In this document: piece by piece, positions 1-42,834 of the stretch | How the letters are laid out: every line of letters begins with the position of its first letter | Position numbering within the stretch: the first letter of the stretch is position 1 | Virus record (IMG/VR): IMGVR_UViG_3300037482_000218 | Location: 1-42,834 of that record | DNA length: 42,834 bases | Strand: one strand, 5' to 3' | DNA from: a virus | Lineage: Duplodnaviria; Caudoviricetes | Notes under the pieces: generated by a model | What the model was told of the DNA's origin: nothing | Database searches by the model: none | The model's input: only the letters and a program-made list of their open reading frames with translations | Made by a program: the position numbers and the translations under genes

Positions 1-127
1 CCTCGGAGGATATTCCCTTCGATGACGAGCCACCGGCTGCTGCGCCCCTGTGTAAGTGCGGGACGCCGATGGAATACTTCAGCGGCGCCAACGCCAATGG
101 CGATGAGTACGCTGGCTATCGCTGCCC
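1..127. repeat. Direct terminal repeat, copy 1 (identical to 42708-42834); circular assembly overlap
   Basis: First 127 nt match the last 127 nt; an ORF reads through the junction. Confidence 0.95.
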
Positions 128-196
128 CAACCAGAAGAAGACCCGCGATCAGGCGGAGCAAGCGGCGGAGAAGGTACGCCACCCGGTGCAATGGTT

Positions 197-589
197 ATGA
201 CCAACCTACCCCCGGAGGCCGAGCGCGTGGTGCGAGAGGTGCTGGCCCAGCTCGATAAGGATGCAGATGATTGGGCAGGCGCGCGCGATCCAATACTGAG
301 CAAGCGAGCCCGCAAGCAGGCCGACGCCCTCCGCGCAATCGTGTCGCCTGAACCGTCCGCCCGAGGCGGACTACGGGAGAAGCTGGCGGCGCTTGCCAAT
401 CGAATACAGGACGACCTTTTTGTCACACCAGGTGAACACAACGTGGGGGTAGAAATTCGGCGCATCCTCGCCGAGACGCCGGAGGCGGACTATGGGCCGC
501 TGGTGGAGTGGGCGATTGCGCACAGGCAATGGCTACGATTCAACGCACCATCAGCGGACGACGCCCTGAAAGCGGCAGGCATCGAATGA
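197..589 (+). CDS. Hypothetical protein; mosaic paralogue of 41636-42043
   Basis: ATGA coupling at both ends; shares LPPEAE, RILAETPE, WLRxNA and ALKAAG blocks. Confidence 0.75.
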   Translation: MTNLPPEAERVVREVLAQLDKDADDWAGARDPILSKRARKQADALRAIVSPEPSARGGLREKLAALANRIQDDLFVTPGEHNVGVEIRRILAETPEADYGPLVEWAIAHRQWLRFNAPSADDALKAAGIE

Positions 590-1893
590 CCGTCGCCACC
601 TGCGAGAACGCCGAGTGTTACGTCCCGCCTGAACGCCATGACTCCTGTGCAGCGGGGGGCATCACGCCCTGCTACGGGATGCTCGGTCACCAGCACGTCC
701 CCAAACGCTCACAGGGCGGCAAGAGAGCCGTTGTAATGCTCTGTCAGGCCCACCACGACTGCATCGACAACGGCACAAAGTACGAAGGCAAGCGGTTAAT
801 GAACGACGTCAAGGACGGGGTGTACCGCATCTGGGAACGCGGGGAGGGTGTGGCGTTGGTGCGTATGCCGTTGCGTGAAATTCCGGCACCGAGCGAGGAG
901 TATTTGGAGTGGGCCACTGAGCGGTTTGACATGACCGGACCTCCCCCGCCCGCTGGCCTCTCAGTGGGAACCAGCGGCTCCTCGCCCGTTGCCGGAAAGT
1001 GCCGGTGCGAACGGGACAGCACGGGCTTGCGGGTCGATGTCGTGTGCCCCGTCCATGATGGCGTCTTCGAGATTCCAGTGCCGAGCGAGGGGGGCGATGA
1101 TCGGACGGATAGCGCGCTATCTGCGTCGCGTCCCTCGCCCGTTGCTGGAGTGATCGGCTCGCCGGTAGCGGAGAGCGAGGGCGGGGATGGCCTGGACTCC
1201 CCCCCGCCCTCGCTCGATGACGGAGTGAAAGGGGAAAGAGATGGGGCACAAGCATCAATGGGCGTACATACCGGGCGTGGAGATCAACCCTCCGTCCAGC
1301 AAGGCGGTTCTGTGGGCCTGTCCCTGCGGGGAATTCCAGATAACGATGCTTCCGCCCGATGGGGAGGGGGGAGTCCCGGTAGTCCGACCGACCTAGCCTC
1401 ATGGAAAACCCAGGGCCTCAAGCTCAGGGACGTCGTCAATTCCACACCGTGGTGGTTTGGCGACTGGCTGGTTTACGGAACGGAGCACTTTGGGGCCGAT
1501 GTGACGTGGGGATATGCAGAGGAGCTAGGCCCGCCCAACATGGGGCCGAAAGAGAAAGGCAACCTCTACCTGCGCCTCGGCCAGTATCAGTCCGTAGCAA
1601 CTGTTATCCCGCCCGGCCACGAGGCGCGGACGCGCCTGTCCTGGTCGGCCTGCCGGGACATCGCACTCAACAGGCAGCTTTCGGACGGAGACAAGGCTCA
1701 GGTGGCTCTCCGTGCCGCTCGTGAAGGGTGGAGCCGGGAGCAAGTGTTGGAGAGCCTGCCCGCGCGTACAGCGGTATCTAAGCCGCCACGCTACACGGCC
1801 GCGGACCTGCGAGAGCGCGCCCAGGCGTTCTCGTGCCCGGAGAACAGGAACCACGGCAAGCGATACCTGAGCGCGTTCTTGGAGTCGCTGTGA
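586..1893 (+). CDS. Fusion: N-terminal HNH-like/zinc module, low-complexity linker, C-terminal LmbU-like DNA-binding domain
   Basis: HQHVPKRSQGG...LCQAHHDCID; PWWFGDWLVYG...LSWS...A..EGWS resembles LmbU-type domain; ATGA coupling at 586. Confidence 0.6.
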   Translation: MTVATCENAECYVPPERHDSCAAGGITPCYGMLGHQHVPKRSQGGKRAVVMLCQAHHDCIDNGTKYEGKRLMNDVKDGVYRIWERGEGVALVRMPLREIPAPSEEYLEWATERFDMTGPPPPAGLSVGTSGSSPVAGKCRCERDSTGLRVDVVCPVHDGVFEIPVPSEGGDDRTDSALSASRPSPVAGVIGSPVAESEGGDGLDSPPPSLDDGVKGERDGAQASMGVHTGRGDQPSVQQGGSVGLSLRGIPDNDASARWGGGSPGSPTDLASWKTQGLKLRDVVNSTPWWFGDWLVYGTEHFGADVTWGYAEELGPPNMGPKEKGNLYLRLGQYQSVATVIPPGHEARTRLSWSACRDIALNRQLSDGDKAQVALRAAREGWSREQVLESLPARTAVSKPPRYTAADLRERAQAFSCPENRNHGKRYLSAFLESL

Positions 1894-2054
1894 AATGCCG
1901 TCTTGGTCTGGAGCACACATGGAGCGCGGTCTACGAACGGGACAGATGGCAGTCCCAGCGCTGTGAAGTATGCAAGGAGATACGTTGCCGTCCAAAAGAA
2001 GGGGGCTACCGGTGGGTGAAGTGCTCACGGATCCACAACCCGGCCTGGAACTGA
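1890..2054 (+). CDS. Small Cys/His protein (DUF1660-like)
   Basis: MKCRLGLEHTW...RCEVC; GTGA overlap. Confidence 0.5.
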   Translation: MKCRLGLEHTWSAVYERDRWQSQRCEVCKEIRCRPKEGGYRWVKCSRIHNPAWN

Positions 2055-2584
2055 GGCGAGACGGTCTCCCTGAGAACAAGCATTGGGTAGACCAGGGCTG
2101 CGACTTCCACCCCTCGTGCCTAACTTGCCCACTCGTGGTCTGCCGCTACGACCTGGCGGGCGGACTGGAGGCGGTGCGGGAGCTTGAGCGGCGGCTCCTG
2201 GTGCGCAAGCTGCGGGCACGGGGCGCCACAGCCCAGGTCATCGCCGGACAGGTGGGTTGCTCGACGCGCACGGTGTGGCGGCTACTCGCCGGTTTCGAGC
2301 GGGCCACGGTTATCCCGCCGCCCGTCCTGGAGAGGGCGGCGGCGGCGATGGCCAGGGTCGCGCAGATCGAGGTTGACCGGCTCCTGTCCGAGGTGGCGAA
2401 GGACCACGGCGTGACGGTGGCGGCGGTCAAGAGCCCATTGCGCCGCACGAACCTAGTGGCGGCGCGGGACGACGCGGTGCGGCGGATGCGTTACGGGCTG
2501 GGCATGAAGCTGATGTCGATCGCGCGGGCCTTGAACCGCGACCACAGCACGATCATCCACAGCTTGCGGAAGGGTGAGGGATGA
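1970..2584 (+). CDS. Cys-motif + HTH + DnaA domain IV-like DNA-binding protein (true start may be 2021)
   Basis: DQGCDFHPSCLTCPLVVCRYD; IAGQVGCSTRTVWRLL HTH; SIARALNRDHSTIIHSLRK matches DnaA C-terminal signature. Confidence 0.75.
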   Translation: MQGDTLPSKRRGLPVGEVLTDPQPGLELRRDGLPENKHWVDQGCDFHPSCLTCPLVVCRYDLAGGLEAVRELERRLLVRKLRARGATAQVIAGQVGCSTRTVWRLLAGFERATVIPPPVLERAAAAMARVAQIEVDRLLSEVAKDHGVTVAAVKSPLRRTNLVAARDDAVRRMRYGLGMKLMSIARALNRDHSTIIHSLRKGEG

Positions 2585-2991
2585 GCATGGAATTTCGGGA
2601 CGACATGACAGTGGATGAGGCTGTTGAGAATTATCTCCAGACCTTGGCGACCGTCCGCGGGTTCGAATACAACCTTCTCTATGATGTAGCCAAGAGCGAG
2701 ATCGGCAATGCCGTCCTGCGTGAGAGGCAACTGCCATTGGCGCCGACGGACGAACATCGCGCTAAGTGGCCGCCACAGGAGACGATTCCAAAGAAGTCTT
2801 GGGAACGCCAGATTCCACGAGGGCTTAGGTTGATGATCTTGGAACGCGACCGTCGCCAGTGCCAAGACTGTCTATCAGAGGAAGACCTCACAATCGACCA
2901 CATCCGGGCACGGAGCAGGGGTGGAACGGACGATCCCAGCAATCTACAAGTACTCTGTCGTCCATGTAATGCAAGGAAGGGGGTATCGTGA
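2581..2991 (+). CDS. HNH endonuclease
   Basis: ILERDRRQCQDC...TIDHIRARSRGGTDDPSNLQVLCRPCNARKG. Confidence 0.92.
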   Translation: MSMEFRDDMTVDEAVENYLQTLATVRGFEYNLLYDVAKSEIGNAVLRERQLPLAPTDEHRAKWPPQETIPKKSWERQIPRGLRLMILERDRRQCQDCLSEEDLTIDHIRARSRGGTDDPSNLQVLCRPCNARKGVS

Positions 2992-3443
2992 GCGGTCTCC
3001 TTGCCGGGAAGGTCTGGCAATCAGCGCTAGAACCGCACCTCAAGCCGCTCGCAGCCGCCCTCGCGGACATTGGCAATGACGACGGCACGTCTATCTATCC
3101 CTCCGTCGCGTACTTGGCGTGGCTTATGGGCCGCTCCGAGCGCTCAATCCAAGATGGTCTCGCCGCTTTGCGCAGTGGAGGGGTCCTAGTGGTAATCATG
3201 CAGGGCGGGGGCCGGTACCGTACCACGGAGTACCAGCTCATCGAGGCCAAATTGCCTGTCAGGGAGCCGTGGAGAAAGGGTGCAACCGCTGCGGGGTTTC
3301 AGCGAGAAAGGGTGCAACGAACGACACAAAAGGGTGAAGCAGGCTGCACCCGAACCGTTAGTGAACCGTCAAGGGATATTTATTTAGTTAGAGACGATCC
3401 AATTCGTTTCTTCGAGGAACGGTATAAGAGATGTCATCTGTAA
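2988..3443 (+). CDS. Phage replication initiator, N-terminal winged HTH
   Basis: LADIGNDDG.SIYPSVAYLAWLMGRSERSIQDGLAALRSGGVL; internal iteron-like repeats. Confidence 0.7.
   Translation: MSGLLAGKVWQSALEPHLKPLAAALADIGNDDGTSIYPSVAYLAWLMGRSERSIQDGLAALRSGGVLVVIMQGGGRYRTTEYQLIEAKLPVREPWRKGATAAGFQRERVQRTTQKGEAGCTRTVSEPSRDIYLVRDDPIRFFEERYKRCHL
3272..3392. promoter_or_regulatory. Probable replication origin (iterons plus AT-rich stretch)
   Basis: GAGAAAGGGTGCAAC at 3272 and 3304, AAAAGGGTGAAGC at 3328, inverted TGCACCC at 3345, GAACCGT twice, then GATATTTATTTAGTTA. Confidence 0.6.
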
Positions 3444-3539
3444 ACGGTAATGCGTGCAACCAGCGTCCATGGGAAACCTACTGTCCGACCTGTGATGATA
3501 CAGGCGGAGTACCCTGTCCAGCCTGCAAGGGAGAAGCCG

Positions 3540-3869
3540 ATGACTGACCTGATAGCGCTGCCAGTACGGGCGACGGGTGCACGCGTATACGACGCAGATG
3601 ATGCCCAGATAGCGGAGGCTTGTTGGTATCGGTACGAAACCAACGAAACACATATGGGCTGCGTCGCCCGCGCCCAGGCCATCTGTGACGCGCTGAACGA
3701 ACGGGAGAGGCTGCGGGACCTCGTTGATGAGTGGCACGAGGCTGACGAGGAGACGGCGCACGAGGGCGACAACCGCGAGGGCGACTGCGGCGCTTGCTGG
3801 CACGCCAACCGCTTCTTGGACTTCGTAGAGGCCGCCCTCCCAGCACGGGAAGAGGGGGATCGTGGATAA
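3540..3869 (+). CDS. Hypothetical protein
   Basis: ORF with GGAGAAG RBS; CGACWH motif. Confidence 0.55.
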   Translation: MTDLIALPVRATGARVYDADDAQIAEACWYRYETNETHMGCVARAQAICDALNERERLRDLVDEWHEADEETAHEGDNREGDCGACWHANRFLDFVEAALPAREEGDRG

Positions 3870-4014
3870 CTTCATCGCCGCCAGCCAGAAGCGCTGCGGG
3901 AACTGTGGTCGCTTTTGCACCCACTTCTTCGAGGTCGAAATTATCTGCACTAAGGGTGCTTCGTGGAACGTGTTGATGTGCCAGCGCTGCAAGGAAGAGG
4001 TGACGCATGAATGA
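3862..4014 (+). CDS. Small zinc-finger protein (50 aa)
   Basis: MDNFIAASQKRCGNCG...MCQRCKEE; GAGGGGG RBS; overlaps both neighbours; not in ORF track. Confidence 0.55.
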   Translation: MDNFIAASQKRCGNCGRFCTHFFEVEIICTKGASWNVLMCQRCKEEVTHE

Positions 4015-4348
4015 CGAGCTAAGCATGTCAGAGGTGCGCCGATTTGAGGTGCAAGACCCGGAGAGGCTAAGCCCAATAATCGCCGACCTCCGGCGCAAGC
4101 TACGGGACGCTGAGGAGCGATGGGAGGCCGAGAAGAAGCTGTCGGCCATCCTGCTGGCCCGCTGCGACGAGCTAGAGGAGCGGCAGAGGCGGGTGGAGGC
4201 GCTGGTGGACGACTGGCGGGAGCGCCTCAAGGATGAGTACGAAGGCAAACTGCATGGTTATGTTGCCGCCGCTGATGCATGGAATGACGCGATTGTTGAC
4301 CTTCAACGCGCCCTCGCAGATACAGCGGTACAGGAGGAGCAGGCATGA
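4007..4348 (+). CDS. Coiled-coil hypothetical protein
   Basis: GAGGTG RBS; heptad-like charged sequence. Confidence 0.65.
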   Translation: MNDELSMSEVRRFEVQDPERLSPIIADLRRKLRDAEERWEAEKKLSAILLARCDELEERQRRVEALVDDWRERLKDEYEGKLHGYVAAADAWNDAIVDLQRALADTAVQEEQA

Positions 4349-4518
4349 GCTTGCGATATTACCTACCTGATTTCATGCGCTCGTGGCCACTCGTTCGCCG
4401 TTGGTACTACCAGAGCCAGGAGCTTCTAGCGGCACAAGAGCGCGCGCAGAAACTAGCTGAGCGCTTGGGCACCCCCACGCCTACGCCCTCCGGGGCAGAA
4501 CAGGAGCCGGATGCGTGA
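4345..4518 (+). CDS. Hypothetical protein (57 aa)
   Basis: AGGAGG RBS, ATGA and GTGA coupling; MSLRYYLPDF... Confidence 0.55.
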   Translation: MSLRYYLPDFMRSWPLVRRWYYQSQELLAAQERAQKLAERLGTPTPTPSGAEQEPDA

Positions 4519-4769
4519 GCCGCTGGCACGTATCCAATGGGCGGTATTCGATCACGGACGGCGTAGTAACGCTTATCGTACCGTACCGAGGCGAGGACAG
4601 CGTTACGAAGGTCCTCGATCATTTGAACGCTCTCTATGTTGGCCAGCGCTCGACGGGGCGGCGAATCTGCGTGGCGTGCAATCAACCTATTGGCAACCAT
4701 CACAAATGGGTCTTCCGAGCGGACAGCCGCATTGAACACCGGCATTGCGAGAGGCCCGAGGATTATTAG
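4515..4769 (+). CDS. Hypothetical zinc-binding protein
   Basis: CVACNQPI...EHRHC; GTGA coupling. Confidence 0.55.
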   Translation: MSRWHVSNGRYSITDGVVTLIVPYRGEDSVTKVLDHLNALYVGQRSTGRRICVACNQPIGNHHKWVFRADSRIEHRHCERPEDY

Positions 4770-4783
4770 AAAGGGATGGATGC

Positions 4784-4966
4784 GTGACCGACAAACCGAA
4801 TCCGGGTTCCGCCGAGGCGTGCGAGCAGAGGTGTACATGCCAGTGGCAGGCCTATCGTTCGTGGGGCAAAGACGGCAAAAGCCCGTCTGGTTACTGGATA
4901 CCCGATGATTGTCCGCTGCACGCTCCTCGTGCTGGCGGTGATGGTGATCGGAGGGATGACGAATGA
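4784..4966 (+). CDS. Small Cys-rich phage protein
   Basis: PNPGSAEA...CTC...YWIPDDCPLH pattern recalled from phage hypothetical proteins. Confidence 0.5.
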   Translation: MTDKPNPGSAEACEQRCTCQWQAYRSWGKDGKSPSGYWIPDDCPLHAPRAGGDGDRRDDE

Positions 4967-5546
4967 GGGAAGAGGACAGGTGTCCGGACTGCAACCACGC
5001 GATGCAAGTACACGCGACGAGGGAGCAGCTAGACCCGCGCTTGCGGGACCGTCAATCTGGCTGCCAGGTAGCATGGTGCGACTGCCTGAGAGTGCCCTAG
5101 ATGCTCACCGTATATCTGGGAACGTGGACGCTGCTGCTGGCGTTTCTCTTGGCGCTGGCCCTGGTGGCCTTACTCTCGCTTGGGCTGTTCCGGTCTTGCC
5201 CGTGTCCAGTATGCCGCCAGGAGCGTCTGTGGCGGGCGAGACGGCGGATTTGGCGGCGTTGAGCGAGGTAGAGGCGCTGATCTGCTCCGTGGGCTTCCCC
5301 GACTGCGCGAAGGCGCTCAGAGTCGCACGCTGTGAGTCTGGGCCGGACTACAGCGCGTCCTTCGATGGCCTGCATGTCGGCCCGTTCCAGGTGGCAGAGC
5401 TGCACGCGCCCAAGTTCACGGCGCACGGCTGGGACTACTACATCGATGGCAACGACCCATACCGGAACTCGGTGATCGCGCTGGAGATACTGACGGCGGC
5501 GGGCGGCTATTGGCCGACGCACTGGCCGTACTGTGGGTTCAGATGA
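4905..5546 (+). CDS. Secreted or membrane-anchored lysozyme-like (SLT) transglycosylase
   Basis: Hydrophobic N-terminus; ALRVARCESG (catalytic Glu), GPFQV, DPYRN..IA, W..W..C. Confidence 0.7.
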   Translation: MIVRCTLLVLAVMVIGGMTNEGRGQVSGLQPRDASTRDEGAARPALAGPSIWLPGSMVRLPESALDAHRISGNVDAAAGVSLGAGPGGLTLAWAVPVLPVSSMPPGASVAGETADLAALSEVEALICSVGFPDCAKALRVARCESGPDYSASFDGLHVGPFQVAELHAPKFTAHGWDYYIDGNDPYRNSVIALEILTAAGGYWPTHWPYCGFR

Positions 5547-5788
5547 TGGAGCTCTGGTGCGAACCGCACGGGGACTGGCATCAGCGCTGTACATGTCCAC
5601 GTCGGTTCGGGCACCGTTGCCGTTGCGGATTTGACTTCTCGGTGCTCCCGGCAATCTACGGGGCTCGGGATATCCAATTCATGGAAGCCTCGCATCGGGA
5701 GTTCTGTGCACTCGCTTGGCTGGGATATCAAGACGTCTACCAACCAGTCCCAGCGGGGGCCGTCTACTTCCGGGAGGCCGCACCGTGA
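5543..5788 (+). CDS. Cys/His-rich hypothetical protein
   Basis: ATGA coupling. Confidence 0.5.
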   Translation: MMELWCEPHGDWHQRCTCPRRFGHRCRCGFDFSVLPAIYGARDIQFMEASHREFCALAWLGYQDVYQPVPAGAVYFREAAP

Positions 5789-5967
5789 GCACCCAGAGCG
5801 CGGTCTACCGCCCGGACAAGTACGGTAAGGCGATGGGCACGTCGATTCCCGCTGGCGCTCTGATTGACGTAGTACGCCGGTTCCCCCGTCGCCGGGTACT
5901 CGTGTTGCACGACGGGCGGCTCGTGATGACGTTCCTCTGGTGCCTGGTAAGCGAGGTGCGGGCGTGA
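5785..5967 (+). CDS. Hypothetical protein
   Basis: GGAGG RBS, GTGA coupling at both ends. Confidence 0.5.
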   Translation: MSTQSAVYRPDKYGKAMGTSIPAGALIDVVRRFPRRRVLVLHDGRLVMTFLWCLVSEVRA

Positions 5968-6467
5968 CGAAGAGGTTGGCCAATGCGTCATTCGTGACAA
6001 GCATCATCGGCATCGATCCAGGACTGGACGGAGGCGTTGCCCTGATCGCCCAAGACGGCGTATCGGTCTTCGACACGCCCACTATCCAGGTCAAGAAGTC
6101 CAAGCGTGAGTACGCGATCCCGGAGATGGTCAGGCTCCTGCGCGACTCGGGCCCGGCGCGCGTCATCATCGAGGCCGTCCACTCCATGCCCAAGCAGGGC
6201 GTGACGTCCAGTTTCAACTTTGGCAAGGGCTACGGGTTGTGGTTAGGCATCACGGCGGCGCTGGGTTACCCCTATGACCTCGTGACCCCGCAGCGGTGGA
6301 AGTCCGTGATGCTGGACGGCATGGCCAAGGACAAGGGTGCGTCGCGGGTCCGTGCGATGCAGTTGTTCCCGCTGGTGAGCGATCATTTAGCGCGGGTCAA
6401 GGACGAAGGCCGCGCCGAGGCGTTGCTAATCGCCGAGTATGGACGGCGATTGGCGGTGTTGCAATGA
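5964..6467 (+). CDS. RuvC-like Holliday junction resolvase
   Basis: IIGIDPG, VIIEAV, SSFNFGKGYG, VTPQRWK, RAEALLIA. Confidence 0.88.
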   Translation: MTKRLANASFVTSIIGIDPGLDGGVALIAQDGVSVFDTPTIQVKKSKREYAIPEMVRLLRDSGPARVIIEAVHSMPKQGVTSSFNFGKGYGLWLGITAALGYPYDLVTPQRWKSVMLDGMAKDKGASRVRAMQLFPLVSDHLARVKDEGRAEALLIAEYGRRLAVLQ

Positions 6468-6859
6468 GCAAGCAGTGCTCTTGCATCTGTCGTTGCCCAT
6501 TCGACCGCGAAGATGGCTGCAATGACCTTTGCGCTGAGTGCTGGCAGGCGTGGAGTGCGCCGCTAGAAGCCGACTCCGAGCACGCGCCTATCGCTGACCG
6601 CTCCTTCCTTGCGGCTTACGGTATCGCCAACGTTTGGGCCTGGTGGATTGCCAACCAGGGCGCGGGCCACCTCCTCGCCCGCCCGTTCGGAGACCTGCAT
6701 CACGTCGGCGACGTCCCAGTTTGCCCCGAGAGCGTGGTTGAGCCACACAAGATGATCCGGCGTCTCGGCGGCTGGAAATGCTACCGGCACGAGCAAGCGG
6801 TCGTGCTGATGGATGAGTACGCGATTCCGCCGACGCCTACCGCGAGGCCTATTCGGTGA
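6464..6859 (+). CDS. Cys-rich hypothetical protein
   Basis: ATGA coupling; CSCICRC, LCAEC. Confidence 0.55.
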   Translation: MSKQCSCICRCPFDREDGCNDLCAECWQAWSAPLEADSEHAPIADRSFLAAYGIANVWAWWIANQGAGHLLARPFGDLHHVGDVPVCPESVVEPHKMIRRLGGWKCYRHEQAVVLMDEYAIPPTPTARPIR

Positions 6860-7254
6860 CGTACACGCCGGAGAACGTCTGGGCCGTGATTCGGGATTGG
6901 CAGCGGGTATTCTGTATCGGCGCGCGGTTCTCTGCCCGCGAGGAGAAGCTGTCCACCAAGCCGCCCCCGGCGCATGAGGCGGCGTTTGCGGGCACCTCAA
7001 CGGTCATAGCGGACATGGCGGCCGCGATTCAGTCCTTGCCGCCTGATTTGCTAACGGTGGTGCTCCTGGAGTCTCTGAGGACGTCCAGCTGGCGCACGTC
7101 GAACATGGACATGCACCGGCTCAGGATCGCCGACTACATGGACGTGACGCCGGGTGAGGTGACAAAGATGCTCCACCAGGCGGTGAGGCACATGGTGGAG
7201 CGGTTGAACGGGGTGGACGCGGTGACAGAGTTGCCGGCGGGCGTTACGGTTTAG
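6856..7254 (+). CDS. Sigma-70 region-4-like HTH protein, probable late-transcription activator
   Basis: AIQSLPP...IADYMDVTPGEVTKMLHQAVRHMVERLNG; last gene of early operon. Confidence 0.6.
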   Translation: MTYTPENVWAVIRDWQRVFCIGARFSAREEKLSTKPPPAHEAAFAGTSTVIADMAAAIQSLPPDLLTVVLLESLRTSSWRTSNMDMHRLRIADYMDVTPGEVTKMLHQAVRHMVERLNGVDAVTELPAGVTV

Positions 7255-7417
7255 TCCTGTACAGCGGTATTTGACGCGTGGCATGGGCAGTTGCAGCGCC
7301 GCGTGATGCCGTGACACTTAGCGACCCAATCCCAGCCGACGAATTCACGTACGCATTCATCGTGGCGTTCCCATTCGGGCTTGCAGGGCGTGAAGATTTC
7401 ATACCCCGTCTCATTGT

Positions 7418-7567
7418 TCATGCTTCCTTCTCCTTCCGTATGCGGGTCCGTGGCACTCCCCAGTAGATGCTCTTACAACGCGGCCCAGGGCAGCGCTTCG
7501 GGTTAGGTGTGCGGGGAGTCCAGGTGTAGTTGCAGCGTAAGCAGGTGAACGTGGGGAGCTTAACCAC
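7418..7567 (-). CDS. Small zinc-ribbon protein
   Basis: CLRCNYTWTPRTPNPKRCP..RCKSIYW plus basic tail. Confidence 0.7.
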   Translation of the reverse strand: MVKLPTFTCLRCNYTWTPRTPNPKRCPGPRCKSIYWGVPRTRIRKEKEA

Positions 7568-7856
7568 GGGCGTCCCCCTTAGCGGCGGCGATGGCGTCAT
7601 TGATGGCCGCGACGAGTTCGGGCGGGGCTTCGTCTACGTCACCCTCAACATCAGCGCTCCCGTATCTTGCTTCGTACAACCCGGCGTTGTCCTCGAACCA
7701 GCACCGCGCACGCTCCAGGGCCTCTAGCAGCTCCTCAGCGTGGGCGTGCAGGGGGCAGAGGGCGACCGTGTATGAGCGCTGGCCCCCTTTGGCGGGGTAG
7801 TCAGGCTCATTTGTAATCCGGCAGTCTGTGCAGGTTTGCGATGTCTCGGTGGTCAT
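7560..7856 (-). CDS. Hypothetical protein
   Basis: GGAGGAG RBS; CPLHAHAEELLEALE...AIAAAKG. Confidence 0.65.
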   Translation of the reverse strand: MTTETSQTCTDCRITNEPDYPAKGGQRSYTVALCPLHAHAEELLEALERARCWFEDNAGLYEARYGSADVEGDVDEAPPELVAAINDAIAAAKGDARG

Positions 7857-8053
7857 GCGTTGTTCTCCTCCTTGGCCTCCCGCCAGATTTGGTTTAGCAG
7901 GTGTTCGATGCATTGGGCCTCGATTTTGTACCAGCCCCGAGTTGCGTCTTCTGTTGTGATGTTGAGCGGGCCGTACTTGCTCCACTTGACGTTGTAGGGG
8001 CCATTGCGGGCGATGCGCTTGATGATGTCGTGGTCTACGATGAATTCCCTCAC
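7853..8053 (-). CDS. Hypothetical protein
   Basis: GTGA and ATGA coupling. Confidence 0.55.
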   Translation of the reverse strand: MREFIVDHDIIKRIARNGPYNVKWSKYGPLNITTEDATRGWYKIEAQCIEHLLNQIWREAKEENNA

Positions 8054-8658
8054 GCCTTCACCTGCCCAGTCCAGCGGCACTTGGCGCAGGTTTGGCCGTC
8101 GCACGCAGGGCAGGTTACATGTGTGGGCAGGCCCTGCAACTGGCGCACCCGGTCCCGTTGCTTGGAGATGTTGCCGTTCAGGTTCGACAGGGCGTACGCC
8201 GGGAACGCTCCGCCCTTCATCTGCCAGGCGCAGACGCGGGTTAGTGTCTGCCATTCCTTGCGCTGGGCGTCATCGAGCAGCGAGGAATCGGGTGCTCCCT
8301 TGCGGCATGAGGCGTTGAAGGCCTTGATGCGGTTGCGCTGACCCTCCAGGTCGGCGATCCGCTCCTGTAGCTGCTCGATGGCGTCGGGGTCGTCGGAGTA
8401 GATAGCGCGGTCTGCTGCGTCCTCGATCCCGGCGGCGCGGCCACGCATCTTGTCTGCGAGCTTCAGGCTTTCGTGAGTGCGCTCCATCTTGGCGTACAGC
8501 CGCGTACGCTGGGGGATGTTGCCGGGCTGAGTCCAGAACGCGGTATCGCCGGCATAATGCTCACGCTCTTTGTAGACCGTCTCCGCCTTCTCTTCGCGTT
8601 TCTCCGCCCAACCGCGCAGGCGTTCGGCCTTCGCTAGGCGGCGCTCTCTGTACGTCAT
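8050..8658 (-). CDS. DUF3560-domain protein
   Basis: ERRLAKAERLRGWAEK...AIYSDDPDAIEQLQERIADLE...LSNLNGNI; AAGGAGG RBS. Confidence 0.75.
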   Translation of the reverse strand: MTYRERRLAKAERLRGWAEKREEKAETVYKEREHYAGDTAFWTQPGNIPQRTRLYAKMERTHESLKLADKMRGRAAGIEDAADRAIYSDDPDAIEQLQERIADLEGQRNRIKAFNASCRKGAPDSSLLDDAQRKEWQTLTRVCAWQMKGGAFPAYALSNLNGNISKQRDRVRQLQGLPTHVTCPACDGQTCAKCRWTGQVKA

Positions 8659-8735
8659 CGCGTTCCTCCTTTGCGTTTCGTCCTGCTTGGATCGCAGGCG
8701 CGGTCCGCCGCGGCGGATTCTACCGCGTCCGGGAT

Positions 8736-8957
8736 TCAGATGCCGCTCGCAATGCGTGTTTGGCAGTGGCAGACGTGAAGACCGAACACGCTCGGTTCCA
8801 GTCTGGCAAGTTTGCGCTGGGCCTTACCACTCTTTAGGGCCGAAAGCGCCGCCGCCTTGCTTCTCCAGGTCTTTCGTTCCCCGCCTTTGAGGGTTAGCCA
8901 GCTGCCATCTTCACTCAAGTGATAGTGCTGCCATTCGTTGTTCGTCGGTTTGGTCAT
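8736..8957 (-). CDS. Hypothetical protein
   Basis: AAGGAGG RBS. Confidence 0.65.
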   Translation of the reverse strand: MTKPTNNEWQHYHLSEDGSWLTLKGGERKTWRSKAAALSALKSGKAQRKLARLEPSVFGLHVCHCQTRIASGI

Positions 8958-9011
8958 CTCGTGTTCCTCCTTTGCGTAGTCCTTGATTCCGTCGCTACAA
9001 TAGCCTGGGAT

Positions 9012-9236
9012 TCAGGCGGTCTCTGCTAGTTGGATAGTGGCGCTTGGTGCGGCAGCGCGAATAGCAGTGGCGAGCTTGCTATCGATGGCGTAGGACTCTA
9101 CCTCGTCACGCAGTGAGTCGCAGGCTTCCGCCAAAGGGTTGGCATCATAAACACCAATGTCCAAGGCGGGTTCGTCGCGATCAACCCAGACCTCGACGAC
9201 GATTCGTGTAAACAGGATTCGTGGCTTGATTTCCAT
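9012..9236 (-). CDS. Hypothetical protein, first gene of leftward cassette
   Basis: AAGGAG RBS just downstream of promoter. Confidence 0.65.
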   Translation of the reverse strand: MEIKPRILFTRIVVEVWVDRDEPALDIGVYDANPLAEACDSLRDEVESYAIDSKLATAIRAAAPSATIQLAETA

Positions 9237-9272
9237 CTCGTCTTCTCCTTCATTCAGTCGTTGGCTACTATC

Positions 9273-9301
9273 AAGATAGCGCTATCGTGGTAGTACGTCA
9301 A
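9273..9301 (-). promoter_or_regulatory. Sigma-70-type leftward promoter overlapped by a palindrome
   Basis: TTGACG-17 nt-TATCTT on minus strand; GATAGCGCTATC core. Confidence 0.7.
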
Positions 9302-9360
9302 GGGGTTGGACTACATGATATCTTCACAGTTGCGAAATTCGTACCGTGGTATTCGAGGTC

Positions 9361-9390
9361 TTGACGAATCCTATATCTGAGGGTAAGAAT
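9361..9390 (+). promoter_or_regulatory. Putative rightward promoter for TerS
   Basis: TTGACG followed 17-18 nt later by TAAGAAT. Confidence 0.45.
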
Positions 9391-9431
9391 GCAATATAGG
9401 ATGGGCGGAACACGCCCACGGAGGACACGAT

Positions 9432-9887
9432 GTGACATCCAACGTAGAGACGAAGGCCAAGGTAATCGCTCTGGTTCGTGGCGGTGAGACGGCCACGAAG
9501 GCCGCAGAGATTGTCAGCCGGGAGCTGGGCGTTGTCATTCCAGAGCGGACCGCCCAATACTGGGCGATGCAGTTACGCAATTTTGCGGACGAAGAGAAGG
9601 ACCGCACCCTTCTGGACCTCACCTACGCTGTAGCCGTCAGGGCCTCCCACCTCCAGCTGGAATCCCTGGATGAACTGGTAGAGAGCGGCGAGCCGTTGTA
9701 CAAGCACGGAAGCATGCTCAACTTCTACGCCGGCACAGCCTCAGACAAGCTCCAGCGCCGGCAAGAGCTGGCCGACCGCGCCAGGCACAACCAACCGCCC
9801 CAGATCCACGGCCAATACGTGATTGTCGTACCAGGCCTGCCCGAGCCCCCAAGTATTGAAGCGGAGTATCGTGAGGTAGAGGAATGA
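9432..9887 (+). CDS. Putative terminase small subunit
   Basis: N-terminal HTH-like region, helical core, GGAGG RBS, first gene of late region upstream of TerL. Confidence 0.5.
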   Translation: MTSNVETKAKVIALVRGGETATKAAEIVSRELGVVIPERTAQYWAMQLRNFADEEKDRTLLDLTYAVAVRASHLQLESLDELVESGEPLYKHGSMLNFYAGTASDKLQRRQELADRARHNQPPQIHGQYVIVVPGLPEPPSIEAEYREVEE

Positions 9888-10260
9888 ACGCGCCCTACCG
9901 TCAGCACACTACATTCAAGCAGCGCATCAGGGAGCGCGATGGTGACAATACGCGAGCGTCAAGGATGGCAGCGCTCTTCACGGGTGAAGGTGCGTAGGTG
10001 TTTGCCCATCCTCATCCACTCTCACTCGTAAACCACGGGAAGGGCTCCATCCGCACCTACCCAGACAAGGGCGTTTGGTTCGCACTATACACATTAAGAC
10101 AAGCATTATCAGATACGAATCCGTTATTCTAGTGCCCCTGGGTGGGGTGTGCGTATCTGAATCGCCCCAGGGAGCGGCGCTAAGTTAAGAGGTATACGGG
10201 GTGCCTGGAACGGGAATCAGGGACGGGTTGGTGGTGGTACACCGTGGCGGTACTATCGCG

Positions 10261-10345
10261 CTTACGGTGAGCCAGAAAAAACGACCTACTTACCGACTTA
10301 CTTACGCACTTACCTATTGACTAACTTACTTACGGTTGATACTCT
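10261..10345 (+). promoter_or_regulatory. Promoter TTGACT-17-TACTCT (10317-10345) embedded in seven CTTAC repeats
   Basis: CTTAC at 10261, 10289, 10297, 10301, 10309, 10325, 10329. Confidence 0.65.
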
Positions 10346-10352
10346 TGGGGAT

Positions 10353-10697
10353 GTGAGTAAGAAGCCGCGCTGCAAGTTGTGTGGCAAAGAGCACTCTCTG
10401 AGGGAGGGATGCGGTGTTTCACCGGCACGAAATGACGCATTGGCAGGACGAAGGACTAACGATTCAGTTGGGGGGCGTGGTCCTCGGTCCACTGGTGGTG
10501 CGGATGGGCCATTGCCGGTGTGGAAAGCCGGTGTCAGCGATGGAGACGCTGGACGGGAGATGGGGCAGGGGGGTGGAGGACTACCCATGGCGGGGGTTCT
10601 TCCGGAAGATTCTCCAGCTGCGCGCGCAGCCGCCTACCGGGAATGGCAGCGGGAGTACATGCGTGACTACCGTAGGGGAATCAGGAGACGGAAGTGA
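10353..10697 (+). CDS. Zinc-knuckle protein with basic C-terminal helix, probably leaderless
   Basis: MSKKPRCKLCGKEH...AYREWQREYMRDYRRG. Confidence 0.5.
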   Translation: MSKKPRCKLCGKEHSLREGCGVSPARNDALAGRRTNDSVGGRGPRSTGGADGPLPVWKAGVSDGDAGREMGQGGGGLPMAGVLPEDSPAARAAAYREWQREYMRDYRRGIRRRK

Positions 10698-10782
10698 GCG
10701 AGCTCCAAACGGGGCAGACCGGGAGAAGTACAACGCCTACCAGCGAGGCTACAAACGGAAAAAGCGAGCGGAAGGAAAGTGA
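10414..10782 (+). CDS. MFHRH...CRCG protein in an overlapping frame
   Basis: GGGAGGG RBS; same MFHRH and CRCG motifs as 10779-11054; coupled stop. Confidence 0.5.
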   Translation: MFHRHEMTHWQDEGLTIQLGGVVLGPLVVRMGHCRCGKPVSAMETLDGRWGRGVEDYPWRGFFRKILQLRAQPPTGNGSGSTCVTTVGESGDGSERAPNGADREKYNAYQRGYKRKKRAEGK

Positions 10783-11054
10783 TGTTTCATCGGCACAAGC
10801 CATGGGCGTGGGAGGCGCACAATCACCGGGCACAGATCAACGGAGAGGACTGGACGATTTACATGTTAGTAAGCCTTTGTCGGTGCGGGGAGGTCAGGGC
10901 GGAGATTCGGAAGCCGAGAAAGGTGATGCAGGAACCGCTACATGTGAAGCCCCGGATTGCGATAAGTGAATTGAGTATAAGCTCAGAGGCTCCCACCGCC
11001 GGACCTGTTCCGATGCCTGCCGGAAGCGGTTACAGCGAGCCACGTGATGCTTGA
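10779..11054 (+). CDS. MFHRH...CRCG hypothetical protein
   Basis: GTGA coupling; paralogous motifs. Confidence 0.55.
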   Translation: MMFHRHKPWAWEAHNHRAQINGEDWTIYMLVSLCRCGEVRAEIRKPRKVMQEPLHVKPRIAISELSISSEAPTAGPVPMPAGSGYSEPRDA

Positions 11055-11337
11055 GTTGTCGATGGCCCAGCGGAAGGCGCAGCGGGAGTTGTGGTTAGCT
11101 CAAGCTCTGGCGGAGTACCAGCGGCGACGGTCGATGGAGTGCACGGCTGTCCCCTTTAGCGATAGAGATGCTCTGGACGAGTTGGAAAAGGCCGTCTTTG
11201 GGCTCCTCTATAAATTCCATGTTGAAACGGACTGCGGGAAGCCCGAACACTGGGCTGAGTGTGAGCGACTGGTGGAGCAAGTGGGTTGGATTAATTGGGA
11301 GACGTGGCGTGATGTTGCGCTGGATTTGGAAGTCTGA
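11044..11337 (+). CDS. Hypothetical protein
   Basis: Tightly packed ORF. Confidence 0.55.
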   Translation: MMLELSMAQRKAQRELWLAQALAEYQRRRSMECTAVPFSDRDALDELEKAVFGLLYKFHVETDCGKPEHWAECERLVEQVGWINWETWRDVALDLEV

Positions 11338-11621
11338 TGTTTAGCTTCCTCGCGCGGATCAGGTTCCAGTGGCCGGTGCGCATACAGCGGTATCCGTTCA
11401 TCCCGGCGACCGGGTCACAGGGTCATATCCAGATCAACGCTGAGGCGGATGACGTCTTGGATCAAGTCGGGTACGTGGAGAGCCAGCTGGCATCAGCCTG
11501 GGCCGAACGCGTGGACAGCTTCCCCTGGCCCTACCTAGAAAAGACCACTGCGGACGAGATCGACGCTTTGATTGCAGACGGGTTTACGATTGGCTACTCA
11601 GAGGAGACCACCCCAGACTAA
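11337..11621 (+). CDS. Hypothetical protein
   Basis: TGATG coupling. Confidence 0.55.
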   Translation: MFSFLARIRFQWPVRIQRYPFIPATGSQGHIQINAEADDVLDQVGYVESQLASAWAERVDSFPWPYLEKTTADEIDALIADGFTIGYSEETTPD

Positions 11622-11836
11622 TGGATGCTGAGGGAACCGGGATTACCCGTGAAGCGCTCTATGCCATGTGGAAGAATATGACTGGCGGGGCGCTTCGTCC
11701 GTCTTTCTGTGTGGTTAACGAAGCGGTGGCGTTCGCCGCCGGATTGCCGCTGGGTTCAGCGCAGCCCTGGGGCGTCGTGGAGCGCAGAATGTCTTATATC
11801 TGGGGATTAAAGGATGACCGTTCTAGGCTAACTTGA
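11621..11836 (+). CDS. Hypothetical protein
   Basis: TAATG coupling, GAGGAG RBS. Confidence 0.5.
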   Translation: MDAEGTGITREALYAMWKNMTGGALRPSFCVVNEAVAFAAGLPLGSAQPWGVVERRMSYIWGLKDDRSRLT

Positions 11837-13146
11837 CTACCGCCACCGCCCGTCCTGATGCGCCTGTATTCGGGCGCATCGAACTATTGGCCGGGCCTCA
11901 GGCGGACTTCGTGATGTCCGCGGCCCCCTTCCCCGGCCTCTTCGGGGGGCGCGGTTCCGGGAAGACGGTCGCCTCTGTCGTCAAGGAATTCATGGGGGCG
12001 ACGACCTATCCAGGGTCAGCCGGGTGTATTACAGAGCCGACCTACAAACAGCACTTCCGCGTTCTCCTCCCGGTGTTCCGTAGGCTTTTTGGGGCCGGTG
12101 AGGGGCCAATCTGGGAGTTCAAGAAGGCGGACATGGAAATCCGCTGGGTGAACGGCTCCTCGACTTATCTTGGCTACGCGGAAGACCCTGAATCGGTCCG
12201 TGGCCTCACCCTTGCCCGCTTCAATCTTGACGAAGCCCGCGTCGGTAAGCAGCACGAGACGTTTATGAACCTCCAGGGCTGCCTGCGGCAGGAGGGCTTC
12301 CCCCATCAGGGTTCGGTTACGACTACGCCCGCGGGAAAGCGCCACTGGCTCTACTACCGCTGGGTGCAAAAAAAGCTTCCGTGGGAGGAGGTCAACCTGC
12401 CGTGGGAGGACTATAAGTTCTTCCTCGCCGATTCAGAGACGAACACCCACAACCCGCCAGAATTCCTGACTCGGCTCAGGGCCTCGTTCGGTGGCACGCG
12501 CTGGGCCGAGCAGGAAATCGGCGGTCAGTTCGTCGTCTTCGAGGGTCAGGCGTTCCCCAACTTCAACGAGGATATCCACGTCCGGCGCCCGCCGCCTGAC
12601 ATGCGCTGGCGCCGTCAGGTCACCGGTATGGACTGGGGAGCGATCCGTCCCACTGCTGTCTATGAGGTCTGTCAGGACCACGACAACCGGGTGTGGGTGA
12701 CCCGCGAATTCTATAAATCGAGATGCACGGAGACGGAACTCCTGAACGCCCTCGGCGAATTCCCGCCGAGGGTTTATTGCGACCCCTCCGCGAAGGACGT
12801 CATCGAGTCGATGAACCGTCATGGAGTGCAGGCCCGCAAGGCCCAGTCCAACGACTTCGCCCTGCGCGTCCGGCTGGTGGGCTCCCGTCTGGCCCTCGAC
12901 CCCGGCTCCGGTCAGCCCGGAATGTACATCTCTCCGGACTGTCCCAACCTGATCGAGGAGATCGCTGGCCTGATGTACGCCAAGCCCAGGGGGATGGACG
13001 AATACTACTCAGACCGCTGGGAACCGGGGTCGAACGATCACGGCTTCGATGGCGTGTCCTATGCCTTGCAGGAGATCGATACAGGCATGAGGGGTCGTCC
13101 TCAGCCATCAGTTGTGTTCCAGCGCTGGGGTCATGGCAGGAGATAA
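11833..13146 (+). CDS. terL: Terminase large subunit
   Basis: Walker A GGRGSGKT, Walker B FNLDEA, TTTP motif, nuclease GMDWG, YCDPS, NDHGFDG. Confidence 0.95.
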   Translation: MTTATARPDAPVFGRIELLAGPQADFVMSAAPFPGLFGGRGSGKTVASVVKEFMGATTYPGSAGCITEPTYKQHFRVLLPVFRRLFGAGEGPIWEFKKADMEIRWVNGSSTYLGYAEDPESVRGLTLARFNLDEARVGKQHETFMNLQGCLRQEGFPHQGSVTTTPAGKRHWLYYRWVQKKLPWEEVNLPWEDYKFFLADSETNTHNPPEFLTRLRASFGGTRWAEQEIGGQFVVFEGQAFPNFNEDIHVRRPPPDMRWRRQVTGMDWGAIRPTAVYEVCQDHDNRVWVTREFYKSRCTETELLNALGEFPPRVYCDPSAKDVIESMNRHGVQARKAQSNDFALRVRLVGSRLALDPGSGQPGMYISPDCPNLIEEIAGLMYAKPRGMDEYYSDRWEPGSNDHGFDGVSYALQEIDTGMRGRPQPSVVFQRWGHGRR

Positions 13147-13157
13147 AGGAGTACCTG

Positions 13158-13328
13158 GTGCGAAAAGAAGATAGGAACCGTGGGAAGCCAAACCCATGGC
13201 TCCGGTGCTATCGCTGTGGACTAACCCCTCTGTACGATTGCGCCTGCACGAAAGGCGACCTCCGAGAATTCATCTTGTCTCAGGGCCGGACGTGGATCGA
13301 TGTGGCTGTGGGTCACGGAAGACGTTGA
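13158..13328 (+). CDS. Small Cys-rich protein (56 aa)
   Basis: AAGGAG RBS + GTG; RCYRCG..LYDCAC; ends GHGRR like TerL. Confidence 0.55.
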   Translation: MRKEDRNRGKPNPWLRCYRCGLTPLYDCACTKGDLREFILSQGRTWIDVAVGHGRR

Positions 13329-13729
13329 GAAAGCGCGACGTGAACAAGCTCTGCCTGAAATGGCGAGACCGCCTATGGCTCGGCCACTGGCGCATCGGCC
13401 CTGTCGCCGAGACGGAAATTGCGGAGAAGGGTGAGAACGGCTACGAGACAGCCGCTTATGTGAGTTACGAGGCGGTCTATCAGGACGCCCGTGTGCATGT
13501 TTCAGAAAAGGTCTGGGATAAGCGTTCACCAGCCTCCCGGAACCGCACAATGTGCCACGAGATGGTGCACCTGGCGAACGCGCCAGTGGCCGAGTTTATC
13601 GAGCGGGTCATCGCCGAACTGCCATCACAAAAAGGGGCCGTCTACAAGAAGTGGTGGGACGCGCTCAACGAAGAGAACACGACGCACTGGACGAACGTGA
13701 TGCTCGGCGCGCACAAGGAGCTTGCCTGA
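13325..13729 (+). CDS. Zincin-like HExxH protein
   Basis: TMCHEMVHL; TTGA coupling. Confidence 0.65.
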   Translation: MRKRDVNKLCLKWRDRLWLGHWRIGPVAETEIAEKGENGYETAAYVSYEAVYQDARVHVSEKVWDKRSPASRNRTMCHEMVHLANAPVAEFIERVIAELPSQKGAVYKKWWDALNEENTTHWTNVMLGAHKELA

Positions 13730-15552
13730 TGGCCTACAACACGAAGCCAGATGCGGAGTACGTCCGCAAGTTCGCCGAGCGGATGAAGACGCAATGGGGG
13801 CAGCAGTCCACGGTGGACGAGATCGAACTTGGCCTGGAGAACCTCAAGAACGAGATCAGCATCGCCTCTAACGATCCCAAGGCTCCCCTTCAGCCGATCC
13901 ACACGGCGCTTGCGGGATTACTGGTGGACGAGGACGCCGCACTCATCACCGTCTTTCCGTTCGCTCACGTCAACCCGCCCACGGATAAGGAGAAGGACTC
14001 CCAACAGGCCTCCGAACTCCTCGAGCCGTGGCTGGCCGCCGCGCTCAAGCGGTCGCAGGGCTTCGACAAGGTGTGGGGGAGAATGCCCCGGACGATGGTC
14101 TCGCTGGGCCGGGCGTGGACGTTCGTCTCCCACGACCCCGACGCCTGGTACGGCGACGAAGAGTACGAGCGTATAGATAAGGAAGACTCGTCCGCCGTCG
14201 AGGCCTACAAGCGCGATAGGTGGCCGCTCAGGTGGCGGCACGTCGACACCCGTAACACCTGGACGTACTTCGGGGGAAGACACTGGCTTCCGGAAGTGGT
14301 GGAGTGCCGCAAACTCACCAAAGAGGAGATTGAGGACGCCTACCCCGGCCAGGTGCCGGACGAATACGCCAAGTCCAGGGAGTCGACCCCGGTCGAGGTC
14401 ATCGAGTACGCCAACTGGGAGTGGTGCTGCACCGTAATCGCGGGCAAAAAGACGGCGAACCTGGTCTGGGAGTGGAAGCACAACCTGGGCAAGAACCCCT
14501 ACGTGCTCATGGAGGCCAACCTGATGCCGGAGAACGACCTGGGCATCCGCTGGAAGCCCGCCATGTTCTACGCCACCGATTTGATCCAGGCGTTCGACAC
14601 GATCCTCTCCGACCTCAACCAGAACCACCACGAGAACACCCGCGCCATTCTGCTCCAGGTCTACGATCGCGAACTCTACGAAGAAGACGCCAAGACCGCC
14701 GGCAGGCCGAAGGTCGAGAAGTGGGAGCCGGGAGGGACATACGCCGTCTGGGACTCCGAGAAGCCGATGCTCGCCCCCACGGTGGAGATCAACCAGCAGT
14801 CGCTCTTCCTCCTCCAGTTCCTGCACGGGCTGATCCGCGAGAACGCCATCCGCCCGGTCGAACGGGGCGAGACGAAATCGGGCGACTCCAACAACAAGTT
14901 CACGACGCAGGTCCAGGTCGCCGAGCGTGAGTTCGACCCGGCCATGCAGGCGATCAACGAAGCGTGGGAGCAAATCTGCATCCTCCACTTCCGGGCCGTC
15001 TGCGCGCTTAACCACGACTACCCGGACAAGCCGGACAAGGTGGCGATCTTCGGCCAGTTCATGTCGCGCGAAGGCACGACGGTGAAGAAGCTGATCGCGG
15101 TCGGCCCAGACGACGTGAAGGGCTGGGAGGCCGCGCTACAGGCCGTCTCCTCCCGCGCCATCCCGATAGACCGCAACTCGCAGATCGCCGCCGCCACGGC
15201 CCTCACGGGGCTGGAGGTGCCGATCTCGATGATTCAGGAGGAACTCGGCTACGAAAGCTCTACCGCTGTACGCAGGGTCTACTACCGCGAGCAGCTTGAG
15301 CGCATCGTTTTCGAGCAGGTGATCACCCCGGCGATGGTGCAGCAGGCGACGGCGGTGTTCGCCGGCCTCACTCCGGAGCAGCAGGGCGAGGTGGAGCAGA
15401 TGTTCACCGGGGCCACGCCCACCGTGCAGCAGGTGCTCGGCGAGTCGGGGGCGGTGCCCGGCAATCTCTTGCAGGCGATGGCCAACGAGCGCCGCAACGG
15501 CGTCCCGCAGGCCCCGCAGAACCCCGAACTCAATCAGGTGCTACCACGATGA
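13729..15552 (+). CDS. Portal protein (607 aa)
   Basis: Size and position after TerL; Q-rich C-terminus; TGATG coupling. Confidence 0.75.
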   Translation: MAYNTKPDAEYVRKFAERMKTQWGQQSTVDEIELGLENLKNEISIASNDPKAPLQPIHTALAGLLVDEDAALITVFPFAHVNPPTDKEKDSQQASELLEPWLAAALKRSQGFDKVWGRMPRTMVSLGRAWTFVSHDPDAWYGDEEYERIDKEDSSAVEAYKRDRWPLRWRHVDTRNTWTYFGGRHWLPEVVECRKLTKEEIEDAYPGQVPDEYAKSRESTPVEVIEYANWEWCCTVIAGKKTANLVWEWKHNLGKNPYVLMEANLMPENDLGIRWKPAMFYATDLIQAFDTILSDLNQNHHENTRAILLQVYDRELYEEDAKTAGRPKVEKWEPGGTYAVWDSEKPMLAPTVEINQQSLFLLQFLHGLIRENAIRPVERGETKSGDSNNKFTTQVQVAEREFDPAMQAINEAWEQICILHFRAVCALNHDYPDKPDKVAIFGQFMSREGTTVKKLIAVGPDDVKGWEAALQAVSSRAIPIDRNSQIAAATALTGLEVPISMIQEELGYESSTAVRRVYYREQLERIVFEQVITPAMVQQATAVFAGLTPEQQGEVEQMFTGATPTVQQVLGESGAVPGNLLQAMANERRNGVPQAPQNPELNQVLPR

Positions 15553-15707
15553 TGAATCACTGGCTAGCGCATGGCCCGTATCCCCCGCCACAGTTTGAGG
15601 GTGATGCCCGAGTTAGCGAAATAACTGATTCCTTCGCGCTAATAATCGGCCCCGGCTGGCGAGCACGCGTTCTGCGTATCGTGGCTTGGGTGTTGAGGTT
15701 GCCATGA
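15549..15707 (+). CDS. Hypothetical protein (52 aa)
   Basis: ATGA coupling at both ends; not in ORF track. Confidence 0.4.
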   Translation: MMNHWLAHGPYPPPQFEGDARVSEITDSFALIIGPGWRARVLRIVAWVLRLP

Positions 15708-16012
15708 CGCAGGAAAAGTTCGGCTCCCCGGAACTCGGCGACGCCACGGCGAAGTGGGAAGAGGACGTGAGCTACGTCGTGGGGCAGGTGGAAAAGTTCT
15801 CCCGCGAAGTGATGCCGAAAATACTCAACCGCCCGCCGGGCTCAACGCCCAAGCCGCCGGAGGTGGAGCGCCTGGAACACGACGCGGTGGCCGCTGACGT
15901 GGGCGCCGCCCGGAAATACTGGACGGGGCTGCTTACGGCCTACGGCGGGAACGTCGGGCTGGCGACCTACGAGTTTCTGCAATGGGACCGCAGGATGAGG
16001 GAGAAGAAGTAA
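15704..16012 (+). CDS. Hypothetical virion-region protein
   Basis: GAGG RBS; coupled to next gene. Confidence 0.6.
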   Translation: MTQEKFGSPELGDATAKWEEDVSYVVGQVEKFSREVMPKILNRPPGSTPKPPEVERLEHDAVAADVGAARKYWTGLLTAYGGNVGLATYEFLQWDRRMREKK

Positions 16013-17664
16013 TGACGCTTCCAAATTCGGCCTACGGTATCGACGCAGATACGCTGGCCTTTTACAATCCCGCCGTTTGGGACTCCATTAATGCGCAGAT
16101 GCAGTTCGGCCCGCGCACGGCGCTGGACATCTACCTCGCCCAGCTTGACAACGCCTCGCGCCTCCAGGGTATCCAGGCGCAGTCCGCCTCTTCGGCGCAG
16201 GCCTCAGCGGCCTCAGCCGGCGCGCAGGTCGCCTCCGCCGGGATCAACGCGCAGGGCGGCATTGCCCAGCAACAGATCGCCTCCGGGGCGCAACTCCAGG
16301 GCATCCAGGCCCAGATCGCCGCCGACCTCGAAGGGGCCCGCCAGGGCGATATCGCCGCCGCGCAGAGGTTGCAGGCTAACCTTCAGCTCCTGGCCTCACA
16401 GTCGAACCAGCAGACCGGCCTCACCCTCTCCCAACTCGGCGGCTCGGGTCAGTTGCGCGACTACATGGCGCGCCAGAACTACCTCTACGGCGGTGGCGCG
16501 CAACCAGGGGCCTTCTCTTCAATGCAGGGCTTGCCCTCACCCTGGATCACGGCCCCGCAGGTGGGGCTGCCCCCGATGTACACCGTGCCGAAGGTGGGCA
16601 GCCTGCCCAGCGCCAAGATGCCCGAGATCAACATCCCGTCCTTCGGCGGCGGCGGAGGTGGGTTTAGTGGCGGCGGGGGCGGCGCTCCGGACTACGCCAG
16701 TCTCGTGAACATGGTGAACCAGGCTATCGCGCCGCAAACCCCGGTATTCGACTTCGCGCCCCCTGCTCCCGCTCCTGCCCCGGTGCAATCCGCCACGGGC
16801 GGACTGGCCTCGGCGCTCACTGCCAGCATCACCGGCAACCCGGCGCAGTCGGCGTCCAACACACAGGCGGCGTGGCAGCAAATCCTGGCGAACCAAGACA
16901 ATTACCTGGCCGGAGGCGGCACGGCCAAGGAAGGCCAGTCGGTTATCGTCGGCGACGCTCCGGGCGGACGGCTAACCCCGTTCTCAGAGGTGCTGACCGT
17001 GAAGAACGGCAAGGTCACGGTGACGCCGATCACGGGTGCGGCGCAGGGCGGCGGGGTGCTGAGCACCCTTCCCAAGGAGATGCCCGATTGGAAGCCCATA
17101 CCACTGTCCGACCCCTCGATGCTTCCCCAGCCCTCCATCCCCGCACCCGCGCTAAGTGGCTACGATCCGGGGGTCCGCAGGCCGGTCGCAGGCGGGGTCC
17201 TCGCCAGCGGCGGTACGCGCGTTCCTCAGCCGGAGAACCCGCTCCCGCCGTCATCAGGCACGACCGTCGAGCTGCCCGATGGCACAACCGTGAAGTCCGA
17301 AGGCCCCGGCCAGCAGCCGCTGAATACGATGGGGGCGACGCCGCAGCCGGTCTCACCCGCCACCGGCGACCCGCTCAACCCCTCCGTCTTCCCGTGGCTC
17401 AACCAACTCACTGGCGCGTCCCCGTTCAACCCCACGAACCTCCAGCCGCTCCGGCAGGACATCCCCGGCGCGCCGGGCTATGGCGAGACGATTCCCATGC
17501 CGTGGGAAGTGGCTTACGGCGCGCAGCGCGACCCCTTCGCGGGCGCTCAGTACCTCGATCTCGTGGACGCGCTGGGCCTGCCCCGCTCAATCGCGCAATC
17601 ACTGATTAACACCTTTACACCCGGCTATCGTCAAGGCTTCAACTTTAGACCCCTAGGTTTCTAG
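16012..17664 (+). CDS. Probable internal virion (ejection) protein
   Basis: Q/A/G/P-rich; LAGGG..KEGQSVIVGD..G...EVL motif. Confidence 0.55.
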   Translation: MTLPNSAYGIDADTLAFYNPAVWDSINAQMQFGPRTALDIYLAQLDNASRLQGIQAQSASSAQASAASAGAQVASAGINAQGGIAQQQIASGAQLQGIQAQIAADLEGARQGDIAAAQRLQANLQLLASQSNQQTGLTLSQLGGSGQLRDYMARQNYLYGGGAQPGAFSSMQGLPSPWITAPQVGLPPMYTVPKVGSLPSAKMPEINIPSFGGGGGGFSGGGGGAPDYASLVNMVNQAIAPQTPVFDFAPPAPAPAPVQSATGGLASALTASITGNPAQSASNTQAAWQQILANQDNYLAGGGTAKEGQSVIVGDAPGGRLTPFSEVLTVKNGKVTVTPITGAAQGGGVLSTLPKEMPDWKPIPLSDPSMLPQPSIPAPALSGYDPGVRRPVAGGVLASGGTRVPQPENPLPPSSGTTVELPDGTTVKSEGPGQQPLNTMGATPQPVSPATGDPLNPSVFPWLNQLTGASPFNPTNLQPLRQDIPGAPGYGETIPMPWEVAYGAQRDPFAGAQYLDLVDALGLPRSIAQSLINTFTPGYRQGFNFRPLGF

Positions 17665-17665
17665 A

Positions 17666-20600
17666 ATGGCACTCCCCTTCTCCTCTCCGACACGTTGGGA
17701 AATGCCTGCCGTCCGCATTGCGCGTGAACGCCAGGAAGAGGAAAGGCGTATCCAGGAGCGCACCCGCCGCGAGGTGGAGAAGTTCAACCAGCGCGCCACC
17801 CCGTTCCTCAATACTGTCCGCCGGGAGTCGGAGCTGGGCAAGTTCCGTTCGCTCTCTTCGGACTGGCTCAAGGAGCAGACTCAGATGCTCCGCCAAGAAG
17901 AGGCAGAGCGCCGGGGGGCTGTCCAGGTGAGCGCCTTCCGGGAGAAGGCCCGTGGGTTCATGGCGGACGCGGGCAACTTCGACCTGGGGGGTGGCGTGCC
18001 TCAGAACATCCAGGGCACACCGTCAAGGGAGGTCAGTACCGCGGTACAGGAACAGGCTCCCACACCCCCGTTCCAGCGTGGTGTGAGCGCCCCCGGTCAG
18101 GCGACCGGCACGTCCGCCACGGGCGGACCGGTGCGCCCGCAACGAGAAGGCGGCGGCTTCGGGTTGGGCGATATCGCGGGCACGGCCCTTGAGCAGGCCA
18201 ACCAGCGCCTCTTTGAGCCGACCGAACTGATCGGCGGCAGAATCGTCCAGGCTGCCGCCAAGACGTTCCCGCGCGGTATCTCGGCGGGGACGCAGGGTAT
18301 CGGTGGCTCAAGGGCTGACATCGGCGCCGGACAGGAAGAGGCGAGAGAGCTTCCGGAGGACGTGCGCGCTTCCTACCGCGCCGCGCTCGGTGGCGAGAAG
18401 GAACAAGAAGAGCTGCGCGCCCGCCTCGAAGAGATTGGTCTTCCCGCACGGGTCATCGGCGGTCTACTCTTTGCCCCTGACCTTCTCATCCCCGGTCTCG
18501 GCTTCACGAAAGTGGACGACTTCGCGCGCGGCATCAACGCGATCCGCAGGGGCGGGTCGGCAATCGATGATGTGCCGGAGGCGCGGCTTATCGTGGAGCA
18601 GTTGCGTAAGGCCGAGAGTGGCGTTCCGCTGGCGGGCGCCGCCGATGACGCGGCGCGCATAGTGGAAGAGACCGCCGAATTGCCACCCGCTGCGCGTCTT
18701 ACCGAATGGATGCGCAACGCCGAGGGTGAATTCGCCGAGGGACTCAAGCAGCGCAAGGGCGCGATCTCTGCCTCCCGGAAGGCCAAGTCGGAACGGATGG
18801 CCACTATCTTCGCCGATGAATCGCTATCGCCACAGCAGCAGTTCGATCAGGCAACCAAAGCGCTGGGCGGTGCGGACGCCGAAGTCAGCTTGTTTAATCG
18901 CCCACCGATGACCGAGGCCGATGTGAGTGAACTCTTGACGACAGTCCGAGATCACCCGCTGCTCCAGGCCCGTAAATTCGATATGCGCAACACCCAATCG
19001 GCGCTACTGACTCTCCTTGACGGGGAACAGCCTACCGCTGGTGAGTGGAAGCTTCTTGAGCGTGTATTTGGAGCGGAGTTCGTGCGGGCCGGGATGAAGA
19101 CGCCACAGTCCCAATGGCGCGTCGTTGCCGATGTACTGAATCTCCCCCGCACAGTGCGCACTATCTTCGACCATTCGTGGCCGCTCCGCCAGGGTATTGG
19201 AGTTGCCGCCCGCCATCCCGTAGAGACATTCGGTAACCTGCCCAAGGGCCTCTGGTCGATGGTCTCGGACAAGTCCTTTCGGGCTTGGGATGAGGCGGTC
19301 CGCGCCAAATCGCAGGTAATTCAAGTCACGGATGAGGCTGGCACGCGGCCTTGGACGGTAGCCGAACTCCAGGACGAATCGCGCCTCTTCCTTCCCAAAA
19401 TGGAAGAGATCACGGCGGACGTGGCCGAGCGCACCGAGGAGTTCCTGCCGACGCAGGGCGATTCGTGGGTATCGAAGGTATTTGGCCCGATTACCTCACC
19501 ATTCCAGCGCTCTTTCCTTGGCCACGGCAATGCCACCCGGTCAGACATCTTTGAGAACACGCTGCGCGGCTGGACGAACGGGTTTGCCGAGCCCATCGAA
19601 ATGCGCGAGGTTGAGGCGCTGTCGTGGCTTCTTAATGTGGCTACGGGCCGGGGCGACCTGGGGCTGTTCAATAAGTCCAGCCCCTTCATTGCAGGCGGTA
19701 TCTTTTCGCCCCGGCTTGCTGTAGCCCGTGTTCAGCACGCACTTTCACCTGTGATGCTGGCGACAGGGGCTGGTGTGCCCGCTCGTTCTGGCCGCGCCGC
19801 CAACCTAGCCGCGCAGCAGCTGGTCTCTCTGGTGGGTGCGGGGGCGTCCGTGTTGACGCTGGCATCGCTGGCCGGCGCTGGGCGCGTCGAGATTGACCCC
19901 CGCTCCAGCCTCTGGGGCAAGCTAGAGCTATTCCGTGACCCGGACAACCCCGGTGCTAACACGCTCAAGCTCGACCTGTTCGGCGGCTACCAGCAATACG
20001 CGCGCACCATCGCCCAGCTCCAGCAGGCGAAATCCAAGAGCGACCTCGGCATCATCTCAGGTAGAGACCGGCGCGACATCTTTGAGCAGTTCGTCAAGAA
20101 TAAATTTTCGCCCAACCTGTCCATTGCCCTTGCGCTGTACACGGGTGAATCAGGTATTGGCGAACCCGTAGACCTGACATCGGCGCAGGGCATTGGGACC
20201 TTCGCCTGGAATCAGCTTTCTCCGCTTTCTTTCAACGACATCGTTGAGGCCGTGCAGGGTGACGATCCGATTAAAGTGGGCGGCGTGTCTACCATTGAAC
20301 CTTCGGCGAAAGCCGCTATCGGCGGCGCCGTCGCGGGCACGCTGGGCACGCTGGGCGCGTCGGCGAATACCTATAACCCCCGCGCCTCATCGCAGCTTGC
20401 TGCCATTCCAGAGTTCAAGGGGATGACAGTGGAGCAAGTCTCTTCCATGAAGGACCTGTGGGGCGAAGCGGAATCGGAGCGTAAGCGAATAAGGGAGGAG
20501 ACGGGCGCTGACGTGCCAGTGGCGAACATGATCCAGGCGCTAGGAGCGGATAAGGGATATGAGCCCGATGTTGTAAGTGCGGCGGTGGCGCTGCGCTCGC

Positions 20601-20740
20601 AGACCACGCGTGACCGGATGCGGAATCCCGACTGGCTCAAGTTTGTAGTGGAGAACATCGGGGAATTGAGCGCATCGAGTGAGCGTTGGTCTGATCCGCC
20701 CAACTACATCGTGGACCTTGTAAGGAACGCGGGCCGGTGA
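17666..20740 (+). CDS. Large internal virion / DNA ejection protein (1024 aa)
   Basis: Large, mostly helical, with hydrophobic G/A-rich segments; podovirus context. Confidence 0.6.
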   Translation: MALPFSSPTRWEMPAVRIARERQEEERRIQERTRREVEKFNQRATPFLNTVRRESELGKFRSLSSDWLKEQTQMLRQEEAERRGAVQVSAFREKARGFMADAGNFDLGGGVPQNIQGTPSREVSTAVQEQAPTPPFQRGVSAPGQATGTSATGGPVRPQREGGGFGLGDIAGTALEQANQRLFEPTELIGGRIVQAAAKTFPRGISAGTQGIGGSRADIGAGQEEARELPEDVRASYRAALGGEKEQEELRARLEEIGLPARVIGGLLFAPDLLIPGLGFTKVDDFARGINAIRRGGSAIDDVPEARLIVEQLRKAESGVPLAGAADDAARIVEETAELPPAARLTEWMRNAEGEFAEGLKQRKGAISASRKAKSERMATIFADESLSPQQQFDQATKALGGADAEVSLFNRPPMTEADVSELLTTVRDHPLLQARKFDMRNTQSALLTLLDGEQPTAGEWKLLERVFGAEFVRAGMKTPQSQWRVVADVLNLPRTVRTIFDHSWPLRQGIGVAARHPVETFGNLPKGLWSMVSDKSFRAWDEAVRAKSQVIQVTDEAGTRPWTVAELQDESRLFLPKMEEITADVAERTEEFLPTQGDSWVSKVFGPITSPFQRSFLGHGNATRSDIFENTLRGWTNGFAEPIEMREVEALSWLLNVATGRGDLGLFNKSSPFIAGGIFSPRLAVARVQHALSPVMLATGAGVPARSGRAANLAAQQLVSLVGAGASVLTLASLAGAGRVEIDPRSSLWGKLELFRDPDNPGANTLKLDLFGGYQQYARTIAQLQQAKSKSDLGIISGRDRRDIFEQFVKNKFSPNLSIALALYTGESGIGEPVDLTSAQGIGTFAWNQLSPLSFNDIVEAVQGDDPIKVGGVSTIEPSAKAAIGGAVAGTLGTLGASANTYNPRASSQLAAIPEFKGMTVEQVSSMKDLWGEAESERKRIREETGADVPVANMIQALGADKGYEPDVVSAAVALRSQTTRDRMRNPDWLKFVVENIGELSASSERWSDPPNYIVDLVRNAGR

Positions 20741-20742
20741 GG

Positions 20743-20871
20743 TTATCCGCAGTCGCCCCAGAAGTCATCGACGCATTGCGTCGCCTCGCCCAGGTCAAGC
20801 GCGATGGCGAGCAACAGGAAGAGCAGCGTAATCACTATCGCTCCGAGAATAGACAGCAACACATCTCTCAT
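20743..20871 (-). CDS. 42-aa single-TM membrane peptide, antisense to structural operon
   Basis: MRDVLLSILGAIVITLLFLLLAIALDLGEATQCVDDFWGDCG; fills intergenic gap; upstream TGtTAAACT. Confidence 0.65.
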   Translation of the reverse strand: MRDVLLSILGAIVITLLFLLLAIALDLGEATQCVDDFWGDCG

Positions 20872-20891
20872 GGCTGGCAGGAGTTTAACAG

Positions 20892-21905
20892 ATGACGCAC
20901 GTAGCAGGTCATACCAACCCCAATGAGAGCGCGACCGAATACGAAATTAGAATCGCGGAAGGGGGCACTGGTTCCGCCGGCGGAACCAAGACCGGCCCCG
21001 CCACGCTCCCCGGTGCGCCAGCCGCTGGCCCCATCATCGTGACCGGGGACGGACGGCAGTGGCAGATTCAAGTGCTCTCATCCAGCGACCCCGCCGTGAA
21101 GTCCGGCGCCCTTCCCCGGTATGTCGGAAGAGCGCTCGACAACGGCGAGACGCAGGCTTTTGGCCCCGGCGAATACGTGACCAATGACGCCAAGATCGTA
21201 ACGTTTAGCCCCAACGGTGATGTCAGTGAAGGCCGGACGCTGCGCGCCGATGAACAGCGCGCCCTCGGCTTCCCCTTCGACATTCTCGGCGGCGGCGAAG
21301 GCGGCGGCGGTGGTGGTGGTTCTGTCGCCGGAACCAGCGCCCCTGACCCGTACGCCGCCGCGTCGCTGCTCCTCCAGCAGTACGACACGGAGATCGCCAA
21401 GTCCAACGGCACGTTCAGCGCCGAGCAAGCTTTCGCCGAGTTCCAGACCAAATGGGAATCGCTGAAGGCGGACATCGCCCTCACGACCCAGGGCCAGCAA
21501 ATCCAGCAGACAGGCGACTACCTGGTTGACGCGCGCGAGCGGGAACTCGCCGAGGCGAGCCGGAGATTGCGCTCAGCGGAGGAAGCGGGGAGCCGCGCGG
21601 GGACGATTGCGCGGGACATCCTGCCCAATGTCATCCCAGGCGCTACGGCGGTAAACTTTCCGCTCCTCGGCAAGATGCCGCTGCCGCAGGTGAACCTGGG
21701 GCAGCTCTTCTCGCAGGGCGGGGCGGGTGACCTGAACGCGATACCGCCGATCTCGCCGTCGCCCTCTATCCCGTTCAGTCCCGTTCAGGCGCCGCCGCTG
21801 GGGCCAAGGCCGAACTTCCCGGCACCGCCCCAGTACCCGCAGGCCCCGAACATCAACCCGTTTGTGAACGCGGCGGCAGAAGGGTTCGCCGGCTTTACGT
21901 TCTGA
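20892..21905 (+). CDS. Probable internal virion protein
   Basis: AGGAG RBS; G/P-rich with coiled-coil. Confidence 0.55.
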   Translation: MTHVAGHTNPNESATEYEIRIAEGGTGSAGGTKTGPATLPGAPAAGPIIVTGDGRQWQIQVLSSSDPAVKSGALPRYVGRALDNGETQAFGPGEYVTNDAKIVTFSPNGDVSEGRTLRADEQRALGFPFDILGGGEGGGGGGGSVAGTSAPDPYAAASLLLQQYDTEIAKSNGTFSAEQAFAEFQTKWESLKADIALTTQGQQIQQTGDYLVDARERELAEASRRLRSAEEAGSRAGTIARDILPNVIPGATAVNFPLLGKMPLPQVNLGQLFSQGGAGDLNAIPPISPSPSIPFSPVQAPPLGPRPNFPAPPQYPQAPNINPFVNAAAEGFAGFTF

Positions 21906-21926
21906 TATCAAACACAGTCTAATCAT

Positions 21927-21951
21927 GGGCCGTCCTTCGGGGCGGCTCTTT
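21927..21951 (+). terminator. cUUCGg hairpin (terminator or RNA-stabilising stem)
   Basis: GGGCCGTCC-TTCG-GGGCGGCTC-TTT. Confidence 0.55.
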
Positions 21952-21970
21952 CGTTAGGAGGACATCAAGA

Positions 21971-22834
21971 ATGGTTCAAGAGACACAGACACCCAGCGCC
22001 GACACCCCGGTTGCGCCGGTAGAGACTCCCACGCCTGCCCCAGCAGAGGAACCTGCTGCGGCACCGGCGGAAGAGTCCGCACCGGAAGGCACCGCGGTAC
22101 CGGCGGAAGGTGAACCGATAGGCCCCACCTCAATGGAGGAGCTGATCGGGGACAACGACCACCTCAAGTCGTACTGGGAACTGCGGCAGACCGAACTCAA
22201 GGAAGAGGGACGCAGGCAGGCCCAGGGCGAACTTCAGCCGAAGGTAGACCGCGTTAACTCGACGTTCAAGGCCTACCACGAGACGGCGGCGCGGGCCGCA
22301 CAGGGCGTACAGGGCATCACCGACATGCTCAGGGAGGCGATTAATTCGGGCGCGGTAGACCAACAGGTCCTCCAGCGTGCGTTCAACTCTTCCCCTGACG
22401 CCTGGCGGGCGATGAACGACCTGACGGGAAGCGCTGGCTTCTACAACGGCATGAGGGCGGTGGCGGCAACGTTCGGCGGCGACATCGGCGGCGAGCCCGG
22501 CGCGACATTCACCGGCGACTACACGACCCGGTGGTTCAACGCGGAGGGCGGCGACGGCGACCCGGCTGAACTACTCAAGGACCAAATCAAGGCCTACATG
22601 GAAGTGATGGTCGAAAAGGCAAAGGCTCCGCTTCAGAAGCACATCAAGTCCCTCGAAGTGATGGTTGAGAAGGCGAAGGCCGCCGGTAGCGGTGGCCCGT
22701 CTCCGACAGCGGGCGTAGGGACGGCAGGCGGAAAGGGCTCAACGGCCTACGCAGACATTTTAAAGATGACCCCAAGTCAGATCGATGCGCTCCCTGACGG
22801 CGCATTGCAGGAAGCCATCGATAAGGCTCAGTAA
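21971..22834 (+). CDS. Capsid scaffolding protein
   Basis: Acidic P/A/E-rich N-terminus, coiled coils, short terminal helix; directly upstream of capsid gene. Confidence 0.7.
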   Translation: MVQETQTPSADTPVAPVETPTPAPAEEPAAAPAEESAPEGTAVPAEGEPIGPTSMEELIGDNDHLKSYWELRQTELKEEGRRQAQGELQPKVDRVNSTFKAYHETAARAAQGVQGITDMLREAINSGAVDQQVLQRAFNSSPDAWRAMNDLTGSAGFYNGMRAVAATFGGDIGGEPGATFTGDYTTRWFNAEGGDGDPAELLKDQIKAYMEVMVEKAKAPLQKHIKSLEVMVEKAKAAGSGGPSPTAGVGTAGGKGSTAYADILKMTPSQIDALPDGALQEAIDKAQ

Positions 22835-22857
22835 GGGGCACATTTAAGGAGCTTAAT

Positions 22858-23775
22858 GTGAGCATCGGAAATTTTAACCCCACAATCTGGAGCAAGCTCT
22901 TCCTCGAAAATCTGAACAAGCGTCACGTCCACGCGGACGTGATGAACCGGGATTACGAGGGGGAGATCAAGGAAGTCGGTGATACGGTCAAGATCAGTTC
23001 GATTGGCCGCATCACCGTAAAGGCATACACGCGCAACGCAGGTCTGGGCGGAACAGCAGCGTCACCGACCATCGCGGGCATCGACCGGCCCGAAGTGCTG
23101 GAAGGCAGCTCGCTCTTCCTGACGATCACGGAAAGCGACTACTTCAACTTCGGCATCGATGACGCTGACGCTTACCAGCAGAAGCCAAAGCTCATGTCGA
23201 AGGCCATGAAGGAGGCCGCGTACGCGATGGCTGATGGCGTTGACCTGTACGCTAACTCGGTTCTGCAAACCGGGGTCGCAGGCACAACAGACGGCACAGG
23301 CAACCGGCTGGCGGCCCGCACAATCGGCACGGGGGCAGGTGACGATGACGCCTACGAGGCCCTGGTTGACCTGGGCGTCAAGCTCAGGGAAGCCGATGTA
23401 ACGGGCGACTTCTGGGCCATCGTCCCGCCCTGGTTCGTCGGTATGTTGCAGAAGGATGTCCGGTTCACCAACTACGGCACCGGCCCGAACCGCGAGACGC
23501 TTCTCAACGGCAACATTGGCCGGGCCGCAAGCTTCGATATCAAGGAGTCGAACAACCTCTCCGGCGCGACCTCTGGCACGCTGGCCGTTTCTGGCGGTGT
23601 CTACACGGTCCTCGCCGGAGTTAAGGACGCTGCGACATACGCAGACCAGATAGACAAGATTGAGGCGTTCAATCCGGAGGACGGCTTCAACGACGCCGTT
23701 AAGGGCCTGCACATGTACGGCGCGAAGGTAACCCGGCCCTACGCGCTGGCGAGCGTCGCAGTGACGATGGCGTAA
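22858..23775 (+). CDS. Major capsid protein (HK97 fold, P22-coat-like family)
   Basis: NFNPTIWSK, NRDYEGEI..GDTVKI, F.DAVKGLHMYGAKV.RP. Confidence 0.9.
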   Translation: MSIGNFNPTIWSKLFLENLNKRHVHADVMNRDYEGEIKEVGDTVKISSIGRITVKAYTRNAGLGGTAASPTIAGIDRPEVLEGSSLFLTITESDYFNFGIDDADAYQQKPKLMSKAMKEAAYAMADGVDLYANSVLQTGVAGTTDGTGNRLAARTIGTGAGDDDAYEALVDLGVKLREADVTGDFWAIVPPWFVGMLQKDVRFTNYGTGPNRETLLNGNIGRAASFDIKESNNLSGATSGTLAVSGGVYTVLAGVKDAATYADQIDKIEAFNPEDGFNDAVKGLHMYGAKVTRPYALASVAVTMA

Positions 23776-23799
23776 CCCAACACATAAAGGAGTAGTGAA

Positions 23800-24198
23800 G
23801 TGGCAACAACTGGAATTACCTGCGAACTCTTGACCCTGAACACTCGCGGGAGCGACAACCCCGATGGCGCGGACGGCGAGAGTGGAGCCAACGGCCTGGA
23901 CGCCGCTGTTGCGGCGGACGGCTTTGTTATCTCGCCTCCGTCCGGTCAAGCGTTTGACGAGCGCCTGGTTCTGCGTCTCGTCGTTACAACAGCGGCAACT
24001 TTCGTGTTCAAGGCTGGGGACCGTTACCCAGCGCAGCGGGCCGATCTCGGTGACCTGAGCATTGTGATGGCGACAAGCGATATCCGCATGATCTCCATCG
24101 AGACGAGCCGCTTCCTTCAGAACGACGGCACGATCCTGGTCACCTGCACGAACACGACCGATCGCTTGCAGGCGTACATGCTCCCCAAGGCGGCTTAA
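23800..24198 (+). CDS. Probable head decoration protein
   Basis: Beta-rich, directly after capsid gene; SRFLQNDGTI. Confidence 0.55.
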   Translation: MATTGITCELLTLNTRGSDNPDGADGESGANGLDAAVAADGFVISPPSGQAFDERLVLRLVVTTAATFVFKAGDRYPAQRADLGDLSIVMATSDIRMISIETSRFLQNDGTILVTCTNTTDRLQAYMLPKAA

Positions 24199-24201
24199 AC
24201 G

Positions 24202-24306
24202 ATGGCCGATAAGACGCCCACGGAGACGATCTTGGCCGAACTTCGCGCATTGACAAAGCGCGTCGAGGAAATAGCAGCGGCACTGTCCGTGCCGAAATCC
24301 AAGTAA
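24202..24306 (+). CDS. Small hypothetical protein (34 aa)
   Basis: MADKTPTETILAELRALTKRVEEI. Confidence 0.4.
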   Translation: MADKTPTETILAELRALTKRVEEIAAALSVPKSK

Positions 24307-24356
24307 AGGGCGGAACGCCCGCCCCGTAAGGGGTTCTCTGGAAAGGAGAGCAAGCA

Positions 24357-25181
24357 GTGGCTAATCCCAATATCAAGAACTTCTACCTGCCGATCACGCG
24401 GCTTCATGTGCCGCGAGGCTCGGACTGGGGCCAGACAGTCGGCACCGACTACTGGCTGACGTGGAACCCCGGCGTTGACCTCCTGGCGACCGCTACGGCA
24501 GGCACCATCGTTGACGAGTTGGTGGACGGTGGCTGGAACGTCGCGTCCAGCCCGACCAACACAGCGGGCAGCGGCGGGGACTTCGCTGGCGGGGTCTTCA
24601 CCAAGACGACCACGCCGTATGTAAAGTCGGGGTCGTTCGACGGTAGCTACGGAGACCTGGGCACCCCAAACCATGCACTACTCGCCGGCACAGGCGATAT
24701 TGTTGCCAGTCCGGCGATCTTCGGGGACGCGGTGGGCATGGAGGCGGCAGCGATTATTGCGGGCAAGTCCATTCGTCCGCGTTACCTAATCGCCGACTTC
24801 TGGGCTGCGTTCACCGTGGCCTCCGCCGATGAGGTGACCACGGCAATCGGTTTCTTCGAGGACGTTTCCACGATCTCTACCGAGGCCGACCAGTACGCGG
24901 TGATCTATAGCAACGCCGTCAACTTCCTGCTCGCGGGTAACGCCGCGACGCTCGACACGGGGCCGGTGGTGGATAACGACTGGCACAAATGGAAGATCGT
25001 CATCCAGCTCAACGGCACGGGCTCCGGCGTTCCGCAAATCTACTGGTACGTCGATGGCGCGATCCAAAACACCACAGCGGCGGCGGGCCTTAACGACGAG
25101 TTCCCGCTGAAGTTCGGGATGCACTCACTGACCACCAACCGCATCGGGCTGGGCCTCGTGCACATCAGTTACGACTGGTAG
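24357..25181 (+). CDS. Virion protein with concanavalin/LamG-like beta domain
   Basis: DNDWHKWKIV...YWYVDG motif. Confidence 0.55.
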   Translation: MANPNIKNFYLPITRLHVPRGSDWGQTVGTDYWLTWNPGVDLLATATAGTIVDELVDGGWNVASSPTNTAGSGGDFAGGVFTKTTTPYVKSGSFDGSYGDLGTPNHALLAGTGDIVASPAIFGDAVGMEAAAIIAGKSIRPRYLIADFWAAFTVASADEVTTAIGFFEDVSTISTEADQYAVIYSNAVNFLLAGNAATLDTGPVVDNDWHKWKIVIQLNGTGSGVPQIYWYVDGAIQNTTAAAGLNDEFPLKFGMHSLTTNRIGLGLVHISYDW

Positions 25182-25186
25182 CAACG

Positions 25187-25345
25187 ATGACGATTAAGCC
25201 TGGGCACTTTCCCAAAAAGGGCGAACGCCTGGTGAATGGGGAGTGGGTTACGCCCACTCCCCCGAAACCAGCTCGTCGCGCCCAAACAGCGGCGGATCGC
25301 CGCAACTATCTACGACGTCAGGCCGGATGGCCGGTGAAGGAGTAA
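25187..25345 (+). CDS. Small basic hypothetical protein
   Basis: Fills gap; MTIKPGHFPKKGE... Confidence 0.4.
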   Translation: MTIKPGHFPKKGERLVNGEWVTPTPPKPARRAQTAADRRNYLRRQAGWPVKE

Positions 25346-25349
25346 AGAC

Positions 25350-26030
25350 ATGGCAGAAGATCAGAGACTATACGGCTATTTCGGCACCTCGCTCCCCGAC
25401 CCTGGGGCCGAGAGCTGGCAGCCCGTCCGAGTTTCCGCGCGGGGCGAGGTAGCGGTCATCGACTTCTATCACAAGATGGCGATGGAGGGTCGTTGCTACC
25501 AGGTCAGGATGGGCACAGTGGCAACTGGCCTAGCGGCGGACAGCACGCTCACCGACACGGCGGCGCAGATGTGCGTAGACGCCGCGTTGGGCTTGACGAT
25601 CATCCCGGCAGAGTTCGGAATCTCAATCGTTTCGATTGCCACCGCGCTTTTGCTCACAGTGAAGATCAAGGCCGTAGGAGCGGCTTCGACAGTGGGGACG
25701 GTATTCGTCCCGCTGCCGATGCGGCAGGGCGGGGCTGCGGCGTCCAGTACGGCGCGGGCGATGACAGACGGCGGTGTCACCGTGGCGGCTGAACTTGCCA
25801 CGACCACGCGCGTTCTGTTTGAGGCAATCGATAACCACACCCAGACGCCGACTACCGCCCTGGGTCACTCGGCGATGGTCACTCAGGCAGCCGTTGCTTG
25901 GCAGCCACGCATTCCCTACATCGGCGACGGCGTGGCTTGCGTGTACGTTCAGGTGGCCTCGACTACGGCCTTCAACCTGAACTACGCGCACCTGAATTAC
26001 GTGGAGCTTGCCACGGCTTCCGTGCTGTAA
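25350..26030 (+). CDS. Probable virion structural protein (beta-rich)
   Basis: AAGGAG RBS; T/A/V-rich. Confidence 0.6.
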   Translation: MAEDQRLYGYFGTSLPDPGAESWQPVRVSARGEVAVIDFYHKMAMEGRCYQVRMGTVATGLAADSTLTDTAAQMCVDAALGLTIIPAEFGISIVSIATALLLTVKIKAVGAASTVGTVFVPLPMRQGGAAASSTARAMTDGGVTVAAELATTTRVLFEAIDNHTQTPTTALGHSAMVTQAAVAWQPRIPYIGDGVACVYVQVASTTAFNLNYAHLNYVELATASVL

Positions 26031-26353
26031 TGCCGAACTTTCTGTTCCGTTGCCCCCACGGCCATGAGAATGAGCTACTGCGTCACCGGGATACGGTAGA
26101 GGTCGCTTGCGGCTGTGGGGCAACGGCGCGGAGGGCGGAAGTCAACCGCATCGCCGTGACTGGCTTCGCGGAGACGCCTCGTGGCCAGGAGAATTACCGC
26201 CGCGAATTCGCCGATTTCAAGGAAGCCTCGGCAGAGGTGGACTACGCCTACACGAAAGCCGAAAGCGATGGGATGCCAGTAAGGCGGCCAAATTTGTACA
26301 AGGCGGGACTCAGGAAGGCGCAGCGCGAGGGCGCAAAGATCAGGAGCGTGTGA
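26030..26353 (+). CDS. FmdB-like zinc-ribbon protein
   Basis: MPNFLFRCPHGHENE...ACGCGATARR. Confidence 0.65.
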   Translation: MPNFLFRCPHGHENELLRHRDTVEVACGCGATARRAEVNRIAVTGFAETPRGQENYRREFADFKEASAEVDYAYTKAESDGMPVRRPNLYKAGLRKAQREGAKIRSV

Positions 26354-26487
26354 TGCCGGGCAAGCAAGTCAAGGGCTGGGAAAAGTATGAGGCGCGGCGG
26401 AAGAAGGGACTGACCACGAACCGGGCCGCACGCGTCGCCAACGCCAAGCGAGAAGCGCGTAAGCGTGATCCGAAAGTGAGGGCATGA
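26353..26487 (+). CDS. Small basic protein
   Basis: MPGKQVKGWEKYEARRKKG...AARVANA. Confidence 0.6.
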   Translation: MPGKQVKGWEKYEARRKKGLTTNRAARVANAKREARKRDPKVRA

Positions 26488-26615
26488 TGGCGCACAAGTC
26501 CGGCAAGAAGTCCTATCCGCCCATGAAGGGTCATCCCGGCAAGATGCCGAAGTCGCACGCCAAGATGTCACCTGCTGAGCACAAGAAGGCGATGAAGCGT
26601 GCCGGCAAAAAGTGA
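26484..26615 (+). CDS. Small K/H/M-rich basic protein
   Basis: MMAHKSGKKSYPPMKGHPGKMPKSH...; ATGA coupling; not in ORF track. Confidence 0.55.
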   Translation: MMAHKSGKKSYPPMKGHPGKMPKSHAKMSPAEHKKAMKRAGKK

Positions 26616-26730
26616 GAAGCAGCGCCGCTTTATGGGCGCTGACCTCGCCCGCAAGCGCGCCGGGAAGAAGACCAGAACTGGCATGAGCCAGAAACAGTTG
26701 CGCGACTTCGCGCGGAAAGGAAAGAAGTAG
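26599..26730 (+). CDS. Small basic protein, DUF3008-like
   Basis: MPAKSEKQRRFMGADLARKRAG...MSQKQLRDFA; not in ORF track. Confidence 0.65.
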   Translation: MPAKSEKQRRFMGADLARKRAGKKTRTGMSQKQLRDFARKGKK

Positions 26731-26731
26731 A

Positions 26732-27073
26732 TTGCCTGCATACAAGCCTAAGAAGCCAGCGCCTAGATACACTTCATCCACTCCGTTCAAGGGGAAGCCG
26801 GAGCCAAAAAGTAGCCCTGGGAAGTCGTCGAAGTCGTTCAAAAGGCCAACGCCCCTCATGGACCCCTCCCAGCAGAAGCCGAAGAAGACGGGCGACTACA
26901 TTACGCACCCCAGCCAAAAGCCAAAACCCAAGGCGCCCAAGCCCCCCAGCAAGACGCCGATCAACGCCAACACCCGCAAGAGCCGCACGCGCACAAACCT
27001 GAGCCCCACAGGCTACCCCAGAAACCCCAAGACGAAGAAGCCTGCCTCGCAGCGGGGAACGAGGAAGCGCTAG
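26732..27073 (+). CDS. K/P-rich basic disordered protein
   Basis: Composition; fills gap. Confidence 0.5.
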   Translation: MPAYKPKKPAPRYTSSTPFKGKPEPKSSPGKSSKSFKRPTPLMDPSQQKPKKTGDYITHPSQKPKPKAPKPPSKTPINANTRKSRTRTNLSPTGYPRNPKTKKPASQRGTRKR

Positions 27074-27123
27074 GTGTGTGACGCGAACGGCTTCCCTTAC
27101 TGGCTCTACGATGAGGACGACGA

Positions 27124-28416
27124 GTGAGCACAACGCTAGAGCAGTTCGTCCAGCGTCTGGCGTCCGTCGTCGGCGCCGGCGAAGAGCCGATTAACTTCAG
27201 CGCCACCGGCGGCTCAACGACCACGATTGCGTCCACCTCGGCCATCTTCGCCAAGACTGCCGCTACCGCCTACACCGGGCGGGACGCGGTTATCACGGAC
27301 ACGACGGACGACGCTGCCCCGGAAGGTGAGGCGCGCCCGGTGACGTCGTTCTCCGGGACGACGCTCACCGTGGGCACGGCCTACAGCGCCACGTTGACCT
27401 CGGGCGATGATGTGACGCTCCTCCCCGGCGGGCTGCACCTGCCGGACTTCCTGGAGGCGATCAACGATATCCTGCGCAACCTGCCTTTACCGCGGTATTT
27501 GCCGGTCACCGATCTGACGGACGGCGACATGGAGACCTCCGGGGTGACCTCATGGACTGACGCCGTAGGTACACCTACGCAGACGAAAGAGACTACAGCG
27601 GCGCTGGTGCTCACCGGCACACAGTCTCTCAAGCTGGTGACGACGACCGTAGACCACGCCGTCACGTCCGTCTCGCGCCCCGTTACGGAGGGCGAGCAAC
27701 GGCTGATGTGGGCGCCCATCAAGGTGACGGCGGGCTCCTTGCGCCTCTCGGTCTACGATGTAACGAACTCCGTGGAGATTGAGGGTGAGACGATAGACGA
27801 AGAGGCGTGGACGGTGCCGGTTATCCAGTACACCGTGCCCAGCGGCTGTCAGAACGTCGCTGCGCGGCTGGTGGCCAAGACGGCCAGCACAACGGCCTAC
27901 GTGGACCACGTAGGGTCTGTCTCCTGCGAAGTGGAGCTTCTGGACACCCCTTCCCAGATTACCGACACCGCGCTGATCGAGGGCGTGGACTTCCTGCCAC
28001 TGGGGTTTCCCTCAGAGGCGAACAATTCCTACCTCTGGGGCGAAGACCCCGAGCCGTGGGCCACGAGGGACGAGCTGCGGGACTACCGCGCGCTCACACA
28101 GATGCGCTTCAGTATCCGCAAGCCGAGCATCTATCCGCTGTTCTGGCGCTTCCGGGCGACCAACACGGCACTCTCGGCGATGAGCGATGTCGCCTACATC
28201 GATGACGATCTCCTGGAAGCGGCGCTGCCGGGGATGGCTTCGGTGCTGTTCGCCAAGCTCGCCATCGCCAACGAGCACAACGGGAACACGCAGCAGGCCG
28301 CGCGCTATAAGGGGTGGAGCGAGGAAAACGCCCGCACCTACCGCACGATGCTGGACTCGCTGGGGCTGGCGGAGCCGATTATCCAGAAGCCCTCACAGCC
28401 GCGCAGGGTCGCCTAG
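27124..28416 (+). CDS. Head-tail adaptor (tail tubular A-like) with inserted carbohydrate-binding-like domain
   Basis: EAINDILR and helical C-terminus flank LTDGDME..SW...TGTQSLKL...YVDHV (CBM-like). Confidence 0.5.
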   Translation: MSTTLEQFVQRLASVVGAGEEPINFSATGGSTTTIASTSAIFAKTAATAYTGRDAVITDTTDDAAPEGEARPVTSFSGTTLTVGTAYSATLTSGDDVTLLPGGLHLPDFLEAINDILRNLPLPRYLPVTDLTDGDMETSGVTSWTDAVGTPTQTKETTAALVLTGTQSLKLVTTTVDHAVTSVSRPVTEGEQRLMWAPIKVTAGSLRLSVYDVTNSVEIEGETIDEEAWTVPVIQYTVPSGCQNVAARLVAKTASTTAYVDHVGSVSCEVELLDTPSQITDTALIEGVDFLPLGFPSEANNSYLWGEDPEPWATRDELRDYRALTQMRFSIRKPSIYPLFWRFRATNTALSAMSDVAYIDDDLLEAALPGMASVLFAKLAIANEHNGNTQQAARYKGWSEENARTYRTMLDSLGLAEPIIQKPSQPRRVA

Positions 28417-31400
28417 TTGGCCGCTGAACTGGGGGGCAACGTCCAGATTACCCCTGTGGGCGGCACTGCCACGCAGTACCCGCTGGCTATAGACGGAGAG
28501 GTATTGGCCTGGAAAGAAGGTGACTGGCTCTCCCGCACGCAGGCGCGGATTGACATACCTGTAGAGACCTCTTGGCCGTTCATGGCCCCCGGCGGTATGG
28601 GCGAGACCAAGCGCACCAGCCCCACTTCCGTAGGCAATGCCTTCACGGTAGGGATCGACGCCCATGCTTTCGGCTTCGCGCGCTTGGCCCCGAGAAGGGT
28701 CACGGTCACACCCACCGTCGCGCCCGTGGACAAACCCAGCAAGGGTTTTGAGGCGGCGGTGCCGGGCGAGATACCGACGACCATTGAGATCACCGCGCTG
28801 GAGTCCGGCGACGCCACGACCGAAGAAGCGGACATCGTGCTCCGTAAGCTGACACGGGCCGCTAGCGCCTCCGCCTCCGTCACAGAATCACTGCTGGCGG
28901 AAGTAAACAGCACGGTCGTGACCACGGCTTACGCCACCGCTTCCGTCGCTCCCGCCGACGACCGGCTGGTGCTGGTGACGGTCTTTAGCGACTCAGCGGA
29001 CGGCTCCGTCCCCGCCGCGCCGACGGTGACCGGCGGCGGGATGACGACGTGGGACCAGGTGGCGACGCAGGCGTTTGCTTCGCAGGGTGCGCGGATAACC
29101 GTCTATCGGGCGCAGGAAGCGACGCCGGGGTCGGGCGCGATCACCGCCACGTTCACGGCCAACCAGGACAGGTGCAAGATTTCCGTCTCCGAGTTCGGGA
29201 ACGTGGACATCGCGGGATCAAGCGACAACGGGGCGTCCTGCGTCATTCAGTCCAAGACAGGCCAGAGCGCGAGTCTGGCCAACAGCCTCTCTGTGACCTT
29301 TGACGCGGCGTTTAGCCAAGAGAATAACGCGACCTATGCGGCCTTTGGCCAGCAAAGAGGAAGCGGTGGCAGTGCCGCCCTGGCGTTCAGCGCCGGGCTG
29401 GGGATAACCAATATCTCCGGCCTGACAACGGGCGGCACCGACGCACAGAGAACGGCCTTGCGCACAGGCTGGAAGCAGTCTGAGGTTTCTACCGTCACCG
29501 CTAGCGTGGTGGCCCCCGGAACAACCGGCTATCTCGCCGGCATCATCATCGAAATCAGCTCCGCTTCGGGAGGCGGCGCGTCCGCCGACGTGTTCCAGAC
29601 CGACACCATCTCCCCCACCGGCAACAGCCTCGTGCTGGCTGTCGTAGAGGGGTTCAGGGACGCCGGGGCCTCGGCGGCGCCCACGCTCTCGGGAGTGATG
29701 ACGACCTGGACGCAGGTAGCCTCGCAGGTCTTCGACACCGACAGACGCATCACCCTCTACCGCTCGCTCCAGGCCACACCCGTTCCGGGCAAGGTGACGA
29801 TAACGTTTGCCGCCGCACAGGACGCGGCCGCGTGGTCAATCCTTGAGTTCGGCAACGTGGATACCGCCGGCGTGAACGGCGCGGACGCCGTGGTGCAGTC
29901 GGCGACAGACACGGCGACCGGCGCGACTTCGCTCTCGATCACCCTGTCCGCGTTTGGTGCTGCCGCCAACGCTACCTTCGGGGCCTTCGCCACCAACGCC
30001 ACGTCCGGGATTACTCCCGGTACAGGGTTCACGGAGATCGATGACGTGACCGAAGGCGGTGGGCTGTTCACCGAGTGGCGCGTGGACAACGACACGGGCG
30101 TGGACGCCTCCGACTCCGCGTCGGCTTCGGTCAACTGGGGCGGCATCGCCATCGAGGTCAAGTCCGCCGCGCCGCTGGGAACGTACACAACGGACCTGTT
30201 CACTCCGACGAAAGAGCGCCTGATCCTGGCGTCCGTACACAACACGGTGACGACCCCCGGCACGCCGACGGCTTCTGGCTTCAACTTGACCTGGGTAGAG
30301 GTGGACAGCGAGACGCAAGGCGACGAGCGGGTGACGGTCTTCCGGGCGATGGGCCACAGCGACCTCGCAGAAGGGGCGCTGACCTTCGACTTCGCGGGCA
30401 CGGCGCAGGACGGCGTGCGCTGGTCTATCGCCGAGTTTGACGGCGTGCTGACGACAGGCGACAACGGCGCGAACGCGGTGGTGCAGAGCGTCAGTGGTAC
30501 TGAGTCTCAGTCCGCCAGCCTGACCATCACCTTAGCCGCGCTGACGGACGCGACCAACGCCACTTACGGGGCCTTCGCCGCGACCCTGGCCACGGGGATT
30601 ACCCCCGGCTCTGGTTATACCGAGGTACACGAGGAAGAGATCAGCGGTGAGACGCTGGAGACCGAATGGCGGCAGACGGGCTCCGTGACGGTGGATGCTT
30701 CGGCCACGGCGGGGATACCGGGCATCCAGTTTGCCGAGGGCACTTACACAGGCGACGACGACGCAGCACGGGCGATTACGGGTCTGGGGTTCACGCCCAA
30801 GGTAGTCATCATTAAGCCCGACCACGCCACCAGCGGGCAGGGCTGTATCAAGACGGACGACATGCCGAACACGTCCAACCTGGCCAACTCCAACGAAGAC
30901 GACGCCATCGTCTCACTGGACGCCGACGGCTTCACGGTAGACGGCACAGTGGTGGCCAACCACACGACCAACGTCACCACGATCACCTATTACTGGATGG
31001 CCTGGGGCGGTTCAAGCGTGGCAACGAGTACCTACACCGGGGATGGGGCCGCCACGCAGGACGTGACTGGCGTGGGCTTCGACCCGGTGATGGTCTGGGT
31101 TGTCTACCCGGCGAAGAACGCTGGCAAGTCGGTGCGTACCGACACGATGGGCTCTGCCAATTGCGTGACGTTCACAAACGTCGTCCCTGCCGATGAGATC
31201 ATAGCTCTGATTACAGACGGCTTCCGGGTGGGCGACTCAGATGAGGTCAACGCCACGAGCGAGACGTATTACTACGTAGCGTTTAAGGCGGCGACGAACT
31301 TGCACACCGGCACCTACACCGGCGACGGACTTGACAGCCGCAACCTCCCGGCTTCGGCGATGGCGTTTGACCCGCAGGCGGTGTTCATCCGCCTCTATAC

Positions 31401-33231
31401 AGGATCGCAGTTGATGGCGGTCAAGAACGAATCCCTCGCTGGTGATGCGGCCTACTCTTTCGCGGAAGCCGTTTCGGCGGCGAACCTAATCCAGTCGCTG
31501 ACGCCCGCTACTGGAAAGTTCCAGGTGGGCACCAATGCGACAGTCAACTCCAGCGGATTGGAATACCACTTCTTCGCCTTCGCACAGGGGACGGGAGTCG
31601 CCGCTTGGGCGGGCGTCGGCATCGAGATACAGGCCGGGAGCGAGCCCGGGGGGTTCGCGGGCGACCCCTTCATCTACGCCCTCAACGGCCAGCACAACAC
31701 GAAGATGTCCACCGATGACACGCCCACGATCACGGTAGAGGCGCAGCACGACTTCGGGGCGGCGGCAACTTCCGGCGGCAATCCTGCATACTTCGGCACG
31801 CAGACGCTTGGCCCCTTCTGGTACATCCCGCTGGGGAGGTTCAAGACCGCCGAAGTGCTTATCGCCACTGCCAGCTCCGGCGACGACACCTACGAGGAGA
31901 TGACCGCCGCCAACGGCTACAGCGGGCCGGGGAGTGTACAGGCGCAAGCCTTCACCGTCTCCTCGCAGGGCTTCAATTCAGCGCTCCTTCGCGGCTTCAA
32001 TGGCAACAAGGTGGATGTCTCGGTGGACGGCAAGACCTTCGGCAGCGACTTCGACGTGGGGTCTTCCGCCGAGATTATCCAGGCCCTCATCGACTCCGGG
32101 GCCGTGATCTTTATCGGCACCGACTCCAACCTCCACCAGTTCGACGGGTCGGGCGTCTCTTTCCGCCTGACCCGCTTCAACGTCGCCGACACCGACCTCG
32201 ACCACGGCTCGGGGATGCTCGTGCCGGAGGGCTCTGAGAACTGCTTGTTCCCCCACCAGGGCGTCTACTACTGGAACGGCTCCCGGCCCATCCACGTCTC
32301 GGTAGACGCCATCCCCTTGAATCGCGCCATCCCTGGTGTCACCCACGAGCCCTTCCGGGTAAAGTTCACGGAGATCGTCTACGGCTCTGACGACTGGCTC
32401 TGGGCGACGGGCAGGGTAACCGAGAGCGGCAGCACCAAGACCTACGTGTTCGCCATGAACCGCCGCGCCGAGTCGTCGGTCTGGCACACCATCGACCGCT
32501 TCGACGGTATAGCAAGGCTGATACCGATTGACGGGGCGCTCGATTCCAACCACCGGCTCTGGTTCGCCGACGTGACCGGGGCCAAGTACGGCTTCCTCCA
32601 GCTGGGGAAAAACGGCGAGCCGGACGCGGGGCGGGACTCCCTGGGCTATGGCGCGCCATCCACGACCTACCAGTTCTACTCTTCCCGCGACGACTGGGGC
32701 TTCCCTCACGACCTCAAGCAACTACAGTCCATTGAGGTGAAGACGCTGAACACCGGGGCCACCACCCCCGTTCAGCTCAAGGTCCTGCGCGATCAGGGCA
32801 GCGAAGAGAGTGTGGGTACGACGATCACCGATGCGGGTGTGGACGAGCGGTTCTGGACGCTGGGCACGAACGACACCGCCTACGACACGATGTTCCTGGC
32901 TGAAGTCGCCACCACAGCAGGGTTCAGCACTGACACCGACTGGCAACTGCTCTCGCTCGTGGCCAGGGGTAAGCTCAGGCCGAAGATGACGCGCGAGGTC
33001 ACTTTCACGGTGGACACCTCGCGCCTGGGCACGCTACCCGACAACCCGGAATCGCTGCGGACGAAACTGGAGGAGCTGGTCGAGGCCAATCCCCCGGCGG
33101 TGCTCGACCCTTACGGCAATTCAGTCAACCTCGCGGTGACAGGCGTGGATGTCCTCTCCAAGATTCCTGACACTCAGGGCAGAGTCCAGTATCTGATCAC
33201 AGTTCATGGGTTCATATGGAAGACTTCGTAA
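28417..33231 (+). CDS. Tail nozzle / tubular B-like protein with about 950 aa of inserted repeated beta domains
   Basis: Propeller-like C-terminal part ending DWGFPHDLKQL; three internal ~200-aa repeats and YTGD repeats. Confidence 0.6.
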   Translation: MAAELGGNVQITPVGGTATQYPLAIDGEVLAWKEGDWLSRTQARIDIPVETSWPFMAPGGMGETKRTSPTSVGNAFTVGIDAHAFGFARLAPRRVTVTPTVAPVDKPSKGFEAAVPGEIPTTIEITALESGDATTEEADIVLRKLTRAASASASVTESLLAEVNSTVVTTAYATASVAPADDRLVLVTVFSDSADGSVPAAPTVTGGGMTTWDQVATQAFASQGARITVYRAQEATPGSGAITATFTANQDRCKISVSEFGNVDIAGSSDNGASCVIQSKTGQSASLANSLSVTFDAAFSQENNATYAAFGQQRGSGGSAALAFSAGLGITNISGLTTGGTDAQRTALRTGWKQSEVSTVTASVVAPGTTGYLAGIIIEISSASGGGASADVFQTDTISPTGNSLVLAVVEGFRDAGASAAPTLSGVMTTWTQVASQVFDTDRRITLYRSLQATPVPGKVTITFAAAQDAAAWSILEFGNVDTAGVNGADAVVQSATDTATGATSLSITLSAFGAAANATFGAFATNATSGITPGTGFTEIDDVTEGGGLFTEWRVDNDTGVDASDSASASVNWGGIAIEVKSAAPLGTYTTDLFTPTKERLILASVHNTVTTPGTPTASGFNLTWVEVDSETQGDERVTVFRAMGHSDLAEGALTFDFAGTAQDGVRWSIAEFDGVLTTGDNGANAVVQSVSGTESQSASLTITLAALTDATNATYGAFAATLATGITPGSGYTEVHEEEISGETLETEWRQTGSVTVDASATAGIPGIQFAEGTYTGDDDAARAITGLGFTPKVVIIKPDHATSGQGCIKTDDMPNTSNLANSNEDDAIVSLDADGFTVDGTVVANHTTNVTTITYYWMAWGGSSVATSTYTGDGAATQDVTGVGFDPVMVWVVYPAKNAGKSVRTDTMGSANCVTFTNVVPADEIIALITDGFRVGDSDEVNATSETYYYVAFKAATNLHTGTYTGDGLDSRNLPASAMAFDPQAVFIRLYTGSQLMAVKNESLAGDAAYSFAEAVSAANLIQSLTPATGKFQVGTNATVNSSGLEYHFFAFAQGTGVAAWAGVGIEIQAGSEPGGFAGDPFIYALNGQHNTKMSTDDTPTITVEAQHDFGAAATSGGNPAYFGTQTLGPFWYIPLGRFKTAEVLIATASSGDDTYEEMTAANGYSGPGSVQAQAFTVSSQGFNSALLRGFNGNKVDVSVDGKTFGSDFDVGSSAEIIQALIDSGAVIFIGTDSNLHQFDGSGVSFRLTRFNVADTDLDHGSGMLVPEGSENCLFPHQGVYYWNGSRPIHVSVDAIPLNRAIPGVTHEPFRVKFTEIVYGSDDWLWATGRVTESGSTKTYVFAMNRRAESSVWHTIDRFDGIARLIPIDGALDSNHRLWFADVTGAKYGFLQLGKNGEPDAGRDSLGYGAPSTTYQFYSSRDDWGFPHDLKQLQSIEVKTLNTGATTPVQLKVLRDQGSEESVGTTITDAGVDERFWTLGTNDTAYDTMFLAEVATTAGFSTDTDWQLLSLVARGKLRPKMTREVTFTVDTSRLGTLPDNPESLRTKLEELVEANPPAVLDPYGNSVNLAVTGVDVLSKIPDTQGRVQYLITVHGFIWKTS

Positions 33232-35003
33232 ACGAAATCCCCGTCCCGAAGGGGAACCCGGCGTCCAAAGACCGGAAGCGGGCGGCGCTGCGCAAGGAAC
33301 TGCACACTCAGGGCAAGCCAGCGGACGGCCAGGCAGAGGTCTACAACGAAGATACGGGGCGGTTGGAGTGGTCTGACCTTACAGGTGCGGGTGCGCCCAA
33401 TACCGTTGACTTCCTTGTCGGGACGGCCAACGCGATACTGACGAACGAGATCGTGGTTGGCACGACCCCCGGCGGCGAGCTGGGCGGGACGTGGCCCTCA
33501 CCCACGGTGGACGCTACGCACTCCGGCTCGGCGCACCACGCGGCAGAGTCAGGGGAGTCAGCCACCCACAACCACGGCAACCTGTACTACACGGAGACGG
33601 AAACAGACGGCCTCTTCACCACCCACGAGGCCCTGCCAAACGTTCACCACACCGCCTTCGTCCAGGCGGACGCGGACGCGCTGTACGAGCCGCTGGACGC
33701 CACGATTGTACGGACTACCGACACCGACTGGGTTGATCTGACGGACGCCGGGGAGACCGCCCTGCACTCACATGCGGGCGGTTCCGGCGACGTGGCCACG
33801 GACGCCATCTGGGACGCGGCGGGCGACCTGGCGCGAGGTTCCGGCGCGGACACGGCGGCGCGGCTGGCGACGGGCGCGGCGGGCACGGTGCTGATCGGCG
33901 GCACGTCGTGGTCGGCGTCCCCGGTCATCGGCACGGCGCTCATCCTCGGCTCCGCCGACACCTCCGGTATCCGCTTCGACATAGAGTCGGGCGTATTTGC
34001 GGTGCGCGAGGGGGACGACTCGGCGTACGCCTCGGTAGTGGCGCTGACCTACAACACTGGCGCAGGCCCTGTGACCAACCCGCTGGTCAAGTTCATCGCC
34101 AACGCGACCGAAACCATCGCGGCCAACATCGCGGGCTATGAGTTTAGCCCGACGCTCACGACCAGCGGCAACAGCCGGGCGGTCTATGGGGTGTACGCCG
34201 CGCCCGCCATCAACGTCGCCAACGCTTCAAGCGGCCACGAGATTTTCGGGCTGCGCTTTACGCCTACCATCTCTGGCGCGGGAGCATCGGCGTCCTTGGT
34301 AAGGATCGGAGCCATTGATGCCAATGCCTCACTCGCCTCGGTCAGCGCCAGCCGCGATATCAGCGCCACCGAGATATACGGTCTCAAAATGGGCAGTCTC
34401 GGCGAGCTGGGGCTCGGCAACTTCGACGCCGCCGGTGCTATCGCTCTCAGTTCGACCGCCGCCCTCGCCGATGTCACGGTCACGACGGCCTACGGGCTAT
34501 TTAACAACGGCGTTACGCTCCAGGCGCTCAACAGCGGCTTGATTACGGTCACCACGGCTTACGGCGACTTCAACGGCGGCTTCTGGATGGAGGTCCTGGG
34601 CACGGGCAACGTGCTCGTCACGACCGGCTACGCCTCCTTTATCCGCGCGCCCCAGATGTCGGCGGCGGTCTCCACCGGCAACACGACAATCACAACCTAC
34701 GAGGCGCTGCACATCGGCGGCGGTGCGTACGCGGACGCCGACTTCACCATCGGGGCGAGCACGCAACTGCGTATCGAGGACATGACCGGGGCGCGGATTA
34801 CGGGCAACAACCGGCTGCTGGAAATCGGGACGAGCACACCGACGACAACAAGCGGCCTCTTCCGCATGATCGGCAACTTCACGGCGGCGGCGAACCAGAC
34901 GCCGCTCTACGTCTCGGAGGGTGCGACCCCGACAGTCAGGCAGTTCAGAACGAAGGACGGAGCGGCCATCACGGGGGGTGACCTCGTGGTGGTGCTGGTC
35001 TAG
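33216..35003 (+). CDS. Tail fibre / receptor-binding protein
   Basis: His-rich knots (HNHGNLYYTETE, LHSH), AAGDL motif, beta-helix-like TTAYG repeats. Confidence 0.7.
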   Translation: MEDFVNEIPVPKGNPASKDRKRAALRKELHTQGKPADGQAEVYNEDTGRLEWSDLTGAGAPNTVDFLVGTANAILTNEIVVGTTPGGELGGTWPSPTVDATHSGSAHHAAESGESATHNHGNLYYTETETDGLFTTHEALPNVHHTAFVQADADALYEPLDATIVRTTDTDWVDLTDAGETALHSHAGGSGDVATDAIWDAAGDLARGSGADTAARLATGAAGTVLIGGTSWSASPVIGTALILGSADTSGIRFDIESGVFAVREGDDSAYASVVALTYNTGAGPVTNPLVKFIANATETIAANIAGYEFSPTLTTSGNSRAVYGVYAAPAINVANASSGHEIFGLRFTPTISGAGASASLVRIGAIDANASLASVSASRDISATEIYGLKMGSLGELGLGNFDAAGAIALSSTAALADVTVTTAYGLFNNGVTLQALNSGLITVTTAYGDFNGGFWMEVLGTGNVLVTTGYASFIRAPQMSAAVSTGNTTITTYEALHIGGGAYADADFTIGASTQLRIEDMTGARITGNNRLLEIGTSTPTTTSGLFRMIGNFTAAANQTPLYVSEGATPTVRQFRTKDGAAITGGDLVVVLV

Positions 35004-35012
35004 GAGGAAACC

Positions 35013-35219
35013 ATGCTGACAAAACAAGAGAAGAACGACCTGGCCCGCCGCTTCAAGGCGCTCGGCCAGCACACGGACGAGATGGCGCGGACAGTGCGCG
35101 ATCTCCCCGCCGACGAGCCGTTCATCACGGCGCTGCTCAAGATCAAGGAGCCGATCGGCGCGTGGCAGGCGGAGTTCAATCAACTACTCATGGACCTGGG
35201 GAAGTACACGGAGGACTAG
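35013..35219 (+). CDS. Hypothetical protein
   Basis: AGGAGG RBS. Confidence 0.65.
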   Translation: MLTKQEKNDLARRFKALGQHTDEMARTVRDLPADEPFITALLKIKEPIGAWQAEFNQLLMDLGKYTED

Positions 35220-35221
35220 CC

Positions 35222-35713
35222 ATGCCGACATTCCAGATAACAGTCTCGGACGCGGCGGACGCGCGCTTCAAGGCGGAACTCGCGGAGCACAACGCTGAGA
35301 CCGGCGAGAGCCTGACGGCGCTACAGTTCCTCAAGCGCATCATCGTGGAGTACATCGCCAGCCGGGAGGCGGCAGAGGCGGTGGCCGCGGCGGCAGTCCA
35401 GTTCGACACCGACAACAAGCCCGACCCGGCAGACCGCCACGCCGCGATCCTGGCGGCAAGGCTGCCGTCATCGCGCAGTACAGCGGATAAGGAGGACGAC
35501 ATGAAAATCGACAAGGTGACATACACATGGTTCGACGGTAGCCAGCACTCATTCTGGATACGGCTCAAGCTGGCGGTTTCGTTTGCGCTGACGCCGCTAA
35601 CCCTCGTGCTGATCGGACGCTCAATCCGGGTAAGCATGCCCCCGATAGACATGCCCCCGATAGACTGGCGAACCGAGGCGCGCGAAGGCGACGACTCAGT
35701 GAGGGCGGCATGA
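35222..35713 (+). CDS. Hypothetical protein with internal in-frame start at 35501; C-terminal part hydrophobic
   Basis: GGAGG RBS at start; AAGGAGGACGAC-ATG inside. Confidence 0.55.
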   Translation: MPTFQITVSDAADARFKAELAEHNAETGESLTALQFLKRIIVEYIASREAAEAVAAAAVQFDTDNKPDPADRHAAILAARLPSSRSTADKEDDMKIDKVTYTWFDGSQHSFWIRLKLAVSFALTPLTLVLIGRSIRVSMPPIDMPPIDWRTEAREGDDSVRAA

Positions 35714-36045
35714 AGAAGCTGACGAACCTACAGGAACCGCTCCGCACCCCGGACGGCCAGCCCATCCCGGACACCGTACAGATCATGCTCTCAGCGATGC
35801 TCTACTACGGTTCCTCACGCGACCCGGCGCGGGCCGTGAGCCTGGCCCAGCGCATCCGCGAATCGCGCAACGGTATCGTGCTGGAGGAAAGCGACTACGC
35901 CATGCTCAGCGAAGCCGTACAGGGCGACCAGCGGCACGCCAACTTCGCACGGGCAGCCTGCCTCGCGGTGATCGCGGCGGCGGAGGAAGTCGAGCCATCA
36001 GAACCAAGCCGCGCAGCGCGCAGACGGGCAAAGAAAGGGAAGTAG
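35710..36045 (+). CDS. Hypothetical protein (possible tail fibre assembly chaperone)
   Basis: ATGA coupling; IVLEESDYAML. Confidence 0.55.
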   Translation: MKKLTNLQEPLRTPDGQPIPDTVQIMLSAMLYYGSSRDPARAVSLAQRIRESRNGIVLEESDYAMLSEAVQGDQRHANFARAACLAVIAAAEEVEPSEPSRAARRRAKKGK

Positions 36046-36362
36046 TGACACCGGAGCCAAATGACCCCGAACGCTGGGCTGGCTGGGGGCCTCCACCGTC
36101 CCCCCGTCAGTATTTCGAGGCCCTGGTCGAGCACGAATCGGAGCTAAGAGAGAGTGAATGGAGAGCGCATGACGCTAAACACGTCGCGTCTGAGACGGCG
36201 CAGGGAGGCACCGACTCGCGGCTTAATGACGTGCGGCTCCGGTTTGTCCCGAGAGAGGTATTCGAGTCGCGCATGGAAGCCCTGAGCCGTCTAACGCTGG
36301 GGCTCTTGATTATGACTATCGCCTCCCTGGCGGGCGTGGTGGTCACTTTGGCGACACGGTGA
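36045..36362 (+). CDS. Membrane protein with C-terminal TM (lysis module)
   Basis: FVPREVFE coiled segment, then LTLGLLIMTIASLAGVVVTL. Confidence 0.6.
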   Translation: MTPEPNDPERWAGWGPPPSPRQYFEALVEHESELRESEWRAHDAKHVASETAQGGTDSRLNDVRLRFVPREVFESRMEALSRLTLGLLIMTIASLAGVVVTLATR

Positions 36363-36376
36363 AAGGAGGAGACCAA

Positions 36377-36481
36377 ATGGAGATTCTCGCAACGCAGATC
36401 AACATAGGTGACGGGCTGTTCGCGCTTCTGGTGGTGGTCGTCCTGATCCTGATCGCCGCCTATATCATCCGCAGGCTATGA
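36377..36481 (+). CDS. 34-aa single-TM peptide
   Basis: AAGGAGG RBS; MEILATQINIGDGLFALLVVVVLILIAAYIIRRL. Confidence 0.6.
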   Translation: MEILATQINIGDGLFALLVVVVLILIAAYIIRRL

Positions 36482-36603
36482 GGCGGCTCTGGTGGTGCGA
36501 CCTGCTGCTCTTCGCGGGCGTGGTGGCCCTGTGGATGATCCTGACGCCGCGCACGGAGGACTGGCGGACGATGCCAGAGTACGAATACCGGGGTATGGAA
36601 TGA
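36478..36603 (+). CDS. 41-aa single-TM peptide
   Basis: ATGA coupling; MRRLWWCDLLLFAGVVALWMIL. Confidence 0.45.
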   Translation: MRRLWWCDLLLFAGVVALWMILTPRTEDWRTMPEYEYRGME

Positions 36604-36788
36604 GCACACATGGCTGGATTGGAACAATAACTTTCTCTTTCCTTGATGGGCATGAGATCAGGAAGGCATCTTGTCCTGCTTGTCAGTTGTGGGACACCGA
36701 ATACGACCCTGAGCCCTACGAGATTGATGGGAAGTCAATTACATTCTGGGTTGGCTGGTGCAATCACTGTGAGGATTGGTTCCAATGA
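36600..36788 (+). CDS. Small zinc-finger protein
   Basis: CPAC...WCNHC; ATGA coupling at both ends. Confidence 0.5.
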   Translation: MSTHGWIGTITFSFLDGHEIRKASCPACQLWDTEYDPEPYEIDGKSITFWVGWCNHCEDWFQ

Positions 36789-37555
36789 GCACGTGGCTGC
36801 CGTGGGCGATCAAGGCTCCCGCTCCGCAGGACAAGGCGGGCTACCCGAACGACCCCGGCCGCAAACTCTCGGAGATCCTGTACATCGTCATGCACTCGGC
36901 GGAGGGCTGGGAGTCCTACCTTAAACAAGGCCACCGTCCGGGCGCGGACGCCTCGTGGACCTTCTCTAACTGCCAGAACGGGAACTTCTACCAGCACTTC
37001 CCCCTGGAGGCGCTGACATACACCTCCGGCGGCTACACGCAGAACCGGGACGGGCTGGCCTGCGAGAACGAAGGCGTCACGGGCCAACCCCTCAACGAGG
37101 CGCAGATCGCCAACGGGCGCCGGCTGCGGGCCGACGTCGAGAAATTATGCCCGAACCTGCGACCGCCGGTGTTCGGTCAGGGCTGGCGGGAGCACTCGGA
37201 GCTGACGAACGGCGCGACCAGCTGCCCAAGTGGGCGCATCCAGCCGCTCTACGATTCATACAAGGAGGACGATATGACCCTAAACCTAGATCAGGAGAGC
37301 ACTATCAAGACCACCGCCGCGCAGGTGCTGGAAACGCTTCACGCCGTTTTTGGCGGCACGTCACCGGCGCGCACCGTGAAGGAGGAGGAGAGCATCATGG
37401 GGCGGCTGCGACGGATAGAGGAGCAGCTTGATTCCCAGCCCGCCGTCGCCCTCGGCAAGCTGGATTATGAGGCGTTGGTTGCGGCGCTGGGTGGTCAGGA
37501 GGCCGTGTTGGCCGGGCTGGCGCGGGCGATCATCAAGGTCGCCGGGGAGGACTGA
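36785..37555 (+). CDS. Endolysin, N-acetylmuramoyl-L-alanine amidase (Amidase_2-like)
   Basis: IVMHSAEG, ASWTF, YQHFPLE, ACENEG, EHSEL, TSCPSG. Confidence 0.82.
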   Translation: MSTWLPWAIKAPAPQDKAGYPNDPGRKLSEILYIVMHSAEGWESYLKQGHRPGADASWTFSNCQNGNFYQHFPLEALTYTSGGYTQNRDGLACENEGVTGQPLNEAQIANGRRLRADVEKLCPNLRPPVFGQGWREHSELTNGATSCPSGRIQPLYDSYKEDDMTLNLDQESTIKTTAAQVLETLHAVFGGTSPARTVKEEESIMGRLRRIEEQLDSQPAVALGKLDYEALVAALGGQEAVLAGLARAIIKVAGED

Positions 37556-37557
37556 GC

Positions 37558-37761
37558 ATGGCATATGTCTGGCTGGAGAACCGAAAGACGGAGGAAATAC
37601 ACCGCGCGTGGACCGTGGACGGCGCACGGCTAACCGGAGAGGCTTGCAACCTGGACGCCGCCGACGAGCACGAGATCACAGAAGAGGAGGCACTGGCCAA
37701 AGTCGGTGAGAAGCCGAGCCGGGCCTGCGGCCATTGTCTAGCGAAGGGAGAAGCGGAATGA
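37558..37761 (+). CDS. Hypothetical protein
   Basis: GGAGG RBS; EACNLD...ACGHC. Confidence 0.6.
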   Translation: MAYVWLENRKTEEIHRAWTVDGARLTGEACNLDAADEHEITEEEALAKVGEKPSRACGHCLAKGEAE

Positions 37762-37976
37762 TTAGGGACTTGACGGGCTCCGGCGGCGAGACGCCCATCC
37801 AGGACGGCTCCGCGCGCGGCATCATCGCAATGGCGCTGACGGCAGGGCTGGCGTTTGTGGGCGATCACTGGAGCGGGCTATCGGACGCGGACCTGGTGAC
37901 GCTGGGGCCGGTGGTGGTCGGGCTCAGCTTCTTCATCGGCGGCGTGTACGACCGGTTCATCGGCAAGAAGCTGTAG
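37758..37976 (+). CDS. Putative holin (two TM segments)
   Basis: Two hydrophobic stretches, basic C-terminus, after endolysin. Confidence 0.6.
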   Translation: MIRDLTGSGGETPIQDGSARGIIAMALTAGLAFVGDHWSGLSDADLVTLGPVVVGLSFFIGGVYDRFIGKKL

Positions 37977-37987
37977 TAGACTAGGGG

Positions 37988-38062
37988 CGCGTCGTAGAGC
38001 AGTGGTAGCTCGCCGGGCTCATAACTCGGAGGTCGCGGGTTCGAATCCCGCCGGCGCTACCA
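37988..38062 (+). tRNA. Initiator tRNA-fMet (CAU)
   Basis: Full cloverleaf; C1-U72 mismatch, A11-U24, CTCATAA loop, TTCGAAT, encoded ACCA. Confidence 0.92.
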
Positions 38063-38084
38063 TTATACTAGGGGCTTGGCGGCG

Positions 38085-38156
38085 GCCCCACTAGCTCAAC
38101 GGTAGAGCACTGGCCGTATCAGCCAGCGGTTCCCGGTTCGAATCCGGGGTGGGGCG
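38085..38156 (+). tRNA. tRNA-like gene with aberrant anticodon loop (nominal UAU)
   Basis: Perfect stems GCCCCAC/GTGGGGC, GCTC/GAGC, CTGGC/GCCAG, CCCGG/CCGGG; loop CGTATCA; no CCA. Confidence 0.8.
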
Positions 38157-38181
38157 TAAGTCCGCCGGACACTTGACGGCG

Positions 38182-38391
38182 CTATCGCCAGAGTTTCGAA
38201 GCCTCGATCAGGATGGCCGCCTCCCTGCCCGTCACGGTTGGAATGCGGCGCTTTAGCATGGCGACGGAGAGCGTCGCCGGGTGCTCGACGCGGAGCGCGC
38301 AGGCCGTCTTGAGGAGACAGACGGCGCAGAGGTGTCCTTTGCCGTCGCAGATGCAATCGAGAGGCTGGTGTGGGCGCTTCATGATGGTCAC
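38182..38391 (-). CDS. Small protein: Cys/His zinc motif plus FtsK-gamma-like helical domain
   Basis: CICDGKGHLCAVC, then LLKTACALRVEH...SVAMLKRR...AAILIE; GGGGGA RBS. Confidence 0.55.
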   Translation of the reverse strand: MTIMKRPHQPLDCICDGKGHLCAVCLLKTACALRVEHPATLSVAMLKRRIPTVTGREAAILIEASKLWR

Positions 38392-38430
38392 GACGGGCGC
38401 TCCCCCTTCGCGCGTTGCATGTGGCCGGTG

Positions 38431-38524
38431 TTATGTGAACGTTGACGATAACATGAAACCTATATATGTTATGTAAACCCCGACGTTTAGGCCGCTAGAT
38501 AGCGGATGCGAGGTTATGTCGACA
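38431..38524. other. Cluster of dif-like Xer arms (candidate attP)
   Basis: TTATGTGAACG 38431, TTATGTAAACC 38469 (preceded by TATATG), TTATGTCGACA 38514; GTTGACGATAA 38441. Confidence 0.45.
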
Positions 38525-38526
38525 AG

Positions 38527-38772
38527 CTAGTGCGAACCGGATTCTATTTCCTTGACGAGCTTCCAAAGGGGCTGGTGGCGGGCGCGCGCGATCTTACGGA
38601 GGTTGTCGAGCCGAGGCTCTTCCTCGCCCTTAGCCATGTTATGCAACGTGGCTTGGGGCATCCCTACCGCTCGCGCTGCTGCGTTGATGCTGCCGTGCTC
38701 CTTCTTTAGCTCCTCAATTACTTTGAGGAGTCCGGTCATATCAACTAAGCAGTCTAAAGTTTGAGTCGCCAT
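38527..38772 (-). CDS. XRE-family HTH repressor
   Basis: SINAAARAVGMPQATLHNMAKGEEEPRLDNLRKIA. Confidence 0.85.
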   Translation of the reverse strand: MATQTLDCLVDMTGLLKVIEELKKEHGSINAAARAVGMPQATLHNMAKGEEEPRLDNLRKIARARHQPLWKLVKEIESGSH

Positions 38773-38893
38773 TAGTCAACAAATAATATCACACTTTCTA
38801 GACAGATTGACACGTTATGGGCCGTTTTGGTATTGACTTGATTTAGCGTGGGCGTCTAGAATCCTAGTCGCACAAAGTAGACTAGGAGGCCAG
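38773..38893. promoter_or_regulatory. Divergent promoter/operator region
   Basis: Rightward TTGACT-18-TAGAAT (38833-38862); leftward TGaTATTAT near repressor start; inverted TCTAGAC/GTCTAGA and CTAGTC/GACTAG. Confidence 0.65.
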
Positions 38894-39067
38894 ATGGCGC
38901 GACGCACCCTCTACCCCGAAGGCAGCAAGCAACTGAACGTGATTCTCCCTGCCTCTCTCAAGGACGAGATCGACCGGCAGGCCCAGGCCGAGCAGATTCC
39001 CACTTCAACGCTCGTCGTCCGCATTCTCAGCAAGGCGATGGCGGAAGCGGTGCCCGTTCATGCGTGA
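38894..39067 (+). CDS. Ribbon-helix-helix (Arc/CopG-like) regulator
   Basis: AGGAGG RBS; KQLNVILPASLKDEIDRQAQAEQIPTSTLVVRIL; not in ORF track. Confidence 0.8.
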   Translation: MARRTLYPEGSKQLNVILPASLKDEIDRQAQAEQIPTSTLVVRILSKAMAEAVPVHA

Positions 39068-39320
39068 GTCCGCACGAATGGAGTGGGGCTATCACATCGC
39101 CCCAGAGAAGGCGCGCGCTCAAAGCGCGGCTAGGGCAGCGCGGCGACAGGGAGCGATTGTCGCTCCTGCCAGCTGTGAGACCTGCCGTGCCGACCGGCGT
39201 CTCGTGGCCCATCACGATGATTACAGCAAACCGCTGGATGTGCGCTTCCTCTGCCACGCCTGCCACAGCCAATTTCACAAGCGCCTCCCACGTCCCGTAA
39301 TCCCTGGTGCTTCCGCATGA
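39060..39320 (+). CDS. Small HNH-like protein
   Basis: CETC...AHHDDYSKPLDVRFLCHACHSQFH. Confidence 0.75.
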   Translation: MRESARMEWGYHIAPEKARAQSAARAARRQGAIVAPASCETCRADRRLVAHHDDYSKPLDVRFLCHACHSQFHKRLPRPVIPGASA

Positions 39321-39490
39321 CGGCCATCCCCGACCCGACCATCGAGATCGAGATCGACCAGTACGGCCTTGCCGTCGCGCCCTGTACCCGACCCGGCTGC
39401 ACCGAAAAGCGGCCCCACATCCACAAGGACACTCTTCCTAAATACACCGGCCCGCACTTGATCGAGGACGACAATGACCGCCCTCATTGA
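39317..39490 (+). CDS. Hypothetical protein
   Basis: ATGA coupling; CTRPGC...PHIH. Confidence 0.45.
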   Translation: MTAIPDPTIEIEIDQYGLAVAPCTRPGCTEKRPHIHKDTLPKYTGPHLIEDDNDRPH

Positions 39491-39782
39491 GCGCCACGCG
39501 GCCCGTCTCCGCGCCCACGAAGCCGGAGAACACGAGGCGGAGATCAACTCCCGCTGTCCGGCGTGCTCACTGGTGATGCAGGCTGACGGCCAGCTCAGGC
39601 GCTTAGAGGCGAAGACGCGCGGCGAGCTGTGGGAGGCGCACTCGTGGGGCTGTCACGCGAATACCGCTGTACCGAAGTGCCTGATCTGCGGCAACGTGCT
39701 GCACATCGCGCTCGCTGGCCTGTCGAAGGCGCTGTATCCGCCCGCCTCGCGGCGGGCTATTCCGCGCGGTTTCACCAGATGA
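39474..39782 (+). CDS. Hypothetical Cys/His protein
   Basis: GAGG RBS; CPAC, CLIC. Confidence 0.55.
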   Translation: MTALIERHAARLRAHEAGEHEAEINSRCPACSLVMQADGQLRRLEAKTRGELWEAHSWGCHANTAVPKCLICGNVLHIALAGLSKALYPPASRRAIPRGFTR

Positions 39783-40210
39783 CCCTGAACAGCGGCCTGT
39801 TCACATCGGCTCGCGGAGATTGGCGCACGCCACAAGCGCTATTTGCTGACCTCAATGACGAGTTCCGCTTCACCCTTGACGCCTGCGCCACACCGGACAA
39901 TGCGCTGATTCCGCGCTTCTTCTCACCCGAAGAGGACGCGCTCTCGCAGGACTGGGAAGGCGTCGTCTACTGCAACCCGCCCTATGGCCGCGAGATCTCG
40001 CGGTGGACGCACAAAGCACGCACGGAAGCCGAGAGGGGCGCTACGGTGGTGTGCCTGCTTCCCTCGCGGACGGATACCCGCTGGTGGCACGAGGACGTAA
40101 TGCAGGCGTCAGAGATTCGGTTCCTGAGGGGCCGCTTGCATTTTGATGAGAGCGGGAATCGTGCGCCGTTCCCATCAGCAATCGCAATCTTTCGAGGTTT
40201 CACACGATGA
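39779..40210 (+). CDS. Phage DNA N6-adenine methyltransferase (phage Dam family)
   Basis: WRTPQ, FTLDACA..DNA, YCNPPYG, LLPSRTDTRWW, FLRGRL.F. Confidence 0.92.
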   Translation: MTLNSGLFTSARGDWRTPQALFADLNDEFRFTLDACATPDNALIPRFFSPEEDALSQDWEGVVYCNPPYGREISRWTHKARTEAERGATVVCLLPSRTDTRWWHEDVMQASEIRFLRGRLHFDESGNRAPFPSAIAIFRGFTR

Positions 40211-40218
40211 CTCCGCTT

Positions 40219-40570
40219 CCCTCCGCCTGCGCCGCACCCCCCACAGACGCAGGTTCCTTCCTCCCCGGAAGGCCGCTGGGCGCTCAACACTTTGGTTGGG
40301 CGCAGGCGGAGGGCGGCATGGAGTCGCCTGAGATGACCTACAGTTCCCACCGCCTGTCGCCCAGCTATTGCTGCGGGCATGACCTCCCCCAGGAGCTTCC
40401 TCCTTCCGAGGGTTGGGCGCAGGCGGTGAGCGCTGTAGTGGCGCTCAGCCTCCCCCGTGGCTGGCGGAGGGTTCAGCCGGGCAGCCCGCCCCCTCGCAGG
40501 ATGGTGGTTCATATCACAGGGCTGCCCGGCCTAAAGACGCAAAAGAAATAGGCCCGGCGCTGACCGGGCC
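40219..40570 (+). ncRNA. Candidate structured RNA: tandem long hairpins enclosing CCUCCCC
   Basis: 15-bp perfect inverted repeat 40219-40233/40299-40313; second stem 40348-40365/40412-40428; final hairpin 40551-40570. Confidence 0.4.
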
Positions 40571-40583
40571 AGTAAGGAGCGGA

Positions 40584-40868
40584 ATGACTAACGCATCCCG
40601 TCCTCATCCTGAGGATACCGCAATCAGAGAGGACCTTGCCGCACTGTCCGCCGAACGCACACTCACCGCTCTTGAACTCCAGGCCCAGCAGAAGGGGCGG
40701 GCCTGGTACTGGCTGCGCGAGCCGGGCTGGGTGGGCGTCGAGTCCGCCACGGCGGACGACATCCCGGAGCGGCTGGACTACGTTCAGGCGGACGGCCGGG
40801 GCAACCTGAGCATCGTCACGCGGGAGGCCGTGCTGGACGCCATCGCGGAGCACAAGAGGCGGCTATGA
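40584..40868 (+). CDS. Hypothetical protein
   Basis: AAGGAG RBS. Confidence 0.65.
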   Translation: MTNASRPHPEDTAIREDLAALSAERTLTALELQAQQKGRAWYWLREPGWVGVESATADDIPERLDYVQADGRGNLSIVTREAVLDAIAEHKRRL

Positions 40869-41080
40869 CTATCTCTGCTGAACAGTGCGGAGACCTGATT
40901 GGTCACTGCTGGCGCACGCAGAAGAGTGAATGGTGGCGTGGTGATCCCCCGAATGCTGTTGGTTATTCAAACCTCACTGAGCGGGAGACTCGGCGCTCGT
41001 GCCGCCACTGCGGCCTTGTCCAAGTTTGGAAGCAGGGGCCGTGGGAGTCTCACCACGAGGAAAGCGAAGTCCAGCCGTGA
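40865..41080 (+). CDS. Small Cys/His protein (DUF1660-like)
   Basis: CGDLIGHCW...RSCRHCG. Confidence 0.55.
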   Translation: MTISAEQCGDLIGHCWRTQKSEWWRGDPPNAVGYSNLTERETRRSCRHCGLVQVWKQGPWESHHEESEVQP

Positions 41081-41189
41081 ACACCGCTACCTGGTTCATG
41101 GCCCTGCTCGCTATCCCTGCCTACCTGGTCGCGCTGGGGGTGGTGCCGTGGTAAGCGAAGCACCGCCGCGTGAAGGACTGCCACCGTGT

Positions 41190-41450
41190 ATGACGGTAAC
41201 AATCTACGACGGCCGCTTTGCCCGGCTATTGGACATCCACGCTTGTGATGGCCGTCATGAGCCGCCTAGATATGAGGTCGTCTTCGGCAAAGTCGGAGAC
41301 TGGCGACCATCCACCGCGCATCCGGGCTATAGCACGCACGGTGTATTTGACGTCTGCGTCCTCATCGATGCCGACGACGAAGCCGAAGCCGAAGCCGCCT
41401 ACGCCCGCGCACAGGAGTGGGTGTTGCATGAAGTCTTGCCAAATGACTGA
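41190..41450 (+). CDS. Hypothetical protein
   Basis: C-terminal part of track ORF 40899-41450. Confidence 0.5.
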   Translation: MTVTIYDGRFARLLDIHACDGRHEPPRYEVVFGKVGDWRPSTAHPGYSTHGVFDVCVLIDADDEAEAEAAYARAQEWVLHEVLPND

Positions 41451-41646
41451 GTACGAAGGCCTCTCCCGCACGGAATACAACCGCCGCGAGGCGCACTACG
41501 ACGAACAGGAACGGATCGGCCCCTGCCCGGAGTGCGGCGAGACGGACTGGGACGATGAGGAGTACCTGTATGGCGACGACGCCGACGGAAACAGGGGCGA
41601 GTGGCGGCACAACTATATCTGCCGGAGGTGCGGTCATGAACTCTAA
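41443..41646 (+). CDS. Acidic zinc-ribbon protein
   Basis: CPECG...YGDDADGNRG...CRRCG. Confidence 0.65.
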   Translation: MTEYEGLSRTEYNRREAHYDEQERIGPCPECGETDWDDEEYLYGDDADGNRGEWRHNYICRRCGHEL

Positions 41647-42043
41647 GCTACCCCCGGAGGCCGAGGGCATGGCTGTAAAGGAGTATCTGGTCATCGAGGC
41701 ATCAGGTTCCTTTGATGCCACAAACCAGCTCAACGAGGCTCAGCGGCTAGGCTATGGTCTTCACTCGTTCCAGTTTCAGTATGACGATCACGCACACGGG
41801 GCGATGTACGTCTTTGTCATGGAGCGCATCCTCGCCGAGACGCCGGAGCCGAGCGACTACGCTACCGCGCACGCCTATTGCGACCCGTTTTTCCATCGCG
41901 GAGAGTCAGACTTCGATCCGCTGAAGGCGTGGTTGCGCAATAATGCTGGCCATCACGTTCTTTGTTCCGTGAGTACCCGCGACAAGCCTGAAGACGAATG
42001 CACCTGCGGTCTCACCGGCGCCCTGAAAGCAGCGGGGCTATGA
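41636..42043 (+). CDS. Hypothetical protein; mosaic paralogue of 197-589
   Basis: GGAGG RBS; shared blocks. Confidence 0.7.
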   Translation: MNSKLPPEAEGMAVKEYLVIEASGSFDATNQLNEAQRLGYGLHSFQFQYDDHAHGAMYVFVMERILAETPEPSDYATAHAYCDPFFHRGESDFDPLKAWLRNNAGHHVLCSVSTRDKPEDECTCGLTGALKAAGL

Positions 42044-42261
42044 ATACCGCTGTATACCACGAACACTACTTCTACTCCAAGGTGACCCGCTCAGGCCGTG
42101 TCAGCGTCCACCCGGTGGTCCAGAGACACGACTACGTGCGCGGCTGGCCTGATGACCGGGAGTGGCACCCCAGCGCCGACAGGCACGGCCCTGAGCCTTG
42201 CACGCTGGAGACGCTGCTGGCGGCCAGCGTGGCGCGGGAGAAAGAGAGACAGGAAGCATGA
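42040..42261 (+). CDS. Hypothetical protein
   Basis: ATGA coupling. Confidence 0.55.
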   Translation: MNTAVYHEHYFYSKVTRSGRVSVHPVVQRHDYVRGWPDDREWHPSADRHGPEPCTLETLLAASVAREKERQEA

Positions 42262-42566
42262 GCTGCTACATCTGCCCGTGTGCGATTTGCCCGGACTGCG
42301 GGCCTGACCCTGATTTTGACCCGGACGACAAGCACCCAGAGGACGGGATAGCGGTCTGTCATCAGAAGTGGATGACTGTTGATGGTGAACAGCACGGTCA
42401 TCTGGAGTATTGGGTTCACGTCGGTCCTTACATGGACGGGCGGCACATCAAAAGCGTTGAGGAAGAGCAAGCCTGGGCGGCATGGGATATATGGCTGTCA
42501 AGGCGCATCCCAACTCAAGCTGAACTACAAGAGCTAATCGACCTCGGTAAAGGAGTATCAAAGTGA
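42258..42566 (+). CDS. Hypothetical Cys-rich protein
   Basis: MSCYICPCAICPDCG; ATGA coupling. Confidence 0.55.
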   Translation: MSCYICPCAICPDCGPDPDFDPDDKHPEDGIAVCHQKWMTVDGEQHGHLEYWVHVGPYMDGRHIKSVEEEQAWAAWDIWLSRRIPTQAELQELIDLGKGVSK

Positions 42567-42834
42567 GCGACGACCGGGACATACAGATCGCGCGGGCCGT
42601 TGCACTCAAGGCGGCGGTAGACTACCTGGCCGGGAAGACGTCGGGTCAGCTGACCGTCGAAGAGCAAGCCGAGCGCTTCGAGCGCTGGCTGCTGCGGGGG
42701 TTATCTGCCTCGGAGGATATTCCCTTCGATGACGAGCCACCGGCTGCTGCGCCCCTGTGTAAGTGCGGGACGCCGATGGAATACTTCAGCGGCGCCAACG
42801 CCAATGGCGATGAGTACGCTGGCTATCGCTGCCC
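42563..42834 (+). CDS. 114-aa protein spanning the junction (42563-42707 joined to 1-200), with an internal EDIPF motif and a C-terminal Cys zinc-ribbon-like segment
   Basis: GTG after AAGGAG; MSDDRDIQIARAVALKAAVDY...EDIPFDDEP...CKCGTPM...YAGYRCPN; stop at 198-200 overlaps next ATG (ATGA); not in ORF track. Confidence 0.75.
   Translation, partial: MSDDRDIQIARAVALKAAVDYLAGKTSGQLTVEEQAERFERWLLRGLSASEDIPFDDEPPAAAPLCKCGTPMEYFSGANANGDEYAGYRC
42708..42834. repeat. Direct terminal repeat, copy 2
   Basis: Identical to 1-127. Confidence 0.95.

Follow-up and report, generated by a model that had tools for sequence, protein, structure and literature searches.

A candidate integrase-free lysogeny module with an FtsK-gamma-like protein and dif-like sites in a tailed phage likely of Chloroflexota

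The described systems closest to the locus presented here are the mobile elements that depend on XerC and XerD, recombinases of the host, among them the Vibrio satellite TLC with its activator XafT, and the gamma domain of FtsK, which activates XerD at dif. The accessible text of the structural work on E. coli gamma gives RQFRIGYNR as the activating peptide and R1289 as the key XerD contact, and reports that the active site stayed inactive in the XerD-gamma crystal (PMC5052618). According to the available portion of the work on XafT, free FtsK-gamma is a poor activator unless it is fused or delivered by translocation, and the XerC side of the TLC attP faces xafT (PMC6744903). A further study, in the part of it that is accessible, describes FtsK-gamma as working poorly on the TLC attP, sites with a decayed XerD arm as poor FtsK substrates in need of an activator, and XafT-driven integration as requiring the G at position 5 (G5) of the XerD arm (PMC9226527).

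The window, by which we mean the whole stretch of DNA analysed (42,834 nucleotides), has a terminal overlap of 127 nt that makes the contig circular, and its completeness is put at 100% by CheckV; the genome is that of a 42.7-kb tailed phage, likely of Chloroflexota. Besides a large terminase subunit (11833..13146, plus strand; phrog_2, E 2e-27; Terminase_6N) it encodes a major head protein, an endolysin, replication initiators and a Holliday junction resolvase. A preliminary description of this DNA had noticed neither integrase nor ParA, and their absence holds: the window yielded no tyrosine recombinase and no PF07508 serine recombinase, and neither integrase nor ParA was found among 84 proteins compared with Pfam (81 of them the window's) or among 77 compared with PHROGs. 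The relative G423 also has no integrase of its own, and the partial relative G421 carries a short tyrosine recombinase. In the relative L038 a 208-residue tyrosine recombinase consisting of the catalytic domain only (11074-11700, minus strand) lies about 0.9 kb downstream of the gamma-like gene. What the window does carry is a mimic of host dif, the host being assigned from this motif and from the labels of homologues. Since an integrase is absent and a copy of host dif lies between a repressor gene and a gene for a gamma-like protein, integration driven by XerCD is likely. We therefore read the locus as an integrase-free lysogeny module in which the phage gamma-like protein switches on host XerD, and XerCD joins the phage site to the dif of Dehalococcoidia, and assign this reading a probability of about 0.5.

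A search pattern built from the dif-like 28-mers of the regions upstream of the phage genes matched at least 120 genome stretches, 110 of those listed being labelled Chloroflexota, and the consensus among the matches listed is (G/A/T)GTTCGCACTA TA(A/T)ATG TTATGT(A/C)AAGT. As the pattern was derived from phages, the match between phage and host is, taken alone, partly circular. With 2 mismatches allowed, 137 of 301 Dehalococcoidia genomes match, 135 of them in single copy, against 7 matches for the reversed control; the scan includes the unpublished genome G263, and no claim depends on it alone. Across 19 complete chromosomes the site lies at a median of 160 degrees from dnaA, and in 14 at 150 degrees or more (p 6e-8; for G003, which has several copies, the first listed was taken), while in G019 it lies at 49 degrees. 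The motif thus has the 11-6-11 layout, the single copy and the position near the host terminus that mark a dif site, and judged by these sequence features it is likely the dif of the class Dehalococcoidia. Its consensus differs from the Dehalococcoides dif prediction given in the accessible part of an earlier report (PMC3025954). The proposal that the phage arms are dif sequence is accordingly sustained, as they equal the host terminus motif with its spacer included. FtsK-gamma is present in 56 of 61 genomes of the class, and the XerD cut-off was passed by 28 of 41. An extra inverted XerD hexamer occurs within 100 bp beyond the XerD arm of host dif in 40 of the 110 matches listed and is rarer elsewhere (4 cases upstream, 2 in the following 100 bp), a host counterpart of the extra arms in the window described below. 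On the G003:C1 chromosome, at least seven dif-like sites are found at about 997,900-1,035,600 and 2,445,900-2,452,700 (L353-L356), several of them surrounding transposase and restriction-like cargo in a manner recalling pdif modules.

In the window, the immunity region runs from a ribbon-helix-helix gene (plus strand) through a divergent XRE repressor (minus strand), a spacer of 135 bp and the 69-codon gamma-like gene (minus strand) to two tRNA genes. The repressor, recognised already in the preliminary description, has 81 residues (38527..38772, minus strand) and is identified by Pfam HTH_3 (E 2.3e-6) and by PHROG repressors; it lies upstream of the gamma-like gene in the same orientation. 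The ribbon-helix-helix regulator (38894..39067, plus strand; RHH_5, E 5.9e-6) takes a Cro-like position, and a promoter scan places divergent sigma70-like promoters between the two genes (38833-38862, plus strand; 38751-38779, minus strand). The tRNA genes (Met-CAT and Ile-TAT; 37988..38156, plus strand) converge on the gamma-like gene, and since tRNAs stand directly downstream of it in 2 of 27 related loci (L004 and L018), they are not a constant part of the module; on this ground and because an integrase is absent, integration at a tRNA was dismissed. A tRNA called as Ile with anticodon TAT, which is rare in bacteria, occurs both at 38085-38156 of the window and at 2197-2271 of L010.

The spacer between repressor and gamma-like gene holds the dif-like 28-mer CATGAAACCTA TATATG TTATGTAAACC (38452..38479, plus strand), the candidate attP. 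A position weight matrix (PWM) made from 107 host sites among the matches listed, when run on the window, scores it 16.8, the second best value in the genome, and a score of 16 or more is attained anywhere by about 2% of block shuffles. A host-type spacer, TATATG (38463-38468), and the host-like XerD arm TTATGTAAACC are joined here to a decayed XerC arm, CATGAAACCTA, with a 4 of 11 match and a PWM score of -9.0, so that the two arms are not both intact. XerD binds more strongly than XerC and recruits it, and the decay of the XerC arm is therefore likely tolerated. The three XerD-arm-like 11-mers noted earlier downstream of the repressor are indeed present, at 38431, 38469 and 38514, and make up every TTATGTNRA in the window, for which chance gives a mean of 0.45 and 1 of 100 shuffles reached 3; the first, TTATGTGAACG (38431..38441, plus strand), has no XerC partner, and the third is TTATGTCGACA (38514..38524, plus strand). 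The designation of GTTGACGATAA (38441..38451, minus strand) as a XerC arm fails, for it agrees with the class XerC arm in 4 of 11 positions, and its distance from the nearest XerD arm is 17 bp rather than 6; by its sequence and the promoter scan it reads better as a XerD-like arm in inverted orientation that has gained one base, overlapping a -35-like hexamer of the plus strand. A perfect XerC arm, GGTTCGCACTA, lies isolated over the last codons and stop of the repressor (38528..38538, minus strand) and stands in dif geometry with no partner; a similar arm in the sense of the gene occurs in 15 of 21 repressor-bearing loci and is itself the main site in two. For the window, a folded single-strand attP of the CTX type was dismissed, as the perfect XerC arm has no inverted one to pair with; in relatives of the L023 type a hairpin appears possible by eye. 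We consider it highly probable that the site at 38452-38479 is a Xer substrate.

The pairing of gene and arms that the preliminary description expected in related phages is found in most of them. From 41 loci fetched, 8 duplicates, 4 with short upstream DNA and 4 partial matches were removed (three of these look spurious, and the fourth, L030, looks real and is without a site), leaving 26 with the window included. In 23 of these the 260 nt upstream of the gene hold a dif-like 28-mer that is significant against shuffles of the same locus; in L005, L007 and L013, as in L030, the gene stands without an adjacent site. The arms vary among the 23 sites, 12 of which have a good XerC arm and a decayed XerD arm, 6 both arms, 4 (the window among them) a decayed XerC arm and 1 another arrangement, and if the scan demands a host-like spacer, each of the 23 provides one. 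Position 5 is G, as XafT-driven integration requires, in 6 of 7 distinct decayed XerD arms (p ~0.004, or 0.011 if two related arms are merged), and the XerC side is turned toward the gene in 18 of the 23. In L010, L016, L028, L029 and L031 the site runs opposite to that of the other 18 loci, and its two arms are near-intact. In L007 (319-2294) repressor and gene are kept apart by a transposase of IS1595-like type, a tRNA-Leu call and one further ORF.

The repeats might instead be operators of the repressor or promoter boxes, with the gene encoding an ordinary zinc-HTH protein that resembles gamma by chance, and it is true that a pair of -35/-10-like boxes overlaps the arms, that an inverted XerD arm can contain TTGACA and that the structural matches of the protein described below are to generic HTH folds. 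This account, which the preliminary description had itself named as one that would undo its proposal, is very improbable in our judgement. The repressor-like ORFs next to the sites, 21 in all, were recognised from their position (in the window also by Pfam) and have a median identity of 26%, and the motif beside them is unchanged; a DNA motif that stays fixed as the repressors diverge is, we argue, not their operator. The motif moreover equals the host terminus site down to the spacer, promoter-like sites lie on the other side of the repressor, and the likeness to gamma exceeds that of every shuffle.

The gene itself (38182..38391, minus strand) is genuine, as the preliminary description had taken it to be, for a profile search in which 8000 candidates were scored yields 99 proteins, the window's own included; the named homologues come from marine sediment, one Anaerolineales bin and one Dehalococcoidia bin. 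The protein, a candidate XerD activator on the strength of its homologues, predicted structure and hhalign comparison, consists of an N-terminal CxC-x6-CxxC cluster and three helices. Both parts had been proposed earlier and both are borne out: the four cysteines and His37 are conserved in 92-93 of 93 aligned homologues (each of these and of Ser42, Arg48, Gly55 and Ala58 in 91-93), and AlphaFold models (pLDDT 81 and 87.5) have helices at residues 23-36, 43-49 and 55-67, after the last of which the protein stops, with the wing absent. The cysteine cluster is, from its pattern, likely a zinc site. Among 36 representatives of the family there is no protein of FtsK length, and the fusions comprise five to a C-terminal winged helix (P0100, P0102, P0103, P0109 and P0110) and one to an N-terminal XRE HTH (P0126); the representative P0127 looks false. 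Pfam finds only HTH or zinc-finger domains, and no DUF3653, in the protein and 24 tested homologues. In L005 (2874-3985) the homologue is followed after about 20 bp by a xerC-like gene, broken into parts in that assembly, which we count in favour of the proposed activator, although no repressor or dif was found near it, and in L013 (163-3649) it lies between genes for a universal stress protein (Usp) and clpB, a chromosome-like setting without dif.

The likeness to helices 1-3 of FtsK-gamma stands in part. With a host gamma alignment built on the top 30 of 56 FtsK matches in Dehalococcoidia, hhalign gives the family a probability of 42% (E 2.6e-4), and a comparison of trimmed-core profiles scores 23.1, above a maximum of 15.8 over 150 column shuffles. 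The host gamma profile matches the family at a median of 9.1 bits (reversed, -1.2), and on 9 phage records, with 118-662 competing six-frame ORFs each, it ranks the family ORF first in 6, second in 1 and below third in 2; the reverse search with the family profile over 401 host genomes gives 11 weak matches that include a host gamma-like C-terminus (L171). The shared pattern reads EHxRISTSLLQRRLRIGYPRAARL in the host and EHPDxLSVxMLKRRIPxxxGREAAxL in the phages, and the counterpart of E. coli R1289 in this alignment is Arg48, conserved in 92 of 93; the GY that is invariant in host gamma and lies within the activating peptide is replaced in the phage family, where the loop reads RRIPxxxGREAA. 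In a wide structure search the XerD-gamma complex 5dcf is matched over 44 residues with Z 4.5, an rmsd of 1.8 A and 20% identity, and 2ve8 with Z 4.0 and 22% identity; among the best 50 rows 5dcf has the lowest rmsd and 2ve8 the highest identity, the Z of 5dcf is tied with that of many generic HTH proteins, and FapR ranks first. The databases are silent: Pfam FtsK_gamma (PF09397), the model against which the preliminary description had wished the gene compared, does not match at E up to 1 or 10, PDB sequence searches return nothing significant, and Foldseek, the other comparison it had proposed, gives no FtsK-gamma among the best 50 of 88 matches and nothing significant. Atlas neighbours are unnamed clusters, generic HTH folds and one PemK-labelled cluster, which was not credited. 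The protein thus has, weakly, the three-helix core and sequence pattern of FtsK_gamma, with a fold match shared by other HTH proteins, and lacks the Pfam gathering score, the beta wing and the GY loop. The likeness is genuine but weak, below database significance, and a gamma ancestry of the 69-residue protein is probable.

Descent from gamma does not settle function, and the protein could be a decoy that blocks the action of FtsK on XerD, so shielding the prophage or stalling division, or else a DNA-binding regulator, readings that arise from the single surface with which gamma contacts XerD as well as KOPS DNA. The overlap of these contacts is documented in the accessible text on the E. coli complex (PMC5052618). 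The changed GY loop, the winged-helix fusions of five homologues and the host-like Usp/clpB context of the L013 homologue, where no dif occurs, all fit such a role. FtsK-gamma uses its wing on DNA, however, and the wing is what the phage protein lacks; furthermore, the decayed XerD arm of 12 of the 23 sites is of the kind that needs an activator, and no DUF3653, the XafT domain, appeared in Pfam scans of the window. On balance we regard a decoy or regulator as unlikely and activation of XerD as the better account of the gene.

Integrated copies were sought in 401 genomes of the class, which contain no clear family member beyond one distant match (L163); this homologue belongs to a small island, and 20 kb of its surroundings hold no match to dif. 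Of the 11 weak matches, 9 were recovered on re-scan, of which five were dismissed as one recurring off-target frame and two as unconvincing short frames. Neither a terminase nor a window ORF lies beside dif at the 120 host loci listed or in 8 further stretches (flanks of up to 3 kb, about 0.3 kb for 40 of the 120), and neither the genome-contig scan nor a single-sequence viral scan found the gene. Draft genomes lose prophages. Among the matches listed no loose contig end falls in the spacer, and the 26-kb contig of X1, which may be the source of the window, spans the repressor-side site unbroken, which says little on integration because contigs drop rare forms.

The best dif copy of the window, absent from the preliminary description, is a second one, GGTTCGCACTA TACACA TTAAGACAAGC (10077..10104, plus strand), with the large terminase on one side and a probable small-terminase gene on the other. 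Its PWM score is 26.6, the next after the repressor-side site is 4.7, and 200 shuffles peak at 20.2. The probable small terminase (9432..9887, plus strand), which has an N-terminal HTH, is assigned by position; no Pfam terminase matches its product, whose Atlas neighbours are unnamed viral HTH proteins. Just before it a block of reverse-strand ORFs (7251-9236, minus strand), one with DUF3560, breaks the run of forward genes. A motif scan of viral sequences gave 66 loci (L284-L349), with a large terminase within the flank in 48: profiling of 83 of the 121 nearby long ORFs found 37 terminase loci (26 clusters at 60% identity), and tblastn added 11. Short viral contigs are biased toward terminases, and among contigs of at least 25 kb a terminase is nearby in 12 of 16 (p 3e-4 for an assumed background of 0.3). 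Of the 37 profiled loci, 30 have the site upstream of the terminase and 7, which are T7-like, have it downstream, a group in which the dif copy lies between terminase and RNA polymerase. Of 16 terminase-side records one has a gamma-like gene and one a tyrosine recombinase; 15, including all 6 that are near-complete, have the site without the gene, which makes the terminase-side dif independent of the gamma-like protein. Six viral records do have the gene, and a terminase-side site is found in G000, G423 and G439, the other three being 45-59% complete. The terminase-side dif is a wider feature, separate from the gamma-like gene.

Phage P1 has loxP near pac, encodes its own Cre, and circularises its incoming genome through Cre and loxP. 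The window is like P1 in having a recombination site beside packaging genes (10077-10104) and unlike it in that only host XerCD is available. A life cycle without integration may be envisaged along these lines, with XerCD resolving dimers of a plasmid-like prophage or circularising a terminally redundant genome at the terminase-side dif; the place of the best dif copy before the terminase, the frequency of terminases at the viral loci and on the longer contigs, and the failure to find a prophage junction all speak for it. It is nonetheless a doubtful explanation of the module, since neither ParA nor another partition gene was found with Pfam or PHROGs, since the terminase-side dif so seldom comes with the gene, and since the gene accompanies the repressor-side site, in a layout like that of known integration modules.

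Under the integrative reading that we prefer, the gamma-like gene would be read together with the repressor after infection. Its product would contact XerD through the arginine of helices 2-3 and would license a XerD-first exchange between phage site and dif, free of septal FtsK; the putative zinc-binding cysteines may help a free gamma-like domain to dimerise or to be tethered. A crossover in the spacer would put repressor and activator at opposite ends of the prophage, as in CTX-I phages, and by parting the gene from the repressor promoter could limit excision. Against this model stand the lack of an integrated copy, a likeness to gamma that is below database significance, the altered GY loop, the poor activity of free gamma, the decayed XerC arm of the window, the loci L005, L007, L013 and L030 with their gene but no adjacent site, and the tyrosine recombinase of L038. 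As a tentative broader proposal, which we rate at somewhat less than even odds and only as a whole, tailed phages of Dehalococcoidia captured a host FtsK-gamma and trimmed it to a free, zinc-stabilised activator for decayed dif sites, a second and independent origin of Xer activators, and a wider set of phages keeps a terminase-side dif at which host XerCD would close their genomes or resolve them.

If the model is true, mobile elements have a second route besides XafT for escaping FtsK control, and a lone-acting gamma derivative of 69 residues would be a minimal probe of how XerD is switched. The Dehalococcoidia dif consensus can help to assign hosts to orphan phages, the motif flags integrase-free phages as possibly temperate, and the dif copy beside the terminase offers a lead of its own that can be tested. 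A literature search, mostly of titles and abstract openings and with few subscription papers, brought up no phage FtsK-gamma mimic, no dif phage of Dehalococcoidia and no terminase-side dif.

Compared with described systems, the module most resembles TLC and XafT in that a double-stranded dif mimic is flanked on its XerC side by a candidate XerD activator, and in having a decayed arm, a retained G5 and no integrase. The carrier, in contrast, is a tailed phage and not a satellite, and the protein lies outside the XafT family and resembles FtsK-gamma with an added Cys4 cluster, whereas XafT is described in the accessible text as an XRE-HTH joined to DUF3653 and without FtsK homology (PMC6744903); the XRE fusion of P0126 does recall the XafT architecture. 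With CTX-I and the dif-type DJR phages the locus shares a repressor, a small regulator and an attP resembling dif, but those phages infect Vibrio, have no tail, and possess XafT-type proteins and junctions that were verified, and the activator fold of the window is another. From FtsK gamma (PF09397; 5dcf, 2ve8) the protein keeps the three-helix core, the pattern EH..S.S.L.RR....AA.L and the helix-2 arginine, and departs in being free-standing and wingless, in having the GY loop replaced with a one-residue insertion and in its extra Cys cluster. Legionella phage LME-1 is likewise a tailed phage on host dif/Xer and differs in being a T7-like phage with the single recombinase XerL, as far as the accessible parts of two reports go (PMC9765430, PMC12407071); tailed phages that exploit Xer in this way are thus already known, and the comparison suggests that what is new here is the origin of the activator, joined by the class of the host and by the dif copy at the terminase.
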